A stretch of 64,000 nt of DNA from Polyangiales bacterium (lineage in GTDB: Bacteria; Myxococcota_A; Polyangia; Polyangiales; Ga0077539): positions 1-64,000 of the forward strand of contig JBGARZ010000028.1 of NCBI GenBank assembly GCA_044229975.1, written 5' to 3'. The notes beneath the pieces were generated by a model that saw only the letters and a program-made list of their open reading frames with translations, ran no database searches and was not told the origin of the DNA. The translations under genes and the position numbers were made by a program. Shown here piece after piece: positions 1 through 64,000 of this stretch (within the stretch, counting starts at the first letter, position 1; each line of letters begins with the position of its first letter).

Positions 1-142
1 GCCGAGTCGACCTGCGAGCGCGCCCGGAGCGAGCGACCAAGCCGTAGCGTTGCTACGGCGCGGGAGTCGAGTGAGGACGTACGCCGCAGGGCGGCCGAAC
101 TGGGCGTGCGATCAGCCCATCCCATTCCCTGGAGAGCCCTAA
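1..142. repeat. Partial structured intergenic element (MITE/REP-like), cut by window edge
   Basis: Perfect hairpin GCCGTAGC-gtt-GCTACGGC at 41-59 inside an outer pairing CCTGCG (11-16)/CGCAGG (85-90). Ends in GGAGAGCCCTAA. No convincing ORF. Confidence 0.35.
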
Positions 143-200
143 GGGCGGGGCCCCCCCACCGCGCCATCGGCGAGGCGGCCGGGGGCCCGTGGCCGCCCGG

Positions 201-1388
201 TCAGGGGGTGGCGTCGCTGTAGTTGACGACGGGGAAGGCGGGGCCCGGGCGGGCGAAGAGGTAGCCCTGGAAGAGCTCGCAGCCAGCGGCGATGAGGGCG
301 TCGCGCTCCGCGCAGGTCTCGACCCCCTCGGCGACGACGAGCATGCCGAGGTCGCGACAGAGCCGCGTCATGGTCTCGATGAGCTTTCGCTTGGTGGGGT
401 CGACGTCCACGTTGCGGATCAGGGACATGTCGAGCTTGACCACCTCGGGCTGGAGTTGCGCGAGCGCCGTGAGGCCCGCGTAGCCGGCGCCGAGGTCATC
501 GATCGCGAGCCGGAATCCGAGACCGCGCAGCACCTCCAGGCGCCGGCGGACGTCGCGCACCTCCTCCAGCGACGCCCGCTCGGTCACCTCCAGCACCACC
601 CGCGGGGCGACTCGCGAGAGCGGCGCGGAGGGCGAGAGGAGGTCGTCGTCCTCCAGGTCGCGCGGGTGGAGGTTGACGAAGGTGCAAGGCGCGCCCGTCT
701 CCTCGATGGTCGCGGCGACGCTGCGGCGGACCGCTCGGCCGACGTCGAAGACACGGCCGAGCGACTCGGCGGCGCAGAGGAGGAGGTCCGGGCGGGCGAG
801 CGTGGGCTCGTTGTTGCGCACCAGCGCCTCGTGCGCGAACACCGTCCGTCCGGTCCACCGCACGATGGGCTGGTAGGCCATGTGCAACGTCGAGAGCGCG
901 TGCTCGAAGCACGCGACCCGCTCGGGCTCCGCGCCGGCACCGCCGCCATAGAGCTTGAAGGCACGTCGCTTGACCGTCGCGATCCGCCGCAGCTGCACGG
1001 CGTTGGCCGCCGTCTCGCCGAGCACGGTCGGGTCCACGGGCTTGAGCAGGTAGCGCAGCGCCCCGAACTCGACGGCCCGGACGGCGGTGCTGAGGTCGCC
1101 CCCGCCGGTCATGAGCACCACCGGGAGGTCGGGATCGCGCTCCCTCGCCATGCGCAGCACGTCGATGCCGTCGGCGCCCGGCAGCGTGATGTCGCTGATC
1201 ACGAGATCGAAGTCGTGGCCGTCGAGCGCCGCCTTCGCCTCGCGCCCGTCCGCCGCCTCCGTCACCGCGAAGCCCGCCGAGCGCAGGATCCGACCGTAGG
1301 CCCGCAGCACCTGCGGGTCGTCGTCGACCAGCAGCACACTCCCCGTCACGGCACCCGCGCCGCCCCCCGCCGCGATCTCCTCAAGCAT
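201..1388 (-). CDS. Response regulator with EAL c-di-GMP phosphodiesterase domain
   Basis: REC motifs (LLVDDD, SDITLP, KP) followed by EAL motifs (HEALVR, EVTE, DDLGAGY, KLD, AEGVE, QGY). ATG overlaps the upstream stop (ATGCTTGA). Confidence 0.93.
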   Translation of the reverse strand: MLEEIAAGGGAGAVTGSVLLVDDDPQVLRAYGRILRSAGFAVTEAADGREAKAALDGHDFDLVISDITLPGADGIDVLRMARERDPDLPVVLMTGGGDLSTAVRAVEFGALRYLLKPVDPTVLGETAANAVQLRRIATVKRRAFKLYGGGAGAEPERVACFEHALSTLHMAYQPIVRWTGRTVFAHEALVRNNEPTLARPDLLLCAAESLGRVFDVGRAVRRSVAATIEETGAPCTFVNLHPRDLEDDDLLSPSAPLSRVAPRVVLEVTERASLEEVRDVRRRLEVLRGLGFRLAIDDLGAGYAGLTALAQLQPEVVKLDMSLIRNVDVDPTKRKLIETMTRLCRDLGMLVVAEGVETCAERDALIAAGCELFQGYLFARPGPAFPVVNYSDATP

Positions 1389-3777
1389 CGAGCACCTCCC
1401 TCACCTTTCGCGCGAGCGCGTCCGGGGCGAACGGCTTCTGGATGAAGTTCATCCCGTCTTCCAGCGCCCCGCTGCGGAAGACCGCGTGGTCCGTGTATCC
1501 CGACATGAACAGCGCACGCACCGGCCCGGAGCCCTGTCGGATCTGCGCCACCACGTCCGGTCCGTTCGAGCCCGGCATCACCACGTCGCTCAGCACGAGG
1601 TCGATCTCGCTCCCGTGGGACGCCGCGAGCGCGAGGGCCTCGGCGCCGTCGCGGGCGACCACCAGGCGGTAGCCGCGCGGCTCCAACATCCGTCGGACGG
1701 CGCCCCGCAGGCGCTCGTCGTCCTCGATGAGGAGGACGGTCTCGGTGCCCCGGAGGTCGACGCCCTCGGGCGAGCCTCCGGCGTCCTTGGGCCGCTCGTC
1801 GACGCGAGGGAGGTAGATCTTGAAGACGGTCCCGTGGCCGGGCTCGCTGTAGACCCAGATGTGCCCGCCGCTCTGGTTCACGATGCCGTAGCAGGTGGAC
1901 AGCCCGAGGCCGGTGCCGCGGCCCACCTCCTTCGTGGTGAAGAAGGGCTCGAAGATGTGTCGCCGGGTCTCGGCGTCCATGCCGGTGCCCGTGTCGGTCA
2001 CGGCGATCATGGCGTAGCGGCCCGGCACCGCGCCGTGGTGGCTCGCGGCGTAGTCGTCGCCCAGGTCCACGCTCGCCGTCTCGATGGTGAGCCGGCCGCC
2101 CGAGGGCATCGCGTCGCGCGCGTTGACCACCAGGTTCATGATCACCTGCTCGACCTGGCTCACGTCCACCTGCACCGAGCCGACGGCACGCCCAGGAAGG
2201 ACCGCGAATTCCACGTCCTCGCCGATGAGCCGCCGGAGCATCGGCTCCATCCCGGCGACCACCCCGTTCAGGTCGACGCGCGTCAGCTTCATCACCTGCC
2301 GCCGGCTGAAGGCCAGGAGCTGCTTGACCAGCGTGGCCGCCCGCTCGGCCGCGACCCGGATCTCGTCCGCGTCGGCCCGCCGCGGATCCCGCTCGTCGAG
2401 CGCGTCGAGGAGGAAATGGCTGTTGGCCAGGATCGACGCGAGGATGTTGTTGAAGTCGTGCGCGACGCCGCCGGTGATCTGCCCCAGCGCCTCCATCTTC
2501 TGCGCCTGCCGCAGGCTCTCCTCCAGCTGCCGCCGGTCGCTCACGTCCGACACGAGGCCGTCGGCGTAGCGGACGCCCCCGCGCTCGCAGGTGCCGGTCG
2601 CGCGCATCCGCAGCCACACCCAGCGCCCGTCCTTGTGACGCCGGCGGTACTCCACGTCGAAGGGCCGCCCATCCTCGACGCACAGGCGGAAGGCGTCGGC
2701 CAGGGCCTCGCGCTCGTCGGGGTGGACGTGTCCGAGCCGGGCGTCCAGGCCCTCGGCGTACATCTCCTCCGGCGTGTAGCCCGTGAGCGACTCGACGTTG
2801 GCGGTGACGAACGCGATCGCGCCGTCCAGCGTGCAGCTCCAGATGACGTCGGGGATGCGCTCGATGACCTGCCGGTACTGTTGCTCGGCGGTGGCGAGCT
2901 TCCGCGCGGTGACGACCTGCTCGGTCACGTCGTGGCCGATGGACAGCACCGTCGGGCGTCCGTCCATCACCACCACCCGGTTGGAGAAGTCCATGAACAC
3001 CGTGGAGCCGTCGGCGCGCCGGAGCGGGACGGCGTGGTCGACGCCCGACCCGTGCGCGATGGAACGTCGGTAGCCCTCGGCGATCTTGTGCGCGTGCTCC
3101 GGCGCCGCGAGCTCCCGGACGTGCCGACCCACCAACTGGGCCACCGGGACGCCGAGGACTTCCGTCCAGCGCTCGTTGGCCTCCAGCACGACGCCCTCGG
3201 GCGTGAGGAGCGTGATGGGCCCGTAGGCGTTCTCGAACAGCGTGCGGTAGCGCTCCTCGACGCAGCGGGCCTCCGCGAGGAGCCGGGCGAACTGTCGCGC
3301 GTTGGAGCGCAGGTGCGCCTCGCACATCGAGGGGGCCGCGGAGTCGGTGCGGCGGGGGCACGGGACCCGGAGGCTCTCGCCGAGCGCCGCGAGCTCGGAC
3401 CCGAAGTCGGCCGAGCGGGGCACCAGCGCGAAGGCGCCCACCCTCGCCGCGAGATCCCGGTCGGGCTCGCTCTGAGAGTGCGCGCTGACCAGGATCACCG
3501 GTACGCCCTCCAGGGAGGGCTCCCTGCGCAGCATCCGGCAGAGGGCGAAGCCGTCGAGGTCGCCCATGAGCACGTCGCTCACGATGACGTCGGGCCGCCA
3601 CAGCCCGACCTTCCGCAGCGCGTCGTCGGCGCCGAGGGCGGTCTCCGCGGCGAAGCCCGCCTCGGCGAGGTGCAGTTGGCTGAGCCTGAGCTGCGTCGCG
3701 TCGTCCCCGACGACGAGCACCGTGCGGCTTGGCGTAGGGGCTGCGCGGAGGGTGACGAGGCTTGCGCTGGAGTTCAT
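1381..3777 (-). CDS. Hybrid sensor histidine kinase (REC-PAS-PAS-HisKA-HATPase-REC)
   Basis: H-box GVAHDFNN, N-box NLVVNARDA, DTGTGM, FFTTK, GTGLGL; two PAS/PAC segments; N- and C-terminal receivers. Confidence 0.93.
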   Translation of the reverse strand: MNSSASLVTLRAAPTPSRTVLVVGDDATQLRLSQLHLAEAGFAAETALGADDALRKVGLWRPDVIVSDVLMGDLDGFALCRMLRREPSLEGVPVILVSAHSQSEPDRDLAARVGAFALVPRSADFGSELAALGESLRVPCPRRTDSAAPSMCEAHLRSNARQFARLLAEARCVEERYRTLFENAYGPITLLTPEGVVLEANERWTEVLGVPVAQLVGRHVRELAAPEHAHKIAEGYRRSIAHGSGVDHAVPLRRADGSTVFMDFSNRVVVMDGRPTVLSIGHDVTEQVVTARKLATAEQQYRQVIERIPDVIWSCTLDGAIAFVTANVESLTGYTPEEMYAEGLDARLGHVHPDEREALADAFRLCVEDGRPFDVEYRRRHKDGRWVWLRMRATGTCERGGVRYADGLVSDVSDRRQLEESLRQAQKMEALGQITGGVAHDFNNILASILANSHFLLDALDERDPRRADADEIRVAAERAATLVKQLLAFSRRQVMKLTRVDLNGVVAGMEPMLRRLIGEDVEFAVLPGRAVGSVQVDVSQVEQVIMNLVVNARDAMPSGGRLTIETASVDLGDDYAASHHGAVPGRYAMIAVTDTGTGMDAETRRHIFEPFFTTKEVGRGTGLGLSTCYGIVNQSGGHIWVYSEPGHGTVFKIYLPRVDERPKDAGGSPEGVDLRGTETVLLIEDDERLRGAVRRMLEPRGYRLVVARDGAEALALAASHGSEIDLVLSDVVMPGSNGPDVVAQIRQGSGPVRALFMSGYTDHAVFRSGALEDGMNFIQKPFAPDALARKVREVLDA

Positions 3778-3890
3778 TGGTTCCCTTCAGGAGCGGTGCG
3801 GCCGGGGGAAAGGCGACGACGAACATCGGGTCGACGCGTTCGCGCCGATGCGCGGCGGACCCTCTCCTCTCCCGACATGATTTCGCTCTT

Positions 3891-3907
3891 TGCGAGAGCG
3901 ATGCCGA
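3891..3907 (-). promoter_or_regulatory. Candidate sigma54 -24/-12 promoter for hybrid kinase
   Basis: Minus strand TCGGCATCGCTCTCGCA, GG-N10-GC spacing. Confidence 0.35.
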
Positions 3908-4309
3908 CGCCCGATCGCGGGAGCCCGCGGCTCCATCGCGCTTCAGCGGACATCACAGTGGATAGGCACGAATCATTTCTCTCTTGTCTGGAATGTCAAT
4001 TCGCCGACATGTCAAAATAAACGACGCTCGTTTCCCCGGGGCTTCGAAGCCGCCGCGTTCCCAACCATGAATAGACCCTCCTTCGTGGTTGCACGAGATG
4101 ACGAAGAGCGCGTGTGGAGAGCGCCGACGTGCTTCGACAAAGGTGGCGACGGGGCTGAGGCCGCGAGGGGAGGGGACGTCATCGTCCGACCCCGGCGCTC
4201 CGCGTGACCCTCCAATCGACGAACGCAGAACCTGCACCTGCGCCGCACCTCCTGCGTCCGGCGTGTGCGTCCCCGACGAGCGTCGCGTGAACGCGCGGCC
4301 CACGGTGCG

Positions 4310-4325
4310 CGGCTTCACCTTTGCT
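4310..4325 (+). promoter_or_regulatory. Candidate sigma54 -24/-12 promoter for cco operon
   Basis: CGGCTTCACCTTTGCT (GG 4311-12, GC 4323-24), 16 nt before the ATG at 4340. Confidence 0.45.
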
Positions 4326-4339
4326 CAAGGCGGCGTCGC

Positions 4340-6769
4340 ATGTCGTCGTTGAGCCTCCACGTCCCGGTCGCGTCCCTCCCGGCCCGGCCCGCTGCGCGGG
4401 CGACCACGGCCTGCCTCCACTGCGGCACCGCGCTCACCGACGACCTCCCAGGAGACTTCTGCTGCGTCGGTTGTGAGTCCGTCTACGGCCTCCTCGCTGA
4501 CCGCAACCTCACCCGCTACTACGCCCTCCAAGGCGACGCGGGCTCGCCGGTCACCGTCGCCCGACCCGAGACCCGCGACCTGAAGTGGCTCGAACCGCTG
4601 GAGGCCCGCGTCGCCGCCGCGGAGGGCGCCTGCCACGTCGAGCTCGACCTCCAGGGCCTCCACTGCGCGGCCTGCGTGTGGCTCCTCGGCGAACTCTTCC
4701 GCCGTCAGCCCGGCGCGCTGCGTGACCTCGTGAACCCCGGCGTCGGGCGCGTCGCGCTCACCGTCACCCGCGAGTTTCCGCTGCGCGCGTACGTGCGCGA
4801 CGTCGAGTCCTTCGGCTACGTCGCGGGCCCGGCCCTCAAGGAGGCGACGCCCGCCTCGCGCGCGCTGCTCACCCGCCTCGGCGTGTGCGCCGCCCTCACC
4901 GTCAACGCGATGATCTTCGCGCTCCCGCTCTCGCTCGGCCTGCGCGACGGGCCCGTCCACGCGCTCTTCGCGTGGCTCGCGTTCCTGCTGGCGCTCGCGA
5001 GCGTGGCGGTGGGGGGGACGGTGTTCCTGCGCTCGGCGTGGCAGGCGGTGCGCCGGCGGGTGGTGCACCTCGACCTGCCCATCGCGCTCGGCATCGTGCT
5101 CACCTTCGCCGGGTCGACGTGGGCCTTCGTCGAGGGGCGCGACGGTCGCGCGGCCTACTTCGACACGCTCTCGACCTTCATCACGCTGATGCTCGCGGGC
5201 CGCTGGCTCCAGGAGCGCGTGCTGGAGCGCAACCGCCGCTACCTCCTCGCCTCCGACGGCGCCGAGGGCCTGCTCACCCGCCGCGTGCGGGACGGAGCCG
5301 TCTCCCTCGTGCGCTGCACTGAAGTCTCGTCGGGCGACGTACTGCTCATCGCGCCGGGCGACGTGGTCCCGGTCGACGGCGCGCTGGAGGACGCCGAGGC
5401 GAGCTGCTCGCTCGACTGGATCTCGGGCGAGAGCGTCCCGCGCGCCTTCGCCCGCGGGGAGACCGTCCCGGCGGGCGCGTTCAACCTGGGGCAGCGCGCG
5501 GTGCGCGTGCGGGCCGCGGCCGACTTCTCCGCCTCGTCGCTCGTGGGTCTCCTCCGCAACCCCGCGCCCCGCGCCGACGCCGCGCGCGCGACGCCCTGGT
5601 GGCGCCGCCTCGCCGCCACGTGGGTCGCCGGGGTGCTCTCGCTCGCCGCCCTCGGCTTCATCGGATGGACCCTCGCGACGGGCGACCCGCGCCGCGCGAT
5701 GGAGGTCGCGACGGCGGTGCTCATCGTGACGTGCCCCTGCGCCTTCGGCATCGCGACCCCGATGGCCTACGAGATGGCCCAGGCGGGCCTGCGACGCGCC
5801 GGGCTCTTCGTCCGCTCGCCGGGCTTCCTCGACCGCGCGACCGCCGTCCGCCGCGTGGTCTTCGACAAGACCGGGACCCTCACCACCGGCGCGCTCCGCC
5901 TCGCCGACCCGGCCGCGCTCGACGCGCTCACCGCGGGCGAGCGCGCCGCCCTCTACAACCTCGCGGTCCGCAGCACCCACCCCAAGAGCCTCGCGGTGCG
6001 CGCGGCGCTGGTCGACCCGACGCCGCGCTTCGATGAAGCGCTCGACGTGCGCGAGGTCGCCGGGCGCGGCGTCGAGCTCGCCCTCGACGGCGCGGTCTAC
6101 CGACTGGGTGAGCCCGCCTGGGCCGTCGATGGTGACGCCAGTACGGACTGCGACCTGGCCTTCTCCCGCGACCGCGCGGCGATCGTTCGCCTCCGTACCG
6201 AAGAGGTGCTGCGACCCGACGCGCGCGCCGAGGTCGCGCAGCTCACGGCCGAGGGCTACGAGGTGTGGATCCTCAGCGGCGACGCGCCCGACCGTGTGTC
6301 CGCGATGGCCTCAGCGCTCGGGGTGCCGTCCGACCGCGCGGTGGGCGGACGGTCGCCCGCGGACAAGGCCCGCTGGCTCGACGCGCACGATCTGCACGAC
6401 ACGCTCATGGTCGGCGACGGCATCAACGACGCCCTCGCCGTCGAGCGCGCCTACTGCTCGGGCACGCCCGCGGTCGACCGCCCGTTCATGCCCGCGCGCA
6501 CGGACTTCTACGTCGTCGCCCCGGGCCTGCGACCCGTCGGGCTCGCGCTGCGCGTCGCCCACGCGCTCGCCCGCATCCACCGCCGCAACCTCGGCATCGC
6601 GCTCGCATACAACGCCGTCACGGTCGGCCTCGCGCTCGCCGGCCGGATGTCGCCGCTCCTCTGCGCGGTGGTCATGCCGGCGAGCTCGCTGAGCATCCTG
6701 CTCGCGACCGTCGCCTCGCTCTCGCAACGGAGCCCCCTGTGGAAGTCCTCGTCCTCCAGGTCTTCGTGA
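4340..6769 (+). CDS. ccoI: Cu-translocating P1B-type ATPase for cbb3 assembly (CcoI/FixI)
   Basis: CLHC...FCCVGC N-terminus, HCAAC HMA motif, CPC, DKTGT, GDGIND; first gene of the cco operon. Start moved to ATG 4340. Confidence 0.9.
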   Translation: MSSLSLHVPVASLPARPAARATTACLHCGTALTDDLPGDFCCVGCESVYGLLADRNLTRYYALQGDAGSPVTVARPETRDLKWLEPLEARVAAAEGACHVELDLQGLHCAACVWLLGELFRRQPGALRDLVNPGVGRVALTVTREFPLRAYVRDVESFGYVAGPALKEATPASRALLTRLGVCAALTVNAMIFALPLSLGLRDGPVHALFAWLAFLLALASVAVGGTVFLRSAWQAVRRRVVHLDLPIALGIVLTFAGSTWAFVEGRDGRAAYFDTLSTFITLMLAGRWLQERVLERNRRYLLASDGAEGLLTRRVRDGAVSLVRCTEVSSGDVLLIAPGDVVPVDGALEDAEASCSLDWISGESVPRAFARGETVPAGAFNLGQRAVRVRAAADFSASSLVGLLRNPAPRADAARATPWWRRLAATWVAGVLSLAALGFIGWTLATGDPRRAMEVATAVLIVTCPCAFGIATPMAYEMAQAGLRRAGLFVRSPGFLDRATAVRRVVFDKTGTLTTGALRLADPAALDALTAGERAALYNLAVRSTHPKSLAVRAALVDPTPRFDEALDVREVAGRGVELALDGAVYRLGEPAWAVDGDASTDCDLAFSRDRAAIVRLRTEEVLRPDARAEVAQLTAEGYEVWILSGDAPDRVSAMASALGVPSDRAVGGRSPADKARWLDAHDLHDTLMVGDGINDALAVERAYCSGTPAVDRPFMPARTDFYVVAPGLRPVGLALRVAHALARIHRRNLGIALAYNAVTVGLALAGRMSPLLCAVVMPASSLSILLATVASLSQRSPLWKSSSSRSS

Positions 6770-6924
6770 GCCTCTCGCTGGTCGCCGGGGGGCTGCTGCT
6801 CTTCGCCTACTCCGCGCGCCAGCGCGACGCCGACCACGCCGACCGCCTCGCCCTCGCGCCGCTCGACGACGACGCGGGCGATTCGTTCGCTTCCCGTACC
6901 AATCCAGGAGACCGCACCAAGTGA
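6739..6924 (+). CDS. ccoS: cbb3 oxidase maturation protein CcoS/FixS
   Basis: GTG start after GGAG; 61 aa with one TM then ..DHADRLALAPLDDD; lies between ccoI and ccoN. Confidence 0.8.
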   Translation: MEVLVLQVFVSLSLVAGGLLLFAYSARQRDADHADRLALAPLDDDAGDSFASRTNPGDRTK

Positions 6925-9260
6925 AGCCACTCGAAGACGAACTCCCCCCGCCGAACCCGCCCCTCGGCACCCGCATCGTCTACAACGACGACGTCGCGCG
7001 GAAGTTCCTGTGGGCCTCGGTGCTCTGGGGCATCGTGGGCATGTCCGTGGGCGCGCTCGTCGCGCTACAGATGGCGTGGTGGCGGGCCAACGTCGACCCG
7101 CACCTCTCCTTCGGCCGCCTGCGCCCGCTGCACACCAACGCGGTGATCTTCGCGTTCGTGGGCAACATGATCTTCAGCGGGATCTACTACTCCACGCAGC
7201 GCCTCGTGAAGGCGCGGCTCCCGTCCGACCTCCTCGCGAAGGTCCACTTCTGGGGCTGGCAGGCGATCATCGTGGCCGCGGCCGTCACGCTCCCGCTCGG
7301 CCTCACGCAGGGCAAGGAGTACGCGGAGCTGGAGTGGCCCATCGACCTCGCCATCGCCGCGGTGTGGGTCGTCTTCGCGGTGAACTTCTTCTGGACCCTC
7401 GCACGCCGTAGGGAGAAGCACCTCTACGTCGCGGTGTGGTTCTACATCGCGACCATCGTCACGGTGACGGTGCTGCACGTCGTCAACGCGCTCGCGCTGC
7501 CGGTCTCTCCGTTCAAGAGCTACTCCATCTTCGGCGGCGTGCAGGACGCGCTGGTGCAGTGGTGGTACGGCCACAACGCCGTCGCCTTCTTCCTGACCAC
7601 CCCGGTGCTCGGGATCATGTACTACTTCGTGCCGAAGGCGGCTGAGCGCCCGGTCTACTCGTACCGGCTCTCGATCATCCACTTCTGGGCCCTGGTGTTC
7701 ATGTACATCTGGGCGGGGCCGCACCACCTGCTCTTCACCGCGCTGCCGGAGTGGGCGCAGACGCTGGGGATGATCTTCAGCGTGATGCTCTGGGCCCCGA
7801 GCTGGGGCGGCATGCTCAACGGCCTGCTCACGCTCCGCGGCGCCTGGGCGAAGGTGCGCGAAGAGCCGGTGCTCAAGTTCTTCGCGGCGGGCATCACCTT
7901 CTACGGGATGGCCACCTTCGAGGGGCCGCTGCTCTCCATCCGCAGCGTGTCGAGCCTCGCCCACTACACCGACTGGATCGTCGGCCACGTCCACGCGGGC
8001 GCCCTCGGCTGGAACGGCCTCATGGCCGCCGGGATGTTCTACTGGCTGGTGCCGCGGCTCTACGGCACGAAGCTGCACTCCAAGGCCGCCGCGGAGCTGC
8101 ACTTCTACGTCGGCACCGTGGGCATCCTCCTCTACGTCGTCGCGATGTGGGTCGCGGGCGTCACGCAGGGGATGATGTGGCGCGCGCTCACGCCGAGCGG
8201 CGCGCTCGTCTATCCCAACTTCATCGAGACGCTGCTCGCGCTGCGCCCGATGTACTGGATGCGCCTCGCGGGCGGCACGATGTACCTCGCGGGCATGGTG
8301 CTCATGGCCTGGAACCTCGTGCGCACTGCGCGCGCCGGCCGCGCCGTCGACGGCACCGCCACGGTCTTCGACGAGCCGAAGGCCGAGCCCGAGGTGCGCT
8401 GGACGGCGATGGTCTTCAGCGCCCCGGTGGTCATCACGACGATCAGCGCGGTGCTCATCGGCGCGACCGCCGTCACCAGCGAGGCGGCGAGCCTCACCGT
8501 CGCGATCCTCGGCGTGTCGGCCGCCTTCCTCGGGACGCTCGGCATCCAGCTCACCCGCGAAGAGGGTCGGCCCACCTGGCACCGGCTGCTGGAGGGCCGC
8601 GCGCTGATCTTCACGGTCTTCACGGTCATCGCGGTGCTGATCGGCGGCGTGGCGGAGATCGTCCCCGCGGTGGTGCTGCGCCCCGCGTCCGAGGGCGCCC
8701 ACGCGCGGCCCTACCGACCGCTAGAGCTCGAAGGCCGGGACATCTACCTGCGCGAGGGTTGCTACACCTGCCACTCGCAGATGATCCGTCCGCTGCGCTT
8801 CGAGTCGCTCCGCTACGGCGAAGCCTCGACGGCGGAGGAGTCGCGCTACGACCACCCGTTCCAGTGGGGATCGAAGCGCACCGGACCCGACCTCGCGCGC
8901 GAAGGCGGCCGCTACCCCAACCTCTGGCACTACCGCCACCTGCTCGACCCGCGGGCGACCTCGCCGGGGTCCAACATGCCGCCCTACGCGTTCATGGCGC
9001 GGGCGCCGCTCGACCTCTCGCGCACCGCCGACAAGCTCCGCGCGATGCGCACGATCGGCGTCCCGTACACCGACGCGGACATCAGCCACGCGGTCGCCGA
9101 CGCTCGCGCCCAGGCCTCGGAGATCGCTCGCGACCTCGCCGACAACGGCGCCCGCGTCGGGGCCGACCGCGAGCTCGTCGCGCTCATCGCCTACCTCCAG
9201 CGCCTGGGCCGCACGCCCGACGCGTCCACCGCCACCGCCGCCACGCCGGGAGCCCACTGA
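6921..9260 (+). CDS. ccoNO: cbb3-type cytochrome c oxidase fused subunits I/II (CcoN-CcoO)
   Basis: GRLRPLHTN, QWWYGHN, WAGPHH and GHVH (CcoN); EGCYTCHSQMIRP and WGSKRTGPDL (CcoO) in one ORF. Confidence 0.96.
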   Translation: MKPLEDELPPPNPPLGTRIVYNDDVARKFLWASVLWGIVGMSVGALVALQMAWWRANVDPHLSFGRLRPLHTNAVIFAFVGNMIFSGIYYSTQRLVKARLPSDLLAKVHFWGWQAIIVAAAVTLPLGLTQGKEYAELEWPIDLAIAAVWVVFAVNFFWTLARRREKHLYVAVWFYIATIVTVTVLHVVNALALPVSPFKSYSIFGGVQDALVQWWYGHNAVAFFLTTPVLGIMYYFVPKAAERPVYSYRLSIIHFWALVFMYIWAGPHHLLFTALPEWAQTLGMIFSVMLWAPSWGGMLNGLLTLRGAWAKVREEPVLKFFAAGITFYGMATFEGPLLSIRSVSSLAHYTDWIVGHVHAGALGWNGLMAAGMFYWLVPRLYGTKLHSKAAAELHFYVGTVGILLYVVAMWVAGVTQGMMWRALTPSGALVYPNFIETLLALRPMYWMRLAGGTMYLAGMVLMAWNLVRTARAGRAVDGTATVFDEPKAEPEVRWTAMVFSAPVVITTISAVLIGATAVTSEAASLTVAILGVSAAFLGTLGIQLTREEGRPTWHRLLEGRALIFTVFTVIAVLIGGVAEIVPAVVLRPASEGAHARPYRPLELEGRDIYLREGCYTCHSQMIRPLRFESLRYGEASTAEESRYDHPFQWGSKRTGPDLAREGGRYPNLWHYRHLLDPRATSPGSNMPPYAFMARAPLDLSRTADKLRAMRTIGVPYTDADISHAVADARAQASEIARDLADNGARVGADRELVALIAYLQRLGRTPDASTATAATPGAH

Positions 9261-9261
9261 G

Positions 9262-9435
9262 ATGTACCGAGAGTTCTTCGCCCACAGCCCGCTGCTGGCG
9301 CTGCCGCTGGTCGCGCTGGTGATCTTCCTGGCGGTGTTCGCCGCCGTGCTCCTGTCCGTGCTCCTGCGGCGCACCGCGCACTTCGACGCCGCCGCCGCCC
9401 TGCCGCTCACCGCGAAGGAGGACGCCGATGGCTGA
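9262..9435 (+). CDS. ccoQ: Small membrane subunit CcoQ-like (57 aa, not in the ORF track)
   Basis: MYREFFAHSPLLALPLVALVIFLAVFAAVLL...AAALPL; single TM, ..ALPL motif, canonical position between ccoO and ccoP. Confidence 0.8.
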   Translation: MYREFFAHSPLLALPLVALVIFLAVFAAVLLSVLLRRTAHFDAAAALPLTAKEDADG

Positions 9436-10009
9436 CCGCACGGCTGCGCCCGACGCCAACGTCGACCGGGTGGTGCACACCTACGACGGCATCGAGGAGT
9501 ACGACAACGCGCTGCCGCAGTGGTGGCTCGCGGCGCTCTTCGGGACGGTGCTGTTCGCCTTCGGGTACTGGTACTGGTGCCAGGTCTTCGCGATCGCCGA
9601 GACGCCGCGGCAGACGCTGCACCGCGAGATGCAGGCGGTGTACGCCGCCGAGGCCGCGCGCATGAGGGCCCGCGGCGCCATCACCCCTGCGATGCTCCTC
9701 GCGATGTCGCGCGACGACGCGACGGTGCGTCAGGGCGCCGGGGTATTCGCCGGGAGCTGCGTGGCCTGCCATGGCGCGAACGGCGGCGGCGGCATCGGGC
9801 CCAACCTCACCGACGCGGCGTGGCTGCACGGCAGCGCGCCCGACCGCGTGTACCGCACCGTCACCGAAGGGGTCACCGCGAAGGGGATGCCCGCGTGGGG
9901 GCCGCAGCTCGGCGCCGACCGCGTGCTCGCCGTCACCGCCTACCTCATGACCCTGCGCAACACGAACGTCGCCGGCGGCAAGGCCCCGCAGGGGACGACC
10001 GAGCCGTGA
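9428..10009 (+). CDS. ccoP: cbb3 oxidase subunit III CcoP (monoheme)
   Basis: HTYDGIEEYDNALPQWW N-terminal motif; single CVACH; GPNLTD and GMPAW; GGAGG RBS. Confidence 0.92.
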   Translation: MADRTAAPDANVDRVVHTYDGIEEYDNALPQWWLAALFGTVLFAFGYWYWCQVFAIAETPRQTLHREMQAVYAAEAARMRARGAITPAMLLAMSRDDATVRQGAGVFAGSCVACHGANGGGGIGPNLTDAAWLHGSAPDRVYRTVTEGVTAKGMPAWGPQLGADRVLAVTAYLMTLRNTNVAGGKAPQGTTEP

Positions 10010-11388
10010 CCGAGCGCCGCCACCTCCCGGTGATGGCGCCGAGCTCGCTGCGCGCCGACGGGTCTCGCGCCTTCGTGTACCCGGCAGACACCCACGGGCG
10101 CTTCACGACCGCGCGCCGGGTCGTCTTCGCGGCGCTCATCGCCGTGTACGCGGCCCTGCCGTGGGTGCCGGTCGCCGGGCACCCGGCGGTGTTTCTCGAC
10201 ATCGAGGCGCGGCGCTTCTTCCTCTTCGGCGCCGCCTTCAACGCGCAGGACCTCCCGCTGCTGTTCTTCCTCGTGACGGGCGTCGGCTTCGCGCTCCTGC
10301 TGCTCACCGCCGTCGCGGGCCGCGTGTGGTGCGGGTGGGCGTGCCCGCAGACGGTCTTCCTCGAAGGCATCTATCGTCGCATCGAGCGCGCGATCGAGGG
10401 GCCGCGCGAGGCTCGCGTGCGGCTCGACAAGGCGCCGTGGGACGCCGCGAAGCTCGCGCGCAAGGTCGCCAAGCACGCGCTCTTCGCGCTCGTGTCGCTG
10501 CTGCTCGCGCACGTCTTCATCAGCTACTTCGTCTCGCTGCCGCGCCTCTACGCGATGGTGCGCGCCGCGCCGTCGGCGCACCCCGAGGCCTTCGCGTGGA
10601 CCTTCGCCATCGCGGCCGCGCTCTACCTCAACTTCGCGCACTTCCGCGAGCAGCTCTGCCTGGGCGTCTGTCCCTACGGGCGGCTCCAGGGCGCGCTCAC
10701 CGACGCCGACTCGCTCACCGTGGGCTACGACGTTCGCCGCGGCGAGCCGCGCGGCAAGGCCACCGAGCCCGGTCACGGCGACTGCGTCGACTGCCAGCGC
10801 TGCGTGGTGGTGTGCCCCACGGGCATCGACATCCGCCGCGGAACCCAGCTCGATTGCGTGGGCTGCACCGCCTGCATCGACGCGTGCGACGAGATCATGG
10901 ACAAGCTGCACCGGCCGCGCGGGCTCATCCGCTACGACTCGGTGCGCGGTCTCGACAACGAACCGCGCCGGTTCTGGCGGCCGCGCCTCGCCGCGTACCT
11001 CGCGCTCGGCGCCGTCGGGGCGATCGTCGCGGTCCTGACGCTGCGCGAGCGGACCGACTTCGAGGCCAACCTCCTGCGGCTGCCGGGCGCCCCCTACGAG
11101 CTGGTCGAGGGGAGGGTGCGCAACGCCTTCCAGATCCACCTGGTGAACAAGCGCGGCGCGCGCACCACCCTGCACATCGAGCCGTCGGCCGCGCCCGGCG
11201 TGGAGGTGGTCGCCCCGCTGCGCGACGTGACGCTCGGGCCGCTCGAAGGCACGACGGTGCCGGTGTTCGTGAGCGTCCCGCGTGACGCGCGGCGCGGGGA
11301 CTTCGCGGTGCCCATCACGGTGCGCGTTCCGGGCGGCTCGGCCCGCGTGCTGAGCGCGCCCTTCCTCGGACCGGGGCCGGGCCCGTGA
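10006..11388 (+). CDS. ccoG: Cytochrome c oxidase accessory 4Fe-4S protein CcoG/FixG
   Basis: GRVWCGWACPQT, CPYGR, CVDCQRCVVVCPTGIDIR, CVGCTACIDAC. GTG overlaps the ccoP stop. Confidence 0.93.
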   Translation: MTERRHLPVMAPSSLRADGSRAFVYPADTHGRFTTARRVVFAALIAVYAALPWVPVAGHPAVFLDIEARRFFLFGAAFNAQDLPLLFFLVTGVGFALLLLTAVAGRVWCGWACPQTVFLEGIYRRIERAIEGPREARVRLDKAPWDAAKLARKVAKHALFALVSLLLAHVFISYFVSLPRLYAMVRAAPSAHPEAFAWTFAIAAALYLNFAHFREQLCLGVCPYGRLQGALTDADSLTVGYDVRRGEPRGKATEPGHGDCVDCQRCVVVCPTGIDIRRGTQLDCVGCTACIDACDEIMDKLHRPRGLIRYDSVRGLDNEPRRFWRPRLAAYLALGAVGAIVAVLTLRERTDFEANLLRLPGAPYELVEGRVRNAFQIHLVNKRGARTTLHIEPSAAPGVEVVAPLRDVTLGPLEGTTVPVFVSVPRDARRGDFAVPITVRVPGGSARVLSAPFLGPGPGP

Positions 11389-12128
11389 CGGCCGGCGCCA
11401 CCATCGCGGCGGCCTTCGCGCTGGGCCTCGCGGGCAGCACCCACTGCGTGCTCATGTGCGGCGGCGTCGTGGGCGTCCTCTGCGCGGGGACCCCCACCGG
11501 CCCGGGCGCCCGCGCGCTCCCCTACGCGCTCGCCTACAACGCCGGCCGCATCGGCTCGTACACCTTCGCCGGGCTGCTCGCAGGCGGGCTGGGCGCGGTC
11601 GCGCAGGGGCTCTGGCCCGTGGCCGGCGCGCAGCTCGCGCTCAAGGCCCTGGCCGGCGCGCTGATGCTGGGTGCGGGGCTCTACCTCGCGGGCGTGTGGC
11701 CCCTCTTCGCGCGCATCGAGCGGTTGGGCGCGCCCGTCTGGGCGAAGATCCGCCCGGTCGCGCAGTCGCTGCTGCCGGTGCGCTCGCCGCGCGAGGCGAT
11801 GGCCCTCGGCGTGTTGTGGGGCTGGCTGCCGTGCGGCCTCGTCTACGCCGCGCTGTCGCTCGCGCTCAGCGCCGGGTCGGCCGCCGACGGCGCCTTCACG
11901 ATGATGGCCTTCGGGCTCGGGACGCTGCCGATGCTGCTCGCGATGTCGGCCGCCGCGGGTGCGCTCTCGTCGCTCGCGCGGCGGGCGCCGGTGCGACGCG
12001 CGGTGGGCGTCGTGCTCGGTGTGCTCGGCGTGTTGAGCCTCGTCGCCGTCTGCCAGCAGTCGGCCGCCCTCCTGCAACCGCCCGCGCCGGGCATGGCCCG
12101 CGCCCATTGCCACTGCCACTCACGCTGA
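11385..12128 (+). CDS. TauE/SafE (DsbD_2-like) membrane protein associated with cco operons
   Basis: GSTHCVLMCGG, YNAGRIGSY, GWLPCGLVY, FGLGTLP. Confidence 0.88.
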   Translation: MTAGATIAAAFALGLAGSTHCVLMCGGVVGVLCAGTPTGPGARALPYALAYNAGRIGSYTFAGLLAGGLGAVAQGLWPVAGAQLALKALAGALMLGAGLYLAGVWPLFARIERLGAPVWAKIRPVAQSLLPVRSPREAMALGVLWGWLPCGLVYAALSLALSAGSAADGAFTMMAFGLGTLPMLLAMSAAAGALSSLARRAPVRRAVGVVLGVLGVLSLVAVCQQSAALLQPPAPGMARAHCHCHSR

Positions 12129-12141
12129 ACCGGACGCTGCG

Positions 12142-12330
12142 ATGACTCGTGTCCTGATCGTCGGCGGGCCGACGCGGTCGCGTCCTGGCGCCTGGCCGCA
12201 GCACCTGCACCGCCCGCGCAGGTTCTGCACCGGGCGCTCGACGGGCTGCTCGGCACCACCGCGAGCCGGGTGGTGCCCGCACCTCGATCGCAGCGTGCTC
12301 GTCGTTCGCTCGCCCGGCGCGATCAGCTGA
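12142..12330 (+). pseudogene. Degraded universal stress protein (USP) remnant
   Basis: MTRVLIVG start. LDGLLGTTASRVV (from 12237, other frame) joins HLDRSVLVVR (from 12280) to give the typical USP C-terminal signature across a frameshift. Confidence 0.55.
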
Positions 12331-13933
12331 CCGCCGCGGGCGCGTCGGTCGAGAGCGGCAGGCGCACCCGGAAGACGGTGCGGCGCGGGCGGCTCTCGAC
12401 CTCGACGGTGCCGCCGTGGTCGCCCACCGCGCGGTGCACGATGGCGAGCCCGAGCCCGGTGCCCTGAGCCTTGGTCGAGTAGAAGGCGTCGAAGATCGGC
12501 GCATCCGGCGGGTCGAGCCCGGGGCCGTCGTCCTCCACCTCGACGACGGCGTGCCGCGGCTCGCGGCGCACCCGCAGCGTCACCTTCCCGCCGCCCGAAG
12601 CCCCCACGGCGTCGATCGCGTTGTGAAGGAGGTTCAAGAGCACCTGCACCATCTTGTCGGCGTCCACGTGCAGCACGAGGTCGGCCGCGGGGAGGTCCAC
12701 GGTCACGTCGGCTTGTGCGTGCTCGGCGTCGTCGGCGACCACCGCGGCCGCGCGGCGGCAGACCTCCGGGAGCGAGCGCGGCTGCCGGTCGGGTGGCGCG
12801 GGTCGCGCGAACACGAGGAAGTCCCTCACCAGGGCCGACAGCCGCTGGATCTCGACGCCGATGAAGCGCGCCGTCTCCAGCGCGTCGGCGTTGGCGCCCG
12901 TGCGCCCGAGCGCCCGCTCCAGGTAGGTGACGTGCAGGAGGGCGCCGTTGAGCGGGTTGCGGATCTCGTGCGCGAGGCCCGCCGCCAGGGTGCCGACGGC
13001 GGCGAGTCGCTCGCTGTGCCGACTCTGGTCCCGCTGGGCGTTCTCCTCGGTCACGTCACGACCCACGGCGTAGAGCGCGACGTCGTCGGCCGTCCCCGGT
13101 GGCACCGGCGACAGCATCCAGCGGACGAGGCGCTCGCGGCCCGAGCGCGTGCGGATCGGCAGCTCCCACACGTCGGCGGCCTTGCCGGCCACGGCCTCGC
13201 GGTAGCGCGGGCCCTGGCTCGCGCGCAGCGACTCCGGGAGCAGGAGCTCGACGAAGGGGCGCCCGAGGGCCTCGTCGCGCGCATGGCCGGTGACCCGCTC
13301 GGCCTCGTGGTTGAAGAACACGATCACGCCGTCTGCGTCGGCGCCGACCATCATCACGCGGGCGACCTCGGCGGCGGTCGCGGCCTGTCGCTCGCTGCGC
13401 GCGAGCTCGCTCCGCAGGCGGTCATTCTCGGCCCGGCCGACGCGCTCGACCCGTGCGACGTAGTCCTCGCGGTAGGTCTCCAGCATGATCGCGAGCTCCA
13501 GGTCGAGCCCCCGGCCGAGGGCCGCCCGCACCGCGCGCGCGTCCCCGTCGGGCATCGACTCGGTGAGCCGCTCGAAGGCGCCGCGGATCAGCGCCATGGC
13601 CGTGAACATGTAGCGTTGGGGCAGTCCGATGCGGACATGGACGCGGCCGATCCTGGCGCGCTCGGCGTAGTAGTCCTCGTCGTGCGGGCCGCGGCAGAGG
13701 CGCTCCATCCACCGCACCAGCGTGCGACGGAGCCGCTCGATCTGCTCCTCGCCGGTGAAGACCGCGTGGGCCTCCTCGTGCTCCCGCACCCGCTCGTAGA
13801 ACTCCGCGGCGATGCGCTCGAAGTGCGGCGCGGCAATGGCCTCGAAGCCCGCGAGAGCGCGCGAGTCGTCTTCGGAGAAACGCACGTAGCGCTTCATCTC
13901 CGCGAAGAGTGTCTCCGTCGGGGGCTCGGACAT
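12323..13933 (-). CDS. Protoglobin-PAS sensor histidine kinase
   Basis: Globin-sensor N-terminus (FYERV..H, RIGRVHVRIGLPQRYM), PAS, AHEIRNP H-box, NAIDA, DDGPG, GTGLGL. Confidence 0.9.
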   Translation of the reverse strand: MSEPPTETLFAEMKRYVRFSEDDSRALAGFEAIAAPHFERIAAEFYERVREHEEAHAVFTGEEQIERLRRTLVRWMERLCRGPHDEDYYAERARIGRVHVRIGLPQRYMFTAMALIRGAFERLTESMPDGDARAVRAALGRGLDLELAIMLETYREDYVARVERVGRAENDRLRSELARSERQAATAAEVARVMMVGADADGVIVFFNHEAERVTGHARDEALGRPFVELLLPESLRASQGPRYREAVAGKAADVWELPIRTRSGRERLVRWMLSPVPPGTADDVALYAVGRDVTEENAQRDQSRHSERLAAVGTLAAGLAHEIRNPLNGALLHVTYLERALGRTGANADALETARFIGVEIQRLSALVRDFLVFARPAPPDRQPRSLPEVCRRAAAVVADDAEHAQADVTVDLPAADLVLHVDADKMVQVLLNLLHNAIDAVGASGGGKVTLRVRREPRHAVVEVEDDGPGLDPPDAPIFDAFYSTKAQGTGLGLAIVHRAVGDHGGTVEVESRPRRTVFRVRLPLSTDAPAAVS

Positions 13934-13942
13934 GTTCCGTGG

Positions 13943-14026
13943 CTATCGGGCGACGAAGCCGTCGTCCACCAGCATCCCCGGACCGCCACCCGTGACCAAC
14001 GCGACCTTGTTCTCGAGGCGTTTCAT
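13943..14026 (-). pseudogene. 27-aa internally deleted short-chain dehydrogenase (SDR) minigene
   Basis: AAGGAGG RBS (14034-14040), then MKRLENKVALVTGGG (SDR N-terminus) joined directly to PGMLVDDGFVAR* (resembles the SDR C-terminal VDGG..A). Confidence 0.6.
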
Positions 14027-14088
14027 CGTCGTCCCTCCTTGGGTGTTCCTGAGCGCATTCAGCAGCCGACGTGCCAGCGGTCGGGGGC

Positions 14089-14499
14089 CTACCTGTGGGG
14101 GCGCCCGTGGAGCAGCTCCGCGAGCGCGCGGGCGAGGTCGACGGTCGTGAAGATGCCGACGACCCGCTCGTGCTCCATGACGACCACGCAGCCGTAGCGG
14201 TGCTCGGCCATCTCCCGCGCGACCTCGTCGAGCGGCGTCTCCGGCGGCACCGCGTAGACCACCGTGGACATCGCCTCGTTGACGCCGACCTGCCGCGGAT
14301 CGACGCCCGCGATCGTCTCCATGATGTGCAGGTCGCGCTCGCTGACGACGCCCATCAGCCGCCCGCCCGAGAGCACCGGGAGGTGCCGGATGCGGTGCTC
14401 CCGCATCACGGCGTGCGCGCGGCTGATGGGCTGATCGACGCCGATGGAGTGCGGCGCGGGGGTCATGTACTTCTGGACCGTGGGGATGGGCTTCGTCAT
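14089..14499 (-). CDS. CBS-pair protein
   Basis: YMTPAP..., [25 protein letters not shown]; 136 aa from ATG 14499. Confidence 0.9.
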
Positions 14500-14513
14500 G
14501 GCGCTGTGCTCAA

Positions 14514-14529
14514 GGCAGGCGCCGTGCCG
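14514..14529 (-). promoter_or_regulatory. Candidate sigma54 -24/-12 promoter for CBS gene
   Basis: Minus strand CGGCACGGCGCCTGCC (GG-N10-GC), 16 nt before the ATG. Confidence 0.5.
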
Positions 14530-14571
14530 CCCGCACCGCCATCGCCTGCGACGATCCGCCGACGCAAGACC

Positions 14572-14587
14572 TGCACGAACGCGTGCA
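14572..14587. promoter_or_regulatory. Palindrome TGCACG-N4-CGTGCA, candidate enhancer for a sigma54 activator
   Basis: Perfect 6-bp inverted repeat between the divergent CBS and sigma54 regulator genes; resembles NtrC-type TGCAC..GTGCA sites. Confidence 0.4.
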
Positions 14588-14736
14588 AGCCTCGCATGAC
14601 GCGCCGCTCCCGCGCGGTCGCTCGCGACGAGCAGCGAGCCGGAGGCCCGGGCCGTGCAGCACGGGCGTTGCTCTCCCCTCCGCGCCTGTGCAACCGTCGC
14701 GATCGTCTCGGGCGGGTGAGCGACGAAGGAGGCCTC

Positions 14737-16104
14737 GTGAGCGCGAAATCGAAGGTGCGGGTCCTGGTGGTCGACGACGAGGAGGCCGCGCGCTCCGGGC
14801 TGCAGAAGCTGCTGCGGCTGGAGGGCTACGAGGTCGACACGGCGGCCGACGGCGCGGCGGCGCTGGAGAGCGCGAGCGAGCGCTGCCCCGACGTCGTGGT
14901 GACCGACCTGAAGATGCCCCGCATGGACGGCCTGGAGCTGCTGACGAAGCTGCGCGCGCAGTTCGCCGACCTCCCGGTGATCATGGTGACGGCCTCGCAC
15001 GACGTGGGCTCGGCGGTGGCCGCGATGCGCCAGGGCGCCGAGCACTACCTCATCAAGCCCGTGGACTTCGACGAGCTCCAGGTCGCCGTCGACCGCGCGG
15101 TCGAGCGGCGCGACGTGCGCGTCGAGGCCGACCAGCTACGGCGGCAGCTCGGCGAGCGCGACGCCCGCGGGCTGGAGGGGCTCATCGGGGCCTCGCCTGC
15201 GATGCAGAAGGTCTACAAGGTCGCCGCGCAGATCGCCCCGGCGCGCGCCACGGTGCTCATCACCGGCGAGAGCGGGACGGGCAAGGGGGAGCTCGCGCGG
15301 GCGATTCACGCGCGCGGGCCGCGGGCGGCCAAGGCCTTCGTGACGCTGCACTGCGCGGCGCTCGCCGAGACGCTCCTGGAGAGCGAGCTGTTCGGCCACG
15401 AGCGAGGGAGCTTCACCGGCGCCGACCGGCGGCGCGTGGGGCGCTTCGAGCAGGCCAACGGCGGCACGTTGTTTCTCGACGAGATCGGCGAGATCCCGAT
15501 GTCCATCCAGGTGAAGCTGCTGCGGGTGCTGCAGGAGCGCACCTTCGAGCGCGTCGGCGGCAACGAGAGCGTGAAGGTCGACGTGCGGCTCATCGCGGCG
15601 ACCAACCGCGACCTCGCGGCGGAGGTCGAGGCGGGGCGCTTCCGCGAGGACCTCTTCTACCGCCTCAACGTGGTGCACGTGGAGATGCCGCCGCTGCGGG
15701 CGCGCGACAACGACGTGCTCACGCTCGCGCGGCACTTCCTCGACCGCTTCGCCAAGGAGAACGACAAGGCCATCGAGGGGTTTACCGACCGGGCCGTCGC
15801 GCGGCTGCTCTCACACCGCTGGCCGGGCAACGTGCGGGAGATCGAGAACGCCGTGGAGCGCGCGGTGGTTCTCGCCGAGGGCGACCTCATCGACGAGGAC
15901 GACCTGCCCATCCAGGTGGCGGTCGCGGGTCGGCAGGGGGTGCAGATCCCCGGGTCGACCATGGCGCAGATCGAGCGCCACGCGATCGAGGCGACCCTCG
16001 ACGCGGTGGGCGGCTCGACGGCGAAGGCCGCCGAGATGCTCGACCTCAGCATCCGTACCATCCAGTACCGGCTCCACGAGTACGGGCGCGTCCCGGCGAA
16101 GTAG
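14737..16104 (+). CDS. Sigma54-dependent response regulator (NtrC/AtoC family)
   Basis: [40 protein letters not shown], Fis-type HTH; AAGGAGG before GTG 14737. Confidence 0.95.
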
Positions 16105-16115
16105 CGCGGCGACGA

Positions 16116-17135
16116 TCAGCGGGCGACGATGAGCGTCGCGTCGTCGTGGTCGCGGCCGTAGCGGTCGAGCAGATGCTGCGCCGCCACCAGCGGGTGGCGC
16201 GTCGCGAGGTGGCGGAGTTCGGCCGCGTCGGCGCGCGAGCGCAGGCCGTCGGAGCAGAGCACGACGAACTCCCGCGGCCCGAGTGCGCTCGACTCCTCGA
16301 CGGCGCGCGGGGGGCGCGGTGACGCCAGGCCCAGCACCCCCGGAGCACCGGTGAGCGACCGACCGCCGAGGTCTCCCCGGATGCTGGTCACGACGTTGCC
16401 GACCGCCGCGTGGGACAGGACGCCCGCGACCTCGTCGAGTCGCACCACGGCCATCACCGCGCCGCGCAACCCGCGCAACGCCTCGTGGGCCTCACGGAGC
16501 AGCGCGGCCGGGTCGGTGCGCCCCGCACCGTGCACGAGGTCGATCGCGCGCCGCGCGGGCGCCCATGCGTCGGGCCCGTGTCCCAGTCCGTCGGCCAGCG
16601 CCAGCACCAGTGTGTCTCCCTGCCGCTCGAAGGTCGCGTCGTCGCCGCTCACCCGCTCGCCCGCGCAGGCCCGCCCGAGGACCGCCACCTCGCGCCGCCT
16701 CCCCACGCGCGCCGCGAACTTCCGCGCGCGGACGCAGGTGCCCTGTCCCAGCCGCACGTCGAAGTCCACCTCGTCGGCCTGGCCCTGCACGCCCGAGAGG
16801 CCGATGCCGAGGCCGCCGCCCAGCCGCGGGGCACCGTCGACCACCGCTCCCGCGTCGCGCAATCCGGGGCCCCGGTCGGCCGCGATCACCTCGACGCCCG
16901 GGACGCCGCCGCGCTCGATGGGCCGCAGGGCGATGACCCCGTCACGCGCGTGCCGGAGCTGGTTGGTCGCGAGCTCGCTCACGACGATGGCGAGCGCTCC
17001 CACCGCCGCCTCCGGCAGGCCGAGGCGCGCGCCCAGCGTCCGGGCCGCCACGCGCACGAGGGAGACCGAGGCCTGGTCGTAGACGGGCGTGCGCTCGCCC
17101 TCGCCCAACCACCGATCGATCAGAAGCGCGTCCAT
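16116..17135 (-). CDS. Anti-sigma HATPase fused to SpoIIE/PP2C phosphatase (RsbT-RsbX-like)
   Basis: SELATN, DRGPG, GLGIGL; then SGDD, ADGLGHG, CSDG, DDAT. Confidence 0.88.
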   Translation of the reverse strand: MDALLIDRWLGEGERTPVYDQASVSLVRVAARTLGARLGLPEAAVGALAIVVSELATNQLRHARDGVIALRPIERGGVPGVEVIAADRGPGLRDAGAVVDGAPRLGGGLGIGLSGVQGQADEVDFDVRLGQGTCVRARKFAARVGRRREVAVLGRACAGERVSGDDATFERQGDTLVLALADGLGHGPDAWAPARRAIDLVHGAGRTDPAALLREAHEALRGLRGAVMAVVRLDEVAGVLSHAAVGNVVTSIRGDLGGRSLTGAPGVLGLASPRPPRAVEESSALGPREFVVLCSDGLRSRADAAELRHLATRHPLVAAQHLLDRYGRDHDDATLIVAR

Positions 17136-17536
17136 TTTGCGATGACCACCTTCGTGCCGCGGCCCGGCGCGGTGTCGATGGCGAACTCGTCCACGAGCCG
17201 CCGCGTGCCCGACACACCGAGGCCGAGCGAGCGCACCGTGCTGAAGCCGCCGGCCAGCACCCGGTCGAGGTTTGCGATCCCCGGGCCATCGTCCGTGAAG
17301 GTCATCCGCACGCCCGCGCGGTGGCCGTCCGCGAGGTCCTCCAGCCGCGCCAGTCCGCCGCCGCCGTGCACCCAGACGTTGCGCGCCAGCTCCGAGGCCG
17401 CGGTGGTGAGCGCGGCGACGGCGAAGGAGTCGAAGCCGCGCGCGAGCGCGAGGGCCCGGGCGCGCCGCCGCACCTCGGCGATGTCCGACTCGTAGCGGAT
17501 GGGCATCTCCACCGCGTCGATCACCCGCGCCGTCAT
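17120..17536 (-). CDS. rsbT: Stressosome Ser/Thr kinase RsbT
   Basis: TAASELARN, DDGPGI, GFSTVRSLGLGVSGTRRLVDEF, ..KW. Confidence 0.9.
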   Translation of the reverse strand: MTARVIDAVEMPIRYESDIAEVRRRARALALARGFDSFAVAALTTAASELARNVWVHGGGGLARLEDLADGHRAGVRMTFTDDGPGIANLDRVLAGGFSTVRSLGLGVSGTRRLVDEFAIDTAPGRGTKVVIAKWTRF

Positions 17537-17907
17537 CGGCCCCCGCCCGCGCCCCCCTTCGAGGCGAGCAGCGCGATGCCCCGGTCGACGTCGAGCGCCG
17601 TCTCCACGCCGTCCATCGCGTAGCCCATGTGAACCAGCGTCGCGGCGACCTCGGGGCGCATCCCGACGAGCACCGCGCGCGTCCCCATGAGCGCCGCCAT
17701 GCGGCCGGTCTCGGCGAGCAGCCGCGCGACGTAGGTGTCGACGTCCTCCAGCGAGGAGATGTCGACGACGAGGCCGCGGGCGCCGGTGCGCTCGATGGCG
17801 CCGAGCACGTCCTGCTGGAAGGCCTCGGCCACCGAGTCGGTGAGCTCGACGTGGATGGTCGTGAGCAGGTTGGGGCCCACCTTCAGGATGGGGATCGGCC
17901 CGCGCAC
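17533..17907 (-). CDS. rsbS: STAS protein RsbS
   Basis: IPILKVG, LVVDISSLEDVDTY, GMRPEVAATLV, TALDVD. Confidence 0.9.
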   Translation of the reverse strand: MRGPIPILKVGPNLLTTIHVELTDSVAEAFQQDVLGAIERTGARGLVVDISSLEDVDTYVARLLAETGRMAALMGTRAVLVGMRPEVAATLVHMGYAMDGVETALDVDRGIALLASKGGAGGGR

Positions 17908-17910
17908 CGC

Positions 17911-18825
17911 TCAGCCCGCCTTCGGGCCGATGGCCTTGCCGACCATGGAGAGCGCCAGCTCGATGCCGTCGGCGAGGCGCGCTCTCGTCTCCATCGCGGA
18001 GATGTCGACCCCGAGCTGCACGATGGTTCGGGCGACCTGCGCGGTGATGCCCGTGAGGATGGTGCGCGCCCCGAGCAGACGCACCGCCGCCGTGGTCTTG
18101 AGGAGGTGGTCGGCGACCCGGGTGTCGACCACGGGGACGCCGGCGATGTCGAGGATGACGGCCTCGGCCTTCTCCTCGGTGACGCGCACCAGGACGGTCT
18201 CCATCACCTGCTGGGCGCGCTGGCTGTCGATGGCGCCAATGAGCGGCAGCAGGAGCACGCCGTCGTGCACGCGGATGACCGGCGTGGAGAGCTCGCGGAT
18301 CGCGGCCTGGTGTCGACCGAGCGTCTGGAGGTTGGCCTCGTTGTAGGTGTCGATGGCGATCGCCGTGTCGAAGGCCACGAGCTTCTTTACGCTGCGGTAC
18401 GCGGCGTGCGCCTCGGCGGGGTCGGGCAGGTCTGCGAGGAGCCGCTCGATGATGAGGTCGAGGTATTTGCGGTAGGCCCCGATGTACCACTTGGGGGCCA
18501 TGCCGATGCGCTCGTGGGCGGCGCCCACGCGGAGGCGGTCGCGCACGTAGGCGAGGTCGCAGCGGCCGTCGAAGAGACCGAGAAAGTACTCACGCTGGAG
18601 GCGCTTCACGCGCCGCACGGTGGCCTCGTCGGGGAAGAAGCGGCGGGTCTCCGGGTGCCCCAGGAGCAGCTCGTAGAAGGCCTCGTTGATGTCGTCGAGG
18701 TGGCGCTCGGCGAAGGGCTTGAGCGCGCCCAGTCGCCGCAGGTCGTCGTCGGTGAGCTCGAAGAACGCGCGGCGGCTTGCGAGCTCGCGCTCGTCGATGG
18801 GCGTCGTGGCGGCGTCGTGGTGCAT
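17911..18825 (-). CDS. rsbR: Protoglobin-STAS stressosome sensor RsbR
   Basis: Globin N-terminus (FYELL..H, RVGAAHERIGM.PKWYIGAY), then IRELSTPVI..LLLPLIGAIDSQRA STAS domain. Confidence 0.9.
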   Translation of the reverse strand: MHHDAATTPIDERELASRRAFFELTDDDLRRLGALKPFAERHLDDINEAFYELLLGHPETRRFFPDEATVRRVKRLQREYFLGLFDGRCDLAYVRDRLRVGAAHERIGMAPKWYIGAYRKYLDLIIERLLADLPDPAEAHAAYRSVKKLVAFDTAIAIDTYNEANLQTLGRHQAAIRELSTPVIRVHDGVLLLPLIGAIDSQRAQQVMETVLVRVTEEKAEAVILDIAGVPVVDTRVADHLLKTTAAVRLLGARTILTGITAQVARTIVQLGVDISAMETRARLADGIELALSMVGKAIGPKAG

Positions 18826-18922
18826 GGCCGACGAGTGGTATCCCGACCCGTCGACAGCGGGAAGGGTCCAGCTCGGCATTGCGCAACGCACGGTCTTCGG
18901 GGGACATTGGGCGGGCCAGCCG

Positions 18923-20101
18923 ATGCCATTCCAGCAGACCGACGAGAGCCGTCGCGCGTTGTCCGCGCTGGTCGCCTTCGGTCGGCTGGTCACCCGGAGC
19001 GCTACGCCCGAAGACGTCCTGCGGGCGCTCGCCCGCGCGGCGGTAGAAGACGCGGGCGCAGACGCGGCCGCGGCGCTCGCGGTGACGGCGTCGGGCGAGT
19101 CACGGCTGTCAGCGGCCGTCGGACTCCCGGCCACCTGCGAGGGCTTCGCGGCCGACGCCGACCTCGTGGGGACGGAGATCGGCGACGCGCTCCTCGCGGC
19201 GGCGGGCGGGGGGTTCGGGCGCCCTCTGACGATCCCGCTGGTGAGCGGCGGCGACGTGTTCGGGTCGCTGGTTCTTTTCCATCGAGAGGGGCGCTCGATG
19301 GGCGAGGGTGGGCTCGTGCTGGTGGAGGCGCTGGCCGACCTCGCCGCCGCGGGGCTCGCGGGGGCGGCCCAGTACGCCGCGCTCGCCCGATCGTACGCGC
19401 AGCTCCGCGACTCCCGCGCGGCGCTGGAGCGCGGCGAGAAGCTCCGCGCGCTCGGGCAGATGGCCGCCGGCGTCTCGCACGACCTGAAGAACATCCTCAA
19501 CCCCCTCTCGCTCCACCTCCAGTACCTTCGCCGCCTGCTCCCGAAGGACGCCGCCGATGCGCAGGGCTCCATCGCGGAGATGCAGTCGGTGCTGCGCCGC
19601 GGCCTGGAGACGATCGAGGGCCTGCGGGCGTTCAGCCATCAGGCCCCGTCGGGTCGGCTGGAGGCGACGGACCTCGACCGCCTCTCGCGCGAGGCGCTCG
19701 CCATCGGCCGAGCGCGGGCAAAGGGGGGGGCGACGTACACGCTGATCGAGGACCTGCACGGGCCTCCCGCGGTGTCGCTCGCGGCCGGGGAGGGCGTGGC
19801 AGCGCTGGTGAACCTCGTGGTCAACGCCATCGACGCGATGCCCTCCGGCGGGACCGTAACGGTCACGACGGGCGAGTCGGGGGGCGGGTCCTTCGTGCGC
19901 GTCGCGGACGACGGGCCGGGGATGTCGGTCGAGGTGCAGCAGCAGGTGTTCGAGCCCTTCTTCACCACCAAGGGCGACGAGGGGACGGGGCTCGGGCTCG
20001 CGATGGTCTACGCCTTCGCGCGCAGGCACGGCGGACGGGTCGAGCTGGAGACCGCGCCCGGCCGCGGGGCGGCGTTTACGCTCTGGTTCCCGCGGCCGTA
20101 G
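18923..20101 (+). CDS. GAF-like sensor histidine kinase
   Basis: GAF-like N-terminus; SHDLKN H-box, NAIDA, DDGPG, FFTTK, GTGLGL. Confidence 0.88.
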   Translation: MPFQQTDESRRALSALVAFGRLVTRSATPEDVLRALARAAVEDAGADAAAALAVTASGESRLSAAVGLPATCEGFAADADLVGTEIGDALLAAAGGGFGRPLTIPLVSGGDVFGSLVLFHREGRSMGEGGLVLVEALADLAAAGLAGAAQYAALARSYAQLRDSRAALERGEKLRALGQMAAGVSHDLKNILNPLSLHLQYLRRLLPKDAADAQGSIAEMQSVLRRGLETIEGLRAFSHQAPSGRLEATDLDRLSREALAIGRARAKGGATYTLIEDLHGPPAVSLAAGEGVAALVNLVVNAIDAMPSGGTVTVTTGESGGGSFVRVADDGPGMSVEVQQQVFEPFFTTKGDEGTGLGLAMVYAFARRHGGRVELETAPGRGAAFTLWFPRP

Positions 20102-20114
20102 CGCGTCGCGGGTT

Positions 20115-20486
20115 TCAGCGCATGCGGTCCGAGGCGCGGAAGTAGCGCCGCGCGAAGGCGACGAGCTGCCCGTCGGTCGGGTGGTCGACGGTCTCGACGC
20201 CGGCGACGCGCGCTTCGACGGCGGGCGCGCGGCGGTGGAGGTGGCGGATCAGCTCGAGCTTCGCCGTGGAGGGGCCCACGATGAGGATGGGGTCGGCGTT
20301 GGCGAGCGCGGTGGTGACCTCGTCGAGGAACCGGGCGTTGACCGCGGCGTGGTCGGACTCGTCGTGGCGGTGCTGATGCGCCGCGCGGTGAGGGTGCGCG
20401 ATCAAGACCTCGGTGCGGAGTTGGTCCTCTTCGAAGGCGAAGAGGCGGGCTTCGTGATGATCGATCCAGAGGGCGGTGTGGCGCAT
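20115..20486 (-). CDS. Small eRF1/host-attachment-like ('translational machinery') protein
   Basis: LWIDHHEAR, ILIVGPSTAK, GVETVDHPTDGQLVA..R.YF motifs. Confidence 0.78.
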   Translation of the reverse strand: MRHTALWIDHHEARLFAFEEDQLRTEVLIAHPHRAAHQHRHDESDHAAVNARFLDEVTTALANADPILIVGPSTAKLELIRHLHRRAPAVEARVAGVETVDHPTDGQLVAFARRYFRASDRMR

Positions 20487-20499
20487 GGGAGGGCCGTGG

Positions 20500-20515
20500 A
20501 GCAATCGTCGGACCA
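20500..20515 (-). promoter_or_regulatory. Candidate sigma54 -24/-12 promoter
   Basis: Minus strand TGGTCCGACGATTGCT, 15 nt before ATG 20486. Confidence 0.5.
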
Positions 20516-20635
20516 TCGCGAATCGCGCCACGTCGCGCCGGGAGGACGGGGGGCGTCTCGCCTTCGTGGGTGCAAGGCCTTCGTCGACGGCGCACGCCCT
20601 GCGCCCACCGCGGCCGATCGGCGGACGCGCCGCGC

Positions 20636-21670
20636 TCACCGCGATGTGGTCGAGCGCCGACGGCGGGTCGCGCGCGCCAGCGTCAACAGCGCCGCCGCTG
20701 CCCACCACCCGCGAGCGCTGTGGTGGGTGCTCGCGCCCGCGCGGCAGCCGCAGCCCTCGTCGGCCGTCAGCGTCGGGGCGACACCACCGTCGAGACCCGC
20801 GTCCCCTTGGTCGGCGATGAACACCCCACCATCGGGGCCGCCCCATCGCCCGCACTGGTTGCGTACGCAGGTTGTTCCGCTGGGGCAGGTGATGCTCGCG
20901 CAGCGGTCGGCGACGCAGGCGCCGTTGGAGCGCTCGTCGCAGAACTCGCCCGTCGCGCAGGTGACGCCCACGCAGACGGGCAGGCAGATGGGATCGCCGC
21001 CGAACAGTCGGCAGGTCTGGCCCGGCGTCGTGCAGATGAAGCCGAGCTCCGGGTGGTAGGTGCAGCGGTCGCGGTAGCAGCGCCCGCCCACGCACACGCC
21101 GCCCGCGCAGACGCAGCCGCCGTCGGAGTCGGCCGCGCTGGCATCGTTCGGCGCGGGCGCGCCGTCGGCCGACGAGATGACATCGGACCCGGCCGATGCG
21201 TCGGAGGTGGTCGCGGTCGCGTCGCCCGCGGACATCGTCGCGTCGCCGATCGAAGAGGTCGCGTCCCGGGACGTCTGTGCGTCGCTGGTCGCGACGACGT
21301 CCGAGGCCACCGGACGATCCATGGGCGCTGTCGCGTCGGTCGACGTCGATGCGTCCGGGGTGCTGCCTGCGTCGGACAGCGTGCCGCCGTCCACGGGCCC
21401 CACACGAACGCAGGTGCATTCGCCGCCGCACGACACCCAGCCTGTGTTGGGGCACGTCGACGCGCGTGTCGCGCAGAAGGGCGCGAAGCCGGCCTCGCAG
21501 GCGCTCGAACCGCGCTGCACGCACTGCCCTGGATAGGCGTGGCAGCCGTTGTTGCACGAGCACCGACCCTGCGCGTCGGCGGTCGACGGAAGCAGCGCCG
21601 TCAACGCCAGGGCGACGAACAACGTGAAGGCATGGACTCGATCGGAGATGGTTCGTGGGAGGGCGTTCAT
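20636..21670 (-). CDS. Secreted Cys-rich protein with MYXO-CTERM-like anchor
   Basis: Signal peptide (..ADAQ), two Cys-rich blocks separated by a D/A/S/T linker, C-terminal GCGCR + TM + RRRR. Confidence 0.82.
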   Translation of the reverse strand: MNALPRTISDRVHAFTLFVALALTALLPSTADAQGRCSCNNGCHAYPGQCVQRGSSACEAGFAPFCATRASTCPNTGWVSCGGECTCVRVGPVDGGTLSDAGSTPDASTSTDATAPMDRPVASDVVATSDAQTSRDATSSIGDATMSAGDATATTSDASAGSDVISSADGAPAPNDASAADSDGGCVCAGGVCVGGRCYRDRCTYHPELGFICTTPGQTCRLFGGDPICLPVCVGVTCATGEFCDERSNGACVADRCASITCPSGTTCVRNQCGRWGGPDGGVFIADQGDAGLDGGVAPTLTADEGCGCRAGASTHHSARGWWAAAALLTLARATRRRRSTTSR

Positions 21671-22425
21671 GGATTGGGGCACCGACGGCTGGTGAAGGTC
21701 AGGGAGAACGATCGCGTGGCGTCGCCCCGTCGCCCGCACACGTCGAGCGCGGTGAACTGCACGCGCCACCCGCCTCGGATGCCGAAGACCGCCAGCGCGG
21801 GTGCGGCGCCCGAGGGCCCGCCCACCTGCCGTCGGAAGGTGTACGGCGACGCGAACACGGTCGCGGGCGGAGGCGCTTCTGCGCCGTCGGGAGTGATCCA
21901 GCGGGCGCCGACCGACACGATCGGGACCGAGCTCGACACGTTGGCGACGAAGTCGAAATAGACCGGCGCGTCGGAGGCGCTGCACGTCTCGATGACCTGC
22001 TCGCTCGCAGGCGCACTGACCGTGACGACAGGACCCGACCCGGTGCAGGTGACGTCCGCGGACGATGCGTCGCGAGGCCCGCCTGCGCCGGCATCTGGGG
22101 TGGCCATCCCAGCGTCCGAAGCGAGCGGTCCAGTGTCCGAAGCGAGCGATCCAGTGTCCGAAGCGAGCGACCCGGTGTCCGAAGTTGGCGCGTCCGCGGC
22201 GGGCGCGTCGTCGAAGCGAACATCGCGCGAGGCGATGTCAGCCACCATCATCGCGACATCCGTCGCGGACCCGTCGACGACGTCGTTGGTCATCCCATCA
22301 CGATCAACGTCGGGGGGTGCCGTCGCGTCAGCCGCGAGACCCCCATCGACCGGAGGGAGCGTCGGCGCGCAGCCCACGGCCAGCGCGTCCAGAAGCATCA
22401 CGATCGCCAACCTTGTCCATCTCAA
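21667..22425 (-). CDS. Putative lipoprotein, low-complexity linker plus C-terminal beta domain
   Basis: LAVGC lipobox, D/A-rich linker, stop overlaps the next ATG. Start uncertain (TTG 22425 or ATG 22398). Confidence 0.7.
   Translation of the reverse strand: MRWTRLAIVMLLDALAVGCAPTLPPVDGGLAADATAPPDVDRDGMTNDVVDGSATDVAMMVADIASRDVRFDDAPAADAPTSDTGSLASDTGSLASDTGPLASDAGMATPDAGAGGPRDASSADVTCTGSGPVVTVSAPASEQVIETCSASDAPVYFDFVANVSSSVPIVSVGARWITPDGAEAPPPATVFASPYTFRRQVGGPSGAAPALAVFGIRGGWRVQFTALDVCGRRGDATRSFSLTFTSRRCPNP
22114..22184. repeat. 21-bp tandem repeat, ~3.4 copies (SDTG[S/P]LA)
   Basis: GTCCGAAGCGAGCG(G/A)(T/C)CC(A/G)GT repeated in frame within the lipoprotein linker. Confidence 0.85.
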
Positions 22426-22461
22426 CGCGTCACCGTTCCTTCCATGGGCGGGCGGTGCGGC

Positions 22462-22477
22462 AGCAACGTCCGTACCC
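22462..22477 (-). promoter_or_regulatory. Candidate sigma54 promoter for lipoprotein operon
   Basis: Minus strand GGGTACGGACGTTGCT (GG-N10-GC). Confidence 0.55.
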
Positions 22478-22771
22478 CGGAGGGGATGGCGGCGATCCAG
22501 CGACGCGCGCCGTCGGGCCCCTGTGCGGCGCGTGCACAGATGTCGAGCCGCCTGTGCACGAGCGGGGCAGCGGCGTGACCGTCGCGTCCACGGTGGCGCC
22601 CTTCCACGGCGGCTCGACACGATGTCGGCTCCGGTGCGCGCGGGTGCCGCGACGTCGGCACACACGGTGCTGTCCATCGTGCGCTTGAACGCGACCAGGA
22701 CATCGGACACTGCGGCCGCGGTCGGGGAGCTCGTGCCCGCAACGGCGCGCGAGGGCGCGTGGCCGAGCACG

Positions 22772-24124
22772 ATGCCGCCCGGCGTTCTGGATGAGTCGAC
22801 CGACGTGGCTCCGCCGCAGGTCGACGACTCCGTTGCGGCGCGGCTCCTCATCGAAGAGCCCGATCGCCCTGCCTGGTCGGTCGAACTCCTGCGCGGCGTG
22901 GAGTCGCGGGTGGGCAGGACGCGCGATGCGGCCATCCGGCTCGAAGACCGTCGGGTGTCGCGCGCCCACGCGACGCTCGCCTTCGACGGTCGTGCGGTCG
23001 TCGTGCGGGACCTCGCGAGCGCCAACGGAACCTTCGTTGGCATCGAGCGCGTGCGGGGTTCGCGGTCCGTCGGAGACGGCGCGACGCTGGCGATCGGATC
23101 GTTTGACTGCGTCGTCCGGGTGAAGCTGACGGGTCTCCCGCAGCCCATCGGCGAGCCCTCCGTCATGCCGGGTCGCGAGCTCGTGTGCGCCGATCCGTTG
23201 ATCGTCGAGCTCTTCTCTCTCGTGCGCCGACTCGCCGCCATCGATCTGCCGGTCGTCGTCGAGGGCGAAGCAGGTGTCGGGAAGGAGCTCGTCGCGCGCA
23301 TGCTGCACCGCCACTCGCCGCGCGCCGAACGACCCTTCGTCTCCGTCGACTGTGCGGCGCTCGCGGGGCCCTTCGCGGCGGAGGTGCTCTTCGGTCGCGA
23401 GGGCTTCGAGGCCTCGGGGGCGCCGATGGTGCGCCCAGGCGTGTTCGAAGAGGCCGTCGGGGGCACCGTGATGCTCGGCGACGTCGACGAGCTCTCCGCG
23501 CCGATGCAGGACCTCCTGCTGAACCTCCTTCGCGATCGCACCATCGTCCGGGTCGGGTCCATCCGCCCGACGCGAGTGGACGTGCGCGTCGTGGCCGCCA
23601 CCCGCCGTGACCTCGCGCTCGCGGTGTCCCGCGGTCGCTTTCGCCAGGACCTGTACGCGCTCCTCAAGCGCGCCTCGCTGCTGGTGCCGCCGCTCCGCGC
23701 GCGGCCGGGGGACATTCCGCCGCTGGTCGATCGCGTGCTGAGGTTTCGCGGCGCTTCGTGCGCGGTCAGCCCCGACGCGATGGCCGCGCTCCTGGGTCAC
23801 CCCTGGCCCGGCAACGTGCGCGAGCTCCATCGTGTGATGGAGGGCGCCCTCGCGGCGGCCGGCGGCGCCACCGTGGGCGTCGAGCACCTGCGGCTGCGTC
23901 CCTCCCGAGGGCGCGAGCCGCTCGCCGTCGACCCGCGGAGGATCTCGACCCACCCGGCGCGATCGGCGGAGACCGAGCGCCGCGTGGTCGCCGTCGCGCT
24001 CGACGTCACCCACGGCAACCGATCGGGGGCCGCGCGCGCCCTGGGCATCTCGCGGCGCTGCCTCCTCGCGCGGATGGAGCGGTACGGCGCCGCGCCCGGA
24101 CCCGACGCGGGCGACGACACCTGA
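22772..24124 (+). CDS. FHA-domain sigma54 activator-like protein with degenerate AAA motifs
   Basis: FHA (VGR..VSRAH..SANGT), GEAGVGKE, WPGNVREL, HTH. GAFTGA and Walker B are altered. Start uncertain. Confidence 0.85.
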   Translation: MPPGVLDESTDVAPPQVDDSVAARLLIEEPDRPAWSVELLRGVESRVGRTRDAAIRLEDRRVSRAHATLAFDGRAVVVRDLASANGTFVGIERVRGSRSVGDGATLAIGSFDCVVRVKLTGLPQPIGEPSVMPGRELVCADPLIVELFSLVRRLAAIDLPVVVEGEAGVGKELVARMLHRHSPRAERPFVSVDCAALAGPFAAEVLFGREGFEASGAPMVRPGVFEEAVGGTVMLGDVDELSAPMQDLLLNLLRDRTIVRVGSIRPTRVDVRVVAATRRDLALAVSRGRFRQDLYALLKRASLLVPPLRARPGDIPPLVDRVLRFRGASCAVSPDAMAALLGHPWPGNVRELHRVMEGALAAAGGATVGVEHLRLRPSRGREPLAVDPRRISTHPARSAETERRVVAVALDVTHGNRSGAARALGISRRCLLARMERYGAAPGPDAGDDT

Positions 24125-24192
24125 ACGCCTCGCCGCGCGCGGTAGACGATGGACGTCGCGCCTCGTTACGCCGCACAGTATCGGGCGACGTG

Positions 24193-25194
24193 ATGGCCCG
24201 CGCCGCACCCGCCACCGACCACCGCCCGCCGCCGCCACGGATCGCAAGGGGGCCACGGAGGCGCCGCCTCGCGTGCCTCGCCCTGGCGATGTGCATGATC
24301 CTCGCTGCCCGGTCTTCCTGCGCCCAGGACGCCGCGACCGCGGATGCGCGCCTCCACTTCGATCGCGCGGTCTCGCTCTTCGAGTCGGGAGACCACCGCG
24401 GGGCGCTCGCCGAGTTTCAGCGCGCCTACGACCTCACCGGGCGCACCTCCGTGCTCTACAACCTCGGCGCGACCCACCAGGCGCTCCATGACTATCCCCG
24501 CGCCATCGATGCGCTCCGACGCTACGTCGCCGCCACCGAGGCGCGCCCCACGCCCGAGCGCGCGCTGGCCCTCCGCGCCCTCGCGCAGATGGAGCCGCTC
24601 GTCGCTCGCCTGCGCGTGACGCGGAGCCCCGCGGATGCGGTCGTCTCGCTCGACGGCCTCCCCCTGGAGGGCGACGTCGCGACGGTAGGCCCTGGCGTGC
24701 ATGTGTTCGTCGCCCGGGCGCCCGGTCACCAGTCCGCGCAGGTCGAGGTGACCGTCGTGTCGGGCGACGATCGCGCGGTGACGATCGCGCTGGTTCCCGC
24801 TCCGTCGCCGCCGCCGTCGGCGCCGACCCCCGGCGTCACCCCACCGCCCGCGGCGGGGGCGCGGCGAGGCCCCGATCGGAGGTTGTTCTGGTCGATGGTG
24901 ATCACGGGCGGAGCGCTCGCGGTGGGCGCGTCCATCACGGGCGCCCTCGCCATCGAGACCCACGCCGACTACGCCGGCCGTCGGGTCGGCGACCGCGAGG
25001 CGCCCGACCTCGCTCGCGAAGGGCGCTCCCTGTCGCTCACCGCAGACCTCCTGGCGGTGGGCGCCGTCGCTGCAGGAGTGACCGCCCTCGTGCTCCGGCT
25101 GGCGACCCCCGACGGGGCGTCATCGCCGGGCGCGCGGGTCTCTGTGGCGCTCGCCGCGGGCGGCGCGGTGGTGACGGCGGTCGGCCGCTTCTGA
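24193..25194 (+). CDS. TPR + PEGA-like domain protein
   Basis: Signal-like segment, ARLHFDRAV..ALAEFQRAY..VLYNLG, PEGA-like region, C-terminal hydrophobic segments ending GRF. Confidence 0.82.
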   Translation: MARAAPATDHRPPPPRIARGPRRRRLACLALAMCMILAARSSCAQDAATADARLHFDRAVSLFESGDHRGALAEFQRAYDLTGRTSVLYNLGATHQALHDYPRAIDALRRYVAATEARPTPERALALRALAQMEPLVARLRVTRSPADAVVSLDGLPLEGDVATVGPGVHVFVARAPGHQSAQVEVTVVSGDDRAVTIALVPAPSPPPSAPTPGVTPPPAAGARRGPDRRLFWSMVITGGALAVGASITGALAIETHADYAGRRVGDREAPDLAREGRSLSLTADLLAVGAVAAGVTALVLRLATPDGASSPGARVSVALAAGGAVVTAVGRF

Positions 25195-25197
25195 GCG

Positions 25198-26493
25198 TCA
25201 GGGTTCGAAGGAGCGCGAGACCGGGAGGCGATCGAGGCGCCCGGCGCCCGGATTCTCGTCGGGGGGCGCGTGGCGCGAGCGTCGACGCGATGGGGGATCG
25301 CGGGGAGGGGCGACCGCGACGGGAGCGACGATGGGCGTCACGGCGGCGACGGGCGGGGCGACCGCGACGGGCGGCGCAGAGGGGACGGCACGGACGGCGG
25401 TGGCAACGCTGAGGCGCGGGGGGACGGCGCGCGGGGCAGGGGCCGTCGCGCGGGAGAGCCACCAGGCGCCGGCGCCGACCGCGAGGAGCACGACGAGCGC
25501 GGTGCCCAGGAGCTCGATGGGGACGCGGCGCTTCGGCCGGGTGGCGTCGGTCGGCGCGGCGCGCATGGCCCGCCGGGCGGAGACCACGAGGGCGTCCTCC
25601 TCGATCAGCACGGGCGGCGCGTCGACGACCGGAATCGCCTCGGCGCCGAAGGGGCGCAGCGCGTCGAGAAACTCGCGGGCGGACCCGAAGCGCCGGTCGC
25701 GGTCGCGGTCGAGGGCGCGCAGCACCACGTCGTCGAGGTCGGGCGGCACGGCGGGCTCGACCTCGCTCGGAATGGACGGCCGCGACGTCCCGCGGACGAT
25801 CTCCAGAAACAGCTCTCCCTGGTTGCTGCCTTCGTACGGCAGGCCGCCGGTAAGGAGCTCGTAGAGCATGACGCCGACCGCGAAGATGTCGGCCCGGTGG
25901 TCGATGTCGCGCCGCCCCATCCACTGCTCGGGGGCCATGTATCCGGGCGTCCCGAGGGGGATGCCCTCCTGCGTCGTCTGGAGCAGCGTCGCGCCCGCGC
26001 GGCGAAACTTCGAGATGCCGAAGTCCAGCAGCTTCACCCGGTGGGCGTCGTCGCCGGGCACCAGGAAGACGTTTTCGGGCTTCAGGTCGCGGTGGATGAT
26101 GCCCTTGGCGTGCGCCGACGCGAGGGCCGAGAGCACGTACCCGACGATGCGACACGCCGCGCGGGCCTCGATCATCTCCGGCCGCGAGAGCCGGTCGGCC
26201 AGCGTCTCGCCCCGCAGCAGCTCCATCACGAGGAAGGGCTCGCCGAGGTGCGTCCCGACGTCGAAGACCTCGACGATGTTGGGGTGCCCGATCTCCGCCG
26301 CGGCGCGCGCCTCGCGCTCGAAGCGGCGCACCGCGTCGGGCACCTTCGCCACGTGGGCGTGCAGCACCTTGACGGCCACGCGGCGACCGAGGGCCGTGTG
26401 CTCGGCCTCGTAGACGGCGCCCATCCCGCCTTCGCCGAGCGACCGCAGGATGCGATAGCGGCCCTCCAGCTCGGCGCCGTCGTCGATGCCCAT
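25198..26493 (-). CDS. Membrane Ser/Thr protein kinase
   Basis: GEGGMG, VAVK, HRDLKPEN, DFG, GTPGYMAPE, TM segment. Confidence 0.95.
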   Translation of the reverse strand: MGIDDGAELEGRYRILRSLGEGGMGAVYEAEHTALGRRVAVKVLHAHVAKVPDAVRRFEREARAAAEIGHPNIVEVFDVGTHLGEPFLVMELLRGETLADRLSRPEMIEARAACRIVGYVLSALASAHAKGIIHRDLKPENVFLVPGDDAHRVKLLDFGISKFRRAGATLLQTTQEGIPLGTPGYMAPEQWMGRRDIDHRADIFAVGVMLYELLTGGLPYEGSNQGELFLEIVRGTSRPSIPSEVEPAVPPDLDDVVLRALDRDRDRRFGSAREFLDALRPFGAEAIPVVDAPPVLIEEDALVVSARRAMRAAPTDATRPKRRVPIELLGTALVVLLAVGAGAWWLSRATAPAPRAVPPRLSVATAVRAVPSAPPVAVAPPVAAVTPIVAPVAVAPPRDPPSRRRSRHAPPDENPGAGRLDRLPVSRSFEP

Positions 26494-26500
26494 CAGCCGC

Positions 26501-26869
26501 TCACTCGCACCGCGCCACGCACACCCCGCGGCAGCAGTGGCTCGCGCCAGGACCGCAGGACACGCCGCAGGCGCCGCAGTTGCGGTTGTCGTCCTGGAGG
26601 TTGACGCAGCGCGCCCCGCACGCGACCTCCGAGGCGCGACAGTCGGTGCGGCACGAGCTCATGCCGCAGTCCCCGGCGTCGGCGCTGGCGTCGTCCCGGC
26701 CCGTATCGTCCCGACCCGCGTCGACGGAAGCACCCACGACGCTCGCCTCGGCGGCGCCCGCGTCGAGGGCGGGCAGCAGCACCTCGGGGCCGAAGTCGAG
26801 CGCGAAGGAGCAGCCCGACGCAAGCAGCCCGAGGCAGGCCACCACCCGCGCGGCGCGGTCAGTCGTCAC
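26501..26869 (-). CDS. Small Cys-rich lipoprotein
   Basis: LASGC lipobox; CVNLQDDNRNCGACGVSC motif. Confidence 0.75.
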   Translation of the reverse strand: MTTDRAARVVACLGLLASGCSFALDFGPEVLLPALDAGAAEASVVGASVDAGRDDTGRDDASADAGDCGMSSCRTDCRASEVACGARCVNLQDDNRNCGACGVSCGPGASHCCRGVCVARCE

Positions 26870-28220
26870 GGGCGCTCACCGGCTTGGGCTTGAGGCCGTA
26901 GCGCTCCATGCGCGTGATGAGGCATCGACGGGAGATGCCCAGCTCGCGCGCCGCCCGCGACTGGTTGCCCGCTGCGCTGGCGAGCGCCGCGACGATGGTG
27001 CGCCGCTCGGTCTCCTCCACTTTCGCGCGGAAGGCCGACGCGTCCTCGGCGGTGGAGGCTGCGCCCGGGGCGGCGGCCGCGAGCTGGAGGTGCGCGAGGC
27101 GGATCTCGTCGTCGTCCGCGAGCGCCATGCCCCGCTCGACGACGTTGCGAAGCTCACGGGCGTTGCCGACCCACGGGTGCGCGAGCAGCGCATCGGCGAC
27201 CCCGGGGCCCAGCCGCCACGCCTTGCCGCGGCTCGCGAGGATGCGCTCGACCATCGGCAGGATGTCCCGCGGGCGCGACCGCAGCGCGGGCACCTGCACG
27301 GTGACGCCGTTGAGGCGGAAGTAGAGGTCCTGCCGGAAGCGCCCCTCGGCGACCTCCAGCGCGAGGTCGCGGTTGGTCGCCGTGACGATGCGCACGTCCA
27401 CGGCGACCGGGCGCGTCGAGCCGACCCGGCAGACCGAGCGCTCCTGGAGCGCGCGGAGCAGCAAGGCCTGGTTGGCGGGTGACAGCTCGCCCACCTCGTC
27501 GAGCAGGAGCGTGCCCCCGTCGGCGCTCTCGAAGACCCCGATCTTGCGCGCGTCGGCGCCGGAGAAGCTCCCGCGCTCGTGGCCGAACAGCTCGCTCGCC
27601 GCGATGGACTCGGTCAGCGTCGCGCAGTTGATGGCGACGAAGGGCCTGCGCGCCCGCGGCGAGTCGCGGTGGAGGGCGCGCGCGACCAGCTCCTTGCCGA
27701 CGCCCGTCTCGCCCTGCACGAGGACGGCGAGGTCGCTCGCCGCGAGCCGACGCACGAGGGCGAACAGCTCCACGGTGATGGGGTCGACGGCGACCGTCCC
27801 GTCGACGGACGCGATGGGCTCACGCGCCTCCGACCGCGTCGCTCCGCGCAGCGTGAGCAGCACCGCGATCACCGTGGTGCCGATCTCCACCCGCTCGCCG
27901 TCCTCGACGCGCCGAGGGCCGCGCACGCGGCTCCCGTTGACGAAGGTGCCGTTGCTGCTCGCCTCGTCCCGCACCGTGACGGCGCGCCCGTCGAAGGCGA
28001 GCACGGCGTGAACCCGCGAGGCGCGGTGGTCGTCCAGGGGCACCTCGACGAACTCCGCGCGGCCGACGCGCACCTCCGCGCCGGCGGGCAACACCACCAC
28101 GCGGGGCGGGCGACCGCCCTCGGTCACCAGGAGGCGCGCGATGGCGTCACAGTCGGCGTTTTCGGCGAGGAAGGCCGAGGTGTCGGTGCGGTTCTGGTCC
28201 ACGCGCAGCGACGATATCAC
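26859..28220 (-). CDS. FHA-domain sigma54-dependent activator
   Basis: [41 protein letters not shown]. Start uncertain. Confidence 0.9.
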   Translation of the reverse strand: MISSLRVDQNRTDTSAFLAENADCDAIARLLVTEGGRPPRVVVLPAGAEVRVGRAEFVEVPLDDHRASRVHAVLAFDGRAVTVRDEASSNGTFVNGSRVRGPRRVEDGERVEIGTTVIAVLLTLRGATRSEAREPIASVDGTVAVDPITVELFALVRRLAASDLAVLVQGETGVGKELVARALHRDSPRARRPFVAINCATLTESIAASELFGHERGSFSGADARKIGVFESADGGTLLLDEVGELSPANQALLLRALQERSVCRVGSTRPVAVDVRIVTATNRDLALEVAEGRFRQDLYFRLNGVTVQVPALRSRPRDILPMVERILASRGKAWRLGPGVADALLAHPWVGNARELRNVVERGMALADDDEIRLAHLQLAAAAPGAASTAEDASAFRAKVEETERRTIVAALASAAGNQSRAARELGISRRCLITRMERYGLKPKPVSARDD

Positions 28221-28245
28221 CGCCGACGCCTTCGGGGCTTCGGAC

Positions 28246-28821
28246 TCAAAGCGCCAGGGCCCGGAAGTAGAGCGTCGTGGAGACCCGCGCGTCGAACGAC
28301 GCCGGTCGCCCCGCCGCCGCCGGGACCCGCACGCCGACCTTGAACTGACCCGACAGCAGCGCCGCGTTGATGGGCAGCAGGTCGGCGCGAGACGCGGTGA
28401 CCGTGACCGCCACCGGGCCCGCGCCCGTGGGCATCGCCGCCGTGCCGACGTTGACCGTCACGGACGAGGTCGCGAAGTACACCACCGCCGTGCCCGCGAA
28501 GATCTGCTCGAAGGCGGTGACGCCGCGGGTGTCGTTCGCGAGGGTGAAGGTCATCCGGTCGAGCAGCACCGCCGCCGCGTCGCGCCCCAGCGCCGTGCGG
28601 GCGTCGCGCAGGAAGGCCGAGTAGGGGTTGCCCGACTCGGTGTTGATGTCCTTGTCCGAGTCGAAGGCCTCGTTGCGGACGTCGCCGTCCTTGAACTTGT
28701 CCAGCCGCACGTTGACGGGTCCGGAGTACCCCGCCGCGTTGAGGTCGGTGGAGCCATCGGCCCCACACCCGACCACCATCGCCGCCAGCATCGTCCCGAG
28801 CACCGTCGCGTTCTTTGTCAT
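28246..28821 (-). CDS. Hypothetical lipoprotein
   Basis: MTKN...VVGC lipobox; GGAGG RBS; host-like codon usage. Confidence 0.8.
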   Translation of the reverse strand: MTKNATVLGTMLAAMVVGCGADGSTDLNAAGYSGPVNVRLDKFKDGDVRNEAFDSDKDINTESGNPYSAFLRDARTALGRDAAAVLLDRMTFTLANDTRGVTAFEQIFAGTAVVYFATSSVTVNVGTAAMPTGAGPVAVTVTASRADLLPINAALLSGQFKVGVRVPAAAGRPASFDARVSTTLYFRALAL

Positions 28822-28883
28822 CCACTGCCTCCGCGTTGTTCGCGCGCCCGCTCCGATGCGGACGCTTCGACCTGTGGCACGTC

Positions 28884-28899
28884 AGCAATCGACGTACCT
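28884..28899 (-). promoter_or_regulatory. Candidate sigma54 promoter
   Basis: Minus strand AGGTACGTCGATTGCT (GG-N10-GC), upstream of the lipoprotein-activator-kinase unit. Confidence 0.55.
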
Positions 28900-29004
28900 C
28901 GCGAGGAGACGAAGCCGCCGCCGCGGCACTTCACCCGTCGGTTCGCCACGGGAGAGCGGCGTCATGTGGGGTTGGCGCACAACCCTGTGCACGTGCGGTA
29001 CAGG

Positions 29005-32000
29005 TCAGCGCCGAGCGCGGACGCCGAACATCCGCAGCAGCGCCGGGAGCAGGAACACCCCAAGCAGCGTGCTCGACGCGAGGCCCCCGATGACCACCGT
29101 GGCGAGCGGGCGTTGCACCTCGCTGCCCGCCGAGGTCGCCACCGCCATCGGCGCGAAGCCGAGCGCCGCCACCGTGGCCGTCAGCAGCAGCGGGCGTAGC
29201 ACCGCGACCGCGCCGTCCCTGATCGCGTCGTCGGCGTCGGCGCCCTCGTCGATGCGTCGCTTGATCTCGCTGGCCATCACCACGCCGTTGAGCACCGCGA
29301 TGCCGCACAGCGCGATGAAGCCCACCGCGGCCGGGATGCTGAAGGACATGCCGCGCGCCTTGAGCGCGACCACGCCGCCCAGCAGCGCGAAGGGCACGCC
29401 CGTAAACACCGCCAGCGCGTACCGCAGCTCGCGGAAGGTCAGGAAGAGCATCCCCAGGATGATCACCAGCGCGACAGGAACCACCACCGCGAGCCGGTCG
29501 CGGGCGCGGTTGAAGTTCTCGAACTGGCCGCTCCACTCCAGGGCGTAGCCCGTGGGCATCGGCACCTCGCGCGCGACCACGGCGCGGGCCTCCTCGACGA
29601 AGCTCACGAGGTCCCTGCCGCGGAGGTTCACCTCGACGCGCATGCGTCGGCGCAGACCCTCGCGGCCGATCTGCGCGGCGCCGTCCTCCTCGGTGATGTT
29701 GGCCACCTGCGCGAGCGGCACGAGCTGCCCCTCGTTGGATCCCACCATGAGCCGCCCGATGCCCGCCGCGCCCGGCTGCGTCGGCGGGAGCAGCACCCGC
29801 AGGTCGAAGCGCCGCGCCCCCTCGAACACCACGCCCACCGGGCGCCCGAGGTGCGACGCCTCCACGGCCGCGAGCGCGTCCTCCCCGGCGATGCCGTGGC
29901 GCGAGAGCCGGTCGCGGTCGATGCGCACCTGCAACATCGGCAGCCCGAGGGCCCGCTCGACGCGCACGTCCCCGGCGCCTTGCAGCCGTCGGAGCACCTG
30001 GCCGATGTGGTTGGCGAGGTCGGTCATCGTGTGGAGGTCGTCGCCCGCGAGGTAGGCCACCACGTCGGCGCGCGAGCCGGAGATCATGTCGTTGGTGCGG
30101 TCCTCGATGGGCTGCGAGATGGAGACGAAGGTCGACGGCACCTCGCGCTCGATGGCCGCCTTGAGCGCCTCGCCGAGCCCGTCGAGGTCGTGCGCCGTGC
30201 GCCACTCCGCGTGCGGCCGCAGGTGCACGAGGATGTCCGTGTTGTCCATGCCCACGGGGTCGGTCGCGACCTCCGCGCGCCCGGTGGTGGCGAGCGTGGT
30301 CACCACCTCCGGGAAGCGCCGCAGCACCCGCTCGGCCTCCAGGTCGAGCCGCCGCGCCTCGGTGATTCCGACGCTGGGAATGCGGCGGATGGCGACGTAG
30401 ATGTCCCCCTCGTCGATGCGCGGGATGAAGTCTGCCCCGAGGGTCGTCGCCAGCGGCGCGATCACCACCAGCAGCGCGAGCGCCGCGACCACCATCGCGA
30501 TGCGCTGCCGCAGCACCCACGCGACCGCCACGCGGTAGGGCGCCTCCAGGCGCGCGAGGATGCCGTGGTGGCCGGGGCTCTTCGGAGGTCGCAGCAGCGT
30601 CATGGCGCCCGCGGGAAACACCAGCAGCGCGAACACCAGTGACCCGCCCAGCGCGAGCGCCATGGTGGCCGCCATGGGGCGAAACATCTTCCCCTCGACG
30701 CCCTTCAGCGACAGCAGCGGGAGGTACACCAACAAGATGATGGCGACGGAGAACACAACCGGCCGCGTCACCCCGCGGATGGCATCGCCGATGGCCCGCT
30801 GGTAGTTCTCACGGGTGATGTCGGGCATCGCGAGGCGCGCGATGGCTGCCTCCAGCATCACGATGGGGCCGTCGACGAGGAAGCCGAAGTCGATGGCGCC
30901 CAGGGACATGAGGTTGCCGGTGATGCCGAGGTAGAGCATCCCGAAGACCGCGAGGGTCATCGCGAAGGGGATGCCCACCGTCACCAGCAGGCTGCCACGG
31001 GCGGTGCCGAGAAACACCAGCAGCACGAGGCTCACCAGCACGGCGCCCTCCACCAGGTTGGTCGCGACGGTGCGCAGCGTGCGGTTGATGAACTGCGCCC
31101 GGTCGTACACCGTCTCGATGCGCACGCCGGGCGGCAGCGTGCGCTGGATCTCGTCGATGCGTCGGTGCACGGCCTCGACGACCTCGCGCGAGTTCGACCC
31201 GGCGAGCATCAGCACGAGGCCCGCGACCACCTCGCCGCGCGCGTCCTGGGTCACCACGCCCTGCGGGAGCGCCGCGCCCACGCGCACCGTCGCGAGGTGA
31301 CGCACCTGCACCGGCGTCCCCGTCTCCGTCGCCGACACCACCACGCGACCGATGTCGTCGAGCGAGCGGTACTGCCCCTCGCCGCGGATCACGAACTGCT
31401 CCTCGCCCCGCTCGACGTACCCGCCGCCCACGTTGACGTTGTTGCGTTCGAGCGCGTGGATCACCTGCGCCAGCGTCACCCGGTGCGCCGCCAGCAGGTT
31501 GGGGTCGATGACCACCTGGTACTGTCGCTTGGCGCCGCCGAAGGCGTTGATCTCGATGACCCCGGGCACGCCGCGCAGCGCCGGGGCGATCTCCCAGTCG
31601 AGGAGCGTTCGCAGCTCCATCGGCGAGCGCCCCTCGCCCTTCACCACGAACTGGTAGATCTCGCCGAGGCCCGTCGACACCGGCGCCATCTCGGGTCTCC
31701 CGAACTGCGCCGGGATCTCGGCCTCGATGTTGCGCAGCCGCTCCATCACGAGCTGCCGCGCAAACCAGATGTCGATGTGCTCGCCGAAGATCACCGTCAC
31801 CGTCGAGATGCCCTCGCGCGTGATCGATCGGATCTCCGAGAGCCCCGGCATCCCGTTGAGCCCCGTCTCCACCGGGCGCGTGATGAACTGCTCCATCTCC
31901 TCGGCCGACAGCCCCGGCGAGTCGGTGAGCACCTGCACCTGCACGTTGGTGACGTCGGGCACCGCGTCGATGGGTAGCGCCCTCACCGCGACGACGCCCA

Positions 32001-32076
32001 GCAACAGCACGAGGCCGGTCACCACCAGCACCCCCACCCGCCAGCGCATCGCGAACTGAACGATCGAGTCGAGCAT
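29005..32076 (-). CDS. CusA/CzcA-family heavy-metal RND efflux pump
   Basis: PIDAVPDVTNVQVQV, TGLGEIYQ, GNLMSLGAIDFG, GSEVQRPLATVVIGG. Confidence 0.95.
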   Translation of the reverse strand: MLDSIVQFAMRWRVGVLVVTGLVLLLGVVAVRALPIDAVPDVTNVQVQVLTDSPGLSAEEMEQFITRPVETGLNGMPGLSEIRSITREGISTVTVIFGEHIDIWFARQLVMERLRNIEAEIPAQFGRPEMAPVSTGLGEIYQFVVKGEGRSPMELRTLLDWEIAPALRGVPGVIEINAFGGAKRQYQVVIDPNLLAAHRVTLAQVIHALERNNVNVGGGYVERGEEQFVIRGEGQYRSLDDIGRVVVSATETGTPVQVRHLATVRVGAALPQGVVTQDARGEVVAGLVLMLAGSNSREVVEAVHRRIDEIQRTLPPGVRIETVYDRAQFINRTLRTVATNLVEGAVLVSLVLLVFLGTARGSLLVTVGIPFAMTLAVFGMLYLGITGNLMSLGAIDFGFLVDGPIVMLEAAIARLAMPDITRENYQRAIGDAIRGVTRPVVFSVAIILLVYLPLLSLKGVEGKMFRPMAATMALALGGSLVFALLVFPAGAMTLLRPPKSPGHHGILARLEAPYRVAVAWVLRQRIAMVVAALALLVVIAPLATTLGADFIPRIDEGDIYVAIRRIPSVGITEARRLDLEAERVLRRFPEVVTTLATTGRAEVATDPVGMDNTDILVHLRPHAEWRTAHDLDGLGEALKAAIEREVPSTFVSISQPIEDRTNDMISGSRADVVAYLAGDDLHTMTDLANHIGQVLRRLQGAGDVRVERALGLPMLQVRIDRDRLSRHGIAGEDALAAVEASHLGRPVGVVFEGARRFDLRVLLPPTQPGAAGIGRLMVGSNEGQLVPLAQVANITEEDGAAQIGREGLRRRMRVEVNLRGRDLVSFVEEARAVVAREVPMPTGYALEWSGQFENFNRARDRLAVVVPVALVIILGMLFLTFRELRYALAVFTGVPFALLGGVVALKARGMSFSIPAAVGFIALCGIAVLNGVVMASEIKRRIDEGADADDAIRDGAVAVLRPLLLTATVAALGFAPMAVATSAGSEVQRPLATVVIGGLASSTLLGVFLLPALLRMFGVRARR

Positions 32077-32125
32077 CGGTCCGCCGTCGGTACCGCCCGC
32101 GCTCGGGCCCGTCCTTACGGCAACA

Positions 32126-33492
<1,367 letters not shown>

Positions 33493-33496
<4 letters not shown>

Positions 33497-34161
33497 GGCT
33501 CGCGCTCCGCGCGCAGGCGGTAGCCCAGGCCGCGCACGGTCTCGATCATCCACGCCGCGTCGCCGAGCTTGTCCCGCAGCCGGCTCACATGGACCTCGAC
33601 GAGGTTCGATCCGGGGTCGAAGCTCGTCTCCCAGACCTGCGCGAGCAGCTCGGAGCGCGAGGTCACCCGGCCCGCGCGGTGGGCCAGGTGCAGCAGCAGC
33701 GCGTACTCCTTGGCGGTGAGATCGAGCGACGCGCCTCGCAGCAGCGCGCGCCTCCCCCGTCGGTCGATGTGCAGCTCGCCCAGCCGCACGTCGTAGTGAC
33801 CGACCGCCCGTCGCAAGAGCGCGCGCACGCGAGCCAGCAGCTCTTCGACCTCGAAGGGCTTCACGAGGTAGTCGTCGGCGCCCGCGTCGAGGCCGAGCAC
33901 CCGCTCGCGGGTCTCGCCCCGCGCGGTGAGCATGAGGATGGGCGTGGTCACCCCGGCGCGCCGCAGCTCGCGGCAGACGGAGAGGCCGTCGAGGTCGGGC
34001 AGCATCCAGTCGAGGGCGATGACGTCGTAGAGGCCGTCCGCGGCCTGGGCGAGGGCGTCGGCGCCGCGGCCGCAGGTGTCGGTCGCGAAGCCCTCCTCGG
34101 CAAACACCCGGGCGAGGAAGCGCGCGACCTTCCGGTCATCCTCGACGACGAGCACCTTCAT
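33493..34161 (-). CDS. OmpR-family response regulator (CusR-like)
   Basis: MKVLVVEDD, LDWMLP, GADDYLVKPF, IETVRGLGY. Confidence 0.94.
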
Positions 34162-34379
34162 CGCGCCGACCTTAGGCCCCTGTTCGAACCATGCACAGGT
34201 GCACCATGCACCTTGCACACGCGCTACGCGCTCCGCGCCGGCTCATCGCGGCAGTGTTGCCGCGCTCCTTCGCCGGTGCGCTCGTACGCGAGTCATCTTC
34301 GTGCGCGCCACCCGGCGCGCACCTGCGGCATCCGTGGACGCGCGCGTCGGCCCGGCGTTCGCAGTGCACGCCGACCGTT

Positions 34380-35486
34380 GTGAAGAACTTGATCGCACGT
34401 CGGTGGCCACGTCGCTTCGCGCTCGCCGCCCTCATGTCCGTGACGGCTGCGTGTGGCAGCGAGGCTGGGTCCATGCACGACACCGTGTGGGACGAGGACG
34501 CGAGGGGCGGCGGCAACCCCGACATCGTGGGTACCGAGACCGCGACCGAGCGACCCGTCTCGCAGGGCGACGCAGGGCAGGTCTTCCGCAGCATCGCGGG
34601 GCAGTCGTGCGAGCGCGGCCTCATGTGCAACGGCCACTCGTGCTGCGAGACCATCTCCGTCCCGGGTGGAACGCTCCTCTACGGTCGCTCGGTCGCAGGC
34701 GAGGATGCGTACAACGTCCCCAACCCGGAGGAGCTGCCCGAGCACCCGGTGACCATCCCGGGGTTCTATCTCGACCGCTACGAGGTGACGGTCGGGCGCT
34801 TCCGCAAGTTCGTCGAGGGCTGGAGGGGTGCTCCCATTCCGGCCGGCGCGGGCGCCCACCCCGCGGTGCCCGGCAGCGGATGGCAGGCCGAGTGGAACCG
34901 TCAGCTCCCGCCCGACCGCGACGCCTTCGTCGGCGCGCTCCACTGCGCCGGCGGGCTCGAGTCGTGGCACGACGAGGTGGGACCCGACGACGCGCGGCCC
35001 ATCGGTTGTCTCAACTGGTACGAGGCATTCGCGTTCTGCATCTGGGATGGCGGCCGCCTGCCCGTCGAGTCGGAGTGGGAGTACGCCGCGGCCGGCGGCT
35101 CGCAGAACCGCCTGTACCCATGGGGCGCCGAAGAGCCGGACTGCACCCGCGCCCGTCCGGCCGGCAACTGCACGGCGGCCTCGGACATCCTCGCTCCGGT
35201 CGGTACGCGCCCCGCCGGCGCGGGCCTCTGGGGTCACGAAGACTTCGCCGGGGGCGCCATGGAGTGGGTGCTCGACTACTACGAAAACTACGAGGTCAAC
35301 CTGCCCGGCCTGCACGCCCGCCTCGTCCTGCCGTACCGCGCCATGTCGCGGCGCGCGCTGCGCGGTCTGAGCTTCCACGGTGGCGGCGGCGACATGCGCA
35401 ACACCGACCGCGGCAACGCGCTGCCCAGCTCCCGCTACGAGCGCTTCGGCGTCCGCTGCGCGCGCAACGCGGCGCTGACCCCGTAG
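34380..35486 (+). CDS. FGE-sulfatase (SUMF1-like) domain lipoprotein
   Basis: TAAC lipobox, LDRYEVT, RLPVESEWEYAA, YPWG, GVRCAR. Start approximate. Confidence 0.85.
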   Translation: MKNLIARRWPRRFALAALMSVTAACGSEAGSMHDTVWDEDARGGGNPDIVGTETATERPVSQGDAGQVFRSIAGQSCERGLMCNGHSCCETISVPGGTLLYGRSVAGEDAYNVPNPEELPEHPVTIPGFYLDRYEVTVGRFRKFVEGWRGAPIPAGAGAHPAVPGSGWQAEWNRQLPPDRDAFVGALHCAGGLESWHDEVGPDDARPIGCLNWYEAFAFCIWDGGRLPVESEWEYAAAGGSQNRLYPWGAEEPDCTRARPAGNCTAASDILAPVGTRPAGAGLWGHEDFAGGAMEWVLDYYENYEVNLPGLHARLVLPYRAMSRRALRGLSFHGGGGDMRNTDRGNALPSSRYERFGVRCARNAALTP

Positions 35487-35493
35487 CGCGACC

Positions 35494-37305
35494 TCAGTTG
35501 CAGGTGCTCATGGCGGTGTTGCACGAGCGGCTGCAGCAGTCGGCCGACGCCGAGCAGCTCGCCCCCGCCGCGCGGCACGCGCAGCGCCCGCTGGTGCAGA
35601 GCATCCGTCCGCAGCACTGATTGCTGTCGGTGCACGACACGCCCGCCTCGTAGCAGCACAGCGAGGTGGTGGGCGACGGCCGGTACGAGGTCCCCGCGCA
35701 GCACGACCCGCCGCTGTCGCGGGGGTTGCCCGCGACGTCGCACGCCGACACCACGCAGCTCCCGCCACTGCAGGTCATGCCCGCGCAGCAGAAGCCGGGC
35801 AGCGAGCACGCCTCGCCCGCCACGCCGCAGGTGTCCGAGCGGCACGTCCCCGAGATCACGTCGCTGCACGAGTAGCCGGTGCAGCAGGGCGTGAAGATGG
35901 TGCACGAGCGGCCGTTGCATCCCCCGGCCACGCACGCCCCGCCCGAGCAGACCTGTCCGCCGCCGCATCGCACGTTGCACCCGCCGCAGTTGGCGGTCGA
36001 CGCGAGGCTCGACTCGCAGCCGTCGGCGGTGTTGCCGTTGCAGTCGCCGAAGCCCGCATTGCACGCGAGGGTGCAGCCCGACCCGGCGCACACCCCCGTC
36101 GCGTTGGTCGCGCCCACGCACGTCGTCGTGGTGCTGGCCGTCCCGCTCGCGTTGCAGATGCTCAGCATCGACGACGAGAGGCACATGGCCGTCCCCGGCG
36201 AGCACACCGTCGTCGTCGAGCACGTCCCCGCGGCGCAGGTCTGGCCCGCCGCGCAGGCCGTCGGCGTGTACCCGAGGCCGTCTGCGTTGCAGACCTGGCG
36301 CGTCGTCGGCCCCGCGCAGGAGAGCTCGCCCGGCGTGCAGAACCACGCGAGGCAGGCGCCCGCCCGGCACGTCGTTCGGGCGGCGCAGGTGGTCATGGTG
36401 AAGGCGGTTCCGTCGCCGTTGCAGGTGCGCACCGACGTCGTCCCGACGCAGTCGGCCGCACCGGGCGTGCAGACCCGGCTGGTGCACACGCCGCCGGAGC
36501 AGGTGGTGCCCGCCGCGCACGGGGTCGCGGTGTAGTCGAGGCCGCTCGCGTTGCAGACCTGGCGTGCGCTCGACGAGGCGCAGCTCGCCGCGCCGGGCGT
36601 ACACACCCGCGCCCGACAGATGCCGCCCGAGCAGGTGGTGCCGGTCGCGCAGACCGTCTCCGTCCACGCGCTGCCGCGGGCGTCGCAGGTGCGGGCGCGG
36701 GTGGCGTCGATGCACTCGGCCGTGGAGGGCGGGCATGCCTGCGCGCGGCACGTCGCGTCGGCGCCGCACGCCTGCCCCATCGGACAGTCGACGTTGGTGA
36801 GGCAGTCGACGCAGTAGCCGCGGACGGCGTCGCACACCTGCCCGCTGCACATGCGCGACGACGCGCACGGGGTCACCGTCGTGCAGCGCCCGCCCACGCA
36901 CATGCGCCCGGCGTCACCGCAATCAGTCGCCGCGAGGCACTCGACACACAGCCCCTGCGCGCGGTCGCACAGTCGTCCGACGGGGCACTCGCGGTCGTTG
37001 CGACAGCCGGCGCCCGCGTCGCCGACGTCGACGGTCCCCCGGTCGGACGCGACGACCGTGTCCGTGCTCGGCGTGTCGATCACGGTGACGGGACGATCGA
37101 TGGCCGCCGCGACGTCGGGCTGATCGAGGGTGGGCACGTCATCGTCGGTGAAGACGTCGGGGTCGGCGGAGACGTCGAGGGGACCAGCGTCGACGGGGAG
37201 GTCACCGCCGGTGCTGCGCGGGGCGCAGGCCAGCGCGAGGGAGCCTACGGTGAACAGCATCGCCGAGAGGCGCGGCAGGGTCGTCGTCTTCACGGCGAGC
37301 ACCAT
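35494..37305 (-). CDS. Large Cys-rich repeat lipoprotein
   Basis: ALAC lipobox; about five ~44-aa CTPG..C..R.VCN..G repeats; very Cys-dense C-terminus. Confidence 0.85.
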   Translation of the reverse strand: MVLAVKTTTLPRLSAMLFTVGSLALACAPRSTGGDLPVDAGPLDVSADPDVFTDDDVPTLDQPDVAAAIDRPVTVIDTPSTDTVVASDRGTVDVGDAGAGCRNDRECPVGRLCDRAQGLCVECLAATDCGDAGRMCVGGRCTTVTPCASSRMCSGQVCDAVRGYCVDCLTNVDCPMGQACGADATCRAQACPPSTAECIDATRARTCDARGSAWTETVCATGTTCSGGICRARVCTPGAASCASSSARQVCNASGLDYTATPCAAGTTCSGGVCTSRVCTPGAADCVGTTSVRTCNGDGTAFTMTTCAARTTCRAGACLAWFCTPGELSCAGPTTRQVCNADGLGYTPTACAAGQTCAAGTCSTTTVCSPGTAMCLSSSMLSICNASGTASTTTTCVGATNATGVCAGSGCTLACNAGFGDCNGNTADGCESSLASTANCGGCNVRCGGGQVCSGGACVAGGCNGRSCTIFTPCCTGYSCSDVISGTCRSDTCGVAGEACSLPGFCCAGMTCSGGSCVVSACDVAGNPRDSGGSCCAGTSYRPSPTTSLCCYEAGVSCTDSNQCCGRMLCTSGRCACRAAGASCSASADCCSRSCNTAMSTCN

Positions 37306-37357
37306 AGTCCGATCGCGCGTTGCATCGCCATGAAGCGGCCACGGTGATTGGAGTCCC

Positions 37358-37373
37358 TGGCACGGGCCCTGCT
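37358..37373 (+). promoter_or_regulatory. Sigma54 -24/-12 promoter candidate
   Basis: TGGCACGGGCCCTGCT, close to consensus TGGCACG-N4-TTGC, upstream of the 37515 gene. Confidence 0.65.
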
Positions 37374-37514
37374 CAACGATTGGTCACACGCCTGCGGGCG
37401 GGACGCAGGTCGCGTCCTCATCGCGCGCAGCACGTGAGGTGGGCGGCGCCGGGGCGGTGATTCGTGCGTGTTGCGCGGGTGCCTCGGTGCGCGCGGTTCG
37501 AAGCGAGGTCAGTC

Positions 37515-38093
37515 ATGACGATGCGACACGTTCGAGGCAGTGGTCTTCTCCGTCTGGGCGCGCTCGCGCTCTTCGCCGCCGCGGCCCTGCCGGCCTGCGG
37601 TGCGAGCGTGGGCGGCTCACCCAACACCGCGGTCGTCGACGGCGGCGGGGCCGATCGTCCCTCCACCCCGCCCACCAACACCGGCGGCTGCCCGGCGCTG
37701 TGCGCGCACCTCCGCGCGGCCGCGTGCGGCGCCTTCAACGAGCAGTGCGTCGCGGCCTGTCAGCAGCTCGCATCGCAGGTTCCGGCGGAGTGCCGCGCGC
37801 GCTTCGATGCGTTCGTCACCTGCGGCGCGACGGGGACCATCACCTGCGCCTCCGACGGCCCCGAGATCGGCGGCTGCGACGCCCAGTCGCGCGCCCTGGA
37901 GCAGTGCGGCGACGAGCCTCCCAGCACCGACCAGTGCCTCCCCGACTCGTCGATTCCGACCGACATCGCGGCGCAGATCTGCGTGAGCGTCCCGGCGACC
38001 CCGGTTCCCCACGACTGCCCCGGCGGCGCGCCGTCGGCGGGGTGCGTCCCGTCGCCCGGCGGCGAGGCCAACGTGTTCTGCTGCCCGCGCTGA
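37515..38093 (+). CDS. Cys-rich lipoprotein
   Basis: LPAC lipobox; many Cys; ends FCCPR. Confidence 0.8.
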   Translation: MTMRHVRGSGLLRLGALALFAAAALPACGASVGGSPNTAVVDGGGADRPSTPPTNTGGCPALCAHLRAAACGAFNEQCVAACQQLASQVPAECRARFDAFVTCGATGTITCASDGPEIGGCDAQSRALEQCGDEPPSTDQCLPDSSIPTDIAAQICVSVPATPVPHDCPGGAPSAGCVPSPGGEANVFCCPR

Positions 38094-38196
38094 CCCTCGA
38101 CGGACGACTCGCGCCACGGTCGCGCGGGTTGCGCCGATCCTGCTCCATCCGTCTCGCCGCTTGCGCTGCCACCGCCACGACGTAGCGTCGACCGCG

Positions 38197-39054
38197 GTGC
38201 CTCGCTCGACCTCGCCTTCCATTCCCCTCGTCATCGCGACGGTGCTCGTCGCGCTCCCGCTCACGGCGCAGCCGCGCGCCCCGCGGCCGTCGACGCCGCC
38301 GCCCCTCGATCGCGTGCTCGTGCCTGCTGGCGCTTTCATCATGGGCACCGACACCGACGGCGAGCCCGACGAGCGACCGCGGCACACCCGCACGCTGCCC
38401 GCGTTTCGCATCGACCGCACGGAGGTGTCCCGCGAGGACTGGTCGCGCTGCGTGCGCGCGGGTCGCTGCCAGGACGCGTGGGCCCGCGCGACGTGGACCG
38501 ACCGGCGGGCGCCGGTGACATCGGTGACGTGGTTCATGGCGCGGGACTACTGCCGCTGGGCGGGCGGTCGTCTGCCCTCCGAGGCCGAGTGGGAGAAGGC
38601 CGCGCGCGGGACCGACGGGCGCACCTTCCCCTGGGGCGCCGACCCGCCGACGCCCGCCCGCGCGGTGTACGGCCAGCGCATGAACGTCGGCCAGCCCGCG
38701 GCCGTGGGCACCCACCCGGCGGGTGCATCGCCCGTCGGCGCGCTCGACATGGCGGGCAACGTCTGGGAGTGGACCGCCACCGTCTACGATCCGTACGGCT
38801 ATCGCACGCCGACGAGGGAGGCGACGTGCGAGACGGCGCTCGCGGCGTACGCCGATCTCCAGCGGCGCAACCTGTGGGCCTTCACCGGGTCGATGGGCAT
38901 TCCCCACAACTGCCAGCAGGTGCTCCGCGGCGGCGCGTGGAACTACCAGGCCGCCGGTCTACGCGTGACCAACCGCGTGCACCACGAGCCGACCGGGCGC
39001 TACCCCGTGAGCGGGTTTCGCTGCGCGGATGACTCGGTGGGTACAGGCGGCTAG
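38197..39054 (+). CDS. FGE-sulfatase (SUMF1-like) domain protein
   Basis: GAFIMG, IDRTEV, RLPSEAEWEKAARG, DMAGNVWEW, GFRCA. Start approximate. Confidence 0.88.
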   Translation: MPRSTSPSIPLVIATVLVALPLTAQPRAPRPSTPPPLDRVLVPAGAFIMGTDTDGEPDERPRHTRTLPAFRIDRTEVSREDWSRCVRAGRCQDAWARATWTDRRAPVTSVTWFMARDYCRWAGGRLPSEAEWEKAARGTDGRTFPWGADPPTPARAVYGQRMNVGQPAAVGTHPAGASPVGALDMAGNVWEWTATVYDPYGYRTPTREATCETALAAYADLQRRNLWAFTGSMGIPHNCQQVLRGGAWNYQAAGLRVTNRVHHEPTGRYPVSGFRCADDSVGTGG

Positions 39055-39338
39055 ACGTCCTTCACCACCACGCCCTTCCAGAACGCCACGCGCCCCGTGA
39101 TCTGCTTCGCGGCGTCCTTGGGCGTCGGGTAGAACCACGCCGCGTCCGCGTTGGTCTTTCCCCCCGCCACGACGTTGAAGTAGCTCGCGGTGCCCTTCCA
39201 CCCGCAGACCGTGTGCGTCGCGCTCGGCGTGAAGTGCTCGCGTCGCAGCGCCGCTTCGGGGAAGTACGCGTTGCCCTCGACCACCACGATGTCGTCGGAC
39301 TCGGCCAGGACGGTCCCGTTCCACTCGGCTCGCTTCAT
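39051..39338 (-). CDS. DUF427 family protein
   Basis: WNGTVLAESD..VEGNAYFP, CGWKGTASY, AAWFYPTP, VAFWKGV. Confidence 0.9.
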   Translation of the reverse strand: MKRAEWNGTVLAESDDIVVVEGNAYFPEAALRREHFTPSATHTVCGWKGTASYFNVVAGGKTNADAAWFYPTPKDAAKQITGRVAFWKGVVVKDV

Positions 39339-39354
39339 CAATCGTCTCCTTCGC

Positions 39355-41055
39355 TCAGCCATGGACGGCGTCGCCGAGCTCGGCGATCGCCTTGTGCACC
39401 AGTTGGATGCAGATCGACCCCTCGCCGACCGCCGACGCCACGCGCTTCACGCTGTTGGCACGCACATCACCCACCGCGAACACCCCCGGCAGGCTCGTCT
39501 CCATCAGGTACGGCCGTCGCGCGAGCGGCCAACCGAGCGCCTTCGCATCGCCCAGGTCGTCGCCCGTCCGCACGAACTCCTTGTCGTCGAGCGCCACGCA
39601 CCCGCGCAGCCACGCCGTGTTGGCCATCGCGCCCGTCATCAGGAAGACGTGCCGCGTCGCCCGCGTGACCCGCTCGCCGCTGCGCGCGTCGTGCAGCGTC
39701 ACCCGCTCCAGCCGTCCATCCCCTTCGAGCGCCTCGACGGTCGTGCGCGTGAGGAGCTCGACGTTGGACGCCTCCTCGATGCGCCGGATGAGGTAGCGCG
39801 ACATGCTCTCGGCCAGCCCCGGGCCCCGCACCAGAACGCTCACCCGCGCCGCCGTGCGCGACAGGAACATCGCGGCTTGCCCCGCGGAGTTGCCGCCCCC
39901 GACGACGATGACCTCCTCGCGACCGCAGAGCTGCGCCTCGACGTGCGTGGCGCCGTAGTACACGCCGACGCCCTCGAAGCGGGCGAGGTCGGGCAGCTCG
40001 GGCTTGCGGTACTGCGCGCCCGTGGCGACGACCACGGCGCGGGCCCGCACGGACTCGCCGCCGGAGAGCGTGAGGCGGTACGGGCGATGGGTGCAGTCGA
40101 TCTCCACCACGTCGCGCGCGACGGTGAAGCGCGCGCCGAACTTCTCCGCCTGCAAGAGCGCGCGAGACGCGAGCGCCTGCCCCGAGATGCCCGTCGGGAA
40201 GCCCAGGTAGTTCTCGATGTGGGAGCTCGACCCGGCCTGTCCCCCGGGCGCGTGGGACTCCACCACGAGCACGTCGAGGCCCTCGGAGGCGGCGTACACC
40301 GCGGCCGCGAGTCCCGCTGGGCCTGCGCCCACGACCACCACGTCGCGCACCATGTCGGGGTCGAGCGGCGCGTTGAGCCCGAGGCAGTCGGCGACCTCGG
40401 CGTTGGTCGGTCGCTTGAGCACACGCTCGCCGCGGCAGATGAGGACGGGGATGTCGTCCGCGCCGACGTCGAAGGCGCTGAGCAGCGTCTTGATGTTGGG
40501 GTCGGTGTCGAGGTCCAGGTACGTGTGCGGGTGCCCGTTGCGGGTCAGGAACTCATGCACCCGCAGCGAGTCCGCCGAGCGCCGCGACCCGACGAGCACC
40601 ACGTCGCCCTGGTGATGCGCGATGAGCCCCGTGCGCCTCAGGATGAACGCCCGCAAGAACACCTCCGACAGCTCGCTGTCGGTCTGCACCAGCGAGAGCA
40701 GTCGCTCGCGCGGCACCTCCAACAGCACGCAGTCGGTCTCCGCGCGCCCGGCCACCAGCGTGCGGTGTCCCGCGATGAGGCTCACCTCGCCGGTGAACTG
40801 ACCCGCCTCGTGGACGGTGATGATCTCCTCCTCGCACGACGGCGGCTGCGGCGGACGGGTCACCGCGAGGCGCCCTTCGCACACGACGTAGAGGTTTACG
40901 TCGCGCTGCGCCTGCTCCCAGACCGTCTCTCCGGCCGCGACGTGTCGCCGGGTGCCGACCGCTGCGAGTCGCGCGACTTGCCCCGCCGTGAGCTTCGGAA
41001 ACATCTGTCCCTGCCGCGCGTCGATGGCGGCGGTGTCTTCGGTCGTGTCGCTCAC
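39355..41055 (-). CDS. cNMP-binding domain + thioredoxin-reductase-like FAD oxidoreductase
   Basis: MFPKL, FTGE (cNMP); GAGPAG, IENYLGFPTG, GGGNSAG, GDVR..SVKRVASAVGEG. Confidence 0.9.
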   Translation of the reverse strand: MSDTTEDTAAIDARQGQMFPKLTAGQVARLAAVGTRRHVAAGETVWEQAQRDVNLYVVCEGRLAVTRPPQPPSCEEEIITVHEAGQFTGEVSLIAGHRTLVAGRAETDCVLLEVPRERLLSLVQTDSELSEVFLRAFILRRTGLIAHHQGDVVLVGSRRSADSLRVHEFLTRNGHPHTYLDLDTDPNIKTLLSAFDVGADDIPVLICRGERVLKRPTNAEVADCLGLNAPLDPDMVRDVVVVGAGPAGLAAAVYAASEGLDVLVVESHAPGGQAGSSSHIENYLGFPTGISGQALASRALLQAEKFGARFTVARDVVEIDCTHRPYRLTLSGGESVRARAVVVATGAQYRKPELPDLARFEGVGVYYGATHVEAQLCGREEVIVVGGGNSAGQAAMFLSRTAARVSVLVRGPGLAESMSRYLIRRIEEASNVELLTRTTVEALEGDGRLERVTLHDARSGERVTRATRHVFLMTGAMANTAWLRGCVALDDKEFVRTGDDLGDAKALGWPLARRPYLMETSLPGVFAVGDVRANSVKRVASAVGEGSICIQLVHKAIAELGDAVHG

Positions 41056-41345
41056 GCCGAGAGCACCGCCTCGTCGACGTAGCAGTAGGCCCAGGTCTCG
41101 CCGACCTCCGCGGAGGTGACGACGGGGTGCTTCGTGGCGTGGAAGTGCCTGGTGGCGTGCTGGTTGGGCGACGAGTCGCAGCAGCCGACGTGGTTGCACG
41201 TGAGGCAGTAGCGAAGGTGCACCCAGCGGGCTCCCACCTTGAGGCACTCCTCGCAGCCCGCGGCGGGGCGCTGGACGTGGCGCACCGTGGTCTCGGCGAC
41301 GTGCTCGCAGGGGTTGGAGAGGTCGATGCGGTCGCGGTTGCTCAT
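41052..41345 (-). CDS. UBP-type zinc finger protein
   Basis: CEEC, WVHLRYCLTC.HVGCCDSS, HATRH, HPV, W.YCY.D. Confidence 0.9.
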   Translation of the reverse strand: MSNRDRIDLSNPCEHVAETTVRHVQRPAAGCEECLKVGARWVHLRYCLTCNHVGCCDSSPNQHATRHFHATKHPVVTSAEVGETWAYCYVDEAVLSA

Positions 41346-41449
41346 GCGGACACCATTGGGGTTGCAGGGAGGAGGAGGGCAGGGCTCACCAGTCCTATAC
41401 CGACAACGGCGCTTTCGGGCGTCTCCCTCGAAGGCGTAACGTCCTTTCC

Positions 41450-43489
41450 ATGGCGACCTCGACGACCCGCTGGAGCCTGCTGCTCGGGTCCGCGCTGACG
41501 GCGTGCAGCGCGACACCCGAAGACTGCACCGAGCCCGCGGGGTGCGTCGTCCCGGTCGACGGTGATGCCGCTGCTCCCGATGCGGGTGTCTCCTCGGGCT
41601 GGGACGTCCTCGCGCTCGACCGCAACACGGCGCGCCCGTCGGAGCTCGTCGCGCTCGAGCTCGCGCCCGTCGACCCGGTCATCGAGGTCACCGACACCGC
41701 GCGCCCGACCGTCACCTTCCGCGCCCGCGGGACGCAGCGCGACGGCCTCTCGCGCGCCCTCACCACGGGCGTTCGCTTCTCCCTCGACGACACCAGCCTC
41801 GGCGCCCTCGACATGTCCACCGGGGTCTTCACGCCGAGCGGGGTTGCGGGCGTCGGCCGCGTGCGCCTCGCCACCGTCGACGGCAGCGCGCTCACGGCCG
41901 AGACCAACCTCACCGTCATCGTGCGCCGCTCCTTCCGCGGTCCCGGCGTGACCGACGCGATGGTCGCCACCCTCACCGGCGCTGCGCTCACGGGCGAGGG
42001 GACGGCGCAGTCGCCGCTCGTCGACTATCCCCTTCAAGGGGCGGTGATGCCTCGCAACGTCTTTCCGCCCGACTTCCAGTGGACGCCGCGGCACCCAGGC
42101 GCGGCCGCCACGGACGTCTACCGCGTGCGCCTGGAGCGAACGCATGCCACCGTCGACGCCTACTTCGTCGCGGCCGCGGGCTTCCGTCACCAGTGGGTCC
42201 CCGAGGCGACGCTGTGGTCGGACTTCGCGCAGTCGGACGTCGGCTCGCCGGTGCGGCTCACGGTGCGGGTGCTCGCGCGCTCGATGGCGTGGCAGAGCGC
42301 GGCGCGGGAGTTTCGCACCGTCGACGCCTTCATCGCGGGATCGGTGTACTCGTGGTCGCCGTCGCGCATGGCGCTCACCCGACTCGACGTCGACTCGGCG
42401 CGCGTCACCAACTTCCTCCCCAACCCCGGCGACACCTGCATCGGTTGCCACTCGGTCTCGCGCGATGGCCAGCGCCTGTCGGGCTTCCTCGAAGGCAGCG
42501 GAGAAAACCTCGCCCTCTACGACCTCTCCCGCGACCTCACCGGAAGCCCCGCGCCGACGATCGCGCGCCTCCGCTACACCGTCCGCCGGTGCACCTCCTT
42601 CAACGCCGACGGCAGTCGCCTGGTGAGCGGCGATTGCGGCGCCAACCCGACCACCAACCGCTTCTCCCTCATCGACGCGATGACCGGCATGGAGGTCGCG
42701 GCAGCATCAGGATCACCCGGCGACGGCTTCGACCCCGAGTGGTCTCCCGACGGGACGGCCATCGCGTTTACCGACCGCACCAACAACCTCAACGTCACGC
42801 CCGCGATGGGCGGCGATCGCTTCGGTGCTGCGGCCGTCATCCACCGCGCGAGCAGCTCGCCCGACGGCGCTGTCGATTGGCACCCGACGTGGACGCCCGA
42901 CAGCCGCTGGATCGTCTACCAGCACGGCGACTCCCGCCGCTCGGGCGTGGCGATGGACGGCAGCGGCGTACGCGGGAACCTTTGGATGGTTCCGCGCGCG
43001 GGAGGGACGGCGGTGGCGCTGCGTCAGGCCAACTTCGGCGGCAATGGCTTTGACACCTGGCGGCCGATCTTCTCGCCCTTCGACTCGGGCGGTTACTTCT
43101 GGGTGCTCTTCACGACGGCCCGCCCGTACGGCAACACGCTCGCCGGAACGCGCAACCTCAAGCAGATCTGGGTCGCCGCGATCAACCGTCGTCCCGACGG
43201 CACCACCGACCCGTCGCAGGTCGGCTTCTACCTCTCCGGCCAGGAGCGCGTGAACTCCCTCTCGCCCTACTGGACCCCCGCGCCGTGTCGCCCGACGGGC
43301 CGCGGCTGCCAGACCGGCGCGGACTGCTGCACGGGCGTCTGCGAGCCCGACACGGCGGGCATGCGGGTGTGCGTTCCGCCGACGATGGCGTGCCGTCCGC
43401 GCGGTCAGATGTGCGAGCGCGACAGCGACTGCTGCATGGGCCTCGCGTGCAGCGCCGCCCGCATCTGCGACACGCCCTCACCGGGCTGA
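41450..43489 (+). CDS. TolB-like beta-propeller lipoprotein with Cys-rich tail
   Basis: LTAC lipobox, CIGCH, PEWSPDG/PTWTPD repeats, YFWVLFTT.R.YGN, QIWVAA. Confidence 0.82.
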   Translation: MATSTTRWSLLLGSALTACSATPEDCTEPAGCVVPVDGDAAAPDAGVSSGWDVLALDRNTARPSELVALELAPVDPVIEVTDTARPTVTFRARGTQRDGLSRALTTGVRFSLDDTSLGALDMSTGVFTPSGVAGVGRVRLATVDGSALTAETNLTVIVRRSFRGPGVTDAMVATLTGAALTGEGTAQSPLVDYPLQGAVMPRNVFPPDFQWTPRHPGAAATDVYRVRLERTHATVDAYFVAAAGFRHQWVPEATLWSDFAQSDVGSPVRLTVRVLARSMAWQSAAREFRTVDAFIAGSVYSWSPSRMALTRLDVDSARVTNFLPNPGDTCIGCHSVSRDGQRLSGFLEGSGENLALYDLSRDLTGSPAPTIARLRYTVRRCTSFNADGSRLVSGDCGANPTTNRFSLIDAMTGMEVAAASGSPGDGFDPEWSPDGTAIAFTDRTNNLNVTPAMGGDRFGAAAVIHRASSSPDGAVDWHPTWTPDSRWIVYQHGDSRRSGVAMDGSGVRGNLWMVPRAGGTAVALRQANFGGNGFDTWRPIFSPFDSGGYFWVLFTTARPYGNTLAGTRNLKQIWVAAINRRPDGTTDPSQVGFYLSGQERVNSLSPYWTPAPCRPTGRGCQTGADCCTGVCEPDTAGMRVCVPPTMACRPRGQMCERDSDCCMGLACSAARICDTPSPG

Positions 43490-44830
43490 TCGACGGCGCC
43501 TCCGCCCGATCAGCAGCGCCGCGAGCAGCGCCCCCAACACTCCGCGCGTCGGTCGCGTCTCGACGCCCGCCCGGCACTGGCAGCCGCCGTCCATGTCGCC
43601 CATCGGGTCGGCGTCGCCGCCGTCGCCGCCTTCGTTGACGCCGCCGCCGAGCTCGTCGACCACGTCGTCGGTCGCCACCGCGACATCCTCGCTCCCGGCA
43701 TCCGCCACGCCCGCGTCTGCCACTGCCACATCGACCGTCGGGACGTCCCTCGGCGCGACGACATCCACCGCTACACCCGCGTCGCGCGCCCTCGGATGAA
43801 CGAGCACCGCGCAGCGCACGGCATCGTCGGCGGGGCCGAACCACGTCGTCCCTTCCTGCACGAGCCCGTAGGTCTCGCTGATGGTCTGGTCGGCGTCGAC
43901 CTCGGGGATGCTGAGCACGAACGAGAACCGCCCTACCGCCCCCATCGCCGTGTCGCGATCGACCGCGGACGGCCGGGTGGCGCCGACCCAGTTCTCCATG
44001 TCGAAGAAGGTGCCGCGGTGGTCGCGCGGACTGGTGGTTCCGAGTCGTGTGCCGGGCGCGCTCCAGGTGGTGGTGCCGGTGTTGCGGTACTCGACGTAGG
44101 CCACGGGGCGCTCGCCCGAGCGGGCTTCGCGGGGACAGCTCACCGTCACGAGCGTCGCGGCATACGCGGGGGTGGTCGGCGGCGCGGTGCATCCCTCACG
44201 GGCGAATCCGGCGGCGGGCGAGCGGGCGACGCGGGCGGCGGTCATCGGGCCGTAGGCGCCGTCCTCGTCGATGCGGTCGCTGGTGTTGTTGACGTTCCAG
44301 AGGCGCTGGAAGGCGCGGACGGAGTCGGCGCGGCGGTCGGAGCCGGGGCAGTCGAAGTGGACGTCGTCGGTGCCGGGGTACGGGTGTCGGCAGCCCGCGT
44401 TGGTCATGGCGCGCAATGCGGCCGACCAGTTGGCGAGGTCGACGGCGATGCCGGTCTCGTGGTTGGAGTTGCCGGGTGTCGCGGCGAGACCGCAGGCGCC
44501 CGAGTGATAGAGCACGTACTGGTCGGCCAGCGTGCGAAACATCGAGTTGATGCGGATGGGGGTGACGGCTGCGGCGTTCCAGAGGGCGGTGCGCGCGCTG
44601 GCCTGGGCGAGCGAGAAGATGCGCGACTCGGAGAGTGTGACGCCCGCGTGCGGCGTGGCGTTGAGGAAGACGCCGGGGAACATGCAGATCTGCGTATCGA
44701 CGAGCTGACGCGAGACGCCGACGACGCCGGCGGTGGAGCACTCGCGGCGGGCGGCGACAGTGGCGACGGTCTGCGCAGAAGCGAGCGGGGCCGCGGTGAG
44801 GAGAGACAGGAGGAGGGCGACCCGGCGCAT
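43478..44830 (-). CDS. M15-family peptidase + PG-binding + Ig-like domain + MYXO-CTERM-like anchor
   Basis: SMFRT..Q..LY, PGNSNHETGIAVD, DVHF; FQRLWN..EDGAYGP.T; C-terminal GGCQCR-TM-RRRRR. Confidence 0.85.
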   Translation of the reverse strand: MRRVALLLSLLTAAPLASAQTVATVAARRECSTAGVVGVSRQLVDTQICMFPGVFLNATPHAGVTLSESRIFSLAQASARTALWNAAAVTPIRINSMFRTLADQYVLYHSGACGLAATPGNSNHETGIAVDLANWSAALRAMTNAGCRHPYPGTDDVHFDCPGSDRRADSVRAFQRLWNVNNTSDRIDEDGAYGPMTAARVARSPAAGFAREGCTAPPTTPAYAATLVTVSCPREARSGERPVAYVEYRNTGTTTWSAPGTRLGTTSPRDHRGTFFDMENWVGATRPSAVDRDTAMGAVGRFSFVLSIPEVDADQTISETYGLVQEGTTWFGPADDAVRCAVLVHPRARDAGVAVDVVAPRDVPTVDVAVADAGVADAGSEDVAVATDDVVDELGGGVNEGGDGGDADPMGDMDGGCQCRAGVETRPTRGVLGALLAALLIGRRRRRSAR

Positions 44831-44887
44831 GGGGCGCAGGATGCCTGAGGAGCCGAAACCATGCGAGGAGGGCGCGATGGTTTCAAC

Positions 44888-44926
44888 GCCCGCCAGTCGT
44901 GGGTTTTCAACCCGCGGCAGGCGGGC
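44888..44926 (-). terminator. GC-rich hairpin downstream of aceA (terminator or REP-like)
   Basis: GCCCGCC...GGGTT-ttc-AACCC...GGCGGGC stem directly after the aceA stop. Confidence 0.5.
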
Positions 44927-44935
44927 ACAGTGATC

Positions 44936-46213
<1,278 letters not shown>

Positions 46214-46263
46214 CGGTGTTCCTCTTCCTTGTGGGTTATCGGTTGTGGGTTGTGGGTTGAAGG

Positions 46264-47850
<1,587 letters not shown>

Positions 47851-47896
47851 GGCGGTGTCAATGTCAGTCAAATCATCAACCTGCTCAATTCACGGC

Positions 47897-47927
47897 TGTC
47901 AAAGCCTGTCATTGACAAGTGTTGACT
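47897..47927. promoter_or_regulatory. Palindromic operator candidate TGTCA-N5-TGTCA-T-TGACA-N5-TGACT
   Basis: Four half-sites symmetric about 47912 in the AT-rich aceB/regulator intergenic region. Confidence 0.6.
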
Positions 47928-47944
47928 GGTAAAGACCGTCGGTC

Positions 47945-49405
47945 ATGGCCGAGCGAATTGCAGTCAAGCGTCCGGATGCGCCGCGGTTGGGGGAGAAGGT
48001 GCGGGCCCTGCGCCGCCAGAAGGAGATGTCCCAGACGCAGCTCGCCGAGCGGCTGGGCATTTCGGGTTCGTATCTCAACCTCCTCGAAGCCAACAAACGG
48101 CCGCTCTCGGCGACGCTTCTCCTCCGCGTCGCGTCCGAGCTCGGCGTCGACCTCGGAACCTTCGCCAACGAGTCCGACACCCGTGCCGAGCAGGCGCTGC
48201 GCGAGGTGTTCGGCGATCCCCTCTTCGAGCCGCACGCGTTGACCAACGCCGACGTCCGCGAGCTGGTCGAGGCGTCACCCAACGCCGCGCGGGCGGTGCT
48301 CTCGCTCTACCGCGCGTACCGCAGCGCGCGCGAGTCGACGGACACCATGGCCGCGCGCATGAGCGACGAGGAGGCCGACGTGCTCGCGCTGTCCCGCGCG
48401 CCCACCGAGGAGGTCAACGACTTCATCCAGGCGTGCAACAACCACTTCCCGACGCTGGAGGAGCGGGCCGAGCGGCTCGTGCGCGAGGAGAAGCTGGAGG
48501 GCGACGATCGCTACTGGCGCCTCGCCGATTGGCTACGACGCACGCACGGCATCGAGGTGAAGGTCGAGCGCCTCGTCGACGAGCGCGGCACGTTGCGGCG
48601 CTACGACCGGGCCACGCGACGGCTCACGCTCTCGGAGCTCCTCCCGACCCGGAGCCGATCGTTTCAGCTCGCGCACCAGGTCGGGCTGCTCGACCAGAAG
48701 GCCGAGCTCGACCGGCTCAGCCACCACGCCATCCTCACCTCGCCGGAGTCGCGGGCGCTCGCTCGCGTGGCCCTCGCGAACTACTTCGCCTCGGCGGTGC
48801 TCATGCCCTACACGGCCTTCCTGCGCGCGGCGATGGACGAGCGCTACGACCTCGACGTGCTGGGGCGGCGCTTCCGGGTGGGCTTCGAGCAGGTCTGCCA
48901 CCGCGTCACCACGCTGCGCCGCGAGAAGGCTGCCGGGGTGCCGTTCCACATGATCCGCATCGACGTCGCGGGAAACATCTCCAAGCGCTTCTCCGCCTCG
49001 GGCATCGGCTTCGCCCGCTTCTCCGGCGCCTGCCCCAAGTGGAACGTCTTCTCCGCGTTCAACACCCCCGGGATGATTCGCATCCAGGTGTCGGTGATGC
49101 CCGATGGCCACCGGTACTTCTGCCTCGCGCGCACGGTGCAGAAGGAGGCCACCGGGTACTTCAACCAGCACCCGTTGCAGGCCATCGGCATCGGCTGCCG
49201 CATCGACCAGGCCGGGTCGCTCATCTACGCCGACGGCATCGACCTCACCAACGACCGCATCGCCATCGAGGTGGGCGTCACGTGTCGGAGCTGCGAGCGG
49301 AGCGACTGCGCCCAGCGGGCCCACCCCTCGGTGCGTCACCCGCTGAGCATCGACGAGAACCTCCGCGGCCCGACCATCTACACGTCGTCGACGTCTCGCG
49401 GCTGA
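47945..49405 (+). CDS. RamB/ScfR-family XRE regulator (short-chain fatty acyl-CoA regulator)
   Basis: XRE HTH (LGISGSYLNLLEANKRPL), ANYFA, EQVCHR, AGNISKR, C-terminal CRSCERSDC.QRA; divergent from aceBA. Confidence 0.92.
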   Translation: MAERIAVKRPDAPRLGEKVRALRRQKEMSQTQLAERLGISGSYLNLLEANKRPLSATLLLRVASELGVDLGTFANESDTRAEQALREVFGDPLFEPHALTNADVRELVEASPNAARAVLSLYRAYRSARESTDTMAARMSDEEADVLALSRAPTEEVNDFIQACNNHFPTLEERAERLVREEKLEGDDRYWRLADWLRRTHGIEVKVERLVDERGTLRRYDRATRRLTLSELLPTRSRSFQLAHQVGLLDQKAELDRLSHHAILTSPESRALARVALANYFASAVLMPYTAFLRAAMDERYDLDVLGRRFRVGFEQVCHRVTTLRREKAAGVPFHMIRIDVAGNISKRFSASGIGFARFSGACPKWNVFSAFNTPGMIRIQVSVMPDGHRYFCLARTVQKEATGYFNQHPLQAIGIGCRIDQAGSLIYADGIDLTNDRIAIEVGVTCRSCERSDCAQRAHPSVRHPLSIDENLRGPTIYTSSTSRG

Positions 49406-49407
49406 CG

Positions 49408-49686
49408 GCGGAGGGGGCTTGGGCCCGCTGTGCGCCGGAGTTCGCGTGACCCCATCGCGAGTCCGTGCAGTCGCTCACTCCGGGCTATTTCAGGTGGTCA
49501 CCTCGCTGCGCGAGGTTGCAGGGGCTTACGACCGACCACGAATGTCCAATGCGCTGTTCGTTGAAACCAGCGCTGCAACCTCGCGCAGCGAGGTGACCAC
49601 CTGAAATAGCCCGGAGTGAGCGACTGCACGGACTCGCGATGGGGTCACGCGAACTCCGGCGCACAGCGGGCCCAAGCTCCCTCCGC
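49408..49686. repeat. 279-bp palindromic element: 114-bp inverted arms with 51-nt spacer
   Basis: 49408-49521 is the reverse complement of 49573-49686 with one mismatch; fills the gap between two convergent genes. Confidence 0.95.
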
Positions 49687-50387
49687 TACGCGCACCCCTT
49701 CGGTCCGCAGACCTCGCCCTCGGTCGTCCCCTCTTCGGGCAGCGCCTCCCAGGCCTTGTTGAGCGCTTGCAGCAGGACGTCCGCCGGCTGCGCTCCCGAC
49801 AGCCCGTACTTCTCCGCCACCACATAGAAGGGCACACCGTTGATGCCCATCTCCCGCGCCGCGCCTTCCTCCTCGCGCACCTCGCGGGTGTAGCGGTCGC
49901 TCTCCAGCATCGCCGTTGCCTCGGCCTCGGGCACGCCCACTTCGCCCGCGAGCCGCGCCAGCACCGCGCGATCGCCGATGGCCTCGCCCTCGGTCATGTA
50001 GGCGCGAAACAGCCGCTCCTTCATCGCGCCCTGAACGCCGCGCTCGGCCGCGAGGTGCAGCAATCGGTGCCCGTCGAAGGTGTTGCCCGCCTTCGCGCGA
50101 TCGAAGCGCAGGTCGAGGCCGTCGCCCGCCGCGACATCCTTCGTCCGGTCGATCATGCCCTGCGCCTCGCGCTCGCTGCGGCCGTACTTCTTCGCGAGCC
50201 GCGCGGCGAAGGACACGCCGTCGTCGCGCACCGCCGGGGCCGTCGGGTCGAGCTCGAACGACCGCCACGTCACTTCCACCGCATCACGATGGGGAAAGCG
50301 TTCGAGCGCCGCTTCGAGCCGCCGCTTGCCCACGTAGCACCAGGGGCAGGCGATATCCGACCACACGTCGATGGAGAGCTTCTTCAT
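49686..50387 (-). CDS. DsbA-family (FrnE-like) oxidoreductase
   Basis: WSDIACPWC, FELDP, GVPFY, SGAQP. Confidence 0.92.
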   Translation of the reverse strand: MKKLSIDVWSDIACPWCYVGKRRLEAALERFPHRDAVEVTWRSFELDPTAPAVRDDGVSFAARLAKKYGRSEREAQGMIDRTKDVAAGDGLDLRFDRAKAGNTFDGHRLLHLAAERGVQGAMKERLFRAYMTEGEAIGDRAVLARLAGEVGVPEAEATAMLESDRYTREVREEEGAAREMGINGVPFYVVAEKYGLSGAQPADVLLQALNKAWEALPEEGTTEGEVCGPKGCA

Positions 50388-50510
50388 GGGCGCAGTCGTA
50401 CGGCGACGACACTCCGATGGCCAGCGCGGACAACCGACACCGCGCCGCGACCATTGGATACAACCGTCGTACAACCGCGCGCGTCGGACGGGAGCACCGT
50501 CGATGGTGCG

Positions 50511-52001
50511 ATGGAGACCACTCCCGTCCCGACCTCAGGCGACCGCGTCCGATGGTGGCTCGGTGGCGCGGCGATCGTCCTCGGGGCGCTCGCGATACGC
50601 GCCTGGAACCTCGGACGCGAGAGCTACTGGCTCGACGAGCTCTGCTCGCTGTCGACCATCCGCGGCGACTGGCACTCGCTCCTCGACGAGCTCGCCCGCA
50701 GCGACGTCCATCCGCCGCTCTACTTCGCGCTCCTCAAGCTCTGGACCCACGTCTTCGGAACCACCGAGGCCGCCGGTCGTTCGCTCTCCGTCGTCGCGGG
50801 TCTTGCCGCCGTGCTCTCCGCGGGCCGCCTCGCGCGTGAGCTCGCCGGTCGTCGCGTAGGTCTCGTCGCCATGGCCCTCGTCGCGTGCTCGCCCTTCTGC
50901 GTCTACTACGCGACCGAAGCGCGGGCCTACAGCCTGCTCCTCGCCCTCTCGCTCGAAGCCACGCTGCGCCTCGTGCGTGCAGCCCGCGACCCTCGCCCCG
51001 CAGCGCTCGCGGCCTACGCGCTCCTCGCGGTCACGCTCCCGTACACGCACGTCTTCGGGTCGTTCACGCTCGCGGCGCATGGGCTCACCGTCGTCGGCGC
51101 GGTCGTCGCTGGACGCATCCCACGTCGCACGGCGCTGCGCCTCCTCGCGGTGCTGGTGCTCGTGGGCGTGGCGTTTGCGCCGTGGGTTCCGGTGCAGCTC
51201 CGACAGATGCACCGGGTGAGTCAGGGCTTCTGGCTGCCCAGCAACGCGATGTGGTGGTGGACCACCTGGGTTCGCAGCGGCGACCTCGGAACCGTCTGGA
51301 CCCTCGGCACGGTCATCGCCGCGTCGCTCACCCTCCGCCGCTGGCTGCGCGATCGGCACGCGGGCACGGGTCTCCTCCTCACAGGTCTGCTCGTTCCGGT
51401 CGTCTTCCCGCTGGTCATCACCTACGCCGCGCAACCGGTGTTTCAGCCGAAGTACGCCATCGCCGCGACGGGTCTGCTGTTGGTGACGGCGGCCCCGACG
51501 CTCGCGCGCAACCTACCCGCAACGTTGTTGCTCTGCCTCGTCGGTGTCCTCGGCGCCGGTCGCGATCTCTACGTCACGCGCCACCGCGCCGACTGGCGGG
51601 CGCTCGCCGCGTTTGCGCGACAGGAGTCCGTCCGCCAGGGCGCGCCGCTCGTCATGAACCGCGGCCTCAACCGACAGCTCGCGGTCTACCTCGGTCAGCA
51701 CGTCGAGGTGCGCGACGTCGAGCCCGGCCGTGAGATGCGGCTGCCGCGTCGGTTCTGGCTGCTCAACGTGCACCCCGAGTGGACCGACCCGCGCCTCGCT
51801 CCATTGCTCGCCGCGCACTGGAAGCCCGTGGAGCGCAGGGCCTTCTACCGGGCCGAGGCGATTCTCTGGGAGGCCGAACGCGAGGGCGTCGACGAGGTCG
51901 CGCTGGAGGTACACAAGCCGCCCACGCCCGAGGTCATCGCCGACGCGGGCGTCGAGACGCGCACGCCGGAGCGTTGCCCCACCTCGCCGTTGCGCCTATG
52001 A
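50511..52001 (+). CDS. GT39/ArnT-like membrane glycosyltransferase
   Basis: SYWLDE, DVHPPLYF, EARAYS, multiple TMs. Confidence 0.85.
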   Translation: METTPVPTSGDRVRWWLGGAAIVLGALAIRAWNLGRESYWLDELCSLSTIRGDWHSLLDELARSDVHPPLYFALLKLWTHVFGTTEAAGRSLSVVAGLAAVLSAGRLARELAGRRVGLVAMALVACSPFCVYYATEARAYSLLLALSLEATLRLVRAARDPRPAALAAYALLAVTLPYTHVFGSFTLAAHGLTVVGAVVAGRIPRRTALRLLAVLVLVGVAFAPWVPVQLRQMHRVSQGFWLPSNAMWWWTTWVRSGDLGTVWTLGTVIAASLTLRRWLRDRHAGTGLLLTGLLVPVVFPLVITYAAQPVFQPKYAIAATGLLLVTAAPTLARNLPATLLLCLVGVLGAGRDLYVTRHRADWRALAAFARQESVRQGAPLVMNRGLNRQLAVYLGQHVEVRDVEPGREMRLPRRFWLLNVHPEWTDPRLAPLLAAHWKPVERRAFYRAEAILWEAEREGVDEVALEVHKPPTPEVIADAGVETRTPERCPTSPLRL

Positions 52002-52016
52002 GGAGGAACCCACTTC

Positions 52017-53306
52017 ATGCAACGACAGTCGTCTGAGCGCGCCATCGTCCTCCTCGTGGCGATGGTGCAGTTCGTCAACATCCTCGACTTCATGATGGTG
52101 ATGCCGATGGGGCCCGATTTCGCGGCGGCCCTCGGCATCCCCATCTCGCGCCTCGGCCTCATCGGCGGCAGCTACACCTTCGCCGCGATGGTCTCCGGCC
52201 TCGCCGGGTCGCTCTTCCTCGACCGCTACGGCCGCCGCAACGCCCTCCTCGTCGCCATGCTCGGCCTCTCTGTCGGAACCGCCCTCGGCGGCTTCGCAAC
52301 CGGCTTCACCTCGCTGCTCGTCGCCCGCGTCCTCGCGGGTGCCTTCGGCGGTCCGGCCACCGCCGTGTCGCTCTCCATCATCGCCGACACCGTTCCGGCC
52401 GAGCGCCGCGGCAAGGCCATGGGGCTCGTGATGGGAGCGTTCTCCATGGCGTCGGTCTTCGGCGTCCCGTTGGGTCTTGAGCTCGCGCGCCGCGGCGGCT
52501 GGCGCCTGCCCTTCTTCGCCGTCGCGACGCTCGGGCTCGTCGCGTGCGCGGTCGCTTCGGCGCTGCTCCCACCGCTGCGCGGTCACCTGGAGCGAACGGT
52601 GTTCAAGGCCGACGGGCTCGCCGGTTCGTACCGCGAGTCGCCCGAGACCTCTGCCGCACCGGTCGCCCCGCCGACGACGTGGTCGCTGCTGCGGAAGCCC
52701 GCGGTGCAGCTCTCGTATCTGATGTCGGCGACGTCGATGATGGGCGGCTTCGTGCTCATCCCCAACATCTCGCCGTACCTCATCCGCAACCTGGGCTATC
52801 CCCGCGAGCACCTCGGGATGCTCTACCTCGTCGGGGGCCTGTGCTCCTTCGCGACGTTGCAGGTGGCGGGTCGCCTCGTCGACAAGCTGGGCGGGCTGAA
52901 GGTCGCGACGCCCGCGACGCTGCTCATCACCTGGGTGGTCTTCGAGGGCTTCGTGCGCGAGCGGCCGTGGATGCCCGTGATCGTGGTCTTCGTGCTGTGG
53001 ATGACCGCGATGGGCTTCCGCAACGTGGGGATGCAGACCACCACGTCGAAGGTGCCGTCACCCGTCGAGCGGGCGCGCTTCATGTCGCTCCAGAGCGCGG
53101 TGCAGCACGGGTCGTCGTCGCTGGGTGCGATGCTCTCGACGGTGCTGCTCACCGAGGGCGCCGACCACCGCATGGTGGGCATGCCGCGCGTGGCCATCGT
53201 GACGGTGGCGTTGTTCGCGGCGCTGCCGCTGTTGCTGGCCGCGTTGGAGCGGGTGGTGCGACGCGAGGCGCAAGCGACCGCGCCCGTCGCGCCGCTGGTC
53301 GCGTAG
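52017..53306 (+). CDS. MFS transporter
   Basis: DFMMVMP, DRYGRR motif A, ERRGKAMG; about 12 TMs; GAGGAG RBS. Confidence 0.93.
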   Translation: MQRQSSERAIVLLVAMVQFVNILDFMMVMPMGPDFAAALGIPISRLGLIGGSYTFAAMVSGLAGSLFLDRYGRRNALLVAMLGLSVGTALGGFATGFTSLLVARVLAGAFGGPATAVSLSIIADTVPAERRGKAMGLVMGAFSMASVFGVPLGLELARRGGWRLPFFAVATLGLVACAVASALLPPLRGHLERTVFKADGLAGSYRESPETSAAPVAPPTTWSLLRKPAVQLSYLMSATSMMGGFVLIPNISPYLIRNLGYPREHLGMLYLVGGLCSFATLQVAGRLVDKLGGLKVATPATLLITWVVFEGFVRERPWMPVIVVFVLWMTAMGFRNVGMQTTTSKVPSPVERARFMSLQSAVQHGSSSLGAMLSTVLLTEGADHRMVGMPRVAIVTVALFAALPLLLAALERVVRREAQATAPVAPLVA

Positions 53307-53621
53307 CCCGCCGAGCAAGCACCCGCCTACGCCCTCGGTGGACGTCCGAAGGGACGCGAGCGCTTGCGTCCGACGCAGGCATGCTCGCCAGACTCTCCGA
53401 GGCCGCGGCGACTCGGGAGGTAAGGCGAAGGACCGGCATCCAGTCATTTCAACCACTTGAAAGATTGTTGTCGAATGTTCTTGACTCGGTTGGAGGGGGG
53501 GGGCGTACAGGCCCAAGATCGAGGGTCAGAACTCTCTTCGTACATGACGATGGTCGGGGGCGGTGCCGGGGGCATGGCATCCCCATCGGTGTTGCCCAGT
53601 CGCCTTCGTGGGAGGTCGTGA

Positions 53622-54002
53622 ATGGCATTCAATCGATTCTTTGATGAAGAGATCGGACGCGCGGCGCAACTGAGCTGTGTCAACGACGGTGCCATCGCAG
53701 ACGCAAAAGCGTACGGTTTTGAACTGGACGATGAGGCCGAGGACTTCTCCGGCATCGCAGCCGGCATCTACGACGCGTTCCTCAAAGAGATGGACGCGGG
53801 GAAGACGGTGCTCTTCCGGGTTCGGAGGGTTGCCGACGGAGAGGAACATCTGGTGACACCGACCGATACTCCGATCGTGCTTTCGATGTTTCCGGGCAGC
53901 GTCGTCGCGAGGATTCGATTCATGCCCGGCAAAAAGGTGCTGACCGCGCGGCTGCTCTCGGGCACTGGCACTCTCTATCTTGTCCCAATCGTCCCATTGT
54001 GA
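53622..54002 (+). CDS. Hypothetical protein (126 aa), first gene of the atypical locus
   Basis: GGAGG RBS before ATG; protein-like composition; same strand as the rest of the locus. Confidence 0.65.
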   Translation: MAFNRFFDEEIGRAAQLSCVNDGAIADAKAYGFELDDEAEDFSGIAAGIYDAFLKEMDAGKTVLFRVRRVADGEEHLVTPTDTPIVLSMFPGSVVARIRFMPGKKVLTARLLSGTGTLYLVPIVPL

Positions 54003-54041
54003 ATCCAAGGCTGAGGGGCAACTGCGCACCGGAGCACAAAT

Positions 54042-54404
54042 ATGGCCACTAGCATCATTCGGGTCACCAAGGGCATCCAGCGCGTAACGTCAGACGGGCT
54101 GGTTGGCATCGATCAGGCGGTCGATGTGACGGGCTATCATACGGCCCGGCTGGCCTTGAAGATTATCGGAGTCGAAAACGCTGACTCGCCTCATCTCGTG
54201 GTCGCCATTCAGACCTCGATGACGCTGGATGACCCAGACAACGCTCCTCTCCTCGGTGGCTTCGTATTCTCCGAAGAGAAGGGGCTCGTGATGGTGCAGA
54301 CCTTCCCCGGCCTGCTCCGTTATTTGTGGTTCAACGCGTCAGAGTTCGAGGGAGAGGGCGCCGACGCCTTCTCTTTCAGCCTCGAAGGGCTCGTCTACGA
54401 CTGA
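54042..54404 (+). CDS. Small beta-rich protein, paralog A
   Basis: GGAG RBS; motifs IQTSM..DD and GLLRYLWF, C-terminal FSLEG, shared with the next two ORFs. Confidence 0.8.
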   Translation: MATSIIRVTKGIQRVTSDGLVGIDQAVDVTGYHTARLALKIIGVENADSPHLVVAIQTSMTLDDPDNAPLLGGFVFSEEKGLVMVQTFPGLLRYLWFNASEFEGEGADAFSFSLEGLVYD

Positions 54405-54488
54405 CCGGCCGGCGACATCGGATTCCCCCAATGCCGACGGTCTCGAAGGCGTCGGCCCAACGTCAACAGAAAGCGAAGGAGCAAGACC

Positions 54489-54851
54489 ATGGCTGGACAA
54501 CCCATCAACATCACCCGCGGTTCGACCACCCTTTCGGCGACAGCGTCGCAGTCCGCCAAAGAGGCCATCGACCTTCAGGGCACTAGCGGGCTCCGCTTCG
54601 ACTTCGCCCTACGGGGTTACTTCATCAGCGGTTCGGGGGCGAGTGTCACGGTGAAGGTGCAGACCTCGATGTTCAACGATGACAATCCCGGAAATTGGGT
54701 TGACCTGGCGACCTTTGGCGCGGTGACAGGCTCCAACGTCACGGAGGTCAGCAGCGTTGACTCCGGGGTGCTGCGGTACCTCCGCTACGTCGCCACGCTC
54801 AATGCCAACACCACGAGCTTCACCTTCGAAGTTCAGGGCATGGCCTGGTAG
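54489..54851 (+). CDS. Small beta-rich protein, paralog B (capsid-cement/jelly-roll-like)
   Basis: AAGGAG RBS; AIDL, VTVKVQTSM..DD..WVDLATF, GVLRYLRY, FEVQG. Confidence 0.82.
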   Translation: MAGQPINITRGSTTLSATASQSAKEAIDLQGTSGLRFDFALRGYFISGSGASVTVKVQTSMFNDDNPGNWVDLATFGAVTGSNVTEVSSVDSGVLRYLRYVATLNANTTSFTFEVQGMAW

Positions 54852-54857
54852 GCTGTC

Positions 54858-55205
54858 ATGGAGGCCGTCATCCGCTTCACGGAGAAGCCGCAGTGGGTGA
54901 CGGCCACGGGGCCGTCGTCCTCGTGGGACGTGATGAGCTTCGTGAACTTCCGCGGGCTCGAGCTGTCGCTGCGGCTCGTCGGGTTTGAAGGCGCGAGCGA
55001 TCCGGTGCTACAGGTCGCCATGGAGACCGGGATGAGGTTCGACGAAGACTTCGCGCCGCTCGGGCGCTTTCTCCCGCTGGTGATGCCGGGGGAGGTCTGC
55101 ACCCGTCGCTTCGAGGGCCTGCTCCGCTTCGCCCGTTGGAACGTGGTGCAGCTCGCTGGAGCGACCGCGGCGTGCTTCGTCCTCGAAGGCAAGGCGCTGC
55201 CCTGA
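54858..55205 (+). CDS. Small beta-rich protein, paralog C
   Basis: METGM..DE, LGRF, GLLRFARW, FVLEG; colinear with A and B. Confidence 0.8.
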   Translation: MEAVIRFTEKPQWVTATGPSSSWDVMSFVNFRGLELSLRLVGFEGASDPVLQVAMETGMRFDEDFAPLGRFLPLVMPGEVCTRRFEGLLRFARWNVVQLAGATAACFVLEGKALP

Positions 55206-55230
55206 CGGGCTGGTCGCAGGGAGGTCGTCG

Positions 55231-57321
55231 ATGTCGCTGTTCGATTCCATCAACAAGGTCATCGATGTCACCGCCCATGGGGTGAGGCCCGGCGCGCCGG
55301 GAGAAGCGCTCGTCGACAACACCGCGGCCTTCAACACCATCATCAACCGAGGCGGTAGCGACGGACTTCGGGTGAATACGGCGGGCTTCAGCCCTCCGTT
55401 TGTGGCGCCCCAGTACCGGGGTACGCTCTACCTGCCTCCCGGACGTTACCTGTTCCGAACGGACCCCGCCATAACGCTAAATTGGCTGATCAACTTCGCC
55501 AATGAGGTTGGCGTCAACGGCACGTTCAGGCAGGAGATGCAAGACGCGCAGCAAGCTCGGCTTGCGCGGCCGTTTGGGGATTCGGTGCGCTTCCCGGAGG
55601 GCACGACTTTGTGGCTGGCACCTGGCGCGGTCCTGGTCCCCGAGCGTGGCTGTGTCGTCGATATATCTTCGTTGCTCATCTGTGGAGATGAAGGCTGCTT
55701 TGATCTCTCGCTCGGTGGCCTAGTCGTGTTCGGTCGAGCCGTGCCCGTTCTCCGTCCGGAGTGGTGGAGGGTATCTAGTCCAGCTCGGAGCGGCGTTGAG
55801 GACGTCGGTGACTCTGCGGTCATTCAATACGCGATCGACGCCGCAATCCACAATCGATCAATTGTCTACCCTTTCGTGTATCCGCAGTACGTCGTGGCTG
55901 GTGGGCAAAACGTTCTATCCCGCTGGTATCGGGGCGAAAAGAGCATTCGGCGACCATCGTTGGTCGTCGAGTTTCGTGGCGAGTACACGTTGCAGCAGAC
56001 CGTCAACGTTCGCGCTGACGCCCTTCACAATGGGATCTGGTTGCAGCGTAGGACGCCAGGTAACACTTCCGACTCCCTGCCGAGCGGCGCGACCAGCTTC
56101 ACGCGAGACGGTATCGCTAGTTCCGAGGCCGCGACCGTGCTCCGCGGCGTGTGGAACGGAGGCCGCTTTCGTGGGGCGACCTTGAACGCGGGCAAGCGAT
56201 TGGGCGAAAATCCCCTGTTGCGGCTGACCTTCTGTCAAGGCATGACGGTCGAGAACCTCACCTTTGTGTGTCCATCGGGCGGCTATCAGCCCGGCATCGA
56301 GTTCCGAGCGTCGTCGGTCGAGGAGTTTGGTGGAGCTTTCCTGGCAGCAGCGCAGGACATCGCGGTTCGACAGTGTCGCTTTGACGGTACTGCCCAACCG
56401 ATGGTGCAAGTCGGCGCTCGAACCGAGCTGTTCACTGGACGACCTCGCCTGACTGAACTCCCGTACGCGATAGGCCGCAACGATGCCGGCACGGACCTCT
56501 CCCTGCTGTCTTTCGAGGACTGCGAGTTCGTGCTCTTCGACCGTGCGATCGGCATCGATGTGAGGGCCAACCAGTCTTTCGCGATGCGATATACGCGCTG
56601 CGATTTCAAGGGAGGCGCGGCGGCGATGCTGTCACTGTGGGGAGGCTCGCACTACCTGCATGGCTGCCGCTTCTTCAACAACTGGCGGGTGCCATCCAGT
56701 ACGCCCCTGCCGAGCAACCCTACGGATAGCCGCGGGTTCGAACTCCCCGACTCGTCAGACTTGTTCCTGCGAGCGGAGCTTCCGATGTTGGTCCCCGCAG
56801 CGGTGGCCGCCCCTCGCGGGGCACTCGCGGCCTACACTCGCCTGGCGTTATCGAGCCCAGGTGGTCAGGCCGTCGTCGTGACGAATCAAGACTTCCTCCC
56901 GAGCGTCCTGACCCTCGGGTGCGTGTCAGACAGCGTTCAGTTTCTCTCCACGGTTGCACCGGGCCCCCTTGTCTCTGCTCAGAATGCTGACTGGCCTGTG
57001 GTGCTGGTGGGCACCCGTCATCGGGCGCCTTCGGGCTCGGTTGCTCCTTCCGTGCGCTGGGGGCTCATCAACACCGCGAGGGTGGCGACTCGGGGACCCG
57101 ACTCGAGGCGCGACATGAAGCGCGGGGGGCCGTTGGCCATCGTGGGAGGGTTCTATTCGGGCGGAATGTTCGTCCTTCGAGCGGCATGCCAGAGCGCGGT
57201 CGTGGGCGCGAGGATGGGAGTCACCCCAGGCGTCTGGATGGAGGGTGGAGCCAATCCTGTCGGTAGCTGGCCGGCGACGACGGTCTTCGGTCTCCGTGCG
57301 GATCAGGGGAGACCCCTGTAA
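55231..57321 (+). CDS. Tailspike/pectate-lyase-3-like (probable beta-helix) protein, paralog 1
   Basis: GGAGG RBS; IDVTAHG..DNTAAF..LYLPPGRY, RPEWW..DSAVIQYAIDAA, repeated (D/Q)C.F units; no signal peptide evident. Confidence 0.75.
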   Translation: MSLFDSINKVIDVTAHGVRPGAPGEALVDNTAAFNTIINRGGSDGLRVNTAGFSPPFVAPQYRGTLYLPPGRYLFRTDPAITLNWLINFANEVGVNGTFRQEMQDAQQARLARPFGDSVRFPEGTTLWLAPGAVLVPERGCVVDISSLLICGDEGCFDLSLGGLVVFGRAVPVLRPEWWRVSSPARSGVEDVGDSAVIQYAIDAAIHNRSIVYPFVYPQYVVAGGQNVLSRWYRGEKSIRRPSLVVEFRGEYTLQQTVNVRADALHNGIWLQRRTPGNTSDSLPSGATSFTRDGIASSEAATVLRGVWNGGRFRGATLNAGKRLGENPLLRLTFCQGMTVENLTFVCPSGGYQPGIEFRASSVEEFGGAFLAAAQDIAVRQCRFDGTAQPMVQVGARTELFTGRPRLTELPYAIGRNDAGTDLSLLSFEDCEFVLFDRAIGIDVRANQSFAMRYTRCDFKGGAAAMLSLWGGSHYLHGCRFFNNWRVPSSTPLPSNPTDSRGFELPDSSDLFLRAELPMLVPAAVAAPRGALAAYTRLALSSPGGQAVVVTNQDFLPSVLTLGCVSDSVQFLSTVAPGPLVSAQNADWPVVLVGTRHRAPSGSVAPSVRWGLINTARVATRGPDSRRDMKRGGPLAIVGGFYSGGMFVLRAACQSAVVGARMGVTPGVWMEGGANPVGSWPATTVFGLRADQGRPL

Positions 57322-57329
57322 GCCGATCG

Positions 57330-59291
57330 ATGCGCGAAGAGAGGTGTCGAGTGGTCAAGCGATCCGGCGGGCGGCGATGGTGTGCTTTGGGTGCGACTCT
57401 GCTCTTTGCCGGGTGCTCGAAAGAGGCGGCGAGCCATGTGGCGCACGACGCGTCTGTCGATCGGTCAGCCGTTGCCGTGGACGTTTCGGACATCGCCGGG
57501 GACGTCTCGGACATCGGCGAGGACGTTGCCTCGTCGCCGGACGCTGGAATCGATGTGGTGACGCCCCGTGACGACGGACGCCGTGATGTTGTCGTGGTTC
57601 GCGACGCTGGGTCTCGCGACGCCGGCGCTATCGTCCCAGTGGACCTCGGGCCGGCGCTGGAGGTTCCCCTCGATCCGATGGGTGTTCCGGCACCGGGAAG
57701 TGAATGCACCGGAGATGCGGGCGTGCGACCGGGCGACCCCAGCATCGCGCCACCGCGACCTATCCTGCCGCAGTCGGTGTCGCGAGTCACCTCGCAGAGG
57801 CCGTCGTTTCGCTGGGTGCTGCCTGAGGGGACAACGGGCGCGCGAGTCGAGGTCTGCGCCGACCGATGCTGCGTACGGGTGATCCAGACGCTGGAGGCCG
57901 AAGGGACGACGGTGCGGCCAACAACAGCGCTGCCGCCGGGGGTGGTGTATTGGCGGATGTTCGGCCGCCGGGCGGGGATGACGGGGTCGCGGGCGTCCTA
58001 CACATGGGAGTTCGAGGTGCGGCGAAGGGACACGCCCGTCGACTCCAGTTGGGGGACGATTCGGGACTTCACGGGGGACGGGTATGACGATCTGTTGATG
58101 CGGGCTGATGATTACAATTCCGACGGGACACGATCACTATACGTTGTAGAAGGAGCGCTGGGCGGGCCGAGGCCGCCGCGTTTGATTGCTCAGTTGAACG
58201 TCGTCCCATACCTCGGTCGGGCGAAGGTGGGCGATTTCAATGGCGATGGTCGCGCAGACATCGCCTATTATTCAAGTGACAGTGAGCATAGCGTAGTTGG
58301 AGTCGTCCAAAGTGAGGCGGCTGGATCACACCGCGCCTTCTCGATTGGATTCCCTCGTGCGGAGCAAATTGGGATGAGCGGACCGACAATAGTGGACTGG
58401 GACGGTGATGGATACTCAGATCTTGTGGCCACAGCCTATAGTCGGCCAGTGGACGACTTCTGGGGATCTCTGTTGCTGATCTATCGGGGATCGCCGAGCG
58501 GGCTTTCTGCCCGTCCGCAGTCGATCGCCCGAATGTCGACACGTCTAGGTCCGTTGATCTATATCCACGGATCTGTTAGCGACGTTGATAGTGATGGTTA
58601 TGGCGACATCATGATTGCGTATCTGGCGGGTAACGGACGACACCTTGGTTATTCGCTGGTGTTTGGCGGCGAGCAGGCGGCGGTTCGTTCTGAACCCCTC
58701 TGGTCGACGGCGGTCCCCGATGGATTAAGCGATGGCCAGGCGCTGTTGCAGTGTGTCGCGGATGTGGACGGCGATGGCCAGGGAGATCAAGTTGTATCGC
58801 TTTTGGGATCGCCCGGATTCTACCTCTTTCGACATGCATCGGGGTTCGACGTGCCATCTTCGTTCATGTTGGCACCGCCAACCGCCGGAGGAGCAGATTT
58901 CGGATTCATCGTAGAGCCGACCGACCTGAACGGTGATGGTTTCGCCGACCTACTCGTGAGGTCGTCCAGCAGCGCGACCGAAACCTGGGGAATGACTGGT
59001 TTCCCGTTCAACGCCGGACGCATGTACGTCTACTTTGGCGCACGAGATGGCGTGTTCGCTGATCCAATCTGGTTTGACCGGATGCGACCGACGGATCCTG
59101 CCGACAACCCGCGTGCCTTCGCCGCGACGGTGCTGTCTCCGGGGGACCTCAATGGAGATGGCTTCGACGACGCGGCGATAGGTGATCTCTCGCGACGCGC
59201 GTGTTGTTACGTGATGGGAAGCACCAGTCCGGTGGGGTCGCATCTTGGCGGATGTCTCGCGATTCCTGGACACGGCTTGGATCTCTACTGA
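57330..59291 (+). CDS. FG-GAP/VCBS repeat lipoprotein
   Basis: FAGC lipobox, D/A-rich linker, about seven D.[NDT]GDG..D repeats. Confidence 0.88.
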   Translation: MREERCRVVKRSGGRRWCALGATLLFAGCSKEAASHVAHDASVDRSAVAVDVSDIAGDVSDIGEDVASSPDAGIDVVTPRDDGRRDVVVVRDAGSRDAGAIVPVDLGPALEVPLDPMGVPAPGSECTGDAGVRPGDPSIAPPRPILPQSVSRVTSQRPSFRWVLPEGTTGARVEVCADRCCVRVIQTLEAEGTTVRPTTALPPGVVYWRMFGRRAGMTGSRASYTWEFEVRRRDTPVDSSWGTIRDFTGDGYDDLLMRADDYNSDGTRSLYVVEGALGGPRPPRLIAQLNVVPYLGRAKVGDFNGDGRADIAYYSSDSEHSVVGVVQSEAAGSHRAFSIGFPRAEQIGMSGPTIVDWDGDGYSDLVATAYSRPVDDFWGSLLLIYRGSPSGLSARPQSIARMSTRLGPLIYIHGSVSDVDSDGYGDIMIAYLAGNGRHLGYSLVFGGEQAAVRSEPLWSTAVPDGLSDGQALLQCVADVDGDGQGDQVVSLLGSPGFYLFRHASGFDVPSSFMLAPPTAGGADFGFIVEPTDLNGDGFADLLVRSSSSATETWGMTGFPFNAGRMYVYFGARDGVFADPIWFDRMRPTDPADNPRAFAATVLSPGDLNGDGFDDAAIGDLSRRACCYVMGSTSPVGSHLGGCLAIPGHGLDLY

Positions 59292-59300
59292 GAGGTTAAG

Positions 59301-61228
59301 ATGTCGGACGACTACGGATCAGAACTACGCAACGTTCTCAACGGTATTCTGCCTGATCAACGACCTCTGGCGGCCGACGTCACCTCCTACGGACCTTCCA
59401 TATCGAGCGTGTTCAGGTCTCTCGCTCGCATCGTCTCGGATCCGGTGGGTGGCACCACTGGCACGCCACCTCAGATTCTATATTTTCCGCCTGGGCGCTA
59501 TGTACTAAACCGTAGCCCCGAACTTAACGCGGAGACATTTACGGTTCCCAAGGAGTCGAACTCTTCTTTGCCAATGACGCCATTCTCCGCGTCGGCCCGG
59601 GCGTTACGCTGGTGATCGCCGGGACGATCCGCGCAGGTCAGCAACAGATCTTCGGCTTCAATCGCTTCGAGATATCAGGCCGTTTCGATCGCGAAGGCCG
59701 TTTCGATCCGGCGGGCAGCAACCTTCGACTCGGCGTGTCGTTCCCCATCCCGAACGGCATGGTACCGGGTGTACCTGCGACGGTCACCTGGCCGGTCGGG
59801 GTAGTCGATGAGTCCGGGCGCCGGGTACCCTGTGGACGAGTCGTGATCTCCAGCGACGACGTTCCGCTGGTCCGTCCCGAGTGGTGGGGCGCCCGTGCTT
59901 GGGATGTGTCAGAGATCCAGGCGGCGACCACACCGCCTGCGGGCCACGACTCCTGGGATGCCTTTCAGGGTGCGATCGACGCGGCCTGCATCGGACGTGC
60001 GGTGCGAGGTCGGCCCCCGATCCCCATCGCATTGACGGGGCTGTACCAGATCGTCCGCGCGTTGGAGATCCGTCCGCCGACGGGCCCGAGTGGGGCCTTG
60101 ATTCCCACTTGTCTGGTGTGGCGTGGGACTGCGGGTTTGCGTAGTCGGCTGGCCACTGTGGCACGCAATCCTTTGGCGGCACGCACCAAACGTGGGCAAC
60201 CCGCCGAGGTCCTCTTGCGGTTGCATCCAGGGGTTGACTTCGATCTTCGGGACGTCAGCCTCAGCACCGACTTGAACATCGATGGTGTGATCGAGGTCGT
60301 CTGCGACGATAGCGAAGCTTCGGGACGACGGGGCCTCCTGAAAAGAGTCACTCTCACCGGAACCGCAGCACAGTTTCTGTTGCGAATCGTCGAGACGGGT
60401 AACTCGACCGCGCGTCGTCAGTTTGTTGTTGACAGTTGTGCCTTGGTGCAGATTCCCAATCTTCCATGTCGCCACGACGTGCAACTCGACACCGGCCCCG
60501 GGGTCATGCTTCGAGTCAGCAACACGCTGATGGGACCGCCTACGCAACCGAACGAAGTTCTGCAGTTGACTCCCGAGGCCATCGGCCACGCGACCTGCCA
60601 TCTGACAGGAGGAGCCGCGCTGTTGGATTCGCTGTTGTTCCACCAGGCGCTAGGGCCGCGTCCGTCGCGCGATCCCCCGCTGCTCGACGAGCCCGATGGT
60701 CAAGACATCTTCCTCGGAGCCCCGAGCAAGGGTAGTGGCCGTCCGGCGACTCAACTGACGGTCATGATGTGTGAGTCGCAGGGCTTCTGGCTGCTTGGAC
60801 GCGATTCTAACGTGACCCGGGCTCATCAAGCGGTGTTGCTCGGTGTGGCTCACTACCTGTCCGTTGATGCGAGGAACGATCTCCGTTGGACTGAATGGAC
60901 CAGGCAGCCGCCGCCAACGGAGGCGCAAGCGTCGTCGCGCATGGTCCCGAGCGTGGTCTGGCGAGGGGCGGTCGGACAGTGCGTAATGATCGGATGTCGG
61001 CTGGGGATGTCGATGGTGCTAAGTGAAGCCGATACCATCGTGAACGTGGCGACGACCTTCAACAACCTGGATGTAGGGGATAGCCGCAAGTTGTACCTGC
61101 GTGAAGAGCACATGGTTCGGAGGGGGACTGGATACACGCACCCCGACCTCGCGATGGCATCCAACACCTTCGACGGTGCCGTGCGGCACCTGGTGCCTAT
61201 CCTCGAAGACGGCAGGATGGTGCGATGA
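59301..61228 (+). pseudogene. Tailspike-like paralog 2, split by a 1-nt frameshift near 59550 (or a sequencing error)
   Basis: ORF 59301 (LYFPPGRY..FTVP) continues in the -1 frame from 59552 (GVELFFANDAILRVGPGVTLVIAG..RPEWWGA..DAFQGAIDAA), which matches paralogs 1 and 3. Confidence 0.75.
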
Positions 61229-62751
61229 CACTCGGGGCATTTTTCAGTCCCTTCGGCGACAGCGTCGGGAGTGAGTCTGGGTTTGAGGACAGCATCCGTC
61301 TGCGGGATACGTTGAGCTTCATGACAAGCGAGGCGAGCCGCAATGCCCCACTGATTCTGTGGGTCTCGCGCTCCGCCCGTCTCTTGATGCCTATCGACTT
61401 CACGATTCCGAGCGATGTGACCATGGCGTTCGCCCCCGGCGCCGTGCTCACCGTTGGCGAGGGTGCCACGCTCGACATCGCGGGGCGCCTCGACATCGGT
61501 CCGGGCCGTCACTTTCAACGTAACGGAGGGCGGATCGTCCTGCGCGGACCCCTCGATGAGATCGACGCCTCATGGTGGGCGGACGAGCGTTCGAGGGGCA
61601 CGTCAGTTGTCGAGGCGCTTGACGTCCTGTGGGACCGCTATGAGCGCAGCTTGCCCCAGGCGCCGATCGTTCTTACCGGGCCCTACTGGTTGGAAGAGAC
61701 GCTCCGAGTGGTCCCTCCCGAGTCGCTGGTTCCGGCATCCGGTCTTCCCTTCGACGTGGTGATGCGAGGTCGGCACTATGGTCGGAGTAGCCCGACGACC
61801 TTTGGGGTGAGCGCATCCAAGTCGGTCGGTGCCCTCGATGCGCTGGTCGCGGTGGACGGCACGGTGGTGCTCACGCTGGAGAACATCGGTTTCGATCTCG
61901 CTCGTCCGGAGGGCTTCCCGGCGGTGCGTGCAGCGCTGCTGCTCACGGGCGCATACGACCGCAGCCGCATCGAAGCGTGTACCTTCCGGCTGGCTGGAGG
62001 CACGGGCGTTCATGTGACGACGCTCTGGGACGTGTGGCGTCAGGTCACGGGCGAGGTGCCCAACAGCTTCACGGGCCTGGAAATCGCTTTCGCTCTCCCC
62101 GTGCTCGAGGCGAGAGCGACCCGGCAGGCCAGTAGGCTCGTCATCGCGGGCTGCGATTTTGAGGGCGGCGATGGGGCCAGCGTCGGCGTACGAGTCGATC
62201 TCGTGGCTCCGACCATGCTCGACGTCTCGGACTGCCTGTTTCGCGGGGCATACCATCGCGGCATCTCCTTCCCTAGTGCTGACCTGATGGTGACCAACTG
62301 CGCCTTCGACAACACGACCACAGCGACGACGACCGAACCGTTGCCCGCGGTGGACATCTTCCTCGGTTCCCGAGAGCGCCTGCCGGATGGCTTTACCCGG
62401 TTGGCTGGAGCCAACGCTCAGTTCACCGCAACCCACTGTGTCTCTACCAGCCCGATCTTCCTTGTGGCGCAACGGGTGTTCCTCCCGGGCGACTCGGGTG
62501 GCGCAGTGCTTACCAACGTCCTTCACCAACCTCGCCTGAGGGCCAGTGACGCAGAGGCGACCTCTATCCAGTTGATGGGCGCGTACGAGAGTCGCAGCCT
62601 GGTGCTTCAGGGGTGTGAACTGGGTGGATCGGTGCGCTTCGTCAGCGTGTCGGCGATTGGAGTCGTGGTCGAACTCGGAACCCGCTTCGCTATCGGCGTC
62701 GTTCCTTACGTCGGCTTGGCCAATGCCATGGTGGGCCTCGAAGCTCCGTGA
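61225..62751 (+). CDS. Tailspike-like paralog 3
   Basis: FTIPSDVTMAFAPGAVL, IDASWW, GCDF/DCLF/NCAF repeats, DIFLG. ATGA overlap with the upstream gene. Confidence 0.75.
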   Translation: MTLGAFFSPFGDSVGSESGFEDSIRLRDTLSFMTSEASRNAPLILWVSRSARLLMPIDFTIPSDVTMAFAPGAVLTVGEGATLDIAGRLDIGPGRHFQRNGGRIVLRGPLDEIDASWWADERSRGTSVVEALDVLWDRYERSLPQAPIVLTGPYWLEETLRVVPPESLVPASGLPFDVVMRGRHYGRSSPTTFGVSASKSVGALDALVAVDGTVVLTLENIGFDLARPEGFPAVRAALLLTGAYDRSRIEACTFRLAGGTGVHVTTLWDVWRQVTGEVPNSFTGLEIAFALPVLEARATRQASRLVIAGCDFEGGDGASVGVRVDLVAPTMLDVSDCLFRGAYHRGISFPSADLMVTNCAFDNTTTATTTEPLPAVDIFLGSRERLPDGFTRLAGANAQFTATHCVSTSPIFLVAQRVFLPGDSGGAVLTNVLHQPRLRASDAEATSIQLMGAYESRSLVLQGCELGGSVRFVSVSAIGVVVELGTRFAIGVVPYVGLANAMVGLEAP

Positions 62752-62818
62752 CATCGCCCGGCGCCCCTCCGCTTCGCTCCGGGTGAGGGCGCACTGGGTG
62801 GACCTGAGCGGTCGCTTG

Positions 62819-64000
62819 TCAGCCTCGCGAAGCCCGACGCCGTCGCCGCACGCTCGCGACCACCGCCAGCGCCGCGACGCACAGCCCGCCCGGCACGCTT
62901 CCGCGCCCGCTCGTCGGCCCCGCGCTGCACCCGCCTTCGAGCGCGCCCGTCGTCTCGCTGACCTCGTCGCCCACGAGCCCGCCGTCCGTCTTCATCGGCG
63001 TCTCATCCCCCGCATCGGGCTCCTCGACCACCGTGCCCGCGTCGACTTCCTCACCCGCGTCCGCCGTCACCACCGGTACGTCCACCGCCGCCGGCGGAAC
63101 GTCCCTCGTCGGCGTCCCGGCGTCCGCGACCGGCGCCACCGCGCGCGGGCTCACCCGCACCTGGCAGCGCGCGTCGGTCTCCCCGCCAAACCACGTGACG
63201 CTCTCCTGCAACGGCCCGTAGGTCTCCGTCAGCGTCGTCGGGGTCGCCACGTCGGGGATGCCCAGCACGAAGGAGAACCGCCCCACCGCGCCCGGCGCCG
63301 TCGCGCGGTCGACGCCCGACGGGCGGTTGCGCGAGACCCAGTTCTTCTCGTCGAAGAAGGTGCCGTTGTGGTCGCGCGGGCCCGTGGTGCCCAGCCGCGT
63401 CGACGCGATGGCCCACGTCGCCGTCCCCGTGTTGCGGAACTCGAACCATGCCACCGGCCGCTCGCCCGACGTCGCAGTCGTGGGGCAGCTCGCGCCCACG
63501 AAGGTCGCCGCGTAGGCGGGCGTCGTCGGCGTCGGAGGCGCCACGCTGCCGTTGCCGCGGACGAGGTCGAGGTAGTGCGACCAGTTCCACCCGGCGCCGC
63601 CGTTGCCGGGGTCGGTGTGGCCGCCCGCGCCGCCGCAGTTGGTGGCGTTGGTCGCGCACGGCGCCCCGCTCCCGCTCCGCGGAACCTGGTAGTGCCCGAT
63701 GATGTGCGCCCGATCGATGGGGATGCCGTAGCGGTCGCAGATCGCCCTCGTGAGGCGCGCGCTCGCGACGTACATCGCCTCGGTGTACCAGCGGCCCGGG
63801 TCGGCTACGTAGCCCTCGTGCTCGATGCCGATGGAGCGCTGGTTGATGTTCCAGTTGCCGGCGTGCCACGCGGTGTTGGAGTGCGCGACCATCTGCGTGA
63901 TCTCGCCGTCCGACGAGCGGATGTTGTAGTGCGCCGACGCTCCCGCCGCGGGGTTCTGAAACCACGACGTGCTGCCCGAGTAGGAGCCCTGCATCGTGTG
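62819..64000 (-). CDS. N-acetylmuramoyl-L-alanine amidase (Amidase_2) + Ig-like domain + MYXO-CTERM-like anchor; 5' end outside window
   Basis: HT at window edge, ASAHY, AWHAG, SIGIEHEG, IIGH, HTDPG; C-terminal GGCS-TM-RRRRR. Confidence 0.9.
   Translation of the reverse strand, partial: HTMQGSYSGSTSWFQNPAAGASAHYNIRSSDGEITQMVAHSNTAWHAGNWNINQRSIGIEHEGYVADPGRWYTEAMYVASARLTRAICDRYGIPIDRAHIIGHYQVPRSGSGAPCATNATNCGGAGGHTDPGNGGAGWNWSHYLDLVRGNGSVAPPTPTTPAYAATFVGASCPTTATSGERPVAWFEFRNTGTATWAIASTRLGTTGPRDHNGTFFDEKNWVSRNRPSGVDRATAPGAVGRFSFVLGIPDVATPTTLTETYGPLQESVTWFGGETDARCQVRVSPRAVAPVADAGTPTRDVPPAAVDVPVVTADAGEEVDAGTVVEEPDAGDETPMKTDGGLVGDEVSETTGALEGGCSAGPTSGRGSVPGGLCVAALAVVASVRRRRRASRG

Follow-up and report, generated by a model that had tools for sequence, protein, structure and literature searches.

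Gene content of the insertion

The window, i.e., the whole stretch of 64,000 nucleotides that was analysed, belongs to a genome (G000) with a completeness of 93%, and a set of 31 family genomes was used for comparison. It carries a cassette of eight co-oriented genes (53622-62751) in the order H, A, B, C, L1, FG-GAP, L2 and L3, located within an insertion, as follows:

53307..62818, strand not assigned (.), low-GC insertion of 9,512 bp between converging MFS and amidase genes
53622..54002, + strand, H, 126 aa, without a known family, an optional component of the cassette
54042..54404, + strand, A, small jelly-roll paralog, 120 aa, grouping with the C type (profile E 4.7e-28)
54489..54851, + strand, B, small jelly-roll paralog, 120 aa, first-slot type, predicted cement/decoration fold
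54858..55205, + strand, C, small jelly-roll paralog, 115 aa, last-slot type (profile E 1.9e-29, and tree)
55231..57321, + strand, L1, 696 aa, by prediction a right-handed parallel beta-helix, the fold of tailspikes and polysaccharide lyases (PF12708, E 0.002)
57330..59291, + strand, FG-GAP repeat lipoprotein, 653 aa (PF01839, E 2e-22)
59301..61228, + strand, L2, beta-helix paralog in two ORFs, both pieces matching profile A3
61225..62751, + strand, L3, beta-helix paralog of the last-position type, 508 aa (PF13229, E 0.015; profile E 5e-101)

The GC content of the insertion was 0.628 in comparison to 0.713 +/- 0.017 for 9.5-kb windows of the genome, among which 1 in 1,038 was as low, and the GC3 was 0.61 to 0.90 for the cassette genes in comparison to 0.94 for three flanking genes, confirming an earlier remark that this DNA is richer in A/T than its flanks. 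The site was found empty in two congeners (G001 and G008), where the MFS gene adjoins the amidase gene, and a run-X3 contig links position 53271 directly to 62834, which corresponds to the empty-site junction. No integrase was found in the insertion, the repeat scan revealed no clear att or terminal repeat at it, and a promoter and terminator scan gave counts at chance level.

The number and orientation of the genes agree with the preliminary description of this DNA, with the exception of L2, which had been taken as a single ORF: three-frame translation located a frame change near 59545-59555, resulting in ORFs at 59301-59615 (104 aa) and 59612-61228 (538 aa). The frame change may be a real lesion or an assembly error, the reads not spanning the site; among other G000 genes 0 of 23 hits were frameshift-like, which is a weak check, and frameshifted copies are also present in G002, G011, G015, G018 and G021. 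H had no match in Pfam, PHROGs, NCBIfam or PADLOC and the ESM Atlas gave nothing usable for it, while homologues were found at nine other cassette loci (two each in G002 and G009, three in G021, and one each in G018 and G015). Kinship of H with the gene located between the capsid and the small gene in prophages was also considered, and the H profile gave no support for it. Integrase, terminase, capsid, sheath and tube genes were absent from the stretch in Pfam, PHROGs and NCBIfam searches, and the absence of signal peptides on the six paralogs, judged by hydropathy only, likewise stood as first described, with N-termini reaching a hydropathy of 2.0 in 1 of 35 small proteins and 0 of 33 large proteins.

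Recurrence of the cassette in the family

Strong beta-helix matches were found in 13 of the 31 family genomes, and small-protein matches in the same 13 (13/13). The cassette is often present in several copies per genome at unrelated sites, with 14 beta-helix matches in G011, and the same gene order was found at 27 loci in 13 genomes, so that conserved synteny is supported. The FG-GAP gene was present at 24 of the 26 other beta-helix loci and a small gene at 22 of them. The number of small genes per beta-helix locus was 0 to 4 and that of large genes 2 to 3, with three loci having no small gene despite upstream DNA being present (G011:C51, G025:C31 and G021:C37), and small-gene arrays reach up to 6 paralogs. 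Intact loci include G025:C5 and G030:C434, and B has relatives with 87% to 93% identity. The 3+3 stoichiometry suggested earlier is seen only in G000 among the 27 beta-helix loci, and a model of a 3+3 heterotrimer was rejected. What is conserved in the trees, both of which are quick trees with long branches, is a pair of types among the small proteins and a single beta-helix type at the last position, the clade of the latter requiring 4 label changes in comparison to a minimum of 11 in 1,000 shuffles. Because strong beta-helix and small-protein matches co-occur, FG-GAP and small genes accompany most beta-helix loci and the last-position clade is kept, we regard the cassette as a maintained module.

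These results bear directly on the view that the locus is a decaying phage remnant or moron without joint function, which the low GC content, the phage-like folds and the frameshifts in L2 and in the copies of five other genomes would favor, and which we consider highly improbable given that one order is kept at unrelated sites with slot-specific clades. The flanks of related loci are mostly housekeeping genes, and no phage core gene was found by Pfam among 64 of their flanking or cargo ORFs; moreover, 0 of 50,697 phage records matched B or an intact beta-helix, and two IMG/VR scans with narrower alignments gave no relative. Together, the absence of a phage core at the locus, the empty site in congeners and the recurrence support the earlier opinion that this is not a simple prophage remnant.

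Predicted folds of the small and large proteins

The pairwise identity of A, B and C was 26% to 35%, with 35% for A and C. Structure prediction, carried out for B only, gave a jelly roll with a pLDDT of 93, for which the nearest solved folds by VIA were 3j4u_H (Z 11.1, rmsd 3.0, 111 aligned) and 8cjz_B (Z 10.2, rmsd 2.8, 108 aligned), both at 21% to 22% identity, which upholds the jelly-roll reading of the small proteins. These two structures are Bbp16 of BPP-1 and the Carin-1 capsid decoration protein, which are, like the cassette proteins, eight-strand jelly rolls of about 120 aa, and the predicted B model has the eight strands of Bbp16-like cement proteins. In addition, 8cjz_B was the sole PDB sequence match (E 0.71), B matched phrog_9522 (E 2.5e-7), and the Atlas clusters matched by B were 67% to 69% viral. 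Bbp16 is described as a dimer sitting on the capsid two-folds (PMC3863775), whereas no major capsid gene was found by Pfam or PHROGs beside the cassette small genes, nor was a capsid gene found in the genome, and the cassette has 1 to 4 diverged small paralogs, which fall into two types and precede the genes for the beta-helices and the lipoprotein. Of 7 prophages that were inspected, 5 have a distant homologue of the small proteins two genes past their major capsid gene, and such capsid-following homologues occur in prophages of the same family and genus (G001, G003, G014 and G018). This gene context suggests that the small proteins probably descend from phage capsid cement proteins. XepA and YomS of B. 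subtilis prophages also matched B (Z 9.7 and 8.9, respectively); according to PMC6834076, XepA is exported and is not in mature particles. Both sit in prophage lysis cassettes, whereas the insertion has no annotated holin or endolysin.

For the large proteins, the predicted model of L1 (pLDDT 69, pTM 0.78) was a right-handed beta-helix whose top five VIA matches were tied at Z 27 to 28, including RbmB, CBA120 TSP2 and AlgE4, in line with the initial view of the large paralogs, while L2 and L3 were assigned to the same family by profile homology (L1 and L3 are 30% identical over 449 aligned residues, and L2b and L3 28% over 418). CBA120 TSP2, RbmB, AlgE4 and WceF have the right-handed parallel beta-helix in common with L1 but only about 10% identity to it, and in contrast to these proteins, those of the cassette are without nearby tail genes or a signal peptide and are present as two or three diverged paralogs per locus. 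Catalysis is not evident, because few acidic residues (E177, D203 and D510) are conserved across what constitutes a diverse new beta-helix family from wastewater-associated bacteria.

Search for a particle and possible relations to phages

The preliminary description had proposed that the proteins could decorate a particle whose genes lie outside this locus, which was not supported by the searches of G000. PF05065, PF04860, PF03237, PF03354, PF17289 and profile A6 were not found in this 93% complete genome, nor were the contractile sheath PF04984 expected of an eCIS or tailocin (control positive in three genomes) and, of the encapsulin profiles, PF04454 (working control), so that no capsid, portal, terminase or sheath match was obtained; the T4 gp19-like tube PF06841 was likewise not found, and the controls of PF06841, phrog_247 and the encapsulin profile PF19307 were silent. 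A cluster of capsid, portal and terminase genes in the same genome, which would define a gene transfer agent, was thus not found. The RcGTA spike genes (spike base Rcc01079 and TspA) are likewise phage-derived decoration or tailspike genes apart from the capsid cluster; as reported in 10.64898/2026.07.19.739414, GTA spikes can be encoded away from that cluster, and TspA degrades biofilm and detaches. In comparison to RcGTA, G000 has no GTA-like capsid cluster that could be found, the cassette includes a lipoprotein, and the small proteins did not match the spike_base family NF048002.

The cement likeness also admits a host-encoded decoration, in which cement-like proteins would attach to phage heads, whether of infecting or of induced phages, and put cargo on them, and lysis would free host-armed or host-tagged particles. 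This reading we hold to be doubtful, and equally so the form in which a cement gene was captured as a general loading tag, phage progeny would become carriers of host effectors, and the lipoprotein would anchor or protect. If true, the cargo on phage heads would be beta-helix depolymerases here and lectins, M23 and PBP-fold enzymes elsewhere. The nearest solved folds, the capsid-following homologues in prophages of related genomes, natural jelly-roll fusions to fibre-tip and LamG domains, and the separate location of GTA spikes are consistent with it, as is the signal-less nature of all members other than the lipoprotein, which fits the cytoplasm as the place of head assembly. However, the cassette small proteins are distant from the prophage homologues (genome-level E 6e-7 to 3e-4) and form a separate long-branch clade, the prophage-associated capsid type was found in 3 of 13 cassette genomes in comparison to 3 of 18 others and the PF17289 terminase in 5 of 13 in comparison to 7 of 18, showing no association, and the lipoprotein is left without a clear role.

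Divergent cement mimics might instead poison head assembly or maturation and so interfere with phages. They would do on the head side what Tai does, which offers a precedent in concept, being a host gene that acts on the structural assembly of phages (PMC11364771). The cement fold, the predicted cytoplasmic location, the patchy mobile distribution and the long small-gene arrays would suit such a role, which is nevertheless improbable: PADLOC (2023 library) matched 0 of 8 window proteins and 3 of 28 neighbours, the latter only as generic ATPase, methyltransferase or HerA, the flanks are mostly housekeeping genes, and the large cargo and lipoprotein would be superfluous for the job. Tai itself, according to the same source, acts against tails and is carried by PICIs, prophages and satellites (PMC11364771), whereas the cassette has neither such a context nor a PADLOC match.

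The FG-GAP lipoprotein, export and preferred reading

The FG-GAP protein carries a lipobox-like LFAGC, with a similar motif in most cassette copies. About 20 further paralogs of the family are present in G000, and the adjacency of this gene is weaker evidence than it looks because these genomes encode many FG-GAP lipoproteins. In genus g2, L1 is fused in frame with the FG-GAP protein at three intact loci and one broken locus, and the fusions keep the hydrophobic helix and the lipobox between L1 and the propeller, so that L1 would stay cytoplasmic. Tat hitch-hiking was considered and rejected: G000 has a GRRW, but other copies do not conserve the RR ahead of the lipobox. No vgrG, PAAR or hcp was found by Pfam in the window, and while the T6SS gene VipB is present in G000, it was not found in the carriers G011 (93% complete), G022 and G010; a T6SS was thus not found in every carrier, as would be expected for a T6SS auxiliary effector cluster. 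Judging from the sequences, export of the signal-less members would use neither Sec nor Tat and would not require a T6SS, and by elimination it could take place by lysis or vesicles.

The reading we prefer, tentatively and with a probability of about 0.35, is a carrier domesticated from cement proteins, with a payload that is anchored by the lipoprotein and binds or cuts glycans. The small cement-like jelly rolls would serve as carrier or base for the signal-less beta-helix proteins, which would bind or cut polysaccharides, and the FG-GAP lipoprotein would hold this payload at the cell surface, where it may help the cell to attach to the polysaccharide of prey or flocs or to digest it. The predicted folds, the cement-like gene context, the maintenance of the module, the lack of a resident particle to decorate in G000, the in-frame fusions in genus g2 and the link of other cargo to glycans or the wall speak for this carrier; the scarcity of conserved acidic residues, the helix and lipobox kept inside those fusions, the abundance of FG-GAP lipoproteins, the three loci without a small gene, the frameshifted L2 and other copies, and the fact that the Sec lipoprotein and the signal-less proteins begin at opposite sides of the inner membrane speak against it. 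That a predator can have phage-like adhesins is known from the Bdellovibrio MAT fibres, which are phage-like variable adhesins all with a beta-rich domain that is conserved and about 130 aa long, and which are described as having the signal peptide and that domain in one chain (PMC10769870), whereas in the cassette a gene of its own mostly encodes the jelly roll, and hydropathy points to no signals.

The jelly roll with other cargo across the phylum

In the phylum at large, this jelly roll stands ahead of further cargo without signals (LamG, M23, beta-lactamase-fold and DUF4838 proteins), often with a lipoprotein after the cargo gene, and seven fibre-fused proteins (P0122-P0154) are among its natural fusions. 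Judged by this gene context, the jelly roll probably serves quite generally as the lead module of cargo that can be exchanged, and the other cargo also relates to glycans or the wall (LamG in fusion with the jelly roll, M23 peptidase, DUF4838 and the beta-lactamase/PBP fold).

Outside the order, 8 of 20 fetched loci, 4 of the 8 being from a single genome, showed by eye a small gene, a long ORF and a lipoprotein-like ORF on one strand. This order would fit a polymorphic effector-immunity system with the jelly roll as trafficking adaptor, the long signal-less gene as antibacterial or wall effector and the lipoprotein as periplasmic immunity, as would the beta-lactamase/PBP-fold and M23 cargo and a weak DcrB-like gene added at three family loci. 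Such a system is nonetheless unlikely, somewhat more so than host decoration: the lipoprotein precedes both large genes at many beta-helix loci, lipoproteins are fewer than large genes, genus g2 has L1 and the lipoprotein in one fused chain, and VipB was not found in three carriers, including the one with 14 beta-helix matches.

Phage tails (eCIS, tailocins and T6SS) and entire particles (GTAs) are familiar cases of domestication; a capsid-less cement protein leading interchangeable cargo cassettes was found neither in the literature searched nor in four family libraries. The novelty concerns how the genes are arranged; the folds of the parts are known, and we infer the function. With its 663 clusters at 50% identity, the jelly roll could mark many unannotated signal-less proteins acting on glycans or the wall, and it would allow the way in which they exit the cell to be tested directly. 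The cement likeness, the frameshift in L2 and the jelly roll leading other cargo across the phylum had all escaped the preliminary description.

Gene content and insertion of the cassette

The results showed that the cassette, a 9.5-kb insert in the Polyangiales genome G000, is a real, conserved and previously undescribed module, whose architecture is new and whose function is putative. Eight genes, all in the same orientation, lie at 53622-62751 of the window:

H, 126 aa
A, B and C, small paralogs, 115-120 aa
L1, large paralog, 696 aa
FG-GAP protein, 653 aa
L2, interrupted near 59545-59555 by a frame change that leaves ORFs of 104 and 538 aa
L3, large paralog, 508 aa

The eight co-oriented genes of the preliminary description were recovered, except that L2 is not a single ORF. 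Both L2 ORFs are recognised by the beta-helix family profile; the frame change has no read coverage, and a weak check of other genes of the assembly gave 0 of 23 frameshift-like matches. Pairwise identity is 26-35% among A, B and C and about 24-30% among the large proteins (aligned parts only), while H matched nothing in any family library searched or in the ESM Atlas. The insert is A/T-richer than its flanks, as had been noticed, with a GC of 0.628 against 0.713 +/- 0.017 for the genome (10.0 Mb, 93% complete), and 1 of 1,038 windows is equally low.

The cassette is an insertion between MFS and amidase genes: these genes directly adjoin each other in two other genomes (G001 and G008) and a contig of sequencing run X3 connects window position 53271 to 62834. 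No integrase was seen at the cassette in the family-library search, and the repeat search gave no clear att repeat. At related loci the flanks differ and are largely housekeeping genes; one locus adjoins two IS transposases and another a PD-(D/E)XK transposase-family gene. Loose-ended matches from several unrelated run X3 contigs fall on the insert's right end (62760-62800), which may be a dispersed repeat. Identical cassette pieces of 151-274 bases are present in four wastewater/activated-sludge runs from four studies, and a close small-protein relative is encoded in a record named 'Myxococcales bacterium' MAG.

Distribution and locus architecture

Strong beta-helix matches were found in 13 of the 31 genomes of the family, at most 16 per genome, and a 14th has a single weak match (E 6e-5); all 13 have small-protein matches, and three further genomes have small proteins only. 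The synteny check suggested earlier showed co-occurrence elsewhere, with the FG-GAP gene at 24 and a small gene at 22 of 26 other beta-helix loci (first mapped set), the loci lacking either being contig ends, G011:C51 excepted. A second set comprised 12 more loci, most of them contig-end fragments, among which G025:C31 and G021:C37 have no small gene although upstream DNA is present. Loci carry 0-4 small and 2-3 large genes, and the 3+3 stoichiometry emphasised earlier was seen in G000 alone.

A quick tree was built from 59 of the 76 large ORFs (fragments with less than 300 aligned columns left out). In it, one clade of 20 (SH-aLRT 94) gathers 19 of 21 last-position genes, and the last-position label changes 4 times against at least 11 in 1,000 shuffles, a test inflated by kinship of the loci. 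This inflation notwithstanding, both large-protein types have clearly been maintained for a long time. Among 401 phylum genomes, none outside the family gave a full-length beta-helix match, and seven match in the N-terminal part only. In genus g5, a 303-305-aa gene without Pfam family adjoins three cassettes (L044:5448-6362, L046:12014-12922, L091:6303-7217).

Small proteins and the question of a particle

The predicted structure of B is an eight-strand jelly roll (pLDDT 93), in line with the jelly-roll-like character first suspected. Its best solved match is the BPP-1 cement protein (Z 11.1, rmsd 3.0, 111 aligned, 22% identity), tied within 1 Z with the Carin-1 capsid decoration protein (10.2); PNGase F (9.8), XepA (9.7) and YomS (8.9) follow. 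The lead of the first two over generic jelly rolls is only modest. The sole match of the small-family profile to PDB sequences is the Carin-1 protein, weakly (E 0.71), and in BFVD the model of B is closest to phage proteins that are uncharacterised (TM up to 0.79). Of 7 prophages examined, 5 encode a distant homologue two genes downstream of their major capsid gene, three of the five coming via the small profile itself (2 of 4 positive via the capsid profile); this neighbourhood agrees with the cement-like fold of B, and we infer a capsid-cement ancestry for the jelly roll. Bbp16 is reported to be a dimer sitting on capsid two-folds (PMC3863775), and XepA an exported protein (PMC6834076). A weakly resolved tree loosely separates the small proteins (69 of 74 rows) into a B type of the first slot and a C type of the last, A being a duplicate of the C type.

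These fold matches favour a reading in which host cargo is loaded onto phage heads, which we consider rather unlikely, the family-prophage capsid type being present at full length in 3 of the 13 cassette genomes against 3 of 18 others. PF17289 occurs in 5 of 13 against 7 of 18, a leaky test because the G018 prophage was missed. Nor was the idea of decorating a particle encoded elsewhere supported: with working controls, G000 has no match to sheath, capsid, portal or terminase profiles (PF04984, PF05065, PF04860, PF03237, PF17289) or to PF04454 or PF03354, and the family-prophage capsid profile and proteins gave no match either; for PF06841, PF19307 and phrog_247 the control itself was silent. 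The genome check proposed for eCIS, T6SS and prophage was positive for a T6SS sheath gene in G000, and none was found in G011 (93% complete, 14 beta-helix matches). Prophage major capsid proteins (L098:5765-6913, L099, L102, L121-L123) carry an inserted stretch at profile positions of about 205-320, which also matches other genes within those same prophages.

Beta-helix proteins and proposed function

Tailspikes are usually trimers. The tailspike likeness suspected for the large paralogs is supported by the predicted structure of L1, a right-handed beta-helix (pLDDT 69, pTM 0.78) with Z 27-28 to RbmB, CBA120 TSP2, AlgE4 and a Geobacillus phage protein, residues 1-150 being barely covered. The reported lack of signal peptides agrees with hydropathy (signal-like N-termini, 1/35 small and 0/33 large). 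The FG-GAP protein has a lipobox-like motif in G000 and in most other copies, in line with the lipoprotein assignment, whereas no twin-arginine motif is conserved among them. In genus g2, L1 is fused in frame to the FG-GAP protein (3 intact loci and 1 broken), with a hydrophobic helix and lipobox retained at the junction. About 20 FG-GAP lipoprotein paralogs of the same Ig-like-plus-propeller layout occur in G000, and no small or beta-helix gene is linked to any of them.

With a probability of roughly 0.35, we tentatively read the cassette as a domesticated surface device, in which the beta-helices would leave the cell by a non-Sec route, be held at the surface by the FG-GAP lipoprotein, and there bind or cut polysaccharide of prey or floc. 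This reading is weakest at the export step, in how the g2 fusion would be placed across the membrane, and on catalysis, for which the evidence is thin. Interference with assembly, for which Tai is the comparison system (PMC11364771), appears improbable, and a mere remnant more improbable still. The cassette resembles MAT fibres (PMC10769870) and RcGTA TspA (10.64898/2026.07.19.739414) as a domesticated phage adhesin, but lacks their defining features, and also those of prophages, GTAs, eCIS, T6SS clusters and PADLOC systems. No description of the module was found in the full-text literature, the coverage of which mostly excludes subscription papers.

Jelly rolls with other cargo

The small profile matches 663 clusters and 23 of 401 phylum genomes, and the jelly roll may now carry, or form the base for, signal-less cargo of interchangeable kinds. 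In G010, G017 and G022, three small genes stand in a row, the third fused to a LamG-like domain, with a weak DcrB-like gene and a TPR/M23 protein downstream. LamG domains carry the label 'LamG head spike', and DcrB that of 'DcrB as effector chaperone'. G163 has a tandem array of six, the sixth with a virion-lectin-like domain, and several of 25 longer database matches have an N-terminal jelly roll fused to fibre-tip-like, hydrolase-like or Stig1 regions.

Outside the order, 8 of 20 fetched loci read small - long ORF - lipoprotein-like ORF and 2 more small - long ORF, as judged by eye with uncertain start codons, one genome supplying 4 of the 8. This order would suit an effector-immunity cassette, an unlikely reading against which stands the g2 fusion of L1 to the FG-GAP protein. 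The remaining 10 loci do not fit, and include glycosyltransferase neighbours and one locus adjoining a sheath gene; the cargo includes beta-lactamase/PBP-fold proteins and families without names.

At L050:5131-8855, L047:8750-12083 and L049:8247-11643, three small genes are followed by a weak DcrB-like gene, by a protein of 820-890 aa that combines TPR, hydrophobic and M23 parts and has the N-terminal motif CPxPHESHDKRVR conserved, and by a small Cys-rich lipoprotein-like gene; the set resembles an effector-immunity module lacking vgrG. Small-gene pairs or arrays adjoin glycosyltransferase genes (GT2-sulfotransferase, GT4) at L166, L169 (G529), L170 (G513) and L175, the last belonging to an element that also encodes an integrase, a replication initiator and ParB; at L165:4026-7830 (G541), a small-family gene is divergent from the sheath and tube-like genes of an eCIS-like cluster. 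Three cassettes adjoin DUF4838-type proteins; those at L097:16062 and L023:17446 start MGFGPG and many beta-helix paralogs MGxFGP, possibly a shared N-terminal tag. Two 123-135-aa paralogs of another small family (L097:14761-15565, 53% identical), possibly a second jelly-roll family, adjoin a cassette and lie upstream of a 1,113-aa DUF4838 protein.
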